DNA from: a virus
Virus record (IMG/VR): IMGVR_UViG_3300027833_000022
Span: 39,159 to 103,158 of that record
Strand: one strand, 5' to 3'
Length of the DNA stretch: 64,000 nucleotides
The notes under the pieces: generated by a model
Database searches by the model: none
Told to the model about the DNA's origin: nothing
What the model saw: only the letters and a program-made list of their open reading frames with translations
Shown here: positions 1 to 64,000 of the stretch, piece by piece
How positions within the stretch are numbered: position 1 is the first letter of the stretch
How the letters are laid out: each line of letters begins with the position of its first letter
Made by a program: the position numbers and the translations under genes

Positions 1-3000
1 GAATTAATACTTGTTCCAGTTTGAATTACGTCTGATCCAGTTAATGCACATCCGTCTGAACCATTTCCACCTGCTGCTGTGTCAGAACCAGGCAATCCTA
101 CACCAGCGTACTGAATAGAACAATCTAACCAACCACCAGCACCACTAGAATTATCTACTTGGGTTCCCGGAGATGCGATCCACATACCAGATATTCCAGT
201 AGCGGCAATGATTACATCAAAATTGGCAACCACTCTTCTACGGAATGCAAATGTAAAATATTGTGTACCTGTGTCTGCGCTTCTATCTGGTCCCAATGGT
301 AAATATCCCGTGCCATAGTCAACTGTATTATGTGTTATTTTTCCCCAACGCACAGTTGCTTCTTGTGTTCCACTCACGTCTATTGCACCAATAAAAGGTG
401 TCGCTGAGTAATCTGTTGCACTATTTATGGTAGGCGTATCGGTGCTATCTGAAAGAAAGTCAGCAATACGAATCGCACCATCTGTAATGACACCATTTCC
501 TAATCCACTTGCTACTGGAATTGCATATTCCAATATACCAGTGGGAGAAGATGTATGTACTTGAATTTTTTCTACAAGATGTGCATAATTACCTGTACCA
601 TTTACGTTATATGTTCTAACTTTTAATGTTTCAACTGCTGCTATATTTGATGATGTAATATTAATTGTTTGATCAGCATATTGATAATTTAACGTGTTTG
701 CTGCTGGAATATTGTTGGTTAAATAAACAATATCTTCTAAATCTGAATAAGTTTTATATTGAGTACTAATTGTTGCACCATAAGTGCTTTCTGAATTAGT
801 ACCATTTGAAATTTCAAATACATTACTTGTATCTTTGTATGCTTGACCTATCCAATTATTTACTGTCACGCCCGATAATGTTAATTGGGGATTACCAGTG
901 TTATAATAAGGTATTCCTGAAATATATCTGTAACTTCCCGCAACATTTTCTGTTAGTGTAGCATTTGATACGTCATTGCTTGGTACACTTGTATGATCGT
1001 CACATACTACTGTGACATAGTTTGTGTTACCAGTTGTACTATGTTCAATACGCTGATCATTGACACCAGTTGTATATTCAGAAAAAGGTTTAGTTATTTT
1101 TGAATCAAACGTTTGGAAAAATCCAGTAGGATATGTTGATGTACTTATGGTATTATGTGCATCTCTTTGATCACTGATAACTAAACTTGAAAAAGTTCCA
1201 TTTTCATTTAATGCAGTTGTAAAAGTTTTATCACCATCTGCAACACCATTAACTATTGCAGTAACTGTACCTGCTAATCCATTGAATGAATTTGATGCAA
1301 TTGATGTATCTAGTGTGCCATTTGTATATCTCCTCGCAGTCGAAGTTTGTAAACTTGCACCTGCTACTAACGGATTTGTTGCACTATTATCTGTAAATCC
1401 ATGTGCTAATTTAGGACTGTGTCCTTGTGCTGGATCTGCGAGTGTTATTGTCTTACTAGACAATCCAGATGGTGCAGATGGAATTGCATTTACTTGGAAT
1501 GTTAAATTAGCAGAATCTGTCTGAGTAGTTATATCAGGAGTGCCTGATACTGTAAAATCTAATTGATAATTTCCAGCACCAACACCAGTGAAGTCATGAT
1601 TTACACTATCTAAACCTACTTCTGTATCATTACCACTACTATCATTCCAATTATATACATGACTATCACCATGTTCACTTGTATTGCTTACTGTGACTAA
1701 TGCTCTGTTAACACCTGTATAGTCTATACCATCATATACATCATACTGATTATCGCCACTGCGATTTGAAATTGTATCCGCTGAACCTGCAATTGTTGCT
1801 CTGACATCTGGTTCAACATGTATTACAAAGTCTGTACTTGTAAATGGACTGCTAGTATGACTATTGATAACTTGTAAGTTACCAGTAAAATCTTGTGCTG
1901 TATTATTTCCTGCCAATGTATATTTGTGTGTTATTGTTTGTCCAGTATCACCTGATTGATTAGTACCTGCATTTACTGTTGTAATTGTTCCATCACCAAA
2001 ATCCCATCTGTAAGTCGTTCCAAATGTACTGTAATTACCAATAGATGATTCCGTATTGTTTGTAAATATAACTGATAATCCGTTGATAGATTCTTCATTA
2101 ATTCCTGTGACAATATTTGAACTTGTATCTGGAGTATGTGTATCATAAAGCAAATATGAAGAATTATCATCTAGTGGCAAAATTGATTGTTGCGCAGTAG
2201 TATGACTATCTAATGTTAATGTTACAGTGCGCTGTACTTCTGATTCTGTACTAATAGCAAATGTATGCGCCAATCGACTACCATTAACACCACCTGCGGA
2301 AGTTTCATTATTAATGATATCATCTGGGGTTCCATCAGACCAGTTCCATGTATATTGAACTACTGCGCCCATTCCAAGTGTATTTGATGTTGTATTTTCA
2401 AAGTAAACAGTATCACCATCATCCCAATATGTAAGTTGATTTCCACCTACTGCTTGTGAGTATGCGGCAAATGTTACTACAGGATCTGGTGTGAATATTT
2501 CTATATAATTTTCTATTAATTTTGATGCTGAACTACCTTCGCCAACACCACTTTCATTAAATGCAGTTACATTTACATCGAATGGAGAACCTATCCAATT
2601 ATCATATACATGAGACGGAGTTGAATCAGTAGTAGCAGTTGTAGTAACTCCATCGCCCCAATTAATTGTATATCGATTTGCATTTCCGACAACTGTGGTA
2701 GAAAGAGTTGCAGTTAATCCAGCACCGCCAGAAACATTATTGGATGAAAAATCAACTGATTTAACATAGGTATTTACTCTTATATTTTCAATAACTTCAG
2801 CAAGATTAGAAGTCTGTGAATCACCATAAGTTTCGATATTTTCAATTGAAGTTTCTAGGAATACTTTAGTAACTGCGTCTTGGTTATCAACAGGATCAAG
2901 AAGATCAGTAATACGATTATTAGATACATTAATGTTATTCTCAATGCCGACCGTGTCTAACGTTAGGTCGTTCTCAGATGACGTTATTTTATTCTGAGTA

Positions 3001-3020
3001 TGATTGGTATTTACTGCCAT
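1..3020 (-). CDS. Large PKD/Ig-like repeat virion structural protein (>1000 aa, truncated at left window edge)
   Basis: Not in the ORF track, consistent with no stop inside the window. Manual translation from ATG at 3020 gives MAVNTNHTQNKITSSENDLTLD...; PKD-type motifs YTINWGDG, YTWNWSDG, YRWDFGDG, VYNWNDS. Confidence 0.8.
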   Translation of the reverse strand, partial: MAVNTNHTQNKITSSENDLTLDTVGIENNINVSNNRITDLLDPVDNQDAVTKVFLETSIENIETYGDSQTSNLAEVIENIRVNTYVKSVDFSSNNVSGGAGLTATLSTTVVGNANRYTINWGDGVTTTATTDSTPSHVYDNWIGSPFDVNVTAFNESGVGEGSSASKLIENYIEIFTPDPVVTFAAYSQAVGGNQLTYWDDGDTVYFENTTSNTLGMGAVVQYTWNWSDGTPDDIINNETSAGGVNGSRLAHTFAISTESEVQRTVTLTLDSHTTAQQSILPLDDNSSYLLYDTHTPDTSSNIVTGINEESINGLSVIFTNNTESSIGNYSTFGTTYRWDFGDGTITTVNAGTNQSGDTGQTITHKYTLAGNNTAQDFTGNLQVINSHTSSPFTSTDFVIHVEPDVRATIAGSADTISNRSGDNQYDVYDGIDYTGVNRALVTVSNTSEHGDSHVYNWNDSSGNDTEVGLDSVNHDFTGVGAGNYQLDFTVSGTPDITTQTDSANLTFQVNAIPSAPSGLSSKTITLADPAQGHSPKLAHGFTDNSATNPLVAGASLQTSTARRYTNGTLDTSIASNSFNGLAGTVTAIVNGVADGDKTFTTALNENGTFSSLVISDQRDAHNTISTSTYPTGFFQTFDSKITKPFSEYTTGVNDQRIEHSTTGNTNYVTVVCDDHTSVPSNDVSNATLTENVAGSYRYISGIPYYNTGNPQLTLSGVTVNNWIGQAYKDTSNVFEISNGTNSESTYGATISTQYKTYSDLEDIVYLTNNIPAANTLNYQYADQTINITSSNIAAVETLKVRTYNVNGTGNYAHLVEKIQVHTSSPTGILEYAIPVASGLGNGVITDGAIRIADFLSDSTDTPTINSATDYSATPFIGAIDVSGTQEATVRWGKITHNTVDYGTGYLPLGPDRSADTGTQYFTFAFRRRVVANFDVIIAATGISGMWIASPGTQVDNSSGAGGWLDCSIQYAGVGLPGSDTAAGGNGSDGCALTGSDVIQTGTSIN

Positions 3021-3099
3021 TTATGTACCCCTATTACATTGTTTCTATTAATCGTTGTATTATTGCTTTGTCTTATTCGACTATATTCTATGTTACTAT

Positions 3100-3636
3100 T
3101 TATACTGTTATAATTGCTCCATTTACAGAGGTCACAGCCCAACCCGCAATTGTATAAACTATGGTAACAGATTCACCTATATTTGTCAAGTTAAATGATG
3201 TATATCCCAATGAGGTAGTTGGGGTTATAACTACAGTCCCAGTTGGTGTTCCTGTAACTGCAATTACCTTTATCTGTCCTTCTGTACCATTGCCCAATGC
3301 TAATGCTAAACTTGTTGTTGCATTAAGATATGATACACTTGAATTGGCATTAATTGTGGTTGTCGCCACGGTAGGACTCACATCGATAATAACACCTGAT
3401 CCTGTATTGCCCAATGTGACTATATCACCATTTGCAACAATACTTCCGTCTACATATAAATGCCCACCAATATATCCACCACCAGTTACATTTAGTGCTG
3501 CATCTCCAAGAGTCGGAGTTGCTAAATTCACGTTTGAAATATTGGTGATATTGAGTTTTGAACTGATTCCACTAATGGTATCTATCGTACCTAATATATG
3601 TAGTGAACCACTATCTGGGTTTATTACTGATGACAT
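3100..3636 (-). CDS. Putative virion structural/fibre-associated protein
   Basis: Gly/Thr/Val-rich beta-type sequence (GDAALNVTGGGYIGGHLYVDG); GGAG SD and ATAAATA late-type boxes upstream. Confidence 0.6.
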   Translation of the reverse strand: MSSVINPDSGSLHILGTIDTISGISSKLNITNISNVNLATPTLGDAALNVTGGGYIGGHLYVDGSIVANGDIVTLGNTGSGVIIDVSPTVATTTINANSSVSYLNATTSLALALGNGTEGQIKVIAVTGTPTGTVVITPTTSLGYTSFNLTNIGESVTIVYTIAGWAVTSVNGAIITV

Positions 3637-3668
3637 TATATTCTCCGTTTATGCACTATGTACATACT

Positions 3669-3691
3669 TATTTATGCTTTTAAGTATTTAT
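3669..3691 (-). promoter_or_regulatory. Two putative late-promoter boxes (ATAAATA)
   Basis: TATTTAT at 3669-3675 and 3685-3691 on +; resembles the T4 late TATAAATA box; a gp55-like sigma is encoded in the window. Confidence 0.5.
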
Positions 3692-3701
3692 CAAATTTCA
3701 C

Positions 3702-3730
3702 TTGACAAGTGATATACTTTACTGTAAAAT
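3702..3730 (+). promoter_or_regulatory. Sigma70-type promoter
   Basis: TTGACA(3702)-17 bp-TAAAAT(3725) upstream of ORF 3761. Confidence 0.7.
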
Positions 3731-3760
3731 AGGTAAGTAAGTTAATTATTGAGATAATAT

Positions 3761-4432
3761 ATGAATATCAAACCAGATACTAATTTCAGTGCTGCTATAG
3801 AAGAAATCATAGATCGCTCAAATATCGAGTATTTAATTTTTCTTGAAAATAATGATGATGTCGATGATATAGAAGAATTATCAGATATATTAAATTCCAA
3901 TAACATAGAAGAGTTATCTATTGAATTTATTGTAAATGACAAGCCTCGTGCGGACAAAGATGAATGGATTTCTGCAATGGCAGATTGGTCAATTCTAGAT
4001 GGTAAAACAATAACTGTAATCTTGCATTCAAAAAATCTTGAGAATGTATGGGGACCTGATTCATTCAAAGAAATCGTAATGAAGATGCTTGCACATGAAA
4101 CTATTCACTTCAATCAATATGATAAAATTAGTCCTCTCGTAATAGAAACTCTACGATCTGGACATCAAAAAGGATTGATACTTAAAGAGAATGGGGGCAG
4201 TGATAGAGATTGGATGCGTAGTTACTTGCGTGACCCGCATGAAATAATGGCGTATGGTCACGATCTATCTGTTGAGATTAAAGAATCTAGTAACCCATCG
4301 ATTGCTTTGCGTAATCCAGAAATGTTTATTGATGAATTACCAGTTTATGCCCGCTATCGTGCTATATTCCCTAAGGGAGCAAATCAAATAAAACAGTTAC
4401 TTAAATATACAGCGAGTTACTATGCAAATTAA
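3761..4432 (+). CDS. Putative zincin-like metallopeptidase (HExxH)
   Basis: LAHETIHFNQY motif with a downstream E in YLRDPHEIMAY. Confidence 0.55.
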   Translation: MNIKPDTNFSAAIEEIIDRSNIEYLIFLENNDDVDDIEELSDILNSNNIEELSIEFIVNDKPRADKDEWISAMADWSILDGKTITVILHSKNLENVWGPDSFKEIVMKMLAHETIHFNQYDKISPLVIETLRSGHQKGLILKENGGSDRDWMRSYLRDPHEIMAYGHDLSVEIKESSNPSIALRNPEMFIDELPVYARYRAIFPKGANQIKQLLKYTASYYAN

Positions 4433-4730
4433 AAGGTTAGATAGACGATCTAAATTATTTCATTTTGGATTTAATTATAAAATAGAAAATGATATATTTA
4501 ACTCTAATGAAATGATACCAACATCACTAAAGAAGTTAGTAGGCAACGATAACAAAAAATATATATTTTTTGATTCTAGTGAAAGTTTAAAAAGTATGCG
4601 AAATTCTACATTTACTATGAAGCGACTATACAATGGTGATGTAGCATATCATTATGACTGTAACATCAAATGTGAAGTATATTATATTAAACATGAATCT
4701 ACATTAGCATTACTAAAACTTAGTTTATAA
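4422..4730 (+). CDS. Hypothetical protein
   Basis: 102-aa ORF overlapping the previous stop and followed by a terminator. Confidence 0.55.
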   Translation: MQIKRLDRRSKLFHFGFNYKIENDIFNSNEMIPTSLKKLVGNDNKKYIFFDSSESLKSMRNSTFTMKRLYNGDVAYHYDCNIKCEVYYIKHESTLALLKLSL

Positions 4731-4732
4731 AC

Positions 4733-4761
4733 AAAAAAAACAGCCCGTAGGCTGTTTTTTT
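4733..4761. terminator. Bidirectional rho-independent terminator
   Basis: AAAAAAAACAGCC-CGTA-GGCTGTTTTTTT between convergent genes (ORF 4422 and major capsid). Confidence 0.85.
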
Positions 4762-4783
4762 ATTTCTAATTTAAAATTAGGGT

Positions 4784-5947
4784 TTACTGGAAAGACAATG
4801 CCGTTGCATCAACGCCAATCTTAGCCAAGTAGTCTGCTGCATTACCAAGAGATGAAGCCTGGTTATTCAACTCAACATAACCATAACGAGTCATGAATGA
4901 CACAGTAGGTTCGAATGTTGATGGATCTAGTACAGTACCAGAAGACATTAGTGGAATATATGGGCAGTAGAATGCTGCTGCGTCCATTTCGCCGTCACCC
5001 TTATATCCTACTAGGATTGGAGTAGCGTCAGAAGCGTACTGATCAACAAATACTTTCATAGTGTTGTTCAACATACCAACAAACTTAGTGTTAGTAGGTG
5101 CTTCAAAAGGACCTTCAGTTGTACGTGCAAACGCAGAAGTAGTAGCAGATTGTAATACAGTCAACATAGTTGGTGAAACTACAACGTAGTTACCAGCGCC
5201 ACGACGAGTACGTGCTGCGATCAAGTTTGCTGCGCGATTAATCAAAACTGCTAGTGCTGCGTGCTGATCACCTACGAAAGTTGCTACGCCAGAAACGTTG
5301 CCTTGATCGTATGTATCGGTTGCAGTACCAGAAAGAGCGCGTAAAGAAGTAAGAACTTCTTGGTCGATCTCTGCTGTGATTTCTTGTGCAAGTGCTTGCA
5401 TGATTTCAGCTTCAACGTCAAGACCGTGCATTGAGTTAGCATCTTGTGCTGCTTCAAAAGTCCAACGTGCTGACAACTTACGTGTCTTCGCTTCAACAGT
5501 CTGCTTCAATACTTGGATTGAAAGCTTACGACCCGCTGATGCTTCAAGAGCTGAAGTTGCTGCTGGTCCACCAGTAGCATCATCACCAGAATAGCCTTTA
5601 GCGATAGCGAATGGAGACAATGCTTCGTCGCCTGCTGTTACGCCAGTTGCTGCTTCAGAATAACGCACACGCAATGTGTGAATTTGTCCAACAGGACCAG
5701 TCATTGGCTGAACACCAACCAATTCGTTAGCGATTACGGTAGGCATTACACGACGGATGACAGGTAAAATTACCTTGTTCATAGTAGCGATGTTGCCAGC
5801 CATTGTAGAACCAGTTGCTGCTGATTCTGTTAAATAGTTCTTAGTGTTTTCAAGCACAGATTCCATTACAGATTTCTTGTTGCCTGTTAAACCGTCAGTT
5901 AGAGCGTCTTTAGTTACGTTCCAGTTTTCAAATAAATTTTGTGACAT
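4784..5947 (-). CDS. gp23: Major capsid protein
   Basis: T4 gp23-family motifs VGVQPMTGPVGQI, KTRKLSARWTFEAAQD, EITAEIDQE, AFYCPYIPL, FMTRYG. Confidence 0.95.
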   Translation of the reverse strand: MSQNLFENWNVTKDALTDGLTGNKKSVMESVLENTKNYLTESAATGSTMAGNIATMNKVILPVIRRVMPTVIANELVGVQPMTGPVGQIHTLRVRYSEAATGVTAGDEALSPFAIAKGYSGDDATGGPAATSALEASAGRKLSIQVLKQTVEAKTRKLSARWTFEAAQDANSMHGLDVEAEIMQALAQEITAEIDQEVLTSLRALSGTATDTYDQGNVSGVATFVGDQHAALAVLINRAANLIAARTRRGAGNYVVVSPTMLTVLQSATTSAFARTTEGPFEAPTNTKFVGMLNNTMKVFVDQYASDATPILVGYKGDGEMDAAAFYCPYIPLMSSGTVLDPSTFEPTVSFMTRYGYVELNNQASSLGNAADYLAKIGVDATALSFQ

Positions 5948-5964
5948 TTTAGGTATACTCCTTT

Positions 5965-7074
5965 TTAGCTTATACCAGCTAATTTTTTAAGGTTAATGAT
6001 ATCTGCATTACTTTCAGTACTTTGATCGTGTGTGCTAGTTTTATCACCTGTGATCTCGCTAGTGCGGGACTCGTTAAGTTTTTGCGTAGTGCGTTTTTCA
6101 GTAGATGTAACAGTTTCATTCAAAACTGTGCCAATATACTTGTCATATGCTACAGTAAGTTTGCTAGTAGCAACGCTTTCAAGTAGATTTGACATTAACT
6201 CACGCTTGTCCTTCGACAAGGGCTTTAATAGATCAGCCATTACGTTATTACGTTCAGCGCGTTCATTAACTCGCTTTAGCTTTTTGTTTGCTGATTCAAT
6301 TAATGTTTCTTTTTCAGAAATAGTAGATTCTGATTCTGCTAAAGCAGTTTTCATATCTAATAGTTCAAGGCTTAATTTAGAAACCTGTGTGCCTTCTGCT
6401 AAATGTGAACTCATAAATTCAGTTGCAAAAGTTTCAAAAATCTTGCGTCCAAACATGTTTTCTTTAGCTAGCATGATATCTTCTTTAAGTGTGCTTAACT
6501 CGTCAGTCACTGTTGATTCAACAATGTTCGCTAATTTTGCACTTGCTTTAGAGATGAATTCACGCTTCGTCTCGGCAATCATTTTCTTGCCTTCTTGTAC
6601 CAATTTAACTTTCTCTGTTAACAGATCCTGTTTATCTTGGTGGAAATCGTTAAGTTCAGTAGTTAGTTGCTCCATTACAAAGTCTTCTAACTTTTCAAAG
6701 TTTCCTTCTTGTAGTTTGCGATCATCGCGCAATTCTGTAATTTCTTTCTTTAAAGTTTCCATTACAAAAGTGTCCAGCATCTTAGCATGTTCCGCAACTT
6801 GACTTGTGTAAGTCACCTTTGCGTCTACTGCTGCTTTTTTGTCTGCTGCGAATTCACGTAATTCCGTTGTAATTGTATCTGACATCATTGCGTCTAAGGC
6901 TTCCACCATTTGCTGCTTGTCAGTTTCATAACGATTTGCGAACTCTTCACGAAGTTCATTAGTCAATTCTTCACGTGCTTCAGTTAACTTAGTTTCCCAA
7001 GCTTCTGATAGTGTAGAACGAACTTCTTCTGAAAGAACTTCTGAACTTAGGAGTTGTTCAATTGCATTTGCCAT
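5965..7074 (-). CDS. gp22: Prohead core scaffolding protein
   Basis: Glu-rich coiled coil between protease and capsid genes; FGRKIFETF motif. Confidence 0.8.
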   Translation of the reverse strand: MANAIEQLLSSEVLSEEVRSTLSEAWETKLTEAREELTNELREEFANRYETDKQQMVEALDAMMSDTITTELREFAADKKAAVDAKVTYTSQVAEHAKMLDTFVMETLKKEITELRDDRKLQEGNFEKLEDFVMEQLTTELNDFHQDKQDLLTEKVKLVQEGKKMIAETKREFISKASAKLANIVESTVTDELSTLKEDIMLAKENMFGRKIFETFATEFMSSHLAEGTQVSKLSLELLDMKTALAESESTISEKETLIESANKKLKRVNERAERNNVMADLLKPLSKDKRELMSNLLESVATSKLTVAYDKYIGTVLNETVTSTEKRTTQKLNESRTSEITGDKTSTHDQSTESNADIINLKKLAGIS

Positions 7075-7715
7075 TATTTTCTCCTAATATCTAGGTTATT
7101 GATCATATTAAGTACCTCTTCCTGGAGATACTTTTCGGCTTTTGTATCGTGATTTATAGCTTTCGCAACGTCCATAATAATGTCGCTACGTCTACCATTC
7201 ATGATAGCCTCGTAGAGTGGGTCTGGATATGCATCTGGAGCACTTGGATTTGCAACAATATCAACTGTTACAATTTCAAATTCCGACACATTACCATCTG
7301 CACCTACGTTACCACTACCGCGACTCGACACGCCTAATTTTACGCCATTGTCCAACAAAGTTTTACATATGTTGCCCATTGGTGTTGGTAATAGTTTTAG
7401 CTTGCCATAACCATCATTACCGTTCATCCACATTTTTTCAATTATGTGTGATACTCGGTCCAGATTCACTTGTAGATCATCTGGGTGGTCTGCTTCGCCC
7501 AACACTGAATAACCACCTTGGATTTTTTCTTGAACCGAATTAACTGCTTTTCGAATTTCCGAAGATGGATATACGCGCTGATTTTGATTGCGTGCATCAC
7601 CTTGAACAAATATACCTTCCATGTACAAATCTTTTCCACCTTTGCCGTTATCCACAGCTTCAGTAACAATGTTTGCTTGATCGAAAGTTAAATGTTCATT
7701 TAGTGTGTTGCGCAT
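7074..7715 (-). CDS. gp21: Prohead maturation protease
   Basis: NQNQRVYP, LGEADHP, VSH, GVSSRGSG, DIVANPSAPDA motifs. Confidence 0.95.
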   Translation of the reverse strand: MRNTLNEHLTFDQANIVTEAVDNGKGGKDLYMEGIFVQGDARNQNQRVYPSSEIRKAVNSVQEKIQGGYSVLGEADHPDDLQVNLDRVSHIIEKMWMNGNDGYGKLKLLPTPMGNICKTLLDNGVKLGVSSRGSGNVGADGNVSEFEIVTVDIVANPSAPDAYPDPLYEAIMNGRRSDIIMDVAKAINHDTKAEKYLQEEVLNMINNLDIRRK

Positions 7716-7717
7716 TT

Positions 7718-8524
7718 TTATTGTTTCATACCGCGCTTCTCAGCACCATGACCGCGAGTTTCTGGCTTCAATGAAGCGCCTTCGCCAGGATGTGTTACAC
7801 CCATGTCTTTTGCTGATTCGTCCGATAAGCCTTTCTTAGAGCCTTCAGATCCTTTTTCGCCAGTTGGAATTACTTTTCCACCCATGTCATTTTTGCCTGC
7901 AACTGGTGATGCTTTACCATCATCTCCTGCTGGCATTTCTGAAGGATGCATTCCATCTTTACCAATCTTTGTAAGATCAGCGGCTTCTTCTAATTCTTCA
8001 TATTGCTCTTCAAATTCTTCTTCTGGCTCAATGTCAGATGCGAAATCATCGGCTGGAAGTTCATCAGATAACTCTTCTTTTTCATCGTCCATCTCATCGC
8101 CCATCAACTGTGCGAATTCTGCTTTAAGATCAGCAAGTGCATCTTCAACGCTTAACATTGCGTCTTCGATTGCTGCTTCAGATTCTGGCTCCATATCCAT
8201 GTCGCCTTCAGCGTCCATGTCCATTTCATCATCAGATGCTAATTCAAATTCTGCTTCTGATTCTCCATCTTCGTCTTCCATTGCATACTCTTCTTCTGCT
8301 GCAATTTCTTCTTCGAATGCATCAACATCTTCGTCAAAATAAGATTCTTCAATCTCTTCTTCTTCTGAAATGTCATCTTCGACAATTTCATCCTGCTCCA
8401 CAAGACCTGACCATATCTCGCGAGCTTTGTCTACAAAAGCTTCATGTAATAAATCAGATGCTTTATCACCTTCTCCATTTACTAGGCTCTCAATGATCTT
8501 TGAATAACGATCTTGTACGCTCAT
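7718..8524 (-). CDS. Highly acidic prohead core protein (gp67/gp68 position)
   Basis: Very D/E-rich 268 aa directly upstream of gp21 in the head operon. Confidence 0.6.
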   Translation of the reverse strand: MSVQDRYSKIIESLVNGEGDKASDLLHEAFVDKAREIWSGLVEQDEIVEDDISEEEEIEESYFDEDVDAFEEEIAAEEEYAMEDEDGESEAEFELASDDEMDMDAEGDMDMEPESEAAIEDAMLSVEDALADLKAEFAQLMGDEMDDEKEELSDELPADDFASDIEPEEEFEEQYEELEEAADLTKIGKDGMHPSEMPAGDDGKASPVAGKNDMGGKVIPTGEKGSEGSKKGLSDESAKDMGVTHPGEGASLKPETRGHGAEKRGMKQ

Positions 8525-8730
8525 TTTATATTCTCCGTTTAATAAAATTTTATAAATCTATTTATTTAACTAATTCCACAGGCTACTAGGGAATTAATTT
8601 ATTACAGTAGTATTTAATACTTTTTGTCTATAACTAGCCAAATACACGTTTAAAATCGCGATTTTACAAATTTTTTACAAAAAAACAATTAATTACAGTA
8701 TAATCTATTACTTTTATTTAGCAACATGTT

Positions 8731-8922
8731 TTACTCTGACGGCTTACCATACATTGCTGTATTAACCGATTGCTCATTTTCGTATTCTGCTTTAGCCAAT
8801 TCACGCTTATTACGAATTTTATTTAAATGCTTCAAAGTCAAACGTGGTCTACGAGTATCATCAATATCCCACTTGTCTTCATCATTTCGTTCATCAATCG
8901 CTAATTCATTAAATCTCATCAC
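8731..8922 (-). CDS. Small head-module protein
   Basis: 63 aa overlapping the portal stop; DTRRPRLTLKHLNKIR. Confidence 0.6.
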   Translation of the reverse strand: MMRFNELAIDERNDEDKWDIDDTRRPRLTLKHLNKIRNKRELAKAEYENEQSVNTAMYGKPSE

Positions 8923-10564
8923 CTATCTCTCCTGTGTCTGTATCTGTGTCTGTGTCTGATGTTACATCATCGAAATCACCGTCATCAAAATCACCATCGC
9001 TAAATTCAGTTGCTTCAAATCCATCAATATCACCAGCACGCAATCCTATAGAACCTAGATCACTACTTGGATCATTTTTTGAACTACCTTCGTTATTTTC
9101 TTTGCGCCATAAGATTTCGTTTTCTGTAATCTCTGATTCACTAAGACCAAGATATTTCTTCAAAAGGAACTGTCTGCTCAAATAATCAACGCCTTCTAGA
9201 TTACCAAATACTGCTGCTCTTGACGAATCTAACTCAATCTCTCTATACTTACTGAAACTCTGTGGCTCTATAAATTTTAAATCAAATAAACTACTTGTAA
9301 CATCTATTCCACGAAACTTCAAAAACATCTTAAATTCATTATCTAATGCTGGTTGTAGAACTAACTGAATACGCTCACAGTACTTACTAAAACGATATTC
9401 TTGTATTAATGCAGTACCTAGACGACCATCGCTGTATTGCGCTGTACCATCTTCTGCGCCAGTTGGCATATATGAACTTGGTATACGCAGTCCTCTCAAT
9501 AACTTATTATTGAAATATTTTAGATCATCTATCTCACCTAAATTATCACCGCCTGGCAACACTTCTACCTTAGAACCACGCCCTTCTGCTGTTTGAGCAA
9601 AGAAATAATCTTCCATGATAGATAATGGATTGTATGCAGCATCAACTACACTGCTACCGCCACCAGTTTTATTAGGAATCCTAGTCTGGTGAACTTCATT
9701 TTTAACTCGCTCAACAAATCCCATTGCCTTATGTGCTGGCATATTGCCAACATCGATATAGAACACTCTACGTTCTGGTGCACGCTGTACACGATAAATG
9801 ATAATTGAATCTTCTAGTAATTCTTTTTGCTTATAAACTTTAAATACAGATTCAAGTATACTCTGACCAAAGGGCCAACTTGCAGTCATACCATCCGACA
9901 TTGATATATGAATTACGTGAGAACCATCAACTGCGAATTCTTCATTAGGATTTCCAGCCATTTGATTGCTAGATAATCCAGAATTACTAGTTGCATTGGT
10001 AAATCCAGGTGCACTATGCATATCCATATTTTGTGTATTTCTTGTATCAGTTAATACCATATCATGTAAATTTAAATTGATATTACGCATTATGTACTGG
10101 TCAATTTCTTTACCAGTTGATTCATTTACAACAGCCTTTGTAACATCTTCTGGTGCAACCCAGTATAATTTAAAAGTTTCAGGATCTCGTACAAAAAAAT
10201 GATCTCCATATTTAATTGATGCACGTACAATATTAAATGCTCTGCGCTCAAAATCATTGATATTACACCATTGCTTCAATGCGGTAGATAACGCAGTCAC
10301 TTCTGCATCAGTTGCATCTGATTTATAAAATATTTCAAATGGTAAGCGAGTTTCCGCGCTTGTCTGAGTACTAAATTCTGCGATAGTATCCAATGCACCA
10401 TTAATTTCAGAATCTTGATCCATCTGATCATATTGCGTATAGCGTTCTGTACGATTAGGCATACCAGAATATACTTCTGGTAGCCAACTCTGCCATCTCG
10501 ACTGTTTGGTCTGTTGACCAGTTTGATTCATGTCGTGCTTCTGAAAATGCTTCTTCCAACTCAT
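8909..10564 (-). CDS. gp20: Portal vertex protein
   Basis: LLEDSIIIYRVQRAPERRVFYIDVGNMP, EDYFF, LPGGDNLGEIDDLKYF motifs. Confidence 0.95.
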   Translation of the reverse strand: MSWKKHFQKHDMNQTGQQTKQSRWQSWLPEVYSGMPNRTERYTQYDQMDQDSEINGALDTIAEFSTQTSAETRLPFEIFYKSDATDAEVTALSTALKQWCNINDFERRAFNIVRASIKYGDHFFVRDPETFKLYWVAPEDVTKAVVNESTGKEIDQYIMRNINLNLHDMVLTDTRNTQNMDMHSAPGFTNATSNSGLSSNQMAGNPNEEFAVDGSHVIHISMSDGMTASWPFGQSILESVFKVYKQKELLEDSIIIYRVQRAPERRVFYIDVGNMPAHKAMGFVERVKNEVHQTRIPNKTGGGSSVVDAAYNPLSIMEDYFFAQTAEGRGSKVEVLPGGDNLGEIDDLKYFNNKLLRGLRIPSSYMPTGAEDGTAQYSDGRLGTALIQEYRFSKYCERIQLVLQPALDNEFKMFLKFRGIDVTSSLFDLKFIEPQSFSKYREIELDSSRAAVFGNLEGVDYLSRQFLLKKYLGLSESEITENEILWRKENNEGSSKNDPSSDLGSIGLRAGDIDGFEATEFSDGDFDDGDFDDVTSDTDTDTDTGEIGDEI

Positions 10565-10595
10565 AGTAATTTACCTTTTAATTTCATTATGATAG

Positions 10596-10602
10596 TATTT
10601 AT
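10596..10602 (-). promoter_or_regulatory. Putative late promoter for the portal/head operon
   Basis: GCATAAATAC on the minus strand ~30 nt upstream of the portal ATG. Confidence 0.5.
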
Positions 10603-10612
10603 GCTTTTAATA

Positions 10613-12673
10613 TTACGTGATATTATTAACTGATCTTTGATAATCAGTAGAGCGTTGTATGCTCTTCATTGCAGATTTCATCTGTTTCAACATCATTAAA
10701 GTTTGCTTTTTGGTGTTTACAATATCATCTAAATGTTGTGATATATTATTATCACCAGTATTGGTATTTCCTACCATCATTTTTGTTTTATTGGTATCTG
10801 TTATACTACCATGACTAGTTGGTGTGAATAATTCTGCACCTTTCTCTCCTACAAGATAGGGCTTATCTTTTGTAACGGGACCACCTAATTCTCTTTTGCC
10901 TTCAACATTAGGTTTCTCAACAGAGAGGAAAAAAGATGATGAAACATATGCCGCCAAAGCCGATAGTATTTTTTGGTTTAATGAAATATCATCATTATTA
11001 AACGGTGATGATGTAATATCTGCAACATTCACAACAGTTTCAACCGCACCTTTGGCGCTACTCATTACATCTGTTATTGTTTCTGCTCCCGATTTTAATC
11101 CGTCTGCAAGTTTTTCTGCCATTTCAGATGCACTATCTAAATTATAAACAAATGCATCTTGAATTGTCATAAATCCTGTTTTCATGTTGTTCATTGCTAC
11201 TGTCATTTCACCCGAGGTGTCTGATTTCTCTTCTATTTCTTTAAGATATGCCGAATATTCAGACTTGCTCATGCCAATCATTTTTTTCATTTGCTTATCT
11301 ACCATAACACCACCTGCTTTCAACTGTTGTACGATGTGCTGGACTGAACCTACTACTACATTACTTGATCCTACTTCTGCATCACGCATTTTTGCCATTT
11401 CTTTAACGAGCATGTCTTTTGCTGCGTTTATGTCACCAGACCTAAACACTGCATTAACTCTATCAGTAAATCCATTATTTGCAGTATCAAGTGCTGTAGC
11501 CAAATCTGGTCCCAATGCAACTTTCATATCAAAATCCTGTGGTGTATCTGCCACTCTAAAGATATAATCATTAAATCTATCTGATATATCTTTTCCGACA
11601 GGTCCCATCGAATTTTCAAGTAATGCAAATTGTGATATGAAAGATCGTGCTATCTCTGCATGACCACCACCCGCTTCGTCCATTGTTGCCAATGCTGCTG
11701 CAACTTGTGGTTGTGACAATGCTGCCAATCGTTTCTGTAATATTTCTGATCTATTCTCGCCTGTCAAACTTGCTAATGCAGTTGTTTCAATCATCAAATT
11801 ATGAAATCCTGCTTCAACACCATCTTGAGTACTCAATAATGACATGTCTTTATTTAATGTCATACGCTGTATGTTTACATAATCAGCTAACACTTCTGCC
11901 ATTTCTGCTGATCGTAAACCATAGTCACCAAATTTATCACCTATATTATTAACAGACTTAAACATTGATGTAAATGCAGTCGTACCGCTTGATACTCCAT
12001 TGCCCAATGACTGTAATGCAACACCATTTTGACTAACTAATTTAGATAACTCAGTATACGATAGACCCGAAGATATTGCTGCTTGCTTCAATGTTTCATA
12101 AGGAGATGTATCATCAAACATAATTGCACCAGAATTTATCATTGTCTCTTGTGCTTTTGCAAATTGTTCTAGTTGACCTGCTTGAAACGCAGCCCATGCT
12201 AATGTGCTTGCACCTGCTGCGCCAAACGCGATACCAGCAGTTTTCATCATTTTTCCTACTAATTTGTTGCTTTTTACATCATCAGTCAATCCCTTTGCAC
12301 TACCAGAAATAGCAGAACCAAAGTCACCAATCATATCTATCATAGCAGTAAGTGGTGCATCGGTATTACTAAATTTGTCAACCACATTTTTAGCGGATGC
12401 GGCTGCACCGACTATCTTTTCATTGAAAGCTTTCTTCTTTTCTTCTGATACTTCTTCATTACCCGAAGCATATTGCTTTGCAATATCTCGAATATCATTA
12501 GATAATTGTGATACATTTAAGGTACTTGATTTCATCCATTTTGATATTACGCTCGTCATAAGATTAGATGTGCCAGTTAATTCTGCTATCTTGCTGAGTG
12601 TTTCTTCACTAGCCCATTTAGGTATTTGAATTTGTATTCCTTCAACTTCGATAGTTTGAGTTTTATCCGCCAT
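10613..12673 (-). CDS. Tape measure-like protein (paralog 2)
   Basis: Ala/Gly/Met-rich helical protein; C-terminal RELGGPVTKDKPYLVGEKGAELFTP is typical of tape measure proteins. Confidence 0.75.
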   Translation of the reverse strand: MADKTQTIEVEGIQIQIPKWASEETLSKIAELTGTSNLMTSVISKWMKSSTLNVSQLSNDIRDIAKQYASGNEEVSEEKKKAFNEKIVGAAASAKNVVDKFSNTDAPLTAMIDMIGDFGSAISGSAKGLTDDVKSNKLVGKMMKTAGIAFGAAGASTLAWAAFQAGQLEQFAKAQETMINSGAIMFDDTSPYETLKQAAISSGLSYTELSKLVSQNGVALQSLGNGVSSGTTAFTSMFKSVNNIGDKFGDYGLRSAEMAEVLADYVNIQRMTLNKDMSLLSTQDGVEAGFHNLMIETTALASLTGENRSEILQKRLAALSQPQVAAALATMDEAGGGHAEIARSFISQFALLENSMGPVGKDISDRFNDYIFRVADTPQDFDMKVALGPDLATALDTANNGFTDRVNAVFRSGDINAAKDMLVKEMAKMRDAEVGSSNVVVGSVQHIVQQLKAGGVMVDKQMKKMIGMSKSEYSAYLKEIEEKSDTSGEMTVAMNNMKTGFMTIQDAFVYNLDSASEMAEKLADGLKSGAETITDVMSSAKGAVETVVNVADITSSPFNNDDISLNQKILSALAAYVSSSFFLSVEKPNVEGKRELGGPVTKDKPYLVGEKGAELFTPTSHGSITDTNKTKMMVGNTNTGDNNISQHLDDIVNTKKQTLMMLKQMKSAMKSIQRSTDYQRSVNNIT

Positions 12674-14693
12674 GTATATTCTCCGATGTTTTTATCTTTT
12701 CTACTTCTTCAACAACTTGTCGTAAGTGGTCAACAAGTGAACTATCTAATTGGTACATATTTTTAAACTTCATACCAACTATATTTAACTCATCTACATA
12801 TACTTTTTTACTACCTATAGGTGAATCAGGATCTCTTATATTAGCATACCATCTACCATCAGGACGCTGAATTGGAACCGGACCACCGCCTTCTGCAAAT
12901 TGCTCTGGACTGAAATGTTTGTTTAAAATATTATATGCTGATAAATATTTTTGTGCATCAACTTTATCTTCATCTATGCTGGTTGGTTTATATTTTCCTA
13001 TATTACTTATATAGGCATTTGCCTCCGCAGATGGATGTCCTTGTCCCATGCGCTTTGGTAATCCTTTAGAAGTTGTATATGGTTCTTTTTCATCATTATC
13101 ATCATCTTCTGACGGTATCAATCCAACAAGTTTAAGTCCACCTTCAACTGATCTCAGTGCACCTTCAAACTTTTTAACAGCGATTGCACCTAGTGCATAA
13201 CCAGGAGTTAATTCATGTACCACCGATCTAAATGCAATTCGCGCTGCATCTATTGCATCAATTGAACTATCTGCTTGTTCAGTCAATGCTCTGACATTCT
13301 CTAACCCAGAATCTAATTGATTTTTTGTCAAATCCATGAATGCTTCTGGTGCTATACGTGCTTGTGCTATTAAATCGTTTGATTGTTGAACTATAGGGTC
13401 ATCTCCATATCTGGGACTCGCCTTTGATATTGATGTTGTTAATTCTTTTACTCTCATCACCAATTCTGGTTGTGTTAGTTGCCCTGTTCCAGATTGTTCC
13501 AATATATCTGTAAATTTCTTTGACACATCAGGACCAAGTGCACTCAACATATTAATCATTTCTTTAGGCATATTATTTAATACAGATGAATCTATATTGA
13601 TATCTTTCAAAAAATTATTAAATACTTGTTCTGTTTGCTCTCCAAATTGAGGACCTAGTACAGTGCTGAATAGCATCTTTATATTTGCTCCAGTATTTCT
13701 AACATTCTCTTCTGCATTTTTTCCGTACTTATCTGACAGATATTTGGCATTCATAGATATTGCTGTCATAAAATCTATATTGGTCATCGCTTCACTTCGC
13801 ATTGCCAATAATGCACTTCTCTGATCACCAAATTTTTCTGCAAGAAACGTAGTCATTGCACTACTTGATTCAAAATTCTTTCTTATTTTATCTTTCGCCA
13901 CTTGACCAAATTGTTCTAATTCACCTGTCATGTACATTAAATTGGCTTCTTCTAACAATCTTGCAGTTTGTTGTTCAACATTGTAACCAAAATCACCCAT
14001 TGTCTTTGATGCATCAGATTCTACTTTTCCAGCAAAATTTATAAATTGAATTGTAGTATCCATCAAGTCTGCTGGCATATTTGCAAGCATGACTTTATTT
14101 CCTGTCATAATTTTTGACATTTCTTGCATACTCATGCCAACGCCCGCTAATGCTTCTCTCATAACAGTATATTGATTCATATTACCAACAACACCGCCAT
14201 AGTCTATTATTTGTCTTAATCCTTTTTCTTGCTCGGACATAAGTTTTGCATATATTGCGGTTACGCCAACTGCTGCAACTGCGGCTCCTGTGCCAAAATT
14301 TAATAACGATGACACGACTGCCCCCTTAGGACCAAGATATTTTGAAAACGAAGTTATACCACCAATTGTGTCATCTATTGCTCCGACACTCAGTTTCAAT
14401 AATTCTGCGGTTGCTACCAATGGATCAGTATCTCGTGTAGCAACACCAAACAAATTTTTAGATGCGGATTCCATCTTTATAATTAGTTTGTTTGTTTTTT
14501 TAAATGATTTTTCAGAATCTTCAAATTCTTTTTTAACAACATCATAATCAAACGCAACACCAGTTAATGACTTAAATGTCTTCTTTAACTTATTATTATC
14601 AGATTCGGTTGCTGCGGCAATCTTCCCTAATGTATCCTCACTTGCCCAAGGATAACGCTGGTGAATCTGCCTGATGTCGTCTTCTATTGCCAT
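12663..14693 (-). CDS. Tape measure-like protein (paralog 1)
   Basis: Helical; shares the WASE(D/E)TLxKIA N-terminal motif and GD(F/Y)G segment with the downstream gene. Confidence 0.65.
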   Translation of the reverse strand: MAIEDDIRQIHQRYPWASEDTLGKIAAATESDNNKLKKTFKSLTGVAFDYDVVKKEFEDSEKSFKKTNKLIIKMESASKNLFGVATRDTDPLVATAELLKLSVGAIDDTIGGITSFSKYLGPKGAVVSSLLNFGTGAAVAAVGVTAIYAKLMSEQEKGLRQIIDYGGVVGNMNQYTVMREALAGVGMSMQEMSKIMTGNKVMLANMPADLMDTTIQFINFAGKVESDASKTMGDFGYNVEQQTARLLEEANLMYMTGELEQFGQVAKDKIRKNFESSSAMTTFLAEKFGDQRSALLAMRSEAMTNIDFMTAISMNAKYLSDKYGKNAEENVRNTGANIKMLFSTVLGPQFGEQTEQVFNNFLKDINIDSSVLNNMPKEMINMLSALGPDVSKKFTDILEQSGTGQLTQPELVMRVKELTTSISKASPRYGDDPIVQQSNDLIAQARIAPEAFMDLTKNQLDSGLENVRALTEQADSSIDAIDAARIAFRSVVHELTPGYALGAIAVKKFEGALRSVEGGLKLVGLIPSEDDDNDEKEPYTTSKGLPKRMGQGHPSAEANAYISNIGKYKPTSIDEDKVDAQKYLSAYNILNKHFSPEQFAEGGGPVPIQRPDGRWYANIRDPDSPIGSKKVYVDELNIVGMKFKNMYQLDSSLVDHLRQVVEEVEKIKTSENIHGG

Positions 14694-14704
14694 AATTAAG
14701 TACC

Positions 14705-14722
14705 TATTTAATAGGATAAATA
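14705..14722. promoter_or_regulatory. Back-to-back putative late promoters
   Basis: TATTTA (TAAATA on -) at 14705-14710 and ATAAATA at 14716-14722 between divergent tape measure and gp26-like genes. Confidence 0.45.
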
Positions 14723-14775
14723 CAGTTACGAAACTATTTTATCACTTTACTTACTATTTATATGGAGTACAAAAA

Positions 14776-15606
14776 ATGAGTAACAATCCTTTATTGAATG
14801 CGTACAAAGTACCATCAACTTACATAAGTCTACCTTCTGGTGGGAAATATTACACCGAAAAGCCTAAATTAAGTGCTGACGGTGAATTGGCAATCTACCC
14901 AATGACAGCAAGAGATGAAATAATCTCAAAGACACCAGATGCATTATTTAACGGAGAAGCAACTGTTGCGTTACTTGAATCATGTTGTCCAGATATAATT
15001 GACCCTAAATCAACACCCGTTAATGACTTAATGGTAATATTACTTGCTATACGCAAAGCGAGTTATGGAGATGGAATAGACATTGATATTAAATGCCCAT
15101 CTTGCAGTGAATTTAACATGCTTGAAATGGATATAAACCGAATTCTTGGATCTGTGAAATCTAACGAAATATCAAACACATTGAAATTACAAGATAAATT
15201 TGATGTCAAGTTGAAGCCCTATAATGTGAATGATAGAACATTAATACAGATACAACAAATCCAACAAGAACGAATGATACAAGAACTTGCGAATTCTGAT
15301 TTATCGGATGAGGATAGAAATAAAAAATTTGGAAAAACATTTGTAGATATATCCACGCTTACAATTAATCTTATGGTAAATTGCATTGTATCTGTATCAT
15401 TCGATGGTGATGTGATAATTGATAGGGAAATTATTAGAGAATGGTTACATAATATAACAAAGTCTGATTATAAAGAGATGAAAGATCATATTGAAAAAAT
15501 CTCAGATAGTGGCATCAATACTGAATTTAAGGCAGTATGTCAACACTGTTCACATGAATGGGAATCTGAGGTAGAACTAGATATGTCAAATTTTTTCGCA
15601 GGCTGA
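14776..15606 (+). CDS. gp26: gp26-like baseplate hub/tail assembly chaperone
   Basis: LPSGG, PMTARDE, IRKASYG, two CxxC motifs, C-terminal NFF; start moved to ATG 14776 (GGAG SD at 14764). Confidence 0.8.
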   Translation: MSNNPLLNAYKVPSTYISLPSGGKYYTEKPKLSADGELAIYPMTARDEIISKTPDALFNGEATVALLESCCPDIIDPKSTPVNDLMVILLAIRKASYGDGIDIDIKCPSCSEFNMLEMDINRILGSVKSNEISNTLKLQDKFDVKLKPYNVNDRTLIQIQQIQQERMIQELANSDLSDEDRNKKFGKTFVDISTLTINLMVNCIVSVSFDGDVIIDREIIREWLHNITKSDYKEMKDHIEKISDSGINTEFKAVCQHCSHEWESEVELDMSNFFAG

Positions 15607-15803
15607 TAGCAACAAGTCAGCCGCACGAAATACCAGACATACTGAACAGATATAAAAATGATCTAACTAAACTAAATTCTAATTATATGGATATTCTCAT
15701 TATTTCACAAGGTGCATTGACATACGAATCATTGATGTCTATGCCATTACCCATGATTGACTTATTTGTCAAGAGACATAATGAAAGAAATAGCGAATCA
15801 TAA
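15591..15803 (+). CDS. -1 frameshift extension of the gp26-like chaperone (lambda gpT-type)
   Basis: Slippery T-TTT-TTC at 15591-15597; the -1 frame is open for 70 codons (FFRRLIATSQPHEIPDILNRYKNDL...GALTYESLMSMPLPMIDLFVKRHNE). Confidence 0.7.
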   Translation, partial: FFRRLIATSQPHEIPDILNRYKNDLTKLNSNYMDILIISQGALTYESLMSMPLPMIDLFVKRHNERNSES

Positions 15804-15959
15804 TCGTTCACTATTTCATCATAGTATTTCTTTGTTTAAGGAACAACATAATAATGTAGTCACATAAACATTGCTTCGCAATGAACATCTTCGTAAAATA
15901 TCTCATTCGTTACACTCATTCGTATTTTACTTAATGTTGTTCTTTAAACACATACTGTT

Positions 15960-16490
15960 TCTAACTGTTATCAATGATATATAATGATTGGGCTATTGTA
16001 TAACTATTATCTATTTTTCCAGGATCTTGATCCACACTTCGCTTATGCAGCGAAAGTGAAAAATTTGTTAAATGAAAAGAAAGTTTTTTCCTATCACCCA
16101 ATCACACTTCGATATAACAAACCCAATTTTACACTTGGGGGAGGCGGTTACGCTGTACCTCTTATTACATGCTGCTTCAAGCAACGCAAGAACATCAATT
16201 TCCATATCGTCGGATTTTGACTACTCGTAGGTTTCAATAGTTCAGAAGAGCCTACTCTTTTCGGTTGGTCAGACCAGTGCAATGACCAGAGAGAAACACG
16301 TGGAAGTCCATCGGCTTCGCCTCAACGGCGGCAGATTCATCACGGATACGGTATCAGTATCATCCATCTAAGTTTTATAGGGTTCTGAGGGGAGTTGCCA
16401 ATGTGGGGTGTTTAAGTGCTTGTTTAGAGGGTTGTTTAAGTTTTTTGTTTAAGTTTTTTGTTTAAGTTTTTTGTTTAAGTGTTTATTCGT
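15960..16490 (-). ncRNA. Putative large structured non-coding RNA / origin primer transcript
   Basis: No credible ORF, locally GC-enriched, many stem-loops, dedicated sigma70 promoter at 16497-16524. Boundaries approximate. Confidence 0.55.
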
Positions 16491-16494
16491 TTAA
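16408..16494. repeat. 12-13-bp tandem repeat array (core TGTTTAAG)
   Basis: TGTTTAAG at 16433, 16446, 16459, 16472 (13-bp period), plus a copy at 16409 and degenerate copies at 16421 and 16480. Confidence 0.85.
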
Positions 16495-16496
16495 TA

Positions 16497-16524
16497 AGTA
16501 TACATGATTTTTAGTGCCTGTCAA
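16497..16524 (-). promoter_or_regulatory. Sigma70-type promoter firing into the non-coding locus
   Basis: TTGACA-16 bp-TATACT on the minus strand, just after the GIY-YIG stop. Confidence 0.7.
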
Positions 16525-16532
16525 GTATAATT

Positions 16533-16991
16533 TCATTTGCCTGAGGATTTAGTTTCGTTTAGGTGTTCTTTAAGAACTTTTGAGCCGCCAACTCTAACAT
16601 TGATGATTCCATTATAGTAATCATCTGTTTCAAGTACTCTGCGTTCAAACTGTTCGCGTGCTTCTAGATAACTGGCAATGCCTCTTGTTGGGCACATATG
16701 AATAATTTCTCGTGTGAAACTATCTTTGCCTAGTTCTTCAACGTCTGCATTAAGTCTATCACTGGAACCAAAATATTCTTTCCAATCACTTTCTTTAGTA
16801 CCACGTCTTTTATTCTTTTTTCCTTTCAGTGGCGGTTTAGTAGTTTTAAACTTTGCTAGTTTTTTACCTACATACAACATACCACTGACTGTATTTGTTA
16901 TTACATAAACAAATGCTTCGCATCCTTCCGGCAACTTTTCTACTACATTACCTTCATATGTCCATTCATATGTTACATTATTTTTTTCCAC
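16533..16991 (-). CDS. GIY-YIG family endonuclease
   Basis: AFVYVITNTVSGMLYVGKK, YFGSS, conserved E (SYLEAREQ) and YYN. Confidence 0.85.
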   Translation of the reverse strand: MEKNNVTYEWTYEGNVVEKLPEGCEAFVYVITNTVSGMLYVGKKLAKFKTTKPPLKGKKNKRRGTKESDWKEYFGSSDRLNADVEELGKDSFTREIIHMCPTRGIASYLEAREQFERRVLETDDYYNGIINVRVGGSKVLKEHLNETKSSGK

Positions 16992-17184
16992 TTACTGCTC
17001 TTATTTTTTGTAGAATATCAGCACCAACATTTTGCATGATTTCTATACTATTGAAATCTGATTCGTAAATCCATATTGTATCAGTTTCATCGCCAGTCAG
17101 ATCGATCTCGATCTGACTAACGTCAGTTGCATTGTCTGTTGTTACAGGTTCTTTATCAATGCCAATCTTTTGTTTATGTCTCAA
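16978..17184 (-). CDS. Hypothetical protein
   Basis: 68-aa ORF overlapping both neighbours. Confidence 0.55.
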   Translation of the reverse strand: MRHKQKIGIDKEPVTTDNATDVSQIEIDLTGDETDTIWIYESDFNSIEIMQNVGADILQKIRAVSGKK

Positions 17185-18946
17185 TTATTTCCATCTCTGT
17201 ATTAAATGTAGTGAATCCATTCTCTTTTGTAACTTGCAATACACTATTGACACGACCAATTAATTCATCTCTGTGCGAAATAAGTAGAATATCTTTATTT
17301 CGTTCACGCTCCATTTTCTTTAAAACGGTTAATGCACTTTCAACACCTACACTATCCATGCCAGAATCAATTAATTCATCAATGCACATTAAGTTGATTG
17401 CAGAATTCATACTCTCGTACACATCTCTGAATGCCCAACTTAATCCTAGAATTAAACGATTACGTTCACCCCTAGATAAATTGTCAAAATCTAAATCTTG
17501 TCCTAATTGCACAATGCTAACAGACAAGTCACTCTGAAATTTAACTTCATGTGGTAATCCTAGTTGTGTAATATAATGATCTAGACGAACATTAAGGAAC
17601 TGTAGATTTTGTTCAATAATACGCTTCCGAATAAACGAGTCCTTGTTTGTTAATAGTTTTAATAAAAAATCCTGATGATCTTTGATATCGGTTAAACGAT
17701 TAAGTTCATCCCAATCAACTGCTTGTAAACCAGTATCTTTTAGTGTATCAATTTGTTCTTGATAAGGATCTGAATCATTTGTTGTACGTTCAATTGCTGC
17801 GATTGTATTAGACAACTTGTTCTGATGTTCATATGCTTCTTGTACTGTTTCGTAAAATAATCTAGGAGGAACACCTAAATCACCTATGTTGTTTAGTTCA
17901 ATGGTATATGTTTCAATCGTATTTACATCTATCGCTATCTGTTCTTTATACTCGGCGACTGCTACCGTTTTTGTTTCAAGAATTTGTTCATGTTTTTCAT
18001 CATGAATCTCTTGTCCACATGCGTAGCATTTATGTTCCATAGACGCTTCTAAATCTTCGACTGCCTTAATGAGTCGTTTATTTTCACGATCTAAGGTTGT
18101 TGTTAATTTCGCAATATCTTTGGTGTATGAATTAAATTTATTTCTTCTTGTTGTATATTCTTCAAACGCAATATGTGCTTCTAGTTCAACTTCTATATCG
18201 ATTTCATACAACGTTACCAAGTCTATCTCAAGTTCTTTAATAGTTTGTTCATTAGTTTTATGCCATAGACGTTGTCTACGTTCTAAATCTTTGATACTTG
18301 TATTAAATCGTTCATTCGCATCTTCGACTGCACGAACACGATAATTTTCTTCTTGAATACGTTCTTTGCCTATCTTGATAAGGTCTTTAAGTAATTCAGC
18401 TTTATCAGATAGTTGAGTGATACCTAACAGTTGTTCGATCAACTCCCGCTGATCATTTGCACGCATACTCAAGAATGGCTCAGTGTATGTATTTAGTGCA
18501 ATAATATGCTTGAACATTGTGTGAGTCATACCAATAACTTTTTCAATCGCAACCTGTGTTAAACGACCCTCGCCCTGACCTTCATCAGTCATATCACTGT
18601 TATCTACTTCATTTACATAGAATTTAAAAACATTGGGACTGCGTCCGCGTTCAATACGATATTGAGAACCATTCTTTTCAAAATCAACTGTGACAGTCAT
18701 GTGCTTATTGTTGATCTTATTGATAAGATTTGATTTTTTAATATTAAATAATGCACTACCAAATAGTGCATATGAGATTGCGTTAATAAGAGTAGTCTTA
18801 CCAACTCCATTACGAGAACCATCACCGCCCATATCGACATTATTGCCCAGTACGAGAGTTAGTCCTGTTTCATTAATGGAAACAGCCTGAGTGACGTTAC
18901 CTACTGATAAAAAGTTTTTAATTGTGACATTCTTAATTGTGAGCAT
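17174..18946 (-). CDS. gp46: Recombination endonuclease ATPase subunit (Rad50/SbcC-like)
   Basis: NFLSVG, Walker A NGVGKTT, CYACGQ zinc hook, LSRGE signature, IDELID, ISH. Confidence 0.95.
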   Translation of the reverse strand: MLTIKNVTIKNFLSVGNVTQAVSINETGLTLVLGNNVDMGGDGSRNGVGKTTLINAISYALFGSALFNIKKSNLINKINNKHMTVTVDFEKNGSQYRIERGRSPNVFKFYVNEVDNSDMTDEGQGEGRLTQVAIEKVIGMTHTMFKHIIALNTYTEPFLSMRANDQRELIEQLLGITQLSDKAELLKDLIKIGKERIQEENYRVRAVEDANERFNTSIKDLERRQRLWHKTNEQTIKELEIDLVTLYEIDIEVELEAHIAFEEYTTRRNKFNSYTKDIAKLTTTLDRENKRLIKAVEDLEASMEHKCYACGQEIHDEKHEQILETKTVAVAEYKEQIAIDVNTIETYTIELNNIGDLGVPPRLFYETVQEAYEHQNKLSNTIAAIERTTNDSDPYQEQIDTLKDTGLQAVDWDELNRLTDIKDHQDFLLKLLTNKDSFIRKRIIEQNLQFLNVRLDHYITQLGLPHEVKFQSDLSVSIVQLGQDLDFDNLSRGERNRLILGLSWAFRDVYESMNSAINLMCIDELIDSGMDSVGVESALTVLKKMERERNKDILLISHRDELIGRVNSVLQVTKENGFTTFNTEMEIIET

Positions 18947-18949
18947 AGT

Positions 18950-19981
18950 TTATATGTGTAAATCGTTATATATTGAAATTAAAGTTTCGTTACGAATAGA
19001 ATTAGATGTTATCGCTTCAAGTTGACTAAGAACAATTGAGTCAACATTTTCTACTGATACATCACCATCCGTATCCCAGTCTTCGCCAGATACATTATCC
19101 TTCTTAGAAGGCATTAGAGATATCTCACGTAAATCATAATCATTAGCAAATGTTTCTTTAATATAATTCGCTTCTTCATATGAAATATTGATATCTAATA
19201 TTATACGACAATGTGTGTTGTTTGTCAAGATACTACCAGCATCATCTAACAATTGACTCAAGTTCGCTACACGATACTTTGGTGCATCATGCCAAGTTTT
19301 GAAATCATATGTACCATCCCAGTTTAGGAAAGTGATACCACGTTTATCATCCCATGCGTCAGAATAGTTATGTGGAAAACAGTTTCCTGGATAGATAATA
19401 TTACCTTTTTCCTGACGTTTGTGAAAATGACCAGAGAATACTTTATCTGCTTTCGATAAGTCAGATGCTTTTAACCCACCGTGATCTGGCATTTTAATCA
19501 TAGCATTCAGATAAAAATCAGGTAATTCAAAGTGACCGAAGATAAACTTAGACTTCAATTCCTTCAATCTCTTCCATTCATCATCAACCAACCATGGGAC
19601 AAACGCAACACCATCTTCTTCAAATATTTCATCATTGATGATGTTAATGTTAGGGTACTTATTTGCAAATGGAAGTGAGTTGATATCTCTTTTTTCACGA
19701 TAATATAGATCATGATTTCCCATGATCATATGTACTTCGTCAAAATTATCATTCAATATCTGTAGCGCATCAACTGTGTAATTCAGAGTACCAACATTAA
19801 TAGTTGCTCTGTGATGATGCCAGTCACCTAAGAAGAAACATTTTTTAATGTTTCGACTATGTGCTTCTTCTATCATCCATTTAATAAAGTTAAGACAATC
19901 ATTGTTATGCATCTTAGAATTATTTTTAAGACCGAAATGTATATCTGTAAAAATTACTGCTTCATCAAAAAATTTACTCAC
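18950..19981 (-). CDS. gp47: Recombination endonuclease nuclease subunit (Mre11/SbcD-like)
   Basis: DIHFG, LGDW, GNHD, GHF, SGHFH metallophosphoesterase motifs. Confidence 0.95.
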   Translation of the reverse strand: MSKFFDEAVIFTDIHFGLKNNSKMHNNDCLNFIKWMIEEAHSRNIKKCFFLGDWHHHRATINVGTLNYTVDALQILNDNFDEVHMIMGNHDLYYREKRDINSLPFANKYPNINIINDEIFEEDGVAFVPWLVDDEWKRLKELKSKFIFGHFELPDFYLNAMIKMPDHGGLKASDLSKADKVFSGHFHKRQEKGNIIYPGNCFPHNYSDAWDDKRGITFLNWDGTYDFKTWHDAPKYRVANLSQLLDDAGSILTNNTHCRIILDINISYEEANYIKETFANDYDLREISLMPSKKDNVSGEDWDTDGDVSVENVDSIVLSQLEAITSNSIRNETLISIYNDLHI

Positions 19982-19996
19982 TGTTTATTCCCTTTA

Positions 19997-20902
19997 CTAT
20001 TCTACTGTTGTGATATCGTCTGGTGTTGATTCTTCTTCTATTTCTTCTATTCCTTCAATATCTGGTAGATATTTTGTTTTCTGTACTTCCCATTCCGCGT
20101 TGAATATGCGAGTGTTACTTGGATCTAGTCCTTCTTCTTCTAATAAATCATCACGGATGTTTTGATTACGTTTTTCTAAATTCAATACACGTGTAAACGA
20201 GTTATTGATTACTGTAGTGAAGTATGCAAATGGATTTTGTGATTTAAGTTCATTGAATTGTAAACCGATCATTGTCAATTGTAAAATTGCTTGACCACGC
20301 ATTTCATCTACATATGTATACCCACGCCAGTTACCACGCATAGAGTATCGTTCACATAATTTCATATACATCATCGCTAATCGTTCTGTTGTATGTCCAC
20401 ATGTAACACTGAACTTTCCTGTTTCTAAATCACCATCCCAATGAGAACGAGCAACTTCTGTCCATTCATCATTAATAAAAGAACGATGTTTGTATGCTGG
20501 AAAATTACAGCGAGAGTGATGATCTGCTACGGTTTTAGGTGTCTTCTTACGCGCTTCTAATGGAACATGATCATATCCCATGACGCGAAATACTATGTCA
20601 GTCGTCTTAATAGAATCTATACTGACTAAAAACTCTGCTGCTTTGGGCTTAGTTTTCTTCGTTAATTCACCATTCTGCCAACGTACTACTTCGGCTTCGT
20701 GTGCAATCTTTTGTAATCTAGATGCTTGTGCTTGCTTTGCAATCAAGATAGTTTCTTCATTGATATCATCGAATGATTCAACAATATGATCAAATAGGAA
20801 ATATTTCTGATCTTTTAACCAACAGAATGTCATTTTAGATTTATGTATTTCTTTAAGTATTTCTTTATTCTTTAAGTAATGTGTAGAGGGATCTCTCGCC
20901 AT
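19997..20902 (-). CDS. gp55: Late transcription sigma factor
   Basis: HYLKNKE, NWRGYTYVDEM, KSQNPFAYFTT motifs; acidic C-tail; adjacent to gp47. Confidence 0.85.
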   Translation of the reverse strand: MARDPSTHYLKNKEILKEIHKSKMTFCWLKDQKYFLFDHIVESFDDINEETILIAKQAQASRLQKIAHEAEVVRWQNGELTKKTKPKAAEFLVSIDSIKTTDIVFRVMGYDHVPLEARKKTPKTVADHHSRCNFPAYKHRSFINDEWTEVARSHWDGDLETGKFSVTCGHTTERLAMMYMKLCERYSMRGNWRGYTYVDEMRGQAILQLTMIGLQFNELKSQNPFAYFTTVINNSFTRVLNLEKRNQNIRDDLLEEEGLDPSNTRIFNAEWEVQKTKYLPDIEGIEEIEEESTPDDITTVE

Positions 20903-20933
20903 TAGGTTTATTGCTCCATTTAATATTATTACA

Positions 20934-20962
20934 ATTATATATCAGATTTACTAGTTTGTCAA
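20934..20962 (-). promoter_or_regulatory. Consensus sigma70 promoter for the gp55-47-46 operon
   Basis: TTGACA-17 bp-TATAAT on the minus strand. Confidence 0.85.
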
Positions 20963-21012
20963 GTTTTATTTTTTAATCTATTCGAATCATTAAGTACATA
21001 GTTTATCATAGG

Positions 21013-21019
21013 CTAAATA
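21013..21019 (+). promoter_or_regulatory. Putative late promoter for the baseplate operon
   Basis: CTAAATA followed by AGGAG SD and ATG 21044. Confidence 0.5.
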
Positions 21020-21043
21020 CATGATAAGTAGGAGATTATTAAG

Positions 21044-21652
21044 ATGCGAATATCAGATATCATAACAGAAAGTATAGCAAAGCAAATCACTGTGTTTTAT
21101 GGCGGACGTTTTCAGCCAATGCACTCAGGACACTTTGCGCTGTATAAAAAATTAGTTAACAAGTTTGGTGCTGATAATGTATTTATCGCGACTACATTTG
21201 GCAAAAAACAGCAATCAATGCACTCAGCAGACGATTACTCAACCGACCCATTCACATTTGAAGAAAAGGCATCTATCATGTCTAAGATGTTTGGTGTGCC
21301 CGTAAATCATATTGTTAATACACAACCATATAAGCCAGATGTTTCATTGGTAGGCAGAGATAAGAGTAATACAGCAACAGTATTAGTATTCAGTGAAAAA
21401 GACGCTGGTAGATTAAAGCCTGGCGGTGTATTAGCACCGATGCCAGATGATATGGATAATTTACAGACAGAAGATGAAAATCGTGTATATTATATTGCGA
21501 TGCCAATTGAGCAGGGTGGTATGAGTGCTAGTGATTTCAGAGAAGTTATGAGTAGTGACGCAGAGTTTGAAGAAAAGAAAAAAATATTTATGAAATTTTT
21601 TGGTAAATTCGATCAAGGTATTTTTGATTTCATTGAAGGCAGAGTGCGATAA
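21044..21652 (+). CDS. HxGH-type cytidylyl/nucleotidyltransferase-like protein
   Basis: GGRFQPMHSGH, PFTFEEK, MSASDFR motifs. Confidence 0.8.
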   Translation: MRISDIITESIAKQITVFYGGRFQPMHSGHFALYKKLVNKFGADNVFIATTFGKKQQSMHSADDYSTDPFTFEEKASIMSKMFGVPVNHIVNTQPYKPDVSLVGRDKSNTATVLVFSEKDAGRLKPGGVLAPMPDDMDNLQTEDENRVYYIAMPIEQGGMSASDFREVMSSDAEFEEKKKIFMKFFGKFDQGIFDFIEGRVR

Positions 21653-22320
21653 TGGCTGGTATTCCAAGTAAAAATAAACCAAAATTGGTATTGCGCGATG
21701 CAAATGCAACGTGGGCAAAAAATCTATTCAGTTCTGGTATTCTAAAAGAATTAGCAGACATCAATGGCATTATATTTTCGTACACGCCTGCAATGTTTCA
21801 ATCGGCATTTGCTGCTAATTATAATACATATGATACAACGCACAGTGTTTATCAGCAACAGTACTATGTGAATACGCCTAATCCAACGATTAGTATAACT
21901 GCTAATTTTGTATCAAATACAATAGCAGAAGCAAAGTATAATATCGCATGTTTGCATTTTTTAAAAACAATGACCAAAATGGATTATGGAAAAAATGCAA
22001 ATAGAGCAGGTACACCACCTCCAATTTTGCATTTTAGTGCATATGGAGAATATAATTATAAAAATGTTCCTGTAGTAGTATCATCAGTTGATTATACGTT
22101 TGCTGAAGAGGTAGACTTGATAACAGTTGAAGCAGATGTAGGCAGATATTTTAGCACAGCGAGCGTGGGCGGTTCAGAAGATACAACACTGATATCAATA
22201 CCAGCAAGTTTTGCAGTATCTATCACAATGCTAATGCAACAAAATCAAGAAAGGGTTAGTAACGAATTCTCATTTGCTAATTATGCAAATGGTAGTACAT
22301 TAAGAAATGGGATGATATAA
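21652..22320 (+). CDS. Baseplate/tail-tube initiator-like protein
   Basis: GTPPPILHFSAYG and VPVVVSSVDY resemble contractile-tail tube initiators; precedes the gp53-like gene. Confidence 0.55.
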   Translation: MAGIPSKNKPKLVLRDANATWAKNLFSSGILKELADINGIIFSYTPAMFQSAFAANYNTYDTTHSVYQQQYYVNTPNPTISITANFVSNTIAEAKYNIACLHFLKTMTKMDYGKNANRAGTPPPILHFSAYGEYNYKNVPVVVSSVDYTFAEEVDLITVEADVGRYFSTASVGGSEDTTLISIPASFAVSITMLMQQNQERVSNEFSFANYANGSTLRNGMI

Positions 22321-22321
22321 T

Positions 22322-22609
22322 ATGACAGTACAATATGATGCAGATAGTGTATACAAGAATACAGAAATTGTGGATAATAAATATCTTGATGTAATGGAAT
22401 CTGTTATTAGTGATATATCAGTATATGATTTATATTCATTGACATTGTTAGCAAAGTACAACGAAAGACCAGATGTGTTAGCGTATGATTTATTTTCAAA
22501 TTCTAATTTATGGTGGATATTCGCAGAATTTAATCAAGATTTATTAAAAGATCCGATAATGGATTTTAAGTCCGGACTAACCATACAAGTCCCATACAAT
22601 TTTATATAA
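22322..22609 (+). CDS. gp53: Baseplate wedge subunit, LysM-like
   Basis: RPDVLAYDLFSNSNLWWIFAEFN motif. Confidence 0.75.
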   Translation: MTVQYDADSVYKNTEIVDNKYLDVMESVISDISVYDLYSLTLLAKYNERPDVLAYDLFSNSNLWWIFAEFNQDLLKDPIMDFKSGLTIQVPYNFI

Positions 22610-22618
22610 GGTAAATTC

Positions 22619-24445
22619 ATGTCTACAGGTAATATAGAAACATCAATGAACTGGTGTTCAGAGGTTGATAGTCCAACATATAAACTTACATGGTATATTG
22701 TTAATCATGAAGTATTTAACAATCCTCTACTATTAGATAATAATGCAGCAGTTGGAAATAAAAAGGCTACAATTATTGCTTCGTCTGGAGAAACGTCAGA
22801 ATATTCAGTAGAAAATTTAATACTACAGTCTAGGATTTCTCCCGGAACCGATACTGGTAATACCACAACTGGTGCATTTCAATTTGATGTATACGAGCCA
22901 GGTGGATTTCAGTTAATGAATAGAATATTACAACTTAGTCATTTATTCAAATTCACCAATATACAGTCAGCAAAATATGTACTAAAAGTTGAATTTATTG
23001 GTAGAAACGTAGTAACATCCGCGCCGGAATCATTCCCTGGAGTATTTTATTACCCAATGATGTTATCTTCAATAAATGCAAGTGCAGGACCAGATGGTTC
23101 ACAATATAACATTGTAGCAGCAAATCAACATAAAATAGCAGTAGCAGCATCAAAAATTGTAACTGATATAAAAGTAACAGGCGTAACAAATGTCGAGATA
23201 TTTTTAGATCAATTACAGATTGAGTTAAATAATCATGAGCAAAATATAAGAAAATTACAAATCAAAGATACTGCTGTAAACGCGAAACAATGGAACATAA
23301 AAATTGATAAGAGTTTTGAAAAATATTTAAAATCTCCCATGGAGCCAGTAAAAGGATCTGGACATGATAATGATATGAAAAATCCAGTCGCAGCATATTA
23401 TACTTTACCAAAGGCAAAAAATGTAGTAGAGTACTTAGTCAGTACGTTGACTAAGCAAGTTCCTGATTATTATAATACGTTTGCAGAAAACACAACTGAA
23501 AATAATAAGATGAAACAAGATGCGATAAAATTTGATCGCGGACGTGCACACGCGGGTAGACAAGATATATACGTAAACGATTTCATAAAAGTCACACCGA
23601 CAATCAAAACCACTGATAAGAAAGATATATATACAAACTCAGAACAAGAACTAATTGAATTAACCATTAGTCTGTACACATCACATACAGTTCCTCAATC
23701 TGAGCCGTATAATCAGCAGAGTGCTACCATAGATGCATCATATCAATCTAGAAGACTTGAATTATTGCCTATCAATAAGGCTTATAGTTTTCTATTTTCT
23801 GGAGATAATTCAGAGGTGTTAGATTTCAATTTAAATTTTAATCATATGTTTTATTTAACTCGTGATCCATCTAACAGTGCGGGATATACAAAAATAACAA
23901 AAGAGTTAGGAAGTTTAGAGCCATCAAAGGTAACACAGCGTATACCCACTTATCTAAGTGAATTATCCATAAACAATCAATCTCCGAATACTCAAATTGA
24001 AAGCATAACAACTGAGATAAAATCAACATCCTCAAAAGATCAAGCGAATAGTGAAGAACAAAATGCATCTAACGCAATTGATAAGGCTGAGTTACACGGA
24101 GCAAGTATGGATTTTATTTCATTCGATGTTACTATCAAAGGTGATCCTTATTGGCTAGGAACACCAGGATCATACGTAACTTCAAAAAATAGATCCACAC
24201 TGATAGATAATTTAGACGAAGATTCTTTGATCATATTCATTAATTATCTCCCAGATAATGGAAAGACACAAGGCGGACGTAAACTTGATATTGCATCTAG
24301 TGGTGTATATAAAATAATAGAAGTAGAGAGTAAATTTCAATTAGGTAAGTTTACACAAACGTTAAAGGGCATGCGTGATAGGAATTCGTCTACTGATTTG
24401 ATTCAAAAACAATTAATAAAAATAGGGTTACAGAATGGGAATTAA
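22619..24445 (+). CDS. Baseplate hub protein (gp27-like)
   Basis: IKGDPYWL and SGVYKIIEVESKFQLGKFTQTL C-terminal hub motifs; lies before gp5. Confidence 0.6.
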   Translation: MSTGNIETSMNWCSEVDSPTYKLTWYIVNHEVFNNPLLLDNNAAVGNKKATIIASSGETSEYSVENLILQSRISPGTDTGNTTTGAFQFDVYEPGGFQLMNRILQLSHLFKFTNIQSAKYVLKVEFIGRNVVTSAPESFPGVFYYPMMLSSINASAGPDGSQYNIVAANQHKIAVAASKIVTDIKVTGVTNVEIFLDQLQIELNNHEQNIRKLQIKDTAVNAKQWNIKIDKSFEKYLKSPMEPVKGSGHDNDMKNPVAAYYTLPKAKNVVEYLVSTLTKQVPDYYNTFAENTTENNKMKQDAIKFDRGRAHAGRQDIYVNDFIKVTPTIKTTDKKDIYTNSEQELIELTISLYTSHTVPQSEPYNQQSATIDASYQSRRLELLPINKAYSFLFSGDNSEVLDFNLNFNHMFYLTRDPSNSAGYTKITKELGSLEPSKVTQRIPTYLSELSINNQSPNTQIESITTEIKSTSSKDQANSEEQNASNAIDKAELHGASMDFISFDVTIKGDPYWLGTPGSYVTSKNRSTLIDNLDEDSLIIFINYLPDNGKTQGGRKLDIASSGVYKIIEVESKFQLGKFTQTLKGMRDRNSSTDLIQKQLIKIGLQNGN

Positions 24446-25628
24446 TATTAAGACAGTAAGGGGAAAAGAATTACCTGCTGGTCAATATGTGGGTGTAGTG
24501 ACTGATATCACCGATAGCATGTATACTGGTCGTGTATCAGTTAGATTTGGTGAATTTGGTTCGATAGTTGGTAGTGAAGTTGATCACATTTGTTTGTTAT
24601 GTACGCCATATGGCGGTATTACCAGTACATCGGTTGACAAAGTAACTAGTGACAAAAAGGAATATGGCAAAGATGGTACGAGTGAAAGTGGAACACCAAA
24701 AAGTTATGGTATGTGGCCCCAGCCACCAGCAGTTGGTACATCTGTATTGGTCGTATTTGTTGAATTATTAGATCAAGGTATAATTGTTGGTTCTCTAATG
24801 TCTCGCGCTAGAAACCATATGATGGGTGGACGTGCAAGTGCAGAATCACATGATGGTACTATTCAGCCAGTTGGTGAAAAGAATCCAACTGACACTGATG
24901 ACGATGCAAAGAAACCTGTTGATCCTATCGCACAGTCATGGTTAAAAGAACAAGGACTACAAGATGATTATTCACGTGGTCATAGTTTGTCTAGTGCAAG
25001 ACGAGAATCACCAAGTAATGTATTCGGAATAACTACATTAAATGGACATGTGTTCACAATGGATGATGGAGACAGTCCGGGAGATAAAAAAAATGACAGC
25101 AATAACATACGCTTGCGAAGCAGGGGTGGTGCACAAATATTATTAGATGATACTAATAAATTTGTTTATATTACAAACCACAACGGCAATGCTTGGATAG
25201 AAATGGACGAAGCAGGAAACATAGATGTGTATAGTAAAAAGAGCGTAAATATACATTCGGAAGAAGATTTAAATTTTCATGCAGATGGTAACATCAATAT
25301 GGAAGCAAAGAAGAATATCAATATGAAATCTGATATCATGAGTTTGGAATCAACGACTGACTATTATTTGAAAAGTGGCAATGATGTAATAATACAAGCA
25401 TTAAATGATATTCATAACAAATCAGGTAGTAATCATATAGAAACCGCGCCTAAGATATACATGAATAGTTCAACGACTGCTGCCGCAGCACCAAAGCCTA
25501 AAGTAAATAAATTAGATATGAATGAAAATGTCACAGAAAGTGTGTCTGCTAGAGTACCAGAACATCATCCGTGGAAAGGGGCGAGTAAGATACAAGAAAC
25601 AATTAAGACAGCGAAGGGTAAAACATAA
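24435..25628 (+). CDS. gp5: Baseplate central spike (gp5/VgrG OB-fold plus beta-helix)
   Basis: YVGVVTDITDSMYTGRVSV, SYGMWPQPPAVG, GHVFTMDD, repeated beta segments. Confidence 0.75.
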   Translation: MGINIKTVRGKELPAGQYVGVVTDITDSMYTGRVSVRFGEFGSIVGSEVDHICLLCTPYGGITSTSVDKVTSDKKEYGKDGTSESGTPKSYGMWPQPPAVGTSVLVVFVELLDQGIIVGSLMSRARNHMMGGRASAESHDGTIQPVGEKNPTDTDDDAKKPVDPIAQSWLKEQGLQDDYSRGHSLSSARRESPSNVFGITTLNGHVFTMDDGDSPGDKKNDSNNIRLRSRGGAQILLDDTNKFVYITNHNGNAWIEMDEAGNIDVYSKKSVNIHSEEDLNFHADGNINMEAKKNINMKSDIMSLESTTDYYLKSGNDVIIQALNDIHNKSGSNHIETAPKIYMNSSTTAAAAPKPKVNKLDMNENVTESVSARVPEHHPWKGASKIQETIKTAKGKT

Positions 25629-26350
25629 TGTCTACTATATTACCTAATACCATCACACCATCTAACTTAATAGATTATTCTCGTTGGACAATCGATGACA
25701 CCGCCGTTGTAGAAACAGAGCAAGAACTGCGTGTGCTTGAAGCAAGTAGTGATATTATTAATTTTTCATTAAGAAGATTTGAATGGAGATGTTACAAAAC
25801 AACGCTTGACAATAATACACAAATAGGTTACAATACTATTAACGATAAAATTAATGGTGATGGTTTACTTGAAAGCGAAGCGTATAGTGAATGGTTATCT
25901 GATTTTAAAACAAAAGAACGAAAGTTTAAAAGACTGATTGCAATTAAAACATTGAGTCAATCACAATATGATGCACTACTATGTTTATACTACTTCACTG
26001 GAGACTTCACTAAAGTAGGAACGCCAGCAAGAACATTTAATTTATCCCAATGGATTGTCGATAAGAAATGGGATTATATAGCATCTGCACTTATCGAAAG
26101 TGGCTACAATAGATTATTGACTCAGCCACTTGCAACGATAATGATGTTAGGCGATTATGGTAGTCGAACAGAACGAACATTATTGAGAGAACGTGGTCTA
26201 CAGATATTACGAAAAGAATATGCATTATTAACAGATAAACTGGCACGTCAGCAAGCAGAATATATCTACTATGTTGAAACAAGAAGATTTTTACCAAATT
26301 TAACACAAACAAGGCAACGACAGATAGTTAACACTGCCAATCAAACATAA
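25628..26350 (+). CDS. Lysozyme-like (GH24-related, divergent) baseplate protein
   Basis: TQIGYN and LSQSQYDALLCLYY resemble phage lysozyme motifs. Confidence 0.5.
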   Translation: MSTILPNTITPSNLIDYSRWTIDDTAVVETEQELRVLEASSDIINFSLRRFEWRCYKTTLDNNTQIGYNTINDKINGDGLLESEAYSEWLSDFKTKERKFKRLIAIKTLSQSQYDALLCLYYFTGDFTKVGTPARTFNLSQWIVDKKWDYIASALIESGYNRLLTQPLATIMMLGDYGSRTERTLLRERGLQILRKEYALLTDKLARQQAEYIYYVETRRFLPNLTQTRQRQIVNTANQT

Positions 26351-26377
26351 CTTACAGAACGTAAACGGAAACATACA

Positions 26378-26929
26378 ATGAATAACCGAGTACTGCTACT
26401 GAATGCAGACGCCCAACCATTGTCTATGCTGCCACTGAGTACTATCAGTTGGCAGAATGCAGTAAAGGCACATTTCCAAAATAAAATAGTAATATTAGAT
26501 AGTTACAATACTGTATTGCATTCAGCTAATTTTGAAATGTTGATGCCGTCAGTTGTCATGTTAAATCGTTATCATCGATTACCAAAAGTGGCTAAGTTCA
26601 CTCGCAAGAATTTATTTTTACGAGATCAACATGAGTGTCAATATTGCTCTAAACAATTTGCCAATGATAAACTGACTATTGATCACGTTATTCCAAAATC
26701 TCTTGATGGTGGTACAAGTTGGACTAACTGCGTAGCATCATGTAAAAAGTGCAATGGTATGAAAGGTAGTAAATTAATGAAGCCTATCCGAGAACCCGTG
26801 AAGCCTACATGGCATGCACTCGCATATTCATCAAAAACATTTGGTATCACAGTACCGCGTGTTGAATGGTTAGAGTATATAAACTGGCCAGAAGAGCATG
26901 TTAGAATAACAGAAATTGAAATGTATTAA
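26378..26929 (+). CDS. HNH endonuclease (McrA-like)
   Basis: VLLLNAD, RKNLFLRDQHECQYC, TIDHVIPKSLDGGTSWTNCVASCKKCN. Confidence 0.9.
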   Translation: MNNRVLLLNADAQPLSMLPLSTISWQNAVKAHFQNKIVILDSYNTVLHSANFEMLMPSVVMLNRYHRLPKVAKFTRKNLFLRDQHECQYCSKQFANDKLTIDHVIPKSLDGGTSWTNCVASCKKCNGMKGSKLMKPIREPVKPTWHALAYSSKTFGITVPRVEWLEYINWPEEHVRITEIEMY

Positions 26930-26949
26930 TAAAATTAGAATATACTAAT

Positions 26950-26976
26950 AAAAACCGTCACATAGACGGTTTTTTT
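26950..26976 (+). terminator. Rho-independent terminator
   Basis: AAAAACCGTC-ACATA-GACGGTTTTTTT. Confidence 0.8.
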
Positions 26977-27009
26977 ATATCTGTCATTATAGTAGTAGTT
27001 AATTTTTGC

Positions 27010-27016
27010 ATAAATA
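27010..27016 (+). promoter_or_regulatory. Putative late promoter (possibly leaderless gp25 mRNA)
   Basis: ATAAATA with 5 nt between it and the gp25 ATG. Confidence 0.55.
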
Positions 27017-27021
27017 CTTGT

Positions 27022-27396
27022 ATGAATAAAATAATCGGTTACACCACGATTGGTGAAAAAAATACAAGTAAACAACTATCTGATCTAGAACTTGCTAAAC
27101 AGGACTTGAGTAATCATTTTTTAATCCGTAAGGGAGAGAAATGGACGAACCCAGAGTTTGGTAGTAATTTGCCATACTATGTATTTCAACCACTAGATGA
27201 TATTACAGTTGATTTGATTCAACAGGAAGTATCGAATATTGTTAATTATGACCCGCGTTTCAATTTAGCAAGTGAATTCGTTAGGGTTGAAGAAGATAAA
27301 CATATGGTGACAATAAGAATAGAATTATTGTATATACCGACAACGACGGCAACTGAACTTGAATTAAAGTTTGACCGTGAATCAGGCGAGTTATAA
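27022..27396 (+). CDS. gp25: Baseplate wedge subunit
   Basis: IRKGEKWTNPEFGS and YDPR motifs. Confidence 0.85.
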   Translation: MNKIIGYTTIGEKNTSKQLSDLELAKQDLSNHFLIRKGEKWTNPEFGSNLPYYVFQPLDDITVDLIQQEVSNIVNYDPRFNLASEFVRVEEDKHMVTIRIELLYIPTTTATELELKFDRESGEL

Positions 27397-27399
27397 ATT

Positions 27400-30300
27400 A
27401 TGACACAATCAGTAAGACAATCAAAGTTATTTGCAGCGGAAGATTTTACCGCAGTATATGATTCGTATATTAATGCGAATTTCCAAGCGTATGACTATGC
27501 TACTATACGTAGTACAATGGTCGATTATGTACGAGAAAAATATCCAGAGAATTATAATGACTGGATTGAATCAAGTGAATTCGTAGCACTACTGGATCTT
27601 ATCGCACAGTTTGGTCATAACTTAGCATTTCGTGCAGATTTAAATACTCGTAACAACTTCTTGAGTACAGCAGTACGACAAGATGCCGTATTTAAATTGG
27701 CAGAATTCTTAGGTTATCAACCAAGACGAAATGTAACAGCATTTGGTGAATTAAAAGTAGTTAGTGTGAAAACTAATGAAACAGTAATTGGCAGTGATGG
27801 TACTACGTTGGCTGGTAAAGAAATTAGATATGAAAGTGCTTCTAATATCAATAACATAGATGACTTTATTACAGTTATTAATGCTGCTTTTTCTAGTGGA
27901 AATCAATTTGGTACACCAAGAATTAATATTAATATTGGCGGACAAGTAGTTGAATATTATAATTTGAACACATTGAATGATCAAATTAAGTTCTCAATAC
28001 AAGGAAGCGCAGCAGGTTCAAGTGCATCATTCGATGTTATCGCATTGGATTACGATAGTCAATATCGTAGCATCATTGAATCAACGCCCAATCCTACATC
28101 TGCATTTACAATGATATATAAAAATGACGGCAAAGGTGTTGGTAGTAATACATCTGGCTTCTTTTGTGGATTTAAACAAGGATCATTGCAGTATAAGGAT
28201 TTTATAATAGACAGTCCAATCAGCAATCTTTCACTTGATGTAGATGTGCCCAACATTAATAACTCAGATGTCTGGGTACAATCAATTGATGCAGATGGTA
28301 ATGTAATTACTCAGTGGACTAAAGTTGATAGTGTATTTGGTCAAAATGAAATATTTAATGATATCAAAGCAGGAACCGATGAAATATTTGCAGTAAAGAC
28401 ACGAGAAAATAATCAGATCAGCATTATGTTCACTGATGAGAATTTCGGAAAGATACCAAAGAATATTATACGTGTGTGGTATCGAACAAGTGAGAATCTA
28501 TCTTACACATTGCGACCAGACGATATATCAAATAAAACTATTAATATTAATTACAGTGGCGCAGATGGCAACACATACAATATGATAGTTGGATTACAGT
28601 TAAAATCACCAGTAGTTAATGCAAGTAGCGCAGAAACATTGGATACAATAAAAACAAATGCTCCAAGAAATTACGTAACACAGGACAGAATGATTACCGC
28701 CGACGATTATAATAATTTTTTATTAAATCAAAGCGAGAATATTTTAAAAATAAAAAGTGTTAATAGAACGCACAGTGGTCATAGTCGTTATGCTAAATTA
28801 TACGACCCAACTGGTACATACTCTAATCTACATTTGTTTGGTACTGATGGTACACTTACACAAGATAGCACGGCACTACAAGTAGAACATACTGATGATA
28901 TTGTCATCGAAAGTGTATTTGAAAATTATATAAAAACAGCAATACAAAATCATGAGTTGTTGAACTTGTATTATTCTGGATTTAAAGATGCATTTGAATT
29001 ATTAAGAAGCGATATGGTCGCGGTAGATCCTGCTGATGTAGTATTTAATTGGCAGACGAATGATAATACAACTGGTTATTTTGTTGATTCATTGCTCGCG
29101 ATAAAGGGTGTAGGCATATCTCAAACTCATTACTTGAAGTATATTACAGTAGGTGCATTAGTTAAATTCTCATTAAGTGGAACTACATATTGGGCAAAAG
29201 TATCAAGTATTTTTGCAAATGGCAGAGGAATAGATGATGCACAAGGTGAACCATCTGGATTAACTATTACTGGACTCGGAGCGATTGCATTTGATATTGA
29301 GATACCAAACAATGCTTCATTAGATATGATCTATCCTGCATTTGCAACGCAATTTACAACATTGGAAAAAACGAATATTTTAGCCGCACTATCTGGTGGA
29401 CAAGAATTTTATTTGAAATATGTTTACAATGCTGCTGATGATCCTACTCCCACTAATCCATACTGGGATGTAATACCAGCAATAGTACCAGAACCTACTA
29501 GTCCATTGGAATGGTTGATTAAAGTAGATCCTACTATCATAGGAACTGGTGTAATAAATAATAGTTATGATATAACCACACGTATATCTAGATATGAAAT
29601 AGCAACTGACCAAATTGAATTTACAAATTTAACAAATGAATATAACATTAATGAATTCACTAAAAAGAAAAATCGCGACATCATTGAACTATATGATACT
29701 GTTACCGAAAAATTTATTAGATTTTATGTATGGGGATATAATATAGATTCAAATGGTTTATATCAATCAAACAAAGTTATTGTTGCATTGTTGGATAGTT
29801 CAATTGGTTCTCGTGCAGATAATCCAGATGCATATTTTAATATTGCAGGGACGAATCTAACAACGTCAGATTTGAGATTTGAGTGGACTCACGTACCAGC
29901 AGAAAATGAAATTGTAGATCCTAGTTTGTCAAACATTATTGATATATTTACGTTAACAAGAGATTATAATAATACATTCAAGGCTTGGTTATTAGAATCA
30001 CGTGTATTGGCGAATAAGCCAAATCCACCAACTATAGATGAATTAAACAGACAATTCAATCAATCTAGTGTAGTCAATAAAAAGAAAGCAATGAGCGATA
30101 CTATCATCTATCGCCCAGTTAAATATAAGGTATTATTTGGTTCAGCAGCAGATCCAGAGTTGAGATCAAGATTTAATGTAATAAAAGTCCCAGGTATCAA
30201 TTTAACAGATAACGATATAAAGGCATTGGTTATTACATCAATCAATAACTTCTTTGATATAAGTCTTTGGGATTTTGGAGAAACGTTTTATTTCACTGAA

Positions 30301-30495
30301 TTGGCAGCATATGTACATAACGAATTGATTGGTGTTATAAGTTCATTCGTAATAGTACCAGAAAGTTCTACAAGTGTATTTGGTTCATTATTTCAAATAA
30401 CACCATTGACAGATGAGTTATTTATTCCTGACGCAACTGTCAAAGATATTGATATCGTAACTAGTATTACAAAAACAAACATTAAGGCAAATTAA
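27400..30495 (+). CDS. gp6: Baseplate wedge subunit
   Basis: NNFLSTA, LAEFLGYQPRR, APRNYVTQDRMITADDY motifs. Confidence 0.85.
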   Translation: MTQSVRQSKLFAAEDFTAVYDSYINANFQAYDYATIRSTMVDYVREKYPENYNDWIESSEFVALLDLIAQFGHNLAFRADLNTRNNFLSTAVRQDAVFKLAEFLGYQPRRNVTAFGELKVVSVKTNETVIGSDGTTLAGKEIRYESASNINNIDDFITVINAAFSSGNQFGTPRININIGGQVVEYYNLNTLNDQIKFSIQGSAAGSSASFDVIALDYDSQYRSIIESTPNPTSAFTMIYKNDGKGVGSNTSGFFCGFKQGSLQYKDFIIDSPISNLSLDVDVPNINNSDVWVQSIDADGNVITQWTKVDSVFGQNEIFNDIKAGTDEIFAVKTRENNQISIMFTDENFGKIPKNIIRVWYRTSENLSYTLRPDDISNKTININYSGADGNTYNMIVGLQLKSPVVNASSAETLDTIKTNAPRNYVTQDRMITADDYNNFLLNQSENILKIKSVNRTHSGHSRYAKLYDPTGTYSNLHLFGTDGTLTQDSTALQVEHTDDIVIESVFENYIKTAIQNHELLNLYYSGFKDAFELLRSDMVAVDPADVVFNWQTNDNTTGYFVDSLLAIKGVGISQTHYLKYITVGALVKFSLSGTTYWAKVSSIFANGRGIDDAQGEPSGLTITGLGAIAFDIEIPNNASLDMIYPAFATQFTTLEKTNILAALSGGQEFYLKYVYNAADDPTPTNPYWDVIPAIVPEPTSPLEWLIKVDPTIIGTGVINNSYDITTRISRYEIATDQIEFTNLTNEYNINEFTKKKNRDIIELYDTVTEKFIRFYVWGYNIDSNGLYQSNKVIVALLDSSIGSRADNPDAYFNIAGTNLTTSDLRFEWTHVPAENEIVDPSLSNIIDIFTLTRDYNNTFKAWLLESRVLANKPNPPTIDELNRQFNQSSVVNKKKAMSDTIIYRPVKYKVLFGSAADPELRSRFNVIKVPGINLTDNDIKALVITSINNFFDISLWDFGETFYFTELAAYVHNELIGVISSFVIVPESSTSVFGSLFQITPLTDELFIPDATVKDIDIVTSITKTNIKAN

Positions 30496-30503
30496 GGTAA
30501 CAT

Positions 30504-33500
30504 ATGGAAAATTATAAATCTACAAAACAAGAGAAAACAGACCCTACGAAGCGATCTGGTGATTACCCAGTAAATGAAATCAAATCTGTAAATAAGTTAC
30601 CTACTCCATTTAAGACAGACATTAATAAGAAATGGTTAGATGCTACATTTGATCAGATGATATCAAAAGGTGACATGGAAAATGTTGATGCATTTGTAGG
30701 AGATATGTCTGGTAAATCATTAACTAGATATAATGATGATTACCTAAACACAAATAGCACAGCACCTCAATTAGAGCCAGGTATTATAACGACTGACGCA
30801 TTGGGTAATGTTATGCATACAATTTCAGTAGATGATATTGCAAATAGCGTTGCAATGAATTTTGACGAATATGGGTATAATGCAGCATATAATTCTAATG
30901 CATATGTATATTCACCGCCTATCAATGTAGATATGTTTGTAAATTTTGTTTCTTACTATTGGGCATCTGATCTACCAGTATATGAATCAACCTTTTTAGT
31001 TGCTGGAGATACTAATCCGATAACAACCATTACTGGTTCACCATTAGGAACAATTACAGACAGTGTAAATTCAGTAGAGTTATTCAATGGATTGAAAATA
31101 AAATTCTTAGGTTACGATGCAGCCATTGCAGACAGCACATACTTAGTAACTGGCGTTGGTACTCGTATTAGTTTTAAATTATTAACAGATGCATCGGGAC
31201 GAAAGTTTTTCACTGATACTACACCTTATAGTTATTCTATAGAGTCAGTCGCACAACCACATACTATTAAAGATTATATTGTAATTGATGCATCTGATAA
31301 TATTTCAAGTTCATGGTCGCGTGCAAATCACTGGATACACAAAGAAAGTCTTTTGTATTTGGAAACATTGATTACTTCGTTTGATCCAAGCACTGTTATT
31401 GTAACAGCAAATAGAGCCAAGCGTCCTATTATACAATTCGATTCATTGATGCATATGTCTGATCATGGTCATGCAAATTATGCAACTGACATTGTATTTA
31501 AAGGACAAGTAGATTATGTATTATCATCACTAGACGCTACTATAGCCGCAACTGGTTCACGTATTGCAACAGGAAATGGCATATACATTAAAGGCGTATC
31601 TGATACATTAACTGAATTAGAACGCACTGATACATTCACCGATGGTGATACATTTGTTGTCTTAAATGATGAATTATCAGGAACTAGTGCATATGCAAAG
31701 AGTGACATGTATTACGATGGTATAATAAAAATAGCACAGAATAAGACATTACCAAACGCAGCACCATTGTTTAAATTATTCGATAACCAAGGTACATCAT
31801 TGAGTAGTTACAATGGAACTACGTTTGTAAGCAGTAAGGTGTTTTCGTACAAAGTAGGTACAGGTGCAGTTGACGGTGAATTAAATTTCGCATTATCATA
31901 CAAAGATACTGTAACGGGCGCCAATATTTTATTCGAGAATAATCTATTTACAGAACGTTATGCTTACTCAAGAGATTTTGGACACCCAGTGGTTGAAATC
32001 CCAGGATATTATTTCTTTGTTAAGGGAATCAATAATGTAAGTACATATATACCAAGTGCGTATTCATTAGGTGCGAAGGATAGTGTTCAACTTTTTGCAG
32101 ATTCTTCCGATATTACTATTCCAGTTGGATATTCTGACTGGAGAGTTGATAAAGAGTTCTTGGTATTTGAACGAGATGGAAATATAACAACCACAGAAAT
32201 TTTATCTGAAGGCGTATATAACAGAAGCAGAGCGAATCAACCACAATTAATATTAGGCAAGAATGCATCATATGTATTTCATGATATCACATCGACAAAG
32301 GATTTAACATTCTACAACACTGATGGAAGTATATTCACACCTACTTCAGTTGTTGGTGAAGAAATTACAATAACATTACCAGATACGATATCATTTGTAC
32401 TTGAATTCGGATCATTATCTGATCCAGCGACTAATAGAGGTCGTATTGTAACGAATATATCACAGGATGAGTTTTTTCATACTGTGCATGTTGATGGAAG
32501 AAAATTACCAATATCCGAATATACTATAAATGAAAACAGCATAGTTATATCAGATATTGAAGTCGCATCCCAAGAAGATAATATCTCTACAGTAGATGTG
32601 GAATATTATCGTAATAGTACAGTTCTTGGAAATGCTGAACGTATACAGATACCAGATGTACATCAACACAATGCAAATAACGAATTCATAAAAGAATTTA
32701 CAATACAAGAAACACTGTCTCATTGGTTGAGTATTATTGAAAGTACGCCTGGATTCTCAGGTGATGCATTCGGTGATAATAACTACCATAAGAGCATTAT
32801 TGTCAACTCATATGCTGGTGAAATATTTATGCATGATGACATTAGTATTATGCATGATTTGTGTTATGGTATAGATGGGATGAATGTCGCAGCATCATTA
32901 TCCGAGCAAGGAAGAGATTGGTGGTCATTCAAGCAATTAGTCATGTCTCAGACAAAGCGTTTATATAAAACAAAATCATATAGTGATGTTCGTACACTTA
33001 CGTTAGATGTGATAGAAGCGATTACACAATCCCGCAAAGGAACTCAGGTACATAAACAATCAAATATGTTATATTCTAGAAAGTCACAGTATGTAGAAGT
33101 AGCGTATGTTGCTGGTACTATAGACTATCATTTGGGATTAACAATCAACAATGATGATTTCAGAAAAGATCACATGTATTTGTATATCACTGATAACAGA
33201 GATAGCGATAATGTAGCAGTCACTCGTCTATTAACATTAGGTAAAGATTATACATTAGACGGAAGTAAGATACAATTGACTACTATTCCAGTGGAATTCA
33301 CAGACAGTCAAGTCACTTCTATGAGAGCATATTATTATCAAATGGATAGTGATAGCAATGTTCCAGCAAGTATGACTAAACTTGGATTATCACATACATA
33401 TGTTCCTCAAGTTATTTCTAATGAATTAATTGGACATGATGGAAGTGTGTATCCATTAAAAGCGAATGCTGATTTAGAAAAAGTTAATGACATTAACTTT

Positions 33501-36500
33501 GATCCAGTTGCAGCAGTATTATACGATATAGAGACTCGTGTGTATAATGGAATGAAGAAACAAGATACACGTTATGTGAACAGTTTCATGAAATATCTAC
33601 CATCACAGCATCGCGGTACTTGGTATACATTAAATAAAATAGACAACTATGTAGACAAATATTTTAAAGATTGGTACACAAAGTCAGCACATACTACATT
33701 AAATCCCGCAAATTATTTTGATGCACTTGACTCCACTACTTGGAATTATTCATCTATTTCAATAGCAAAAGGTCATTTGGAATCTAATCTTCCGGGTCAT
33801 TGGAAAGGTGCGTACAGTGTATTATTTGGTACAGCAACACCGCACATCACACCTTGGCATATGCTTGGGTATACTGATAAGCCTACATGGTGGGATAATC
33901 ACTACAGTTGGTTAGCGGGTGCGCAACGAACCGCGATGTTAAATGCATTTACTGATGGCCTAGTTAGCGAACCAGGCACACCAATCAAGCAAGATTTATA
34001 TTACGCAAGATATTACTGGGATTTCTCAACAAAGAGTCCAGTGACCGATGTTGGTGCATTAGAAGATCCATCAGTTGTGTTAGGTACACCTGCATCCGTT
34101 GATAGAGCAAAGCCATTCGTATTTGGCGATTGGGGACCAGTTGAGTTTGAGTGGCGCAATAGTTCACGTGGACATGCAGCAATGGTAGACGCAGTCGTTA
34201 AATTAAATCCAACTAAAGCATGGACCGATTTCTTCCAGACAAATGTTTACGATTCATTTACAAATATCACTGGTATGACTATTAACCGATTCACTAATGA
34301 TCTCATCAATACTGATATGGTCTATGATAATACATCTGAAATATCAAATGCATATGTAGATTCAATAACTGTTGCATCAAGTGAGATTGGTTTTCCATCT
34401 GATATTGAAATATATATTAGTGGTGATAATTTTACAAACGAAGCAACTGCCACATTGGATTTAGATTCCACAGGTAAAATAATCGGTGTTACATTAACGT
34501 CACGAGGTAGTAAGTACACAACTACACCAACAATTGAATTACGTTCAGCAACTGTTTTGCCTGATGATCTTCCATTAGCAACATTTGATATTAATATAAA
34601 CCGTGAAGGACTACAGTATCGTGCTGGAATTAACCAAGCACAAACAACATATATTCAGAGAAATTTTATTGCAGAAAATATCATTACTAATTATACTCTT
34701 AGTGATACAAGATTAATACAACAATTGGGTGGATTTACTGCACCCCATTTACTGAACGTTGAAACTGAATCTGGTGGTAATGGAAAGTTTTCATTAAACC
34801 AAATAGATGCACCATTAATAATGTATACTAGTTCACCATCAGATATTCACGTTGCGTGTAATATTATTGTTACAAAAAATACAACAAGTTTTACAGTAGA
34901 TGGAATTAGTAATCACAAACAACAATTTAAATTTCTTGAACCACTAATGTCAAATATCAATGATCATGTCAATATTAATTTGAATGATGATGTGACTATC
35001 AAGAAATATAAACAATTTTCAGATGCAGTATCTATTGCAGAATATGAAGCCCAGTTTTCTCGCGTACAAGATGTATATAATTTTATCCGTGGAAATTATG
35101 CATACTTAGATAGTGTCGGTTATCAATTTGGAACAACAGGAGATGCTAAGGCATATAGTTTTGCACAATGGGCTATCAGCGCAGATGTAAATGATACATT
35201 TGTTATACCACTTGATGAAAAAATATCATTTGCTAATACAGCACATGTTGTGTTAGAATATAACACATTACCAGAAAAGTTAAATTCAATATCAGACGAT
35301 AGTCGTAGCACAATTGAAGCATCTAATCTACTTATAACTCGTGATACCAATTCATTGACAGTTGAAACAAAGCCCGGCGTGAATGCTATGGCTAGTATCG
35401 GCACTGCGATGGTAACACATGAACATGCTATTTTGTTAAATAATTTAACGCAATTCAATGAAATTATTTTTGATGATGTAACTAATATCAGACAACAGAG
35501 ATTAAAATTGATTGGACAGCGAACTCGTAACTGGACTGGCGCAAAGCAAGCACCCGGATTCTTGGTTAGAGAAAATACAATAATTCAGAACTTCGATTCA
35601 ACTGTTGAGGAAATTTCTAATTTATACGACTTTAACGTAGAAAAATTTAATAAGCAAATTACCAAAGCAGAAAACTTAATGATTAATAATGTTAGCAGAG
35701 ATTGGGTTTCTAAGTTAAATTTATCAGATACAGCAGTCAGTAAATTCTTTCAAGGAGTTATTAAATCAAAGGGTACAAAGTCTGTAATACAGCGTATCGG
35801 GCGAAGTAAACTTATAAATGATGGTAATAGTACCATTGATATAGATGAAGAATTCATGTTTAGACAGAGTAATTTTGGCGATACTTTAATAACCAAATCA
35901 ACTGAAATTGAGATTACTCCATCTGATGTTACAGTGAATCCATCTGTTATTGATTTTAGTAGTCCTGATATTGTGTTTGTCAATAAAGAAAATCCACAAG
36001 TATTTGAAACACTATCTTATGAACAGAACAAAACTACATTGCTAACAGCAGGTGATTTACTTGACACCGAAGCAGATAATGTTATATTTAATATAGATGA
36101 TTTGGAAACTTTATTTGATGCAACAAGTGGTTACGCCAATATAAACACATGGAGTAGCACAACATCATATAGATTTGGCGACAAGGTAAGACTTGAAGGA
36201 AAATTACAGAGTTGTAATGTAGACTATATAGGATATAACACTGCACCCTCAGACTTGGTATTTTTGGGCACTGCGACTGATCCTACATTCCCACATCGTA
36301 ATGTAACCGATGACCCGCTTGAGCCCTCTGCGTCTATCGACGGAGTTGATATTTGGTTTGATAAAGAACAGTTTGTTTATAATTCTATAATTATCGAAAG
36401 TATAACAAGTCCATCAGTGTTATCACCAAATAACATTATTGTTGATGGTAACTCAATTGATCTAGTAAGTAATGCACTTGTTACTGTTATTGATGTATCT

Positions 36501-39500
36501 GCACCGCATGATGGAAATCCTTACACAGTAACTAATGTGAATCCTTCGTCATCTGATGTTACTGGCATGACTTTAAATATAAATTCTACCGTTGTTGATT
36601 TAGAACCTTATGGTACTACTGTTATAACACCTACACCAGGAACCGATACGACTGAGGTATTCTTAGCAGAAGCAGCACCTGTTACTAGTGTGACGATAAC
36701 AACTAATATGGCATCATTTACAGTAGGTACGATTGATGTTGTGCCCGGTGGAACCACCGCAGCATATACACTTATCGCATCTGATTATACATATGATGAA
36801 AATACCCAAATAATTACATTTAACACTCCTATCGTAGATGGTGATGATGCTAATGGTGTTGTAGATATAACAGTTAATCTATTAGGTTTTTCATCTGTTA
36901 TAACAATGGACAAAGAACAGTTAAAAACTGCGATCAGTTCGGTAGCAAATGTAACTGGTGTCAACAACGAACAAGATACTACCAGAGTTGCAGTTGTATT
37001 GGATGCAAACGGAAATATCAATGCACAATTGACAATTCAATTCACTAATGGTTCAACTGAATTCGGTATTGCAACTGGTACATATAATACTGTTACTACG
37101 CAAGAACTTCAAAGTCAATTGATGGATGAAGTATTCATAGCAGCAGCAATTGACACTGCACTAACTACTGCGTATAACGTATCTGTTGTTGCAAATAAAG
37201 TGAGAATAGAAAAAGTAGCAACTACTGAATTCACTCAATTTACTACATTGGAAATAAGTGGTACAGCGAATTCTGTTTTAGCATTCCCAGCAACAACTAA
37301 TGCAACTGGTGCACTTACAAATGTGAATAGCAATGCGACTGACGCTGTTGATTTTATAAACGCAGCACTATTAGCAGCACCAATAAATAATGTAACTGTA
37401 TCTGTTGTCGCAAATAGAATAAATATTTCATCGACTAATTTACAAATTAATTTAGGCAACAGAGAATTCAATACACTGGCTGGTCTTGAAACTGGCATAC
37501 AGACTTCATCGACAGAAAGTGTTGTCAATATATTTGATCAAAATGATTGGACTGATAGTTCAACAATTGATGAAGCATTGTTTAATATATGGATGAGTGA
37601 TGACAACGAACTAGTTAATAATACTACGGGATCTATCACAAGTAAATTCTTTAGTTGGAATGTCTTACAAGTACAGCAGTTCACATATTACGCGACTAGC
37701 ATAGTTGCTGGTACTGAGACTGATGACGGGAATGATGCAAAGGTTACATTGAATGCAGCACACAATGTTAAAGTTGGTGACTATGTTATGTTGGTCAACA
37801 CGACTACAACGCCTAATGTTGATGGTATTCATCGTGTTACTAAGTTGGGCAATTTGGCGCAACCCGCAACATTCTACATTGATAAATTCATTGAATCTGA
37901 TGGTACGAGTGAATCTGTATTTGTATTACGTTCAGCGAGATTTAATAGTCTTGCTGATATTAATACATCAGCATCTGCGGGCACTTTATATAACTGGAAC
38001 ACAGATGATTTAGTTTGGTCTACTACTGATAGTGTAAGTGGTGACGCAGCAACACAAGTATACAAATATAATGGATCTGCATTCGTATTAACTAGAGAAA
38101 ATAGTACACGTGTAACTAATGCAAAGATTGCTAATATATTAATTTATGATGGTGACACAGAACAGACGATAACTGAAATGGAAGTTTTCGATCCGTTGCG
38201 AGGAATTATACCCGGCGTAGCAGATAGAGAACTTGATTTCAAATCATCAGTGGATTTTGCAGTATATAACACATCTACTGATTTAGAATACAATATAGAT
38301 GAACATAACTCATGGGGTAAAGCAGAGATAGGCAGAACTTGGTGGGATACTAGTAAGGTAAGATATTATGACTATGAACAAGGTGATAATGCATATCGTG
38401 CTAAAACATGGGGCAAGCAATTTCCTTCTTCTAGCATTGATGTGTATGAATGGACAAAGAGTTCAGTGCACCCAGAAGAATGGATAGATGCAGTAGCGAA
38501 TAGTACAGAGCAATATGGCTTAGTAGCAACTGGTGAAGTATATAGTGTGTTCGACAAATCAATCAATGAAAATTTATATTACTATGTTACATTGGATGAA
38601 TGGAATGATAAACTTAAAAAATACGATGTAGTATATTATTTCTGGGTTAAGAACAAAACAAATACAGAAGACAATCGCTTATTATCGGTGAAACAGATTG
38701 CAAGTATCATATCTAATCCAACAGATAATGGTATCATGTGGTGTGCCGCGATAGACAGCGATGCAATGATTGTTAACAATGTAAAATATATTGTCAATGA
38801 TACAAGTAGCGTATTACAAATTAATATGAAATCTGACACCATAGATGCTACTCATAGTGAATCAGCACATAGCAACTGGACAGCGATCAAAGAAAACATT
38901 GACCTTATCCCAGATTATTGGTATACTGGCTTACGCGATAACTTGAGTGAACAAGTAATTGAAACAGTATACTTTACGGGTACACTACCAGCAAATGAAT
39001 CAACAGTTGGACAGGAACTACCATCTGAGAGTTTACATGAATATAATCGTTATGGTGATGATCGTGAATTGAAATTTGATAATAAGATATACTCACAGGG
39101 TTGGTTTAAAGATGCATGGAATGCTCGTAGAGAAGCAATCTACACTATCAATGCATTATTAAAAAGACAAAATCTGGTACAAGAATTGGATGGTATTTGG
39201 GATAGAACTATTGGTTCAGTTATAGGTACGACCAACTTGGATATGAATATTCTTTGGGATTTTACAGACTTTGTACATGTAGACAGGACAGAAGGAAATC
39301 TGCCTACTATTGAAGTATCATCTTATGAAGAACTTGCACAAGTTGATAACGAGGTACATACAATTGTATTGTTTAATATTGAAGGTAGTATAACTCAATT
39401 AGACAAAAGTGAAATATTCGAATGGAATACTACGTCAAACGAATGGATTCTTGTTGAAAAGAAAAATGCAACAATAGAATTTAACGACTTTTTATATAAT

Positions 39501-40652
39501 AAGAATTTGTCTAATGGATGGGATAATCCAGCATGTGGTTGGGATGGTGAAAATTGGGATACTAGTCCTGCGGCATACATGCAGTATGTAATATATGCTT
39601 GTCGCTATGATTTGTTTATAGATGAGCATATTAAAAACTTTAATAAACTATTTTTTGCTTTAGTAAAATATGCTGTATCAGAGCATGACCAAGTTGATTG
39701 GGTTTATAAGACGACATATGTTCATCTTAATATCATTACAGAGGTAGAAACTGGCTCAGCAAAGCCTACAAAATACAATCGTTCAATACTTAATGAAATT
39801 TCTGGTTATATAAATACTGTTAAGCCATATCACACAAAAATTAAGAGTGTTCTAGAATCATACCACGTGAACGATAAGTTTTCTGCTAAAATGGAAGAAC
39901 TTAGCAGAACTATGAAAATCACAATTGGAACTAATAATTTGTTAGATCATAATCAGTATGATTATGAAAATCCGATTATTACTTCTGGTTTTAATGAGAC
40001 ACCTACTGATATAATTGATAGTGGTGGTTTCACCGATGTACTAACTGATGTGATAGAAAGTATTGAATTCATTAGTCCTACTAATTTAAATAACGTACAT
40101 AATGAGTATCGTCGTTCTAACATAAATCGAACATATAATGAACTAGTATCTTTTAAAGTTGTGACAAATACAGCAGGTAGTGTGGTTGATGCAGATACAC
40201 GTACTTATGCGTATATACAAGATAATTGGTTGAACACATCAGCATTTAGTTTAAGAGAAGATCGTGAATCTACTATTACTACTGATATGGAATACACTGA
40301 TACTATTATCACACTTGCAACTGGTCATGGTGTTAAATTCAACACGCTAGGTGGTTTTGCATATATAGATGGTGAAATTATTCAATACACTCAAGTTAAT
40401 GGTGACACCTTAAATAATATCACACGCGCTATGTTTGGAACTATAAATAGAAAGCATAGTGCTACTACAGTAATTATAGATGTAACTGACGAAGAGTTGA
40501 GCATATTCAAATCATTGAAGACTTATGTAGTCAATGGACAATATAGAACTGTGCCACAATTTGATTTCAGTTCTGGAAAGAGTATACTAGATGTTACTGT
40601 CGAGAATAGTGCATCACAAGAACTACAAGCAAGCGAAAAGGGCGTAAGTTAA
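30504..40652 (+). CDS. Giant baseplate wedge/virion structural protein (gp7 position), 3382 aa
   Basis: Follows gp6; KLPTPFKT near the N-terminus, VKPYHTKI near the C-terminus, Thr/Val-rich central region. Confidence 0.7.
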   Translation: MENYKSTKQEKTDPTKRSGDYPVNEIKSVNKLPTPFKTDINKKWLDATFDQMISKGDMENVDAFVGDMSGKSLTRYNDDYLNTNSTAPQLEPGIITTDALGNVMHTISVDDIANSVAMNFDEYGYNAAYNSNAYVYSPPINVDMFVNFVSYYWASDLPVYESTFLVAGDTNPITTITGSPLGTITDSVNSVELFNGLKIKFLGYDAAIADSTYLVTGVGTRISFKLLTDASGRKFFTDTTPYSYSIESVAQPHTIKDYIVIDASDNISSSWSRANHWIHKESLLYLETLITSFDPSTVIVTANRAKRPIIQFDSLMHMSDHGHANYATDIVFKGQVDYVLSSLDATIAATGSRIATGNGIYIKGVSDTLTELERTDTFTDGDTFVVLNDELSGTSAYAKSDMYYDGIIKIAQNKTLPNAAPLFKLFDNQGTSLSSYNGTTFVSSKVFSYKVGTGAVDGELNFALSYKDTVTGANILFENNLFTERYAYSRDFGHPVVEIPGYYFFVKGINNVSTYIPSAYSLGAKDSVQLFADSSDITIPVGYSDWRVDKEFLVFERDGNITTTEILSEGVYNRSRANQPQLILGKNASYVFHDITSTKDLTFYNTDGSIFTPTSVVGEEITITLPDTISFVLEFGSLSDPATNRGRIVTNISQDEFFHTVHVDGRKLPISEYTINENSIVISDIEVASQEDNISTVDVEYYRNSTVLGNAERIQIPDVHQHNANNEFIKEFTIQETLSHWLSIIESTPGFSGDAFGDNNYHKSIIVNSYAGEIFMHDDISIMHDLCYGIDGMNVAASLSEQGRDWWSFKQLVMSQTKRLYKTKSYSDVRTLTLDVIEAITQSRKGTQVHKQSNMLYSRKSQYVEVAYVAGTIDYHLGLTINNDDFRKDHMYLYITDNRDSDNVAVTRLLTLGKDYTLDGSKIQLTTIPVEFTDSQVTSMRAYYYQMDSDSNVPASMTKLGLSHTYVPQVISNELIGHDGSVYPLKANADLEKVNDINFDPVAAVLYDIETRVYNGMKKQDTRYVNSFMKYLPSQHRGTWYTLNKIDNYVDKYFKDWYTKSAHTTLNPANYFDALDSTTWNYSSISIAKGHLESNLPGHWKGAYSVLFGTATPHITPWHMLGYTDKPTWWDNHYSWLAGAQRTAMLNAFTDGLVSEPGTPIKQDLYYARYYWDFSTKSPVTDVGALEDPSVVLGTPASVDRAKPFVFGDWGPVEFEWRNSSRGHAAMVDAVVKLNPTKAWTDFFQTNVYDSFTNITGMTINRFTNDLINTDMVYDNTSEISNAYVDSITVASSEIGFPSDIEIYISGDNFTNEATATLDLDSTGKIIGVTLTSRGSKYTTTPTIELRSATVLPDDLPLATFDININREGLQYRAGINQAQTTYIQRNFIAENIITNYTLSDTRLIQQLGGFTAPHLLNVETESGGNGKFSLNQIDAPLIMYTSSPSDIHVACNIIVTKNTTSFTVDGISNHKQQFKFLEPLMSNINDHVNINLNDDVTIKKYKQFSDAVSIAEYEAQFSRVQDVYNFIRGNYAYLDSVGYQFGTTGDAKAYSFAQWAISADVNDTFVIPLDEKISFANTAHVVLEYNTLPEKLNSISDDSRSTIEASNLLITRDTNSLTVETKPGVNAMASIGTAMVTHEHAILLNNLTQFNEIIFDDVTNIRQQRLKLIGQRTRNWTGAKQAPGFLVRENTIIQNFDSTVEEISNLYDFNVEKFNKQITKAENLMINNVSRDWVSKLNLSDTAVSKFFQGVIKSKGTKSVIQRIGRSKLINDGNSTIDIDEEFMFRQSNFGDTLITKSTEIEITPSDVTVNPSVIDFSSPDIVFVNKENPQVFETLSYEQNKTTLLTAGDLLDTEADNVIFNIDDLETLFDATSGYANINTWSSTTSYRFGDKVRLEGKLQSCNVDYIGYNTAPSDLVFLGTATDPTFPHRNVTDDPLEPSASIDGVDIWFDKEQFVYNSIIIESITSPSVLSPNNIIVDGNSIDLVSNALVTVIDVSAPHDGNPYTVTNVNPSSSDVTGMTLNINSTVVDLEPYGTTVITPTPGTDTTEVFLAEAAPVTSVTITTNMASFTVGTIDVVPGGTTAAYTLIASDYTYDENTQIITFNTPIVDGDDANGVVDITVNLLGFSSVITMDKEQLKTAISSVANVTGVNNEQDTTRVAVVLDANGNINAQLTIQFTNGSTEFGIATGTYNTVTTQELQSQLMDEVFIAAAIDTALTTAYNVSVVANKVRIEKVATTEFTQFTTLEISGTANSVLAFPATTNATGALTNVNSNATDAVDFINAALLAAPINNVTVSVVANRINISSTNLQINLGNREFNTLAGLETGIQTSSTESVVNIFDQNDWTDSSTIDEALFNIWMSDDNELVNNTTGSITSKFFSWNVLQVQQFTYYATSIVAGTETDDGNDAKVTLNAAHNVKVGDYVMLVNTTTTPNVDGIHRVTKLGNLAQPATFYIDKFIESDGTSESVFVLRSARFNSLADINTSASAGTLYNWNTDDLVWSTTDSVSGDAATQVYKYNGSAFVLTRENSTRVTNAKIANILIYDGDTEQTITEMEVFDPLRGIIPGVADRELDFKSSVDFAVYNTSTDLEYNIDEHNSWGKAEIGRTWWDTSKVRYYDYEQGDNAYRAKTWGKQFPSSSIDVYEWTKSSVHPEEWIDAVANSTEQYGLVATGEVYSVFDKSINENLYYYVTLDEWNDKLKKYDVVYYFWVKNKTNTEDNRLLSVKQIASIISNPTDNGIMWCAAIDSDAMIVNNVKYIVNDTSSVLQINMKSDTIDATHSESAHSNWTAIKENIDLIPDYWYTGLRDNLSEQVIETVYFTGTLPANESTVGQELPSESLHEYNRYGDDRELKFDNKIYSQGWFKDAWNARREAIYTINALLKRQNLVQELDGIWDRTIGSVIGTTNLDMNILWDFTDFVHVDRTEGNLPTIEVSSYEELAQVDNEVHTIVLFNIEGSITQLDKSEIFEWNTTSNEWILVEKKNATIEFNDFLYNKNLSNGWDNPACGWDGENWDTSPAAYMQYVIYACRYDLFIDEHIKNFNKLFFALVKYAVSEHDQVDWVYKTTYVHLNIITEVETGSAKPTKYNRSILNEISGYINTVKPYHTKIKSVLESYHVNDKFSAKMEELSRTMKITIGTNNLLDHNQYDYENPIITSGFNETPTDIIDSGGFTDVLTDVIESIEFISPTNLNNVHNEYRRSNINRTYNELVSFKVVTNTAGSVVDADTRTYAYIQDNWLNTSAFSLREDRESTITTDMEYTDTIITLATGHGVKFNTLGGFAYIDGEIIQYTQVNGDTLNNITRAMFGTINRKHSATTVIIDVTDEELSIFKSLKTYVVNGQYRTVPQFDFSSGKSILDVTVENSASQELQASEKGVS

Positions 40653-40682
40653 TTATGCTAAATACAGTAACGGAGAATTTTA

Positions 40683-41300
40683 ATGAAACAAATTGTTGAT
40701 GACAACTCAATGTTAGGAATGGACGGACACGTTCTGATTAGAGACATTGATACAGGCGAAGTATTATTGAACAAGCACAACGCGATTAACTTTTATAATA
40801 TGTCAATTGCATTGGCAAGTTTATTAGCAAAGAAAGAAGATGATTTATTGGGTGCTTTCAATATCGCAACGTTGGCACTAGGAAATGGTGGAACAGTTAT
40901 AGACGGAAGTGGTAATGTATCTTACAAATCACCAAATGTTGGAAATGTAAATAGTGTAATGTATGCAGAAACTTATGCTAAAAATGTACAACCCGTAGTA
41001 GCCGACCCCACAAATCAAGTCGATTTGGTTACACATCCTGGACAAGTATATAGTGATACGGTTGTAACCGCAACATTGGATTATGCAGAACCACTTGATG
41101 GTGGTCCAAATGGTGATCAAAATGCAGTTGATAATTACGGAACACCTACAACATCAACTAGTCCATATGTGTTTGATGAAATTGGTTTAAAGACTGCATC
41201 TGGTAAGTTTTTAACACATTTGATATTCCATCCAATTGAGAAATCAGCAAATAGAAAGTTAGAAGTAATATACACAATTCGCATAACGGCAGGGGCTTAA
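40683..41300 (+). CDS. Baseplate/tail-fibre attachment protein
   Basis: ALGNGG, YVFDEIGL, HPIEKSANRKLEVIYTI; CTAAATA late box and GGAG SD upstream. Confidence 0.6.
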   Translation: MKQIVDDNSMLGMDGHVLIRDIDTGEVLLNKHNAINFYNMSIALASLLAKKEDDLLGAFNIATLALGNGGTVIDGSGNVSYKSPNVGNVNSVMYAETYAKNVQPVVADPTNQVDLVTHPGQVYSDTVVTATLDYAEPLDGGPNGDQNAVDNYGTPTTSTSPYVFDEIGLKTASGKFLTHLIFHPIEKSANRKLEVIYTIRITAGA

Positions 41301-41302
41301 TC

Positions 41303-42187
41303 ATGGCATATCCAGTAAACAACTTTAGTAAGAAAAATAGAATACAAGTAAATGATGGCACTGTAAATGATGACACGCACCTGCGATTAATAGGAAAAAA
41401 CTATTACGGTTATGGTGAACAGATGGCAGCAAATTTAGTACACTTAATGGAACATTTTGCGGGTGAAGATAAACCACTAGAATCTAAATCAATAGCAGGT
41501 CAATTATTTTATAATACAGCAGAAGATAGATTCTATAAATTTGATGGTACAGCATGGTCGCTGATGACTGGTTCAACTACAAGAGTTGAATCTGTATTAG
41601 ATATTGGTGATAATACTCATATAGTCACGGTAATGTACGATGATGCAACCGCAGTTTCTGTTGTTAGTGCAGATGAAGATTTTGTTGTGAAAGGGACTGA
41701 AGCATTAGTTACTGCATTCCCATCCATAAACAAAGGTATCACAATGAATAGTGGTACTGGTTATAAGTTTCATGGTACAGCAACAACAGCACAATATGCT
41801 GACTTGGCTGAGTTATACACAAGCGATGCTTCATATGAACCCGGTACTGTTGTTAAAATCGGTGGTGAAGCAGAAGTTACACAAACAACTGAATTATTCT
41901 GTTCAAATGTATTTGGTATAGTATCTACTGATCCAGCATATTTAATGAATAGTATGTGTGAAGGAACCACAGTTGCGGTAGCACTAGCAGGTCGTGTTCC
42001 TTGTAAGGTTATAGGTCAAGTTAAAAAAGGCGACCGTATCTTAGCAAGTGAAGTACCAGGCGTTGCTCGTGTGCCTACTGACGATGAATTGAGCAATGTT
42101 AATTGGTATAGTATTGTTGGAAGAGCATTGGAAAATAAGACTACAGAAGGCATAGGCTTAGTAGAAGTAGTTGTAGGGTCTAAGTAA
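41303..42187 (+). CDS. Tail fibre-related protein with intramolecular-chaperone/peptidase G2-like C-terminus
   Basis: LIGKNYYGYGE N-terminus; YADLAELY, GTVVKIGG, VALAGRVPCKVIG, IVGRALE. Confidence 0.65.
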   Translation: MAYPVNNFSKKNRIQVNDGTVNDDTHLRLIGKNYYGYGEQMAANLVHLMEHFAGEDKPLESKSIAGQLFYNTAEDRFYKFDGTAWSLMTGSTTRVESVLDIGDNTHIVTVMYDDATAVSVVSADEDFVVKGTEALVTAFPSINKGITMNSGTGYKFHGTATTAQYADLAELYTSDASYEPGTVVKIGGEAEVTQTTELFCSNVFGIVSTDPAYLMNSMCEGTTVAVALAGRVPCKVIGQVKKGDRILASEVPGVARVPTDDELSNVNWYSIVGRALENKTTEGIGLVEVVVGSK

Positions 42188-42189
42188 CA

Positions 42190-43239
42190 ATGCCACCTAT
42201 TGCAACTGGCGATTTGATCACAGCAGTTCAATTTAATGAACTGGTAACTTCATATAATAAATTATGGGGCGACAACGTGACTTCTGCAATATTTGCAGAT
42301 ATCACAACTAATTTCGAAGAGCATTCATATGGCTGGGGACAAGCAAGTGCTGAACCAACCGTAGCACCTGATACCATAATAGAATCTGGTCATGTCAATC
42401 GACTGTTAGCACAGATGAATGCTGGACTGTATCATTACGATGATGAATCTGCATTGATTTCACATTTTAGTACTTACATAATTAATGCTAGTATCATTAC
42501 TGAAACAATCGAAAATAAAATTACAAATATGAGTTTACTTGCGAATAGATTTAACTCTAACGATGTTGATGCTGATATTGATACAATACTCACCGCCATG
42601 TCATCTGACATTGCCACACCCACATGGGAAACTAATATTAGTTCAGAAGCAAAAGTATCATTCACCAATTATGATGAAGCAAGATATTTTTTCAACTCTG
42701 GTGGCAAATTGTCTATCAACTTAGAGCAAGATGGTGCTAATGGAGATGCTAGAAGTTGGAATGATATATTTACAAATACCGGCGAGATTAGAATATCAGC
42801 ACTTGATATTATAAATAGTGGTCAAAACACATATACCTTCCCAGGCGGATTCTATGGTATTAACCCAGATGGTTCATATAAACAGTTGTATACTGTCACT
42901 GGATATGTATCAGCAGGAGATTATTATGGTAGCGCATATGCTAACAGAAATATTAAGGTATTTTTGAGAGCAGAAGAATTGGTAATTGGTGGCACATTTA
43001 ATGTTTACATTAAAGTAACATTAACCGATGATGTTACATCAGGAATAATCAACACAGAATTGCGAGCTGACTATGGATATGTAAATCAGAATACTACACC
43101 TACGCAAGCATATATAGACGCTGGTAGTAATGGCGCACCATTTACCGCAGTTGACACTCAAGACACACATGTTTATAAATTTATTGGAAGACAATTACCA
43201 ACAATTACAATCCCCCAATCATGGCATGATGCTGTCTAG
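42190..43239 (+). CDS. Virion structural protein (tail-fibre associated)
   Basis: YGWGQ and ARYFFNSGG motifs; last gene of the late structural run. Confidence 0.55.
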   Translation: MPPIATGDLITAVQFNELVTSYNKLWGDNVTSAIFADITTNFEEHSYGWGQASAEPTVAPDTIIESGHVNRLLAQMNAGLYHYDDESALISHFSTYIINASIITETIENKITNMSLLANRFNSNDVDADIDTILTAMSSDIATPTWETNISSEAKVSFTNYDEARYFFNSGGKLSINLEQDGANGDARSWNDIFTNTGEIRISALDIINSGQNTYTFPGGFYGINPDGSYKQLYTVTGYVSAGDYYGSAYANRNIKVFLRAEELVIGGTFNVYIKVTLTDDVTSGIINTELRADYGYVNQNTTPTQAYIDAGSNGAPFTAVDTQDTHVYKFIGRQLPTITIPQSWHDAV

Positions 43240-43248
43240 AAATAACAG

Positions 43249-43277
43249 TTGACACATCCTAGACAATATAGTATAAT
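43249..43277 (+). promoter_or_regulatory. Consensus sigma70 promoter heading the 43.3-62.9 kb block
   Basis: TTGACA(43249)-17 bp-TATAAT(43272); AAGGAG SD before ATG 43313. Confidence 0.85.
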
Positions 43278-43312
43278 ATAAATAACTTTAACTAATAAGG
43301 AGTTATACTATA

Positions 43313-43657
43313 ATGGATGAACGTTTGAAGAAAGCATTAGACTTTTCTAATTATTCACTCACAATATCAAATCAAAAGAAAAACCTAAAGAACCGATTAA
43401 ACCAAATGCTATTGGTGCATCATGACAATGGCGTATTCGTTGCCGATCCTACTACTATCAATTTTGTAGGTAGTCTTTCACAATCAGGATCTACTGCGGT
43501 ATTTTTAGATACAAAAGAAAATCCTATCAGAGTGAATGATCTAATTGCATTCAAAACCAAATTGGAAACTGCATATACCGATGCTATGCTTGAATACGAA
43601 GTAGAATTTAATAAAATTAAAAAACTTCGTAACCTTAATAAATTGATGGAAGATTAA
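43313..43657 (+). CDS. Hypothetical protein, possible DUF4376-like tail-fibre assembly factor
   Basis: Strong SD; NGVFVAD...DTKENP pattern loosely recalls DUF4376. Confidence 0.5.
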   Translation: MDERLKKALDFSNYSLTISNQKKNLKNRLNQMLLVHHDNGVFVADPTTINFVGSLSQSGSTAVFLDTKENPIRVNDLIAFKTKLETAYTDAMLEYEVEFNKIKKLRNLNKLMED

Positions 43658-44535
43658 TGACAGAGGGAATTTGTTTTTTCGCTTACAACAATGATCAGAT
43701 AGATTACGTTAAGTTAGCCACTATTGCTGCATCATATGCAAAGCGACAATTAGGTAAGCCTGTATGCTTAATAACAGACGCTGGATCAATGTCTTGGTTA
43801 AAAGAATCACAACCTAAACATATCATAGATTCATGCTTTGATCATATTGCATTGACTGATGATGACATGAAGAAAAATATGAGGACACATAATGATAGTC
43901 CTTGGACAGCATTCCACGCTCAATTCAACAATAGCAATAAGCATAAAGTTTTCGAATACTCCCCCTTTGACAAAACTATTTTACTTGATATCGATTATAT
44001 ACTCAAAACTGATTTTCTAAATATGGCATTCAATTACGAAGGAGTTGCAATGTATAGCAATGCAATAAATCTACGTAATGATAAGCCCCATTTATTTGAA
44101 CAATACTTATATGATGTTGGAATACCCATGTGGTGGTCTACTGTAGTCTACTTTGATAGATCAGAAGAAAGTAAAATATTTTTTGATAGTTGGGAACATG
44201 TCGCAGATAATTATGAGTTCTACCAATATCTTTATAACTTCCCTGGCAAATTATTCAGAACGGATTATTGCACAAGTATTGCAATTCATATTATGAATGG
44301 TATGATCTCTGGCAATATAGTACATGACTTCTGTGGACTACCTATGCAAAACATGTCGCAGTATGATGATATTATAGAAGTAAAAAACTTAAATGAATGG
44401 ATATGTTTGGCGAATGACACAGTTGAAAATTGGAATAATATTGCAGTAAGACATAGCAATAATGATGTTCATGTCATGAACAAACGATCATTAGAAAGAT
44501 TTGGTGATAGATTACTGGGATTATTGTATGAGTAA
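43657..44535 (+). CDS. GT-A fold glycosyltransferase
   Basis: SPFDKTILLDIDY (DxD) and WSTVVYF. Confidence 0.7.
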   Translation: MTEGICFFAYNNDQIDYVKLATIAASYAKRQLGKPVCLITDAGSMSWLKESQPKHIIDSCFDHIALTDDDMKKNMRTHNDSPWTAFHAQFNNSNKHKVFEYSPFDKTILLDIDYILKTDFLNMAFNYEGVAMYSNAINLRNDKPHLFEQYLYDVGIPMWWSTVVYFDRSEESKIFFDSWEHVADNYEFYQYLYNFPGKLFRTDYCTSIAIHIMNGMISGNIVHDFCGLPMQNMSQYDDIIEVKNLNEWICLANDTVENWNNIAVRHSNNDVHVMNKRSLERFGDRLLGLLYE

Positions 44536-45379
44536 CGGATATGTAATATTAGCATTCAATGCACAAGAACAAAAAGCCGCATCTGCTTGTGCGTATAGTA
44601 TAAAAATTCAGAACCCACATGCAAGTGTGAGTATGGTAATAAATTCACTGAATAATTTATTAGATAAGTATGAAGAACCATTTGATAATATTATTGAATT
44701 ACCATTTGATGCTGTAGAAGATATTCGTGCAAATGACTGGCAATTAAACTACGTAACGCCATATGATGATACTATCGCGATTGATTGTTACTCTCTTGTA
44801 AAAGAAAAGCACGATGAGTTATGGGAGTATCTTTCTAATTATGAAATGTGTTATAGTATTAGAACAATGAACTTCAGGACTGTTATGTATGATGCTGTGC
44901 CAGATTGGTATGATACATATAATATAAAAAATTTATCTTCTGACTTGTTTTATTTTAAAAAAGATTCTGAAATCACAAAGCAATTCTTTTTATTATCAGA
45001 AATTTATATGCAACAATGGACAGATGCGTTGAAGGAATTTATAGAGTTTCAATACATACCAACTGAATATGACTCAAATTTAATGCATGCATTTATTATT
45101 TCACATCTTGATATTTACCACGAAGTAACGCCACATCATGACACTATCTTAGAGATAATCGACATGAATTCGATTACTAAATATTTAAAAGATAATGATA
45201 GAATAGAAAAGAATTGGTCGGACTATATTAATGTATGGACAAGTACAGACACAAAGTTGAAGATACAAAATTATGCAATCAATAATACTATTGTTTACAA
45301 AGATAAAACATTCATAACAGACGAGATATATGACGAACACCGAAAGCAATACAGAATACAAACCAACTTGGTGGATTAA
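44528..45379 (+). CDS. Glycosyltransferase-like paralog (degenerate DxD)
   Basis: TPYDDTIAIDCY aligns with the previous gene's SPFDKTILLDID; start at ATG 44528. Confidence 0.55.
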   Translation: MSNGYVILAFNAQEQKAASACAYSIKIQNPHASVSMVINSLNNLLDKYEEPFDNIIELPFDAVEDIRANDWQLNYVTPYDDTIAIDCYSLVKEKHDELWEYLSNYEMCYSIRTMNFRTVMYDAVPDWYDTYNIKNLSSDLFYFKKDSEITKQFFLLSEIYMQQWTDALKEFIEFQYIPTEYDSNLMHAFIISHLDIYHEVTPHHDTILEIIDMNSITKYLKDNDRIEKNWSDYINVWTSTDTKLKIQNYAINNTIVYKDKTFITDEIYDEHRKQYRIQTNLVD

Positions 45380-46304
45380 ATACCACGCAGATAATGGTAA
45401 AATACTAGGGTTATCATCTAGTATAATCACATCTAAAAATAAGAAACATTCTATCACCACTACGCAGAATGCATTGTGTCGTAAATTGATAAAAGGTACA
45501 CTCGCCTTAAAGGCTTGTAGCGTTGTATGGGATGTAGAAAATGAAATATGGGACATTGATCTAAAGACAGACGTGTTATCAATTAATCATGTTAATTCAA
45601 ATTTCTTATTTAACATAAAAGAAAAACCTGCAACTGACGCTGACGTGTTTATTCGTGTATACAAGAACGAACATATAGTTGAAGTATCAGTTAATATTGA
45701 AAACATAAAGAAGTCAATGAACTTAACGGCTATTAATGAGATCGCAAATAAAGAAAATACATTACTGAATTTATATTTCACAAAGAAGAATGATCCTGAT
45801 TATCTTATGCAATCTATAGAAGTTGATCCATTATTATTGTTCAGACGAAAGTCTGCTCAATTTAGATTACTATTAGATTGGGATGATATATCATTATTCA
45901 CAAGACAGATATTTAAAAATTATAGTCTTGAAATATTTGAAAGATATATACCAACAAGACTTGATGAGAACAAGTATACATTATTGCAGTGCGCTATTAC
46001 CAGTGACAGGGATGCCCATCTGTATATTTCCACAAACAGTAATACAATTAATATACATAGTAACATAGATAAAAACCAAGAGTACTTATTAGATATAAAA
46101 ACACATAGAGTTATTGACTCTACATTACAATTTTTAGTATGTGATGGTGAAATAGATAACTTTGTGGGTGCATTTGAAATACCAGCACACGATATAATAA
46201 ACGAAGATGACATAAGTATTGATGTAGATTTTAATATACCATTAAATCCATTATTCATTTTTAAGAACAAACAGATAGCAGTTAATTTTACAAGGAGATA
46301 TTAA
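45330..46304 (+). CDS. Hypothetical protein
   Basis: 324-aa ORF coupled to its neighbours; no recognisable motif. Confidence 0.6.
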   Translation: MTNTESNTEYKPTWWIKYHADNGKILGLSSSIITSKNKKHSITTTQNALCRKLIKGTLALKACSVVWDVENEIWDIDLKTDVLSINHVNSNFLFNIKEKPATDADVFIRVYKNEHIVEVSVNIENIKKSMNLTAINEIANKENTLLNLYFTKKNDPDYLMQSIEVDPLLLFRRKSAQFRLLLDWDDISLFTRQIFKNYSLEIFERYIPTRLDENKYTLLQCAITSDRDAHLYISTNSNTINIHSNIDKNQEYLLDIKTHRVIDSTLQFLVCDGEIDNFVGAFEIPAHDIINEDDISIDVDFNIPLNPLFIFKNKQIAVNFTRRY

Positions 46305-47287
46305 TGACTAATATGGTAAGCGTGAACGATTTTGATATTATTTACATAAGTTATGATGAACCAAATGCAGACGAAAACTTTGCAGACCTACTAGATAAAG
46401 CCCCTTGGGCTAAACGCAGTCATGGTGTGTGGGGAAGTGACGCAGCGCACAAAGCAGCAGCAGCATTATCCGAGACTTCAAGATTCGTCACTATAGATGC
46501 TGACAATATTGTAGACCCATCATTCTTCAATGTAGAATTAGATATGGATAATATAGGTGACTCTGATGTTGTTAGTTGGGCTGGTAAGAACGAAATAAAT
46601 GGCCTGATTTATGGTAACGGTGGAATCAAGTGTTGGCCTAAGACAGTTGTAGAAAATATGCGCACACATGAATTAGCACCAGAAGGTGATAAGCGTGCAC
46701 AAGTAGACTTCTGTTGGAACATCAATTATGTGCAAATGAATAATGTATATTGTAATGTAATGAACAATGCAAGTCCTCTTCAAGCATGGCGTGCAGGGTT
46801 TCGAGAAGGTGTTAAGATGGGACTAGTTGATGGTGACATCGTAGATCCGTCAAAGTTGAAAGAAGTAGTACATAAGAAAAACTATCAACGATTACTTACA
46901 TGGATGTCGGTTGGCGAAGACTCACTGAATGGATTGTGGGCAGTTTATGGTGCACGATTAGGTTGTCATATGACTAACGTACTCAGGAAAGATTGGGATT
47001 GGAAAAATGTACGTGACTTTGATTGGTTGACTAATTATTTCAATACTGAGATTTTCCCACAGTTTGAAGGTGGTGATCAGTTATGTATTCGTACAGGTGG
47101 TAAGTGGGATCTAGGTAAATTAAAAGATGAAACAATTAGACTAGGCATTGAGTTACAGCGAGAATTGCAATTAGAAATCGCTGACTTAGATGCAAATGGT
47201 TCAAAGTTCTTTAAGACAGTGCAGATTAATCCTAGTAGATTAGGTGCGCAAGTAAGAGAAGATCAAGTAATTGACACACTGGAGTAA
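46304..47287 (+). CDS. GT-A-like glycosyltransferase
   Basis: DIIYISYDEPNA, FVTIDADN (DxD), AWRAGFREG. Confidence 0.65.
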   Translation: MTNMVSVNDFDIIYISYDEPNADENFADLLDKAPWAKRSHGVWGSDAAHKAAAALSETSRFVTIDADNIVDPSFFNVELDMDNIGDSDVVSWAGKNEINGLIYGNGGIKCWPKTVVENMRTHELAPEGDKRAQVDFCWNINYVQMNNVYCNVMNNASPLQAWRAGFREGVKMGLVDGDIVDPSKLKEVVHKKNYQRLLTWMSVGEDSLNGLWAVYGARLGCHMTNVLRKDWDWKNVRDFDWLTNYFNTEIFPQFEGGDQLCIRTGGKWDLGKLKDETIRLGIELQRELQLEIADLDANGSKFFKTVQINPSRLGAQVREDQVIDTLE

Positions 47288-47293
47288 TATATA

Positions 47294-47785
47294 ATGAAAG
47301 CAATACTAGCAGCAGATGCCAATTGGGGCATTGGCAAAGATGGTACAATGCCATGGCCTCATAACTCAGATGATCTTAAATGGTTTAAAGAATGTACTAT
47401 AGATTCTACTGTGATCATGGGAAGAAAGACGTGGGATTCATTGCCCTTCAAGCCATTGCTTGATCGACAGAATATTATAATATCAAGAACTTTAAATGTT
47501 GACACATACTATAACTGTGCTATAATGAGTATTGATACATTAACACATATTGGAAATACTTTTGAAGAATTGTCACAATACGATAATTTAGAGGATATTT
47601 GGCTGATAGGTGGTGCACAACTGTTAGAAACAATGATACCCTTCATAGATGAAATATGGATTAGTCGTATTGACGAGGTATATGCATGTGATACATTTTT
47701 ACCAGAGCAAGCGATTAAAAAATTGTTCAGATGTACTAATGTAGATCACGATACACTAACAATAGAGAAATGGGTGAAGATTTAA
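47294..47785 (+). CDS. folA: Dihydrofolate reductase
   Basis: GIGKDGTMPW, DLKWFK, VIMGRKTWDSLP, IGGAQL, CDTFLP. Confidence 0.95.
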   Translation: MKAILAADANWGIGKDGTMPWPHNSDDLKWFKECTIDSTVIMGRKTWDSLPFKPLLDRQNIIISRTLNVDTYYNCAIMSIDTLTHIGNTFEELSQYDNLEDIWLIGGAQLLETMIPFIDEIWISRIDEVYACDTFLPEQAIKKLFRCTNVDHDTLTIEKWVKI

Positions 47786-48633
47786 TGAAACAATATTTAC
47801 AATCGTTGAGTGACGTGACAGAACATGGCGAAGATAGAACTGATCGTACTGGAACTGGTACTCGTAGTTTATTCGGTCATCAGTCAAGATACAATCTACA
47901 AGATGGGTTCCCAGCAGTCACTACAAAAAGATTAGCATGGAACGCAGTAGTAAGTGAACTACTTTGGTTCCTTGAAGGTAGCACAGACGAGAGAAGATTG
48001 TCGTATATACTTCATGGTACTCGTGATATCAAAAATAAAACTATATGGACGGCTAATGCAGACAATCAAGGTGCTGCATTAGGATACACCAATACAGATG
48101 AAGTCAAAGAACTTGGACCTGTGTATGGTAAGCAATGGGTAGATTTCGGTGGGGTAAACCAGATTGAATGGGCGATCAACGAGATCAAGACTAATCCCGA
48201 TAGTAGACGTATCATAGTAAGCGCATGGAACCCACCATTGATTGATAAAATGGCGTTACCACCATGTCATACAATGTTTCAATTCTATGTGATGAATGGA
48301 AAATTAAGTTGCCAGATGTATCAGCGTAGTGCTGATATGTTTCTTGGTGTACCATTCAACATTGCAAGTTATTCATTGTTGGTTCACATCATAGCAAATA
48401 TTTGCGACTTGGAAGTAGGTACGTTTGTGCATACGATTGGTGATGCTCATATCTATCAGAACCATACCACACAAGTACAAGAGCAATTGAAGCGCCCACC
48501 AATGGAGTTACCAACACTAAATATCAGTAAGCAATTCACATCGTTATCTGATGTGTTAGCATCTTCTGTAGAAGATTATCAATTGGCAAATTACTATCCA
48601 ATGCCTTTCATCAAAGCACCAATGGCGGTATAA
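47785..48633 (+). CDS. thyA: Thymidylate synthase
   Basis: DRTGTGT, ELLWFLEG, LGPVYG, MALPPCH, YQRSADMFLGVPFN. Confidence 0.95.
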   Translation: MKQYLQSLSDVTEHGEDRTDRTGTGTRSLFGHQSRYNLQDGFPAVTTKRLAWNAVVSELLWFLEGSTDERRLSYILHGTRDIKNKTIWTANADNQGAALGYTNTDEVKELGPVYGKQWVDFGGVNQIEWAINEIKTNPDSRRIIVSAWNPPLIDKMALPPCHTMFQFYVMNGKLSCQMYQRSADMFLGVPFNIASYSLLVHIIANICDLEVGTFVHTIGDAHIYQNHTTQVQEQLKRPPMELPTLNISKQFTSLSDVLASSVEDYQLANYYPMPFIKAPMAV

Positions 48634-49400
48634 TGAAAAAATCAACAGCAGTGGTAGTTTCTGGCGGATTCGATCCGTTGCATAGTGGACACATTGCTAT
48701 GTTTGAAGAGGCACGCAATCTTGGTGACTACCTTGTAGTTGCTGTGAACAGCGAAGAATGGCTAACTCGCAAGAAGGGTAGATCGTTTATGTCGTTATCT
48801 GAGCGAATGTATATTATTAAGAATCTTAGTATGGTTACAACTGTAACTGCAATTGATGATGCTGATGATACCGCGATAGATGCTATCTACAAAGCACAAT
48901 CTATATTCCCTGCTAGTAATATTATTTTTGCTAATGGTGGTGATAGAACATCAGAGAATATCCCAGAGATGTTATTGTTAAAACTAATGAGCGATAATCT
49001 ATCATTCGCATTTGGTATAGGTGGTACAGAAAAAAAGAATAGTTCCAGTACTATATTAGATGATTGGAATACACACCGAACTGAACGTGATTGGGGTTAC
49101 TGGCGTGTGTTAGATGATAAGAAAACTGTGAAAGTAAAAGAACTTGTTATCATGCCTGGAAAAAGTTTAAGCAATCAACGACACGAATTCCGTAACGAAA
49201 CATGGCATGTTATTAAAGGTGAATGCAAAATTCAATTTGATGACACTGAAATTACAACTACAGCAAAGATAGGTGACATAAATATTATACCTATCATGAC
49301 ATGGCATAAGTCATATAACGATACTGATGAGCCTTGTCATATAATTGAAATACAATCTGGTGAGAAATGCACCGAAGAAGACATAGAGAGAAGAGAATGA
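48633..49400 (+). CDS. Cytidylyltransferase fused to a mannose-6-phosphate isomerase-type cupin
   Basis: SGGFDPLHSGH and FANGGDR N-domain; RDWGYW, SLSNQRHEFRNETW, IIEIQSG cupin. Confidence 0.85.
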   Translation: MKKSTAVVVSGGFDPLHSGHIAMFEEARNLGDYLVVAVNSEEWLTRKKGRSFMSLSERMYIIKNLSMVTTVTAIDDADDTAIDAIYKAQSIFPASNIIFANGGDRTSENIPEMLLLKLMSDNLSFAFGIGGTEKKNSSSTILDDWNTHRTERDWGYWRVLDDKKTVKVKELVIMPGKSLSNQRHEFRNETWHVIKGECKIQFDDTEITTTAKIGDINIIPIMTWHKSYNDTDEPCHIIEIQSGEKCTEEDIERRE

Positions 49401-50623
49401 CTAATAAAATCAACAAGTCAAAATTGATCAATACACATCAACCTTACGCCGCGTCTATAGAGAAATGGCAACCAGATCCTATGTTCGGAAAGGTTTGGAT
49501 TAAAGATATTACTGGATTGGAATTTGTAACGCCCGACTTATCAGGCAAATATTGCTCAAAATTATACAATTGGTTAGAAGTTGATATGTGGGGGAAATGT
49601 TGGATGTGTTGTCCAAGTTGGCTGCCATATCATATTGGAAATATATTAGAAGAGAGTATAGAGGAAATATGGAATGGTGCAAAAGCACAAGAGTTGCGCA
49701 AACAAATATTTGATGGGACATGGAATTATTGTCAGGCAAGTTTCTGTCCACTTATACAAGGTGATAATTTACCTGATATAAAAGATATTCTTGATGGTAG
49801 TCATCAAAAAGTGAATCAACATGAACTTGACGCACTAAAATCTAAATCATTAATATCAACTGAATTACCAACATGTATTAACTTTAGCAATGATGAAAGT
49901 TGTAATTTGAAATGTCCAAGTTGTAGAACTACTAAACTATTGTATACCGTAGGAACTGAGTATGATAGACGAAAAATTATCAATGATAAAATAGTAGAAG
50001 CATTCTTAACTACGCCCACCGAACGAAAGTTTAGTATTTTTGTAACAGGCAGTGGCGACCCATTTGCTAGTAAAATTTATCGTGACATGTTATATAATTT
50101 GAACGGTAATGATTTTCCAAATCTATCTGTTGTGATGCAAACAAATGGTGTTATGTATACTGAAAAGATGTGGAATAATATTAGCAAAATACATTCTAAC
50201 TTAACTGATTGTCGTATTAGTTTTGATGCCGCAACAAAAGATACATATGAGAACAAAACTCGGTTGAATGGAGATTGGGACTTGCTATTAAGCAATTGCA
50301 AATTTCTGGACAGTAAACGAAACGAGTTTCCCAACTTTAGAATCTCATACGACTTTGTAGTTCAAAAAGATAATTACAAAGAAATGAAACAGTATATAGA
50401 ATTAGTAACAGCCAATTACCCAAATTTCTTTCAAATATGTTTTAGTATGGTAAGCGATTGGGGTACATGGGCACCCGAAATTTATAATGAGAAATGTATT
50501 TGGAAAGATAATCATCCAGAACACCAAGAATTTTTAGATTGTTTAAAAGATCCTATATTTGATAATATCAATATTGATCTAGGTAATTTAACATCAATGA
50601 GAAACAAGGCAATATCACAATGA
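49397..50623 (+). CDS. Radical SAM protein with N-terminal SPASM/twitch-like Cys cluster
   Basis: CNLKCPSC; GSGDPF; N-terminal CWMCC, IGNI..ESIEEIWN. Confidence 0.85.
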   Translation: MTNKINKSKLINTHQPYAASIEKWQPDPMFGKVWIKDITGLEFVTPDLSGKYCSKLYNWLEVDMWGKCWMCCPSWLPYHIGNILEESIEEIWNGAKAQELRKQIFDGTWNYCQASFCPLIQGDNLPDIKDILDGSHQKVNQHELDALKSKSLISTELPTCINFSNDESCNLKCPSCRTTKLLYTVGTEYDRRKIINDKIVEAFLTTPTERKFSIFVTGSGDPFASKIYRDMLYNLNGNDFPNLSVVMQTNGVMYTEKMWNNISKIHSNLTDCRISFDAATKDTYENKTRLNGDWDLLLSNCKFLDSKRNEFPNFRISYDFVVQKDNYKEMKQYIELVTANYPNFFQICFSMVSDWGTWAPEIYNEKCIWKDNHPEHQEFLDCLKDPIFDNINIDLGNLTSMRNKAISQ

Positions 50624-52083
50624 ATGAAAATGAATTAGGTCGCGCATTAATTATGAAAGACAAACTTAATGACGTGGGAAAAGGATTCTGCTTGGCTAAG
50701 TGGGATCAAGTAACAATGCATTTACATAATGGTATGACGCATAGTTGTCATCACCCTGCCCCTCATAAGATACCATTAGAAGAAATATCACAAAACCATA
50801 AAGCAATTCATAACAGTCGTGAAAAAATAGATGAACGTAAAGCTATGTTAAATGGTGAACGTCCTAGTCCATGTAACTTTTGTTATAAAATGGAAGATAG
50901 AAATAAAGAAGCCGTTAGTGATAGATATTTAAAAAGTGCTAACTTGTTTGCAGATCGGTTTGATACAATTGTAAAAAGCGGCGCAGGATATGATCACACT
51001 CCACAATACGTAGAAGTTAGTTTTAGTAATGCATGTAATTTAAAATGCACATACTGTGGTCCTCATTTTAGTAGTAAGTGGCAACAAGAACAACAGCAAA
51101 ATGACCCAATTATGCTCACTGATGCACAATCTAAGCAGCCAACTTGGGACTACCATAGTTTGGAATATTTGAAGTCAATAAATGAATTGCCAATACCACA
51201 CAACCAAAACAATCCATATGTTGATGCATTTTGGAAATGGTGGCCAGAACTTAGAACAACTTTAAAAACGCTTAGGGTCACTGGTGGCGAACCGCTAATG
51301 AGTAAAGACACTTTTAAACTGCTAAGTGAAATTGAAAAACACCCAATGCCAGACCTCGAGCTGGGTATTAACACTAACCTAAATGCTCCTGAGCAGGCAT
51401 GGCAAAAACTGATTGAATTTATCAAGAAGAATGAGCAAGAGAACCTAGTAAAGAAAATTACACTGTACACTAGTTTAGACGGCTGGGGTAAACAAGCAGA
51501 ATACATTCGTAGTGGGTTAGATTTTAATATGTTGTGGGACAGATTAATGTACCTTATAGAAACTCATCCAACAGTTGACAATACAATAATGACAGCGTAT
51601 AGTGTATTGAGTGTGCCTAGCTATGGTCAATTCCTAGAAAAAATACTAAAAATTAAGAAATCTAAAAACAGATATAACGGCAGATTCACACAGTACTCGG
51701 AGTTCTTCTTAAAGAATAATCTAATAGATGATTTTGTGCGTGGCGATAAACCGTGTGCAGTGCATGTGGATATTAGTCCTATCACGTTTCCTCCGTTTTT
51801 AAGTTTAGCAATTCCCCCAAAGGAATTAGTTATGCCCTATGCCTGGGACCAATATGATTTTATGATGCAAAATCTTACGTCTGGTCAAGACAACCGAGCG
51901 TTTTATGATTACGAGGCAGAGAAAATGGGACGGGTTGTGGATTCTTGTTACTACAGTACCGATGACGATAATACTGTACATCGGGCCAACTTTAGAAAAT
52001 TTATAGACACAATGGACAGCAGACGAAACACAAAATTTGTAGAAGTGTTTCCTGAACTTGAAGAATACTATAGGAAATGTTAA
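50620..52083 (+). CDS. Radical SAM protein (twitch-like N-terminus)
   Basis: CNLKCTYC; TGGEPLM; N-terminal FCLAKW...SCHH...CNFC. Confidence 0.9.
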   Translation: MNENELGRALIMKDKLNDVGKGFCLAKWDQVTMHLHNGMTHSCHHPAPHKIPLEEISQNHKAIHNSREKIDERKAMLNGERPSPCNFCYKMEDRNKEAVSDRYLKSANLFADRFDTIVKSGAGYDHTPQYVEVSFSNACNLKCTYCGPHFSSKWQQEQQQNDPIMLTDAQSKQPTWDYHSLEYLKSINELPIPHNQNNPYVDAFWKWWPELRTTLKTLRVTGGEPLMSKDTFKLLSEIEKHPMPDLELGINTNLNAPEQAWQKLIEFIKKNEQENLVKKITLYTSLDGWGKQAEYIRSGLDFNMLWDRLMYLIETHPTVDNTIMTAYSVLSVPSYGQFLEKILKIKKSKNRYNGRFTQYSEFFLKNNLIDDFVRGDKPCAVHVDISPITFPPFLSLAIPPKELVMPYAWDQYDFMMQNLTSGQDNRAFYDYEAEKMGRVVDSCYYSTDDDNTVHRANFRKFIDTMDSRRNTKFVEVFPELEEYYRKC

Positions 52084-52086
52084 AAA

Positions 52087-53376
52087 ATGAATATTAAAGA
52101 ACTTATAATAAAAAACGATATGTCGTTAACCGACATAACTGAACAAACAAAAAGTTACTGTCCGTTACCTTGGAGTCATCTGCATATTAGTGCCAAAGGC
52201 GATGTGCTTCCTTGTTGTATTGGAAACTGGGATTTACCACTCGGTAATATAAATGAACAGAGTTTTGATGAAATATGGCAAGGAGATAAGATCAATAAAA
52301 TGCGCAAAGCATTAATAGACGATAAGAAAGTACCTGAGTGTAGTACTTGTTACTTGAAAGAAAAGGATAGCGGATTTAGTTTACGACATGATAATATTAA
52401 TAAATTTCACGAAGTAAGTAAAGAAATGGTGCTTAGTACAAATGAAGATGGATCAGCACCACTCGCAAAGCCTGTGTATTGGGATATTAGATTCAGTAAT
52501 ATATGTAATATGAGATGCAGGATGTGCGGACACTTTAGTAGTAGTAAGTGGTTCGCAGATGCAGAGAGTTTGACAAAAGATGGTTTATCTAATTATAGCA
52601 CAGATAGTGATACAGCAATAATACATGGGGTAGAAGAGAGTGAGAAATTATTAAACAGGTTAGAAGAATATTTACCTTACGTGAAAGAAATATATTTCGC
52701 TGGCGGTGAGCCGTTGTTTATGGAAGAACATTATACTATAATGAATAAACTAATTGAGATGGGATTAACTGATATATTTATTAGATACAGTTCAAATATG
52801 AGTATAATGAAGTACAAAAAAACAAATGTAATTGATTTGTGGAAAAAATTCAGTAATGTATATTGCGCTGCTAGTATTGATACATATGGTGACAGAGCAG
52901 AGAATATACGCAAAGACACTGATTGGAATGTTATAGAAAAAAACATTGGATTAATAAAGACTAACGCACCTGATGTATGGGTAACAATTGCACCAACGAT
53001 ACAAATTATGAATGCATATTCAGTATGTGAATTAAATGAACAGTGGATTACTAATGGTTGGGTTAATCGATGGTCTATGTCTTGGAATATTTTATCAAAT
53101 CCTGGGTTTTTTAATATCCAATATTTACCAGATCATATGAAAGAAGAAATAGAAACAATATGGAGAAGTCATTTAAAATGGTTAGACATCGATAAGTCAG
53201 CGCCTGCAGCACAGACAATTAATACAGCCATCAAATGGATGAATAGTGGCACATTTAATGCAGATAAATTAATTGAAATGTGTGAACATACTAAACGCAT
53301 AGACCTATTACGAGGCGAAGATACCAGAGCAACATTCCCAGAACTTAATTATATTTGGGAAAACTACTGGAAATGA
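52087..53376 (+). CDS. Radical SAM protein (twitch-like N-terminus)
   Basis: CNMRCRMC; AGGEPLF; N-terminal YCPLPW...PCC...CSTC. Confidence 0.9.
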   Translation: MNIKELIIKNDMSLTDITEQTKSYCPLPWSHLHISAKGDVLPCCIGNWDLPLGNINEQSFDEIWQGDKINKMRKALIDDKKVPECSTCYLKEKDSGFSLRHDNINKFHEVSKEMVLSTNEDGSAPLAKPVYWDIRFSNICNMRCRMCGHFSSSKWFADAESLTKDGLSNYSTDSDTAIIHGVEESEKLLNRLEEYLPYVKEIYFAGGEPLFMEEHYTIMNKLIEMGLTDIFIRYSSNMSIMKYKKTNVIDLWKKFSNVYCAASIDTYGDRAENIRKDTDWNVIEKNIGLIKTNAPDVWVTIAPTIQIMNAYSVCELNEQWITNGWVNRWSMSWNILSNPGFFNIQYLPDHMKEEIETIWRSHLKWLDIDKSAPAAQTINTAIKWMNSGTFNADKLIEMCEHTKRIDLLRGEDTRATFPELNYIWENYWK

Positions 53377-54599
53377 TCCCGCGCATTGAGGAGAATGATA
53401 ATTGGAATAGTTTATTATTGTCAGAATTAATAAATGATAGGTATGCATTAGAGCAGCAAGAAGATGGAGTGTATTTACACTGGTGCGAAATTAATTGCGA
53501 TATAGATAGTCATGCAGTAATGAATGGTAACATATTATCATTCATCCCTGATCATGTTATAAATGATGTGCGCGAAGGTAAAGCGAAGATAGTATTTAGT
53601 ACATGGCAAGAAAGTACTAATCCTATCGACACTTATCCTATTGAACATTGTATTGATTTTGATATAGTGTTAGAACAGTTCTGTGATGATGCATGTATAT
53701 CATGTAATGATGTTATTTGGATTAGTGGTGACTTAAAAGTACAAGAGAGACAACGAAGTACACGTATTACTGCTCATGGATTTACTTGCTATGGTCATGA
53801 TATACTGCGACACATTGAATCTGATATATCTAGGGACATGTGGAAATTGAAACCTATTACTGAACGTGTGTTCGAAAAAGATTTCATGTGTTTACAACGC
53901 TTCATGAAGCCTGGTAGAATATATTTGAGTCTATTATTATATCGTGCTAATTTAATACACACTCAATACGTGAGCATAGCAGACAGAATAAACGGATGGG
54001 GATTTCTTGAAAAGGCACGCGCATTCTATATCGCGATAAAAGACAATCACCAACATATGTCTACACGTGAAGTAGATGATGATTATTTTATTGATATGTG
54101 GCATGATCTCGCAGATTTGGGATTACATGTTCCGATGATAGTTGATGTACATGATCATGATAAAAATTGGTGTGCAGGTGCAGATACTACACTGAGTAGT
54201 TTAGATTTTTATAATAAAAGTTTTGCAAGTATTATAACTGAAACAGATATGCAGAGCAATGGATTATTTATTAGTGAAGCAACATTCAGGTCGTTTATAT
54301 ATCAACATCCTTGTGTCTGGGCTGGACAGTCAGGAATAGTGCAGCAATTAAAAGATTGGGGATTTAAAACATGGGACTGGTTAGCCAGCGAAGAATATGA
54401 TGAGTGTGTTTATATGATAGATAGATTGGATATGTGTAGAGATAGTTTACTAGAAATGATATCTGTTCCTAGAAGTGAACATATATTAAAACGCATCCAC
54501 GAACAGAATATTTATAATTGGGATCATTTAAAGCATAAATTCGTAGAAGATCAGCGAGATAGATTTGCTGCATTGTTGAATAAAATCGTAGATAAATAA
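53373..54599 (+). CDS. Hypothetical protein, possibly glycosyltransferase-related
   Basis: ATGA-coupled ORF; SIITET...FISEATF...WGFKTW pattern. Confidence 0.55.
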   Translation: MIPRIEENDNWNSLLLSELINDRYALEQQEDGVYLHWCEINCDIDSHAVMNGNILSFIPDHVINDVREGKAKIVFSTWQESTNPIDTYPIEHCIDFDIVLEQFCDDACISCNDVIWISGDLKVQERQRSTRITAHGFTCYGHDILRHIESDISRDMWKLKPITERVFEKDFMCLQRFMKPGRIYLSLLLYRANLIHTQYVSIADRINGWGFLEKARAFYIAIKDNHQHMSTREVDDDYFIDMWHDLADLGLHVPMIVDVHDHDKNWCAGADTTLSSLDFYNKSFASIITETDMQSNGLFISEATFRSFIYQHPCVWAGQSGIVQQLKDWGFKTWDWLASEEYDECVYMIDRLDMCRDSLLEMISVPRSEHILKRIHEQNIYNWDHLKHKFVEDQRDRFAALLNKIVDK

Positions 54600-54628
54600 A
54601 CATAGTAGTTAATTTTAAGAGAACAAAT

Positions 54629-55474
54629 ATGATTTTAATAACCGGAGCTAATGGCTTTATAGGAACACGATTACGCGAATACATGGATTGTATTACTGTT
54701 GATTATGATAATTGTGATTATAATGGGAACTTAAATGACATAGCCTTTGTCAACACGTTACCTGACGTTGACACAATTATACACTTAGCGGCTTTCAATA
54801 GTACAAAGAACTTTTATAGCACACCATTTAGTGTCATAGATAGTATCGTAACTCCCACGATGAACTTACTCAAGCGTTATCCTACTGCACACTTTGTGTA
54901 TGCTAGTAGCAGTGAAGGATATGCTAGTACAGTCAACCAAGGTTGGGCTTCCATACCAACACCAGAAGCAGTTGCACTCACGATAGAAGATATTCAGAAT
55001 CCTCGCTGGTGTTATGCTAGTGGTAAGATCGCAATGGAGAGTGCGGTTATTAGCAATAGTATTGAGAATAATAGCACGTATACTATCATACGCTTTCATA
55101 ACATTTACGGTCCTGGACAATTGAATCATTTTATTCCTGAGTTTGTAGATCGTCTAAGACAAGGTGATAGTGTTCTATACGGACACAGCGATACAAGAAG
55201 TTTCTGTTTCATAGATGATGCATGTGAACTTATTAAGAGAGTGTACAATACAGAGAACGAGATAATCAACATTGGTTCAGATGTAGAAACAACTATACTA
55301 GATGTGGCACATCAAATAATGGAATTGATGAATATAGATTACACCACACTCAGACTAGAAGATGGACAAGTAGGCAGCACACCACGCAGAGTGCCTGACA
55401 TTACTAAATTACAAAGCCTCGTATCAAACTTTGTGTACATTAGTCTAAAAGAAGGATTAAAAAAATGCTTGTAA
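54629..55474 (+). CDS. NAD-dependent nucleotide-sugar epimerase/dehydratase/decarboxylase (SDR)
   Basis: TGANGFIG, HLAA, ASSSE, YASGK (YxxxK), RFHNIYGP. Confidence 0.9.
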   Translation: MILITGANGFIGTRLREYMDCITVDYDNCDYNGNLNDIAFVNTLPDVDTIIHLAAFNSTKNFYSTPFSVIDSIVTPTMNLLKRYPTAHFVYASSSEGYASTVNQGWASIPTPEAVALTIEDIQNPRWCYASGKIAMESAVISNSIENNSTYTIIRFHNIYGPGQLNHFIPEFVDRLRQGDSVLYGHSDTRSFCFIDDACELIKRVYNTENEIINIGSDVETTILDVAHQIMELMNIDYTTLRLEDGQVGSTPRRVPDITKLQSLVSNFVYISLKEGLKKCL

Positions 55475-55980
55475 CTAGCAGTAACATGATAGGATCAAGT
55501 CCAATACAGTTAGTTCAACCTAACAAAGTTAATTTAATAATGATCATTTGCAATCATTGTCCTTACGTATTATTTAGAATGCCGGCTATTAGTAAATTAG
55601 TCAAAGACTATAAAGATCAAGTTAGGATTGTAGCGGTGAACAGCAATGACGCAAGTCCAACAACAGATGATAGCAGTCCAGAAGATGCACCAGAATTGAT
55701 GACAGCATTCACCGAACAGTGGGACCTAGAATGTGCATATGTATTTGATGAAGATCAAAGTATTGCACAAGAGTATGGTGCAGTATGTACACCAGAGTTT
55801 TATGTTGTTAACGAAGATGGTATTATTGTATATCATGGAGAACTAGATCCAAGTCACACAATAAATAAATTGATGCCTACTGGTAGTAGTTTGCGTCATG
55901 CACTAGATTTGACGCTGACGAATAAGTCAATCAATTGGGAACCTAATCCTAGTTTCGGATGCAGTGTTAAGTGGAAATAA
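55465..55980 (+). CDS. Thioredoxin-fold (AhpC/TSA-like) redoxin
   Basis: ICNHCPY, AVNSND, YGAVCTPEF, GCSVKW. Confidence 0.85.
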   Translation: MLVTSSNMIGSSPIQLVQPNKVNLIMIICNHCPYVLFRMPAISKLVKDYKDQVRIVAVNSNDASPTTDDSSPEDAPELMTAFTEQWDLECAYVFDEDQSIAQEYGAVCTPEFYVVNEDGIIVYHGELDPSHTINKLMPTGSSLRHALDLTLTNKSINWEPNPSFGCSVKWK

Positions 55981-55984
55981 AATA

Positions 55985-56722
55985 ATGAAAAGAACTAGCA
56001 GAAAATATAAAAATGATTACAAAGATATAAGTTATAGATTCAGTGATGAACTAGATAGTATGGATATTGATGAATGGAAAAAAGAAATTGCGTATAACTG
56101 TAGTCCATATACTGTTACTCAATTATCAGCAGTATTAGATTTAATAGATACCGTTGAAGATATTATATTAAACGATATCCCTGGAGATTTAGTAGAATGT
56201 GGTGTATTCATGGGCGGTAGTTGTATGATAATGGCAGAAACCTTAAAACACCATAATACTAATCGTACTATCTGGATGTTTGATACATTTGATGGAGTAC
56301 CATCTCCTAACGATGAAGATGTAACACCCGAAGGCACAAGTTTAAAACAATGGTATGAAGAGCAGAAATTAGATGACAACAATGAAAGTAAGTGGTGTTA
56401 TAGTGCATTAGACACAGTTAAAGATAATTTCAAAGAATGTGATTATACTGGCGCTGTTAACTTTGTAATTGGAAATGTAGAAGACACCATACCAACTATT
56501 GGTCTTAGTAATATTGCACTACTTAGGATAGATGTTGATTTAGCAAAGCCTACTAGACATGTACTAGATAATTTTTATTCACTAATATCAACAAATGGAC
56601 ATTTAATTTTAGATGACTATGGACATTTCCCAGCAGTCAAAATGACAGTTGATGATTACTTTAAAGATGATACGATAGAGTTAATTGAAATCTCATATAC
56701 AGTCAGGCGTATGGTGAAATGA
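55985..56722 (+). CDS. TylF/MycF-family sugar O-methyltransferase
   Basis: PGDLVECGVFMGGS, FDTFDG, LLRIDVD, LDDYG. Confidence 0.85.
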   Translation: MKRTSRKYKNDYKDISYRFSDELDSMDIDEWKKEIAYNCSPYTVTQLSAVLDLIDTVEDIILNDIPGDLVECGVFMGGSCMIMAETLKHHNTNRTIWMFDTFDGVPSPNDEDVTPEGTSLKQWYEEQKLDDNNESKWCYSALDTVKDNFKECDYTGAVNFVIGNVEDTIPTIGLSNIALLRIDVDLAKPTRHVLDNFYSLISTNGHLILDDYGHFPAVKMTVDDYFKDDTIELIEISYTVRRMVK

Positions 56723-57510
56723 AAATAGGAATAGTAGGTCTAGGAATAGTAGGAACCGCATGCAAGATTGGATTTGAGCATTGTGGATACATAGTTATAC
56801 CACATGATATTAAATTGAATACACATATAACAGACCTACTAGAAGCAGAAATTGTTTATCTATGTGTGCCTACACCTACCAATAACCAAGGAGAATGTGA
56901 TACACGGATTGTAGAAAGTGTAATTGCAGAACTACGCGCAGCGCATTATGAAGGGGTTATTGTTATTAAGTCAACCGTAGTGCCTGGAACAACTGAAAGA
57001 TTGATTGAACAATATGATGACAGAATTGTATTCGTACCAGAGTTTCTAAAGGAACGCAGTGCTAATTATGACTTTGTATTTAACCATAAGTTATTATTGG
57101 TGGGCACAGAGAATGTTAATCACTATTATCTTGTACATAGATCACATGGTAAAATACCAGAAGATATAATGAGAGTTACGCCAACAGAAGCTGAACTAAT
57201 GAAGTATTATCACAATACATTTAATGCATTGCGAGTAGTGTTCTCTAATGTTATGTTTGAGATAAGTGACAAGATGGGAGCAGACTATGATACTGTTAAA
57301 GAAGCGTTTTTGCGTAACAGTGAAATGCCAGATGAGTACTTAGATGTTAAGTCGGAACTACGAGGATATGGTGGCGCCTGCTTACCAAAAGATGTTCTTG
57401 CAATGGACAATACATGTAAGAAATTAGGTATACCAAATAAATTATTTGAGTATATTGATAAAGAAAACAATCTGTTTAACAAAACAGTATTTAAAGGAAT
57501 GAGACTATAA
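56719..57510 (+). CDS. ugd: UDP-glucose/GDP-mannose 6-dehydrogenase (lacks C-terminal domain)
   Basis: GLGIVG, CVPTP, KSTVVPG, PEFLKE, AELMKY, GYGGACLPKD. Confidence 0.85.
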   Translation: MKIGIVGLGIVGTACKIGFEHCGYIVIPHDIKLNTHITDLLEAEIVYLCVPTPTNNQGECDTRIVESVIAELRAAHYEGVIVIKSTVVPGTTERLIEQYDDRIVFVPEFLKERSANYDFVFNHKLLLVGTENVNHYYLVHRSHGKIPEDIMRVTPTEAELMKYYHNTFNALRVVFSNVMFEISDKMGADYDTVKEAFLRNSEMPDEYLDVKSELRGYGGACLPKDVLAMDNTCKKLGIPNKLFEYIDKENNLFNKTVFKGMRL

Positions 57511-58166
57511 TGGGTAATGCAGTTAAAAAAAGTATATATAATGATAATGCTAACCTGTGTTGGGGTATGATTGAACATTTTAAACACAGTAATGATAATG
57601 GGATGTGTATTGATATTGGGGCATGTTATGGAAGTTATTCGGATTACTACGTATCCTTATTTGAAAATGTAGTTTGCTTTGAAGCAAACTACCACCTTGA
57701 GACATTCTTAAAAAAACGCCTAGGTAACTATGATAATATAAAAATTCATATGAATGGACTTGGTAATCCCGACGACCATAATACTGAAAAGGTATTTTAT
57801 GCGGTTAGTTGGGAAGAGATAGTAGATCCTACTAAAGCAAGATGGCGCGGCATTTCAAGTTACAGTCGCGATCATGTCGTTAACTGGACTCGTGAACCTG
57901 TGTACTATAATGAGATTAAAACAACAATTAGAACATTAGATAGTTATAACTTAGCACCATCTTTTATTAAAATGGACGTAGAGCAAACCGAGACCGATGT
58001 TATTATGGGGGCAATGGAAACTATATTAAAGTATAGACCTACGCTGCAAGTAGAAGGAGGCGAAAGTGAGGAATTAATAGAAAGTTTAGGATATCGAAAA
58101 GTTTCGACCAAACAATCACCCCATAGCATCAACCTAACAGATCGAATATATGTATATGGGGGTTAA
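57510..58166 (+). CDS. FkbM-family methyltransferase
   Basis: IDIGACYG, FEAN, TLDS, FIKMDVE, GAMETILKYRP. Confidence 0.8.
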   Translation: MGNAVKKSIYNDNANLCWGMIEHFKHSNDNGMCIDIGACYGSYSDYYVSLFENVVCFEANYHLETFLKKRLGNYDNIKIHMNGLGNPDDHNTEKVFYAVSWEEIVDPTKARWRGISSYSRDHVVNWTREPVYYNEIKTTIRTLDSYNLAPSFIKMDVEQTETDVIMGAMETILKYRPTLQVEGGESEELIESLGYRKVSTKQSPHSINLTDRIYVYGG

Positions 58167-58168
58167 TA

Positions 58169-58543
58169 ATGAATGTAGTAACAATAATGAAACCAGATGT
58201 ATTCACAGACTCAAGAGGGACTATACAAAGTTTCTATCCAGACGAGAACATAGTTGAATACAATCTAATGATCACCAATAAAGGCGATGAACGTGGATAT
58301 CACTATCATCCTCATTTCGTAGAGTACATGCTAGTAGTAGAAGGAGAGTGTTTGTTTAAAGAATATAGTGATGAGGTATACGAAACTGTTTTAACAGTAG
58401 GTGATAGTATTAGAATACCAAAGCACACACCTCATACATTTGTAGCACTCACAGACTTCAAGTTTGTTAGTATGCTTACACAACGATGGGACGACAGTAA
58501 TCCTCCAATAATAAAGGTAGACAAGAATGGTCAACGCATTTAG
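58169..58543 (+). CDS. Cupin sugar epimerase/isomerase (RmlC/FdtA-like)
   Basis: FTDSRG, RGYHYHP..EY, IPKHTPH. Confidence 0.75.
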   Translation: MNVVTIMKPDVFTDSRGTIQSFYPDENIVEYNLMITNKGDERGYHYHPHFVEYMLVVEGECLFKEYSDEVYETVLTVGDSIRIPKHTPHTFVALTDFKFVSMLTQRWDDSNPPIIKVDKNGQRI

Positions 58544-59135
58544 ATACGTAGATGAATTTGAAAAACAAATGGCTTCGTACACTGGTGCATCATATGCAAT
58601 AGCAACCGACTGTTGTACTCATGCATTGTTCCTCAGTCTATATTATTATAAACAACAGAATGGTATAGACACTGTGACATTACCAAAGAATACTTATATC
58701 AGTGTGGCAATGCAATGTAAGCATTTAGGATTAGATGTAGATTTTGTTGACAAAGAGTGGTCTGGGTGTTATACTATAGGGAATACAAATGTAGTTGATG
58801 CTGCTCCAAGACTGTATCGTGATCAATACGAGCATGGTACTAGTACATGTATAAGTTTTCAGTTTAAGAAGATACTTAGCACTATACGCGGCGGCATGAT
58901 TCTCACTGACGATATAGATTTCTACAACTGGGCACAACGTGCTACTCATGATGGTAGAGATATGACTATACCATATGAACAAGACACTATTACATTTGAT
59001 GGCTGGCATTACTTTATGACACCAGAGACAGCGCAAATGGGATTAGCAAAACTACAAGTACTACCAGACTATAATGAAGATTGTGCTGGTAGTGAAACTT
59101 ATCCAGATATAAGTTATATAAAGGATTTTAAATGA
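58527..59135 (+). CDS. DegT/DnrJ/EryC1/StrS-family aminotransferase (short)
   Basis: CCTHALFLSL, VVDAA, SFQFKK, GGMILTD. Confidence 0.8.
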   Translation: MVNAFRYVDEFEKQMASYTGASYAIATDCCTHALFLSLYYYKQQNGIDTVTLPKNTYISVAMQCKHLGLDVDFVDKEWSGCYTIGNTNVVDAAPRLYRDQYEHGTSTCISFQFKKILSTIRGGMILTDDIDFYNWAQRATHDGRDMTIPYEQDTITFDGWHYFMTPETAQMGLAKLQVLPDYNEDCAGSETYPDISYIKDFK

Positions 59136-60082
59136 AGATACATTTCAATAGCGGAATAGTAGAAATTGAATTATTAAAAAATGAGTTTGTATCACAGTGG
59201 TATAATGATGTTAGTAAACTAGATCCTATTGAAACATGGAACGAGAATCTATTTCCAATAGTTCAGTTAAGCAACGAAGAAATTTATCATATACGAACAA
59301 CTTATGCATCTAAATTTAATGCACATGTTGATGAATTAAAAGATAAACATGGACTAGATTTCCCTGGCAGGATGGAAATAATAATGGATCAATCAAGGTT
59401 GAATTTATTACACAAGTGGGTCACTCATGCTGCGTTTACCAAGTCCAATTGGGATTTACCAAATGCTGATATAGATGATATCAATAATAGTAAATGGAAT
59501 CATTGGCTATCATATGATGTCGCTGCTAATTATATACCAGAGTTTGAAATACATGATGATGATGTTGTGCGTATATTGTTTGAAATGAATTGTGACATAC
59601 ATTGGTATGAAGAAACCATTACAAGTCCACGTGTCACCCAGTTAAACGATTGGGGATATAATTATTTAGATGGTCTACATATTATACAACGATATACTAG
59701 TGGTAAAGATAAATCAATTGATGTATTCAATATATCTAATGAACATAGACAATTCTGTACCTACCGCACTGATTATGATCTATGGTTGCCATTTGCGGTA
59801 TTAGGAAAAGAATATTACACGTGCTGGATTAATATGGATAACCCAAGTCAGTTTGATATAACCAATATTGATAAAACATATTCTCCTGGTTGGGAATTAC
59901 AGCCCAATGCGTTTACTAACAAAGTGTTAGCGCATAACGAGTTTCAAGATTGGCTAATACTACATGACGTGCCTACCGATGCATTTTGTATTTCAAAGAT
60001 GCCATTAGGCAAGTGTACTAACAAGCATCAATTGAATTTTGATAAAATATTAACAGAGCAGGTTTTACATGTTGAATGGTAA
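59132..60082 (+). CDS. Hypothetical protein (paralog of 61855-62916)
   Basis: Shares IELL..W, LH, IH.YE, GK.Y..C.IN.DNP..FDI.N and PLGK with ORF 61855. Confidence 0.7.
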   Translation: MKIHFNSGIVEIELLKNEFVSQWYNDVSKLDPIETWNENLFPIVQLSNEEIYHIRTTYASKFNAHVDELKDKHGLDFPGRMEIIMDQSRLNLLHKWVTHAAFTKSNWDLPNADIDDINNSKWNHWLSYDVAANYIPEFEIHDDDVVRILFEMNCDIHWYEETITSPRVTQLNDWGYNYLDGLHIIQRYTSGKDKSIDVFNISNEHRQFCTYRTDYDLWLPFAVLGKEYYTCWINMDNPSQFDITNIDKTYSPGWELQPNAFTNKVLAHNEFQDWLILHDVPTDAFCISKMPLGKCTNKHQLNFDKILTEQVLHVEW

Positions 60083-60665
60083 AAATATTATAATAGTAAC
60101 GCCTGCACGTTGTGGCAGTAGTTGGTTGGTTAGTTCATTCGGCAGAGAAAATTACAATGAACATGCTCTTAGTTTGAGCGAAACAACGAATGATGCTGAT
60201 GCTGGATTATTGTTGCAACAACGAATAGATATATTAAAATTACAAAAACCGTTTGTTACCAAGGTATTCACTGATGAGATGATTGATCTAGCATTATTAA
60301 AAGATGATGATGTTGAATTCATATGGTTATATAGACGCAATCGTGTTGAGCATTTTTTAAGTAATGTATTGTCATGTAGAACAAACGTGTTTATTATACA
60401 TGCACACGAGTCATATGATCCACCGAATACACTTGATATAACAGACAATGACGTAGATGTATACGAGAACATCGTACAGTGTGAAAAAGAAACATACAAT
60501 AAATACAAAGATTGGTTTACATATGAAATAGCATATGAGGATTTATTTACGAACAATCCATGGAACTTTAAACACACATCAACAAAACCCGTTAAGTTAA
60601 ATCACTACAAACCAGAATGGATAGAACAAGCGACCAATATATTAAATACAAGGGGATTAATTTGA
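60069..60665 (+). CDS. Sulfotransferase (Stf0-like)
   Basis: 5'-PSB-like TPARCGSSWL, LYRRN...S, YEDL. Confidence 0.65.
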   Translation: MLNGKNIIIVTPARCGSSWLVSSFGRENYNEHALSLSETTNDADAGLLLQQRIDILKLQKPFVTKVFTDEMIDLALLKDDDVEFIWLYRRNRVEHFLSNVLSCRTNVFIIHAHESYDPPNTLDITDNDVDVYENIVQCEKETYNKYKDWFTYEIAYEDLFTNNPWNFKHTSTKPVKLNHYKPEWIEQATNILNTRGLI

Positions 60666-61858
60666 GACAAGTAAAGAAAGTAACACAGTGTCGCAGTTGT
60701 GGTGCAGATGACATGAACACAGTGTTTGACATGGGCGACCTAAAGATCAATGCGTTCACAGTAGAACCAAATACGGATGTAGGAAGCGCACCACTCACAT
60801 TGGTGCATTGTCACGTATGTGATTTAATACAACTAGATCATACAGTACGTGAGCAAGAACTGTATGAGAACTATTGGTACTTGTCAAGGCTCAATCAAAA
60901 GATAGTAGATAACTTGAGCAGCATAGTAGATGACATCACCAACGAAGTAGGACTAAACAAAGACGACATAGTATTAGACATTGGTGCTAACGATGGTACA
61001 CTGCTTAGTAATTACGACAGTAAGAAAGTCACAAGAGTAGGATGTGATCCCGCAAAGAATATACATCTTGATTTAGTAAAGCATACAGATATCATGATAG
61101 GTGACTTCTTCAACTATGAGAATTGGGTAACACGAGTAGGAATTAAAACCGCACGTGCTATAACCACAGTCGCTATGTTCTATGACTTAGATGATCCCAA
61201 TAGTTTCGTACAAGACATTAAGAAAGTATTAGCGACTGATGGTGTATGGTTATGTCAATTAATGACAGCAGAACCTATGTTAGCAAGCAACGATCTAGGC
61301 AACGTGATACATGAGCATATAGAGTATTATAGTTTCAAGAGCCTTGTTGTATTAATGGAACGTCACGGACTAGAGATATACAAAGTACTAGAGAATGATA
61401 TCAATGGTGGTAGTTATCAACTATACATAAGACATTACACAACTGGTAGCATTGAATACGCAGAAGATATTACACCAGAACGCATCTCCCAGTGGGCAGA
61501 TAATATTGCACAAAACAGAGATGATACAGTAGCATTCTTACGTAAAGTAGTTAACGAAGGTAAGCGCGTATACATCATGGGTGCTAGTACTAAAGGCAAT
61601 ACCATCATGCAGTATTACGGATTAGACAGTGAACTAATCGCCGGAGCAGCAGAGATACATCCTGATAAGATAGGTAAGTATCTAGTAGGTAGTAGTATAC
61701 CCATTGTACATGAAGATGATGCAAAGATAGATGCTGATTACTTCTTAGTGTTCCCATTCCACTTCAAAGACTTATTCGTTAATCGTATCATGAAAGATTG
61801 GATTGCTGATGGGGGAAAGTTAATATTCTGTACACCACAATTTGAGATGGTCGCATGA
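60662..61858 (+). CDS. NDP-hexose C-methyltransferase
   Basis: CRSCG/CHVC zinc motifs, LDIGANDG, HEHIEYYS, GASTKGN; likely TTG start at 60662 after AGGGGA. Confidence 0.85.
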   Translation: MRQVKKVTQCRSCGADDMNTVFDMGDLKINAFTVEPNTDVGSAPLTLVHCHVCDLIQLDHTVREQELYENYWYLSRLNQKIVDNLSSIVDDITNEVGLNKDDIVLDIGANDGTLLSNYDSKKVTRVGCDPAKNIHLDLVKHTDIMIGDFFNYENWVTRVGIKTARAITTVAMFYDLDDPNSFVQDIKKVLATDGVWLCQLMTAEPMLASNDLGNVIHEHIEYYSFKSLVVLMERHGLEIYKVLENDINGGSYQLYIRHYTTGSIEYAEDITPERISQWADNIAQNRDDTVAFLRKVVNEGKRVYIMGASTKGNTIMQYYGLDSELIAGAAEIHPDKIGKYLVGSSIPIVHEDDAKIDADYFLVFPFHFKDLFVNRIMKDWIADGGKLIFCTPQFEMVA

Positions 61859-62916
61859 CACATCATGTACAAATAACATTTCCAAAAGGCGGTCATATAA
61901 CCATAGAGTTATTAGACACTCCAGTTGTAGCAAAATGGATTTTATCATTTAATGCATATAAGGCTCTAAACTTTCCTAGTGTCATGGTGAACCATGGATT
62001 AATGTTCGAAAGATTAGACAAGAAAATAAGTCCCAATTCTGAGTACGCATTGATGAGAACAGACGCGATTAATGATCTTAATGCAGCAATTGATGATATC
62101 AATGCAAGTATAGAAGGTATAAAGTTCCCATTCAATGCATATGAAGATATGCCCTGGAGTCAGACCAATAATATACATAGATGCTTTACTACTGCATCAG
62201 CATCCTGGTCATGCTGGCAACATAATCTTACATATACTCAATTATCATACTGCAAGACCATACACGATAAGAGAAGATATATATTTGATAATGCTATAAG
62301 ACAATTTACAATAATCGATAAGACAGCGTTTAGTAGTGCGCTGGAAATTATAAATAGCCGAATACATCACTATGAAAATACACGATTTAGTGACATAGCA
62401 CATCATACTGCTAAAGAATATACCAAGAAGTATTACCCAGATGATGATCGTGATTTTCATTTAGCCAGGCATATGATCCGTTTTGACAAGGACTATACAT
62501 TCAAAGAGGGTAGAGGATGTTTAAATGAAGAGTTTTGTTTAGAACCTTTTCTCGGTACATGCACATACGAAGAAATGGTGGCAAGTTTCCCTGACAACTA
62601 CAACGATTATGACGTATTTATGTATAAATCTATCGGAGGAAAAGACTACGAAACATGCTACATAAATTATGACAATCCGCTAGAATTCGATATACAAAAT
62701 ATGGAACACATCGTAGGTAACATGGTGCTGTTCTTTACCAAGGATCACCAACGATTTTTTGGTAAAGGCAGTAAAATGCACGATTGGGCAACGAGTCATG
62801 GTCTACGTGATGAAATGTTTATGAATGTACCTTTAGGAAAGATAATAAGCAGGTCAGAAGACATAGATCAGAATTGGAATAAAAATACACCTACTATAGA
62901 ATTGAAGAAAATATGA
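61855..62916 (+). CDS. Hypothetical protein (paralog of 59132-60082)
   Basis: Shared motifs as for ORF 59132. Confidence 0.7.
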   Translation: MTHHVQITFPKGGHITIELLDTPVVAKWILSFNAYKALNFPSVMVNHGLMFERLDKKISPNSEYALMRTDAINDLNAAIDDINASIEGIKFPFNAYEDMPWSQTNNIHRCFTTASASWSCWQHNLTYTQLSYCKTIHDKRRYIFDNAIRQFTIIDKTAFSSALEIINSRIHHYENTRFSDIAHHTAKEYTKKYYPDDDRDFHLARHMIRFDKDYTFKEGRGCLNEEFCLEPFLGTCTYEEMVASFPDNYNDYDVFMYKSIGGKDYETCYINYDNPLEFDIQNMEHIVGNMVLFFTKDHQRFFGKGSKMHDWATSHGLRDEMFMNVPLGKIISRSEDIDQNWNKNTPTIELKKI

Positions 62917-62959
62917 AACTAATAATGTCTGACATGGACTGGCGCTAAGGGAAAAGCAA

Positions 62960-63105
62960 AATAGTTTCGCTGTCAGCGAAACTATTAGCGACAAAGTCGC
63001 TGCTATTTTTTTTTGTAATTTTTTTAAAACGCTTGTATAATTATTCTTTAAGTTTTACACAGCGGCGCATAATTACTAGCGACTAATGTCGCTGCGATTT
63101 TTTTT
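62960..63105 (+). terminator. Near-palindrome plus duplicated terminator-like hairpins
   Basis: AATAGTTTCGCTG-T-CAGCGAAACTATT; AGCGAC-AAA-GTCGCT..T9; AGCGAC-TAAT-GTCGCT..T8. Confidence 0.65.
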
Positions 63106-63162
63106 ATAGATTAACTACGATGTTATTAAACAATCCCACATAAGTAAACTCACAGTAGTCTC

Positions 63163-63384
63163 CTAAAGTAATACATACAGTGCCGCTAAGACAATGATAA
63201 TAGTACATACTACAATCTTTGTTGTATGATTAGATTTAGGGTTAGGTATTACAGTAGGTGGTACTTGCATATCACCATAACCAGATTCCCAATCCCAATG
63301 CGCTTTAGACTTAATCATATGAGGATGTTGAATCCTCGTTCTACGATCTTCTTCTTTCTGCGCATCGGTTAGTTTATGAGGCAT
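63163..63384 (-). CDS. Hypothetical membrane-anchored protein
   Basis: 73 aa with a C-terminal hydrophobic helix. Confidence 0.6.
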   Translation of the reverse strand: MPHKLTDAQKEEDRRTRIQHPHMIKSKAHWDWESGYGDMQVPPTVIPNPKSNHTTKIVVCTIIIVLAALYVLL

Positions 63385-63891
63385 TCATTCTACTATTTCT
63401 TCTATATATGGGTTACAATGTAACTCAGTAGTGTGTGATACGAACTCCCAATCATTCTCTTCCATCCAATCTTCATACGATTCGTTATAGCCTTCGGTAA
63501 TCTGTTCAATGAGTAGTTCGCACTTAGCATCATCGTTGATACCTTCAATGTTCCAATCTTCCCAACATCCGTCCCACGTTGATTCCATTTCGTAGTCATA
63601 GTCGTCTAACTCTACAAAGGTATCGTCTTCCGATGGTAGGAAAGGGTTAAGACCATCTAGTAACATTTGTGTTACCTGTGGTCGTGTCCAATGACAACCA
63701 TTATTATTCATAGTCTCTACCCATTGGGTAATCTCTTCATCGGTTTCGGGTACAGTAATAATGAATTCACCAGTACGCCAGCCTAGTTCTTTACCAGCAT
63801 AGATATACTTACCATCAATGCCTTTCTTACTGTAGACTTCTGTTTCTACTACGCTCTTCTTAAATTGCGGAGTAATTCTATATCGTTGCAT
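63385..63891 (-). CDS. Hypothetical phage protein
   Basis: 168-aa acidic ORF, GAGG SD upstream. Confidence 0.7.
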   Translation of the reverse strand: MQRYRITPQFKKSVVETEVYSKKGIDGKYIYAGKELGWRTGEFIITVPETDEEITQWVETMNNNGCHWTRPQVTQMLLDGLNPFLPSEDDTFVELDDYDYEMESTWDGCWEDWNIEGINDDAKCELLIEQITEGYNESYEDWMEENDWEFVSHTTELHCNPYIEEIVE

Positions 63892-63909
63892 GTTGATACC
63901 TCGTTTAGT

Positions 63910-63999
63910 TTATAATAAGCCTGATTCATAGTAATACATTGATGTTAATGCGATAGCACCATAGATGATCATGAGAAGTATTAAGAATTTATCGTGCAT
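63910..63999 (-). CDS. Small hydrophobic peptide (29 aa, may extend past the window edge)
   Basis: Manual translation MHDKFLILLMIIYGAIALTSMYYYESGLL. Confidence 0.4.
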   Translation of the reverse strand: MHDKFLILLMIIYGAIALTSMYYYESGLL

Positions 64000-64000
64000 C

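What the first reader, a model, noticed from the sequence alone, without database searches (positions are those of the whole stretch)
15960..16524. Promoter-driven ~500-nt hairpin-dense non-coding locus: candidate novel large ncRNA or RNA-primed origin
Seen: in an otherwise densely coded genome, ~700 bp has no credible ORF. A TTGACA-16-TATACT promoter fires leftwards into a locally GC-richer tract with serial stems on the minus strand: GGAU..AUCC, CGCC-guuga-GGCG, GGUCA..UGACC, GUAGG..CCUAC, UGCU-uga-AGCA, GAG-guaca-GCG-uaac-CGC-CUC, CCCAA..UUGGG, CACUUUCGCU..AGCGAAGUG. I see no hallmark motifs of RNase P, tmRNA, tRNA or group I/II introns. Known: T4 origins and ColE1 use promoter-derived R-loop primers, and phages encode large ncRNAs such as GOLLD and ROOL. 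Inference: either an undescribed large structured RNA or a folded primer RNA for replication.
Basis: partly seen in the sequence, partly recalled or inferred. Interest (0 to 1): 0.85.

Follow-up and report, generated by a model that had tools for sequence, protein, structure and literature searches.

The report
Twin-box structured RNA gene in phage
The gene-free gap behind a small nuclease gene of this uncultured giant T4-like phage holds a real folded non-coding RNA gene of about 0.5-0.6 kb with its own promoter. It belongs to a widespread phage RNA family that is almost absent from RNA catalogues, and its job is still unknown.

Summary
Window 15607-16532 has no credible gene. A near-consensus sigma-70 promoter (16524-16497, minus strand) points into a tract that is 98-100% identical among relatives whose genes are only 80-90% identical.

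Folding energy is not unusual (z -0.04 to -0.98). The proof is covariation. On a structure-blind alignment of 29 homologues, 28 of 62 pairs show compensatory changes, with 96% of cells paired against 28-47% in slid controls.

The RNA runs leftwards and has these parts:
- a leader with tandem CUUAAACA repeats
- a 5' domain (16378-16257)
- a central domain (16260-16108), shared by 114 fetched loci and always behind a small nuclease gene
- a 3' part that carries the word GGAAAAA twice
- a tail ending in a hairpin (15883-15869)

Rfam has no match here. Rare relatives carry the orphan Polynucleobacter-1 motif (RF01718) in place of this 5' domain.

I found no support for a replication origin:
- the leader RNA is G-poor
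- the repeats are an expansion of a single-copy RNA leader motif
- the GC-skew turn lies 4 kb away

Function is unknown. I favour a trans-acting scaffold RNA, perhaps working with the upstream nuclease.

This scan has met the same family before on other DNA.

The parts
16497..16524 (-). sigma-70-type promoter: -35 TTGACA at 16524-16519, 16-nt spacer, -10 TATACT at 16502-16497. The start near 16490 is inferred.
   Evidence: One search gives 11 of 12 matches. Both hexamers are invariant in A1. An equivalent TTGACA-17-TATxxT site occurs in about 20 distinct subfamily loci. No transcript data.
16409..16484 (-). Leader with tandem repeats. The unit is CUUAAACA plus an A-rich spacer, period 13, about 6 copies, read on the RNA strand.
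   Evidence: TRF. Copy number differs among close relatives. A single copy of ACUUAAACA sits at the same leader position in L122, L157 and L131. Other lineages carry GGCACA repeats instead.
16379..16408 (-). Leader segment UUGGCAAC...CCUCAGAACCC (UUGGCAAC at 16403-16396; the UAUAAAAC that follows lies at 16380-16373, at the start of the 5' domain). It holds one copy of the GGCA(C) leader box of the family.
   Evidence: The same unit occurs three times in the L254 leader. GGCACA repeats occur in the main family.
16257..16378 (-). 5' domain, type A, with five helices:
- P1
- P2 GAUAC/GUAUC
- P3 CGUG/CACG
- P4, a long hairpin tipped by CGCC-GUUGA-GGCG
- P5 GGUCA/UGACC
   Evidence: Model R3 was built without the window. 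It scores 32.0 bits over its full length, with E 1e-5 in 205 kb and 4e-8 locally. P3 differs on both sides at three of its four pairs from the subfamily's CACC/GGUG, yet all four still pair.
16108..16260 (-). Central domain with 7 helices. It contains the invariant GGUAC-N-GCGUAACCGCC motif.
   Evidence: Models R1 and R2. Covariation.
16086..16092 (-). Twin box X1, GGAAAAA.
   Evidence: The same word recurs at X2. There are 11 word classes across the subfamily, each identical at both sites (0 of 20000 permutations).
16036..16059 (-). 3' hairpin CACUU(U)CGC-UGCAUAA-GCGAAGUG.
   Evidence: Helix 12 of A10 is 94% paired, and two of its pairs show double changes.
16023..16034 (-). Small hairpin GGAUC-AA-GAUCC.
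   Evidence: Read from the sequence. L254 has GCAUCGGAAUCC at the same place. Weakly supported.
16015..16021 (-). Twin box X2, GGAAAAA.
16103..16111 (-). First copy of the 9-nt repeat CGAAGUGUG. The second copy is at 16033-16041, inside the 3' hairpin.
   Evidence: The repeat is specific to the window lineage. L254 matches at 7 of 9 positions and other relatives share only GUGxG.
15902..15923 (-). Tail repeats, ACGAAUGAG twice.
   Evidence: Invariant in close relatives. Present in L254. Similar ACGAAG-type repeats occur in the main family tail.
15869..15883 (-). Terminal hairpin CAUUGC-GAA-GCAAUG followed by UUUAU. This is the probable 3' end.
   Evidence: Terminator-like site. Analogous hairpins with a CGAAG loop (GACACGAAGUGUC) end the main-family RNAs. 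L254 keeps the stem with a different loop. The 3' end is not mapped.
16533..16991 (-). Upstream small GIY-YIG nuclease gene of 152 aa.
   Evidence: Pfam SegE_GIY-YIG, E 4e-33. It has 5738 homologues; the 120 best-scoring are 73-95% identical. A nuclease gene lies upstream of the RNA in 78 of 78 RNA-anchored loci.

Best explanation
Window 16490 to about 15866 (minus strand) is a stand-alone gene for a structured non-coding RNA of about 0.5-0.6 kb. I infer that the host sigma-70 polymerase transcribes it early, from the promoter that begins eight bases past the stop codon of the small GIY-YIG nuclease gene.

The RNA has these parts:
- an unstructured A/C-rich leader of tandem CUUAAACA repeats
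- a 5' domain
- a central domain, which is the hallmark of a large family of RNAs in uncultured aquatic T4-like phages
- a 3' part that shows the same 7-letter word (here GGAAAAA) on either side of a conserved hairpin
- a tail with ACGAAUGAG repeats and an end hairpin

Shown: conservation, base-pair covariation, family membership, identity of the twin words, and linkage to a nuclease gene.

Inferred: it acts in trans as a rigid scaffold. The scaffold would present short single-stranded words to a lineage-specific partner, which could be a protein or a nucleic acid. The likeliest link is to the small nuclease encoded just upstream.
For: 1. Conservation. Window 16000-16300 is 98-100% identical to two relative lineages whose flanking genes are 80-90% identical.

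2. Covariation.
- One divergent homologue alone gives 11 of 51 pairs with double changes.
- On 30 distinct model-aligned sequences, 88% of cells pair against 65% when shuffled, and 39 of 43 pairs show double changes.
- On a MAFFT-only alignment that includes the window, 96.4% pair against 87% shuffled and 28-47% slid. There, 28 of 62 pairs show double changes against 17.5 +/- 2.1.
- Many G-U pairs fit only the minus strand.

3. Family. The central-domain model hits 35 of 75 loci fetched through the nuclease gene. It hits 79 of 79 tested loci fetched through an RNA motif.

4. The 5' domain model, built without the window, finds the window at 32 bits.

5. Twin words. There are 11 word classes, and each is identical at both sites. 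The mean shared stretch is 6.8 nt within an RNA against 3.6 nt between RNAs, with 0 of 20000 permutations as high.

6. The promoter is conserved across the subfamily.

7. Of 78 distinct RNA-anchored loci, 65 have a GIY-YIG gene just upstream on the same strand. The other 13 have a PD-(D/E)XK nuclease gene (PF24608) in that slot.

8. The window has lost the 162-aa ORF that follows the RNA in relatives, yet it keeps the RNA intact.
Against:
- Folding energy is no better than shuffled sequence.
- Both RNA ends are inferred.
- The partner of the repeated words is unknown, and no complementary site exists inside the RNA.
- The complete genome of Methylophilales phage Melnitz-3 has a 70%-identical GIY-YIG gene but no detectable copy of the RNA. 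So that nuclease does not need the RNA.
- The nuclease linkage could reflect homing of selfish nuclease genes next to a conserved target rather than a partnership.
Confidence: 0.6

Rival explanations
1. The RNA gene is real, but its link to the nuclease is not functional. Free-standing homing-type nuclease genes (GIY-YIG or PD-(D/E)XK) repeatedly settle beside this very conserved RNA gene because its sequence makes a good cleavage target. The RNA does something unrelated.
For: Two unrelated nuclease families occupy the same slot, even beside closely related RNAs: L307 has PD-(D/E)XK and L109 has GIY-YIG. The protein matches the SegE homing-endonuclease Pfam family. Melnitz-3 has the nuclease without the RNA. 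From general knowledge of T4-type phages, different homing-endonuclease families often take turns in one intergenic slot.
Against: All 78 RNA-anchored loci carry a nuclease, and none has an empty slot. The GIY-YIG protein is unusually conserved for a selfish gene, with 5738 homologues; the 120 best-scoring are 73-95% identical. It also lacks a separate DNA-binding domain.
Confidence: 0.2
2. The RNA is a cis-acting leader (long 5' UTR or attenuator) that controls genes downstream on the same strand, such as the 162-aa ORF present in relatives.
For: Weinberg et al. 2010 marked Polynucleobacter-1 as possibly cis-regulatory (PMC2864571). Relatives have a 162-aa ORF on the same strand after the RNA. 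In the window lineage, the 9-nt repeat CGAAGUGUG could pair alternately with the 5' arm of the 3' hairpin.
Against: The window lacks that ORF through a deletion of about 500 bp, and the next gene converges on the RNA, yet the RNA is 98-100% conserved. A terminator-like hairpin ends the RNA. A length of 0.5-0.6 kb with several independent domains is far beyond known leaders.
Confidence: 0.08
3. The locus is a replication origin. Either the promoter-derived RNA primes DNA synthesis (as at T4 oriF/oriG or ColE1 RNA II), or the TGTTTAAG repeats are iterons for an initiator protein.
For: A strong promoter is followed by an AT-rich repeat tract with marked strand asymmetry. ColE1 RNA II shows that a primer RNA can be highly structured (general knowledge). 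The locus lies beside the recombination genes 46 and 47.
Against: The leader RNA is G-poor: plus-strand GC skew there is +0.62, the opposite of R-loop-prone transcripts. Repeat number varies from about 4 to 9 among near-identical phages. The repeat is a single-copy RNA leader motif in other family members and is replaced by GGCACA repeats in others. The 13-nt period is out of helical phase. No initiator gene lies beside it. The GC-skew minimum is at about 20 kb and follows the gene-direction switch.
Confidence: 0.06
4. The tract encodes a small protein, the 78-aa plus-strand ORF at 15984-16220. Alternatively, its conservation is only a footprint of recent gene conversion around the nuclease gene.
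For: The 78-aa ORF is intact in all close relatives. Against L002 and L006 the nuclease gene is itself 94-100% identical.
Against: No ribosome-binding site precedes the ATG. Conservation runs well past the ORF end. In more distant homologues, indels of 1, 2 and 16 nt fall inside its span. The longest open frames differ in frame and length between homologues. Substitutions follow minus-strand base pairs. Against L005 the nuclease gene is only 82-93% identical while the core is 98-99%. Pfam gives nothing significant.
Confidence: 0.03

Closest known systems
Polynucleobacter-1 RNA motif (Rfam RF01718; Weinberg et al. 2010, Genome Biol 11:R31, PMC2864571)
   Same: In L049 a bona fide RF01718 match (63 bits) sits just behind the orthologous GIY-YIG gene. 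28 nt later it is followed by a match to the window's central-domain model. In L254 a sub-threshold RF01718 match (20 bits) precedes a central domain and tail very like the window's. So RF01718 occupies the place that the window's 5' domain occupies in the same kind of RNA. Function is unknown for both.
   Different: The window does not match RF01718 even at E <= 10 in a 231-nt search. The window-type 5' domain model does not hit the RF01718 regions of L049 or L254. Only 1 of 31 family records reaches the Rfam threshold. RF01718 covers 141 nt, and the shared central domain, twin boxes and tail are not catalogued.
Large ornate bacterial and phage ncRNAs of unknown function (GOLLD, ROOL, OLE, raiA)
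   Same: It is a long, multi-domain RNA with strong covariation. It is phage-encoded like many GOLLD and ROOL copies, and no biochemical function is assigned. This comparison rests on general knowledge.
   Different: There is no similarity in sequence or structure model: none of these Rfam families matches. The RNA is smaller than GOLLD. It has features not described for them, namely twin identical words, leader repeats and a fixed place behind a nuclease gene.
Nuclease-associated guide or scaffold RNAs (IscB/IsrB/TnpB omega-RNA, HEARO)
   Same: A structured RNA of several hundred nucleotides is encoded directly beside a small nuclease gene on the same strand. Short hypervariable words are embedded in a conserved scaffold.
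   Different: The nucleases here are GIY-YIG or PD-(D/E)XK proteins of 140-183 aa, not RuvC/HNH proteins. The variable words are only 7 nt and are duplicated. The RNA has its own promoter. No transposon ends are seen. Nothing here tests binding.
T4 oriF/oriG and ColE1 RNA II (RNA-primed origins)
   Same: A strong promoter reads into an AT-rich tract, and the RNA is structured as in ColE1 RNA II.
   Different: The leader is G-poor. The repeats belong to the RNA family's leader. There is no skew signal at the locus. The element is conserved as a folded RNA across very many phages.

Membership tests
Polynucleobacter-1 RNA (Rfam RF01718) | Score at or above the curated gathering threshold (37 bits) of the Rfam covariance model | tested here: not met
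   No match at gathering threshold. No match at E <= 10 on 1.2 kb or on 231 nt. No match in the whole 103-kb record.
Polynucleobacter-1 RNA (Rfam RF01718) | Homology of the 5' domain, tested in reverse with a model of the window-type 5' domain | tested here: not met
   R3 hits the window (32 bits) and the L043/L052 group. It does not hit L049 or L254, which carry RF01718-type 5' domains.
Polynucleobacter-1 RNA (Rfam RF01718) | Same genomic and molecular context: 5' part of a longer RNA behind the small nuclease gene, followed by the shared central domain | tested here: met
   L049 has RF01718 at 3016-3159 and the central domain at 3187-3325. L254 has it at 8224-8364 and the central domain at 8407-8550. 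In the window the 5' domain is at 16378-16257 and the central domain at 16260-16108.
   The window was the seed of R1 and R2. Independent homologues covary with it. 114 loci match.
   GGAAAAA at 16092-16086 and at 16021-16015. There are 11 word classes, and the permutation test gives 0 of 20000. The main family shows the same with xCNUGAU words.
   In the window the GIY-YIG gene ends 8 nt before the promoter. In 78 of 78 RNA-anchored loci a GIY-YIG or PDDEXK_15 gene lies upstream.
RNA-primed replication origin (T4 oriF/oriG, ColE1 RNA II type) | Transcript prone to a stable R-loop (G-rich RNA over an unwinding element), and a replication-linked skew switch at the site | tested here: not met
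   The leader RNA is G-poor: plus-strand GC skew is +0.62 at 16375-16524. The cumulative skew minimum is at about 20 kb. Initiation itself cannot be tested with these tools.
Iteron-type origin (T4 oriE, plasmid-like) | Conserved iterons with a cognate initiator gene nearby, placed outside a transcript | tested here: not met
   The repeats lie downstream of the promoter. They vary from about 4 to 9 copies among near-identical phages. They are single-copy or replaced in other family members. No initiator-like gene is adjacent.
Omega-RNA / HEARO-type nuclease guide RNAs | RuvC/HNH nuclease partner, and a terminal guide of 12 nt or more that varies between copies | tested here: not met
   The partner genes are GIY-YIG or PD-(D/E)XK. 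The variable words are 5-9 nt (mostly 7), internal and duplicated.

The most novel reading that the evidence does not exclude
The RNA is the RNA subunit of a new kind of phage nuclease particle. The small GIY-YIG or PD-(D/E)XK nuclease encoded just upstream, which lacks a DNA-binding domain of its own, is recruited by the folded scaffold. The two identical, fast-changing 7-letter words act as programmable specificity elements. They would pair with two copies of one short sequence, for instance to bring together or cut two DNA or RNA sites that share that word.
Probability: 0.05. Interest if true: 0.9.

Novelty: new variant of a known kind. Interest (0 to 1): 0.62.

Why it matters
Few large, multi-domain RNAs have been found in bacteria and phages, and several of them turned out to be enzymes, guides or assembly scaffolds.

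This family is abundant in uncultured aquatic T4-like and giant phages, with well over a hundred loci fetched here. It is represented in Rfam only by a 141-nt fragment of a minority form, and in the paper library searched here (open-access PubMed Central papers and bioRxiv preprints) only the 2010 paper that first catalogued that fragment mentions it.

Three features make its function testable:
- two copies of one word that changes between lineages but never between the two sites
- short repeats in the leader that expand and contract
- a fixed seat behind a small nuclease gene whose family can be swapped

The window adds a variant with its own strong promoter, a distinct 5' domain and an expanded repeat array. 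It has also lost the downstream ORF, and this natural deletion argues against a simple leader role.

Tried and rejected
- Rfam at gathering and permissive thresholds gave nothing meaningful in the window.
- Folding energy against shuffles gave no signal, so it was not used as evidence.
- blastn of the window RNA and of two other family members against 50,697 phage records gave no match. No cultured model phage was found.
- An exact scan for three spaced TGTTTAAG repeats in IMG/VR gave no hit.
- Sequence-only iteration with nhmmer stalled at four loci. Covariance models and a motif scan were needed.
- A search for an internal site complementary to the twin words found none that covaries. UUUGACA in hairpin P5 is constant whatever the word. 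In the main family the variable box positions do not track the 5' strand of the closing helix of the central domain (helix 5 of the model structure).
- The 9-nt repeat CGAAGUGUG, which I first took for the family's twin box, proved specific to the window lineage. The family-wide twin is GGAAAAA.
- Melnitz-3, the nearest cultured phage with the nuclease, has no copy of the RNA or of RF01718.
- Literature searches found only the 2010 catalogue paper for Polynucleobacter-1 and nothing on this RNA.
- The protein-coding reading of the 78-aa ORF was rejected.
Full report
**Context**

The window is part of a 103-kb IMG/VR virus record estimated to be 28% complete, which implies a genome of roughly 0.35 Mb. 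Its gp26-like baseplate protein is about 30% identical to those of Rak2-, GAP32- and CBB-type giant myoviruses.

Around the finding lie these features:
- a gp26-like gene at 14674-15606 (+)
- a 926-bp stretch without a credible ORF at 15607-16532
- a 152-aa GIY-YIG gene of the SegE Pfam family at 16533-16991 (-)
- a 68-aa ORF
- gp46-like and gp47-like genes (-)

**Checking the observation**

The promoter TTGACA-16-TATACT is present on the minus strand at 16524-16497 with 11 of 12 matches. GC content rises to 0.40-0.48 at 16075-16450, against about 0.33 nearby. Thirteen-nt tandem repeats with the core TGTTTAAG fill 16409-16484.

The minimum free energy of the tract is no better than that of shuffled sequence. 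The z-scores are -0.04 and +1.37 for 15960-16496, and -0.98 and -0.53 for 15995-16400. So a list of hairpins read from one sequence is not evidence in itself. Rfam gives nothing, even at E <= 10.

**Conservation**

Eight IMG/VR loci encode a gp26 protein that is 79-85% identical. Together with the window they give three distinct sequences in this region. Window 16000-16300 is 98-100% identical to both other lineages. The surrounding genes are 80-90% identical, and in the L005 lineage the adjacent nuclease gene is only 82-93% identical. The core is therefore under much stronger constraint than the coding sequence, and co-conversion with the nuclease gene does not explain it.

The relatives carry an extra 162-aa ORF on the RNA strand between the RNA and gp26. 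The window has lost about 500 bp there, with the junction near 15826.

**Finding homologues**

The GIY-YIG protein has 5738 homologues; the 120 best-scoring are 73-95% identical. An alignment of 24 of them fetched 80 IMG/VR loci. Sequence search from the window reached only L059 and L063.

Aligning the window with L063 already gave 11 of 51 predicted pairs with compensatory double changes and three broken cells. A covariance model of the central 153 nt (R1) then found L049 (30.9 bits, E 2e-6) and L057. The rebuilt model R2 found 35 of 75 loci, all on the strand of the nuclease gene and just downstream of it.

On that model-fitted alignment:
- 88.4% of cells pair, against 65.3% in shuffles and 33-47% in slid controls
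- 39 of 43 pairs show double changes

An exact scan for the invariant motif GGTACNGCGTAACCGCC in IMG/VR and in metagenome contigs returned 229 loci. Of these, 121 are true homologues by nhmmer. All 79 that I tested match R2.

**Independent structure test**

I aligned the window, its two close relatives and 26 diverse homologues with MAFFT alone (A10). RNAalifold predicted 62 pairs, 28 of them with double changes.

Counting on that alignment gave these results:
- 96.4% of cells paired, against 87.2% in shuffles and 28-47% in slid controls
- 161 cells with double changes, against 39.6 +/- 5.8

Several helices are 100% paired with multiple pair types. Examples are GUAGG/CCUAC, GAGGU/GCCUC and CCCAA/UUGGG. 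Many conserved G-U pairs would be A-C mismatches on the plus strand, so the RNA is the minus strand.

**The 5' domain and Polynucleobacter-1**

One locus, L049, has a bona fide RF01718 match (63.4 bits) 80 nt after the nuclease gene. The central-domain match follows 28 nt later. L254 has a full-length but sub-threshold RF01718 match (20.1 bits), followed by a central domain and tail very like the window's. Only 1 of 31 family records reaches the Rfam threshold.

A model of the 5' domain (R3) was built from 24 subfamily sequences without the window. It finds the window at 16378-16257 with 32 bits over its full length. Helix P3 is changed on both sides at three of its four pairs (CACC/GGUG becomes CGUG/CACG).

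R3 does not hit L049, L254 or the main family. The shared central domain is therefore preceded by at least three 5' domain types that cannot be linked by these models:
- type A, as in the window
- the main-family type
- the RF01718 type

The window is not a member of RF01718. It belongs to the larger, uncatalogued family in which RF01718 is a minority 5' module.

**Twin boxes**

In the main family, a word of the form xCNUGAU occurs twice, 46-72 nt apart. It takes the forms ACAUGAU, UCAUGAU, ACUUGAU, UCGUGAU, AUAUGAU, UCUUGAU or GCAUGAU, and is always the same at both sites within one RNA.

In the window's subfamily, the two sites flank the conserved 3' hairpin. The words found are:
- GGUGAAG
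- UGUAAA and UGUAAAAA
- UGUCAAG and AUGUCAAG
- UGCCAAG
- CCAAG
- GGAAAA
- GGGAAAU
- AGAAAAA
- GGAAAAA in the window, at 16092-16086 and 16021-16015

Across the 11 word classes, the mean shared stretch within an RNA is 6.8 nt, against 3.6 nt between RNAs. No permutation out of 20000 reached the observed sum.

The more obvious 9-nt repeat CGAAGUGUG (16111-16103 and 16041-16033) is specific to the window lineage.

**Leader and tail**

The tandem CUUAAACA array lies downstream of the promoter, so it is part of the transcript. It varies from about 4 to 9 copies among near-identical phages. A single ACUUAAACA sits at the same leader position in L122, L157 and L131. Other lineages have 3-5 GGCACA repeats instead, and the window keeps one UUGGCAAC box.

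The tail carries ACGAAUGAG twice, then the hairpin CAUUGC-GAA-GCAAUG followed by UUUAU. This tail is conserved in close relatives and in L254. It parallels the ACGAAG repeats and the GACACGAAGUGUC hairpin of the main family. The RNA therefore probably ends near 15866.

**Linkage to a nuclease gene**

I used the sample fetched through the RNA motif, which is unbiased with respect to genes. Of 78 distinct loci with enough upstream DNA, 65 have a GIY-YIG homologue (40-73% identical) on the same strand, ending a median of 302 nt before the motif. In the other 13, the gene in that slot is a 170-183-aa PD-(D/E)XK endonuclease of Pfam PF24608. The swap has occurred even between near relatives (L307 against L109).

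The complete genome of Methylophilales phage Melnitz-3 has a 70%-identical GIY-YIG gene but no copy of the RNA. The facts fit either a functional nuclease-RNA module or repeated homing of nuclease genes beside a conserved RNA gene. I cannot separate these two readings.

**Origin hypothesis**

- The leader RNA is G-poor.
- The repeats are a feature of the RNA family.
- The repeat period of 13 nt is out of helical phase.
- No initiator gene is near.
- The cumulative GC-skew minimum lies at about 20 kb, where gene direction switches.

I found nothing in favour of an origin beyond the promoter-plus-repeats layout.

**Coding hypothesis**

The 78-aa plus-strand ORF has no ribosome-binding site. It is outrun by the conserved tract. 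In homologues it is broken by indels of 1, 2 and 16 nt.

**Earlier notes of this scan**

Earlier notes had already named a 'twin-box phage RNA, Polynucleobacter-1 relative' on other DNA. I used them as a lead and re-derived each claim here.

I add four points:
- The window's 5' domain is a separate type that neither model links to RF01718.
- The window's tandem 'iterons' are an expansion of a single-copy leader motif.
- The nuclease slot is filled in 78 of 78 loci, by one of two unrelated families.
- A cultured phage carries the nuclease without the RNA.

**Verdict**

This is a real, promoter-driven, multi-domain non-coding RNA gene. It is a new variant of a widespread and almost uncatalogued phage RNA family, and its function is unknown. 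I put 0.9 on the RNA gene itself. I put about 0.6 on the overall reading as a trans-acting scaffold that displays short words. Within that, I put about 0.3 on a true partnership with the upstream nuclease.

Noticed in passing
window 15820-15830; L005:7114-7614: Relative to all eight close relatives, the window lacks about 500 bp. That stretch holds most of a 162-aa minus-strand ORF, which has only a weak DUF6217 hit below threshold. The ORF lies between the RNA and gp26.
   Followed up: partly
window 15833-15849 and 15934-15950: A 17-nt inverted repeat, 94% complementary, encloses the tail repeats and the end hairpin. Its left arm abuts the deletion junction. The right arm is not conserved in relatives, so the repeat may be specific to the window.
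   Followed up: partly
window 16533-16991 (-): The 152-aa GIY-YIG protein has 5738 homologues; the 120 best-scoring are 73-95% identical. That is far more uniform than typical mobile Seg endonucleases, and the protein has no separate DNA-binding domain.
   Followed up: partly
L140, L149, L159, L307, L318 and eight more loci: In 13 of 78 RNA loci the GIY-YIG gene is replaced, in the same slot and on the same strand, by a 170-183-aa PD-(D/E)XK endonuclease (PF24608).
   Followed up: yes
L330 (Methylophilales phage Melnitz-3, MZ577098.1, 30449-30889): This cultured OM43 phage encodes a 70%-identical GIY-YIG protein. Its complete genome has no match to the central-domain model or to RF01718.
   Followed up: yes
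L086 and L082, between the GIY-YIG gene and the RNA: An insertion of about 560 nt separates the nuclease gene from the RNA in these two loci. Its content was not examined.
   Followed up: no
L254:8087-8260: The leader of this RF01718-like relative holds three repeats of a unit of about 35 nt (GGCAC...CCUCAGAAC...UAUAAAAC). The window keeps one copy of that unit at 16403-16373.
   Followed up: partly
window about 20000: The cumulative GC skew turns at about 20 kb, where the minus-strand gene block (about 6-20 kb) gives way to a plus-strand block. This is probably driven by transcription direction.
   Followed up: no
window 14674-14693: The 676-aa minus-strand ORF (12663-14693) and the gp26-like plus-strand ORF (14674-15606) overlap by 20 nt at their predicted starts. 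One start is probably called too early.
   Followed up: no
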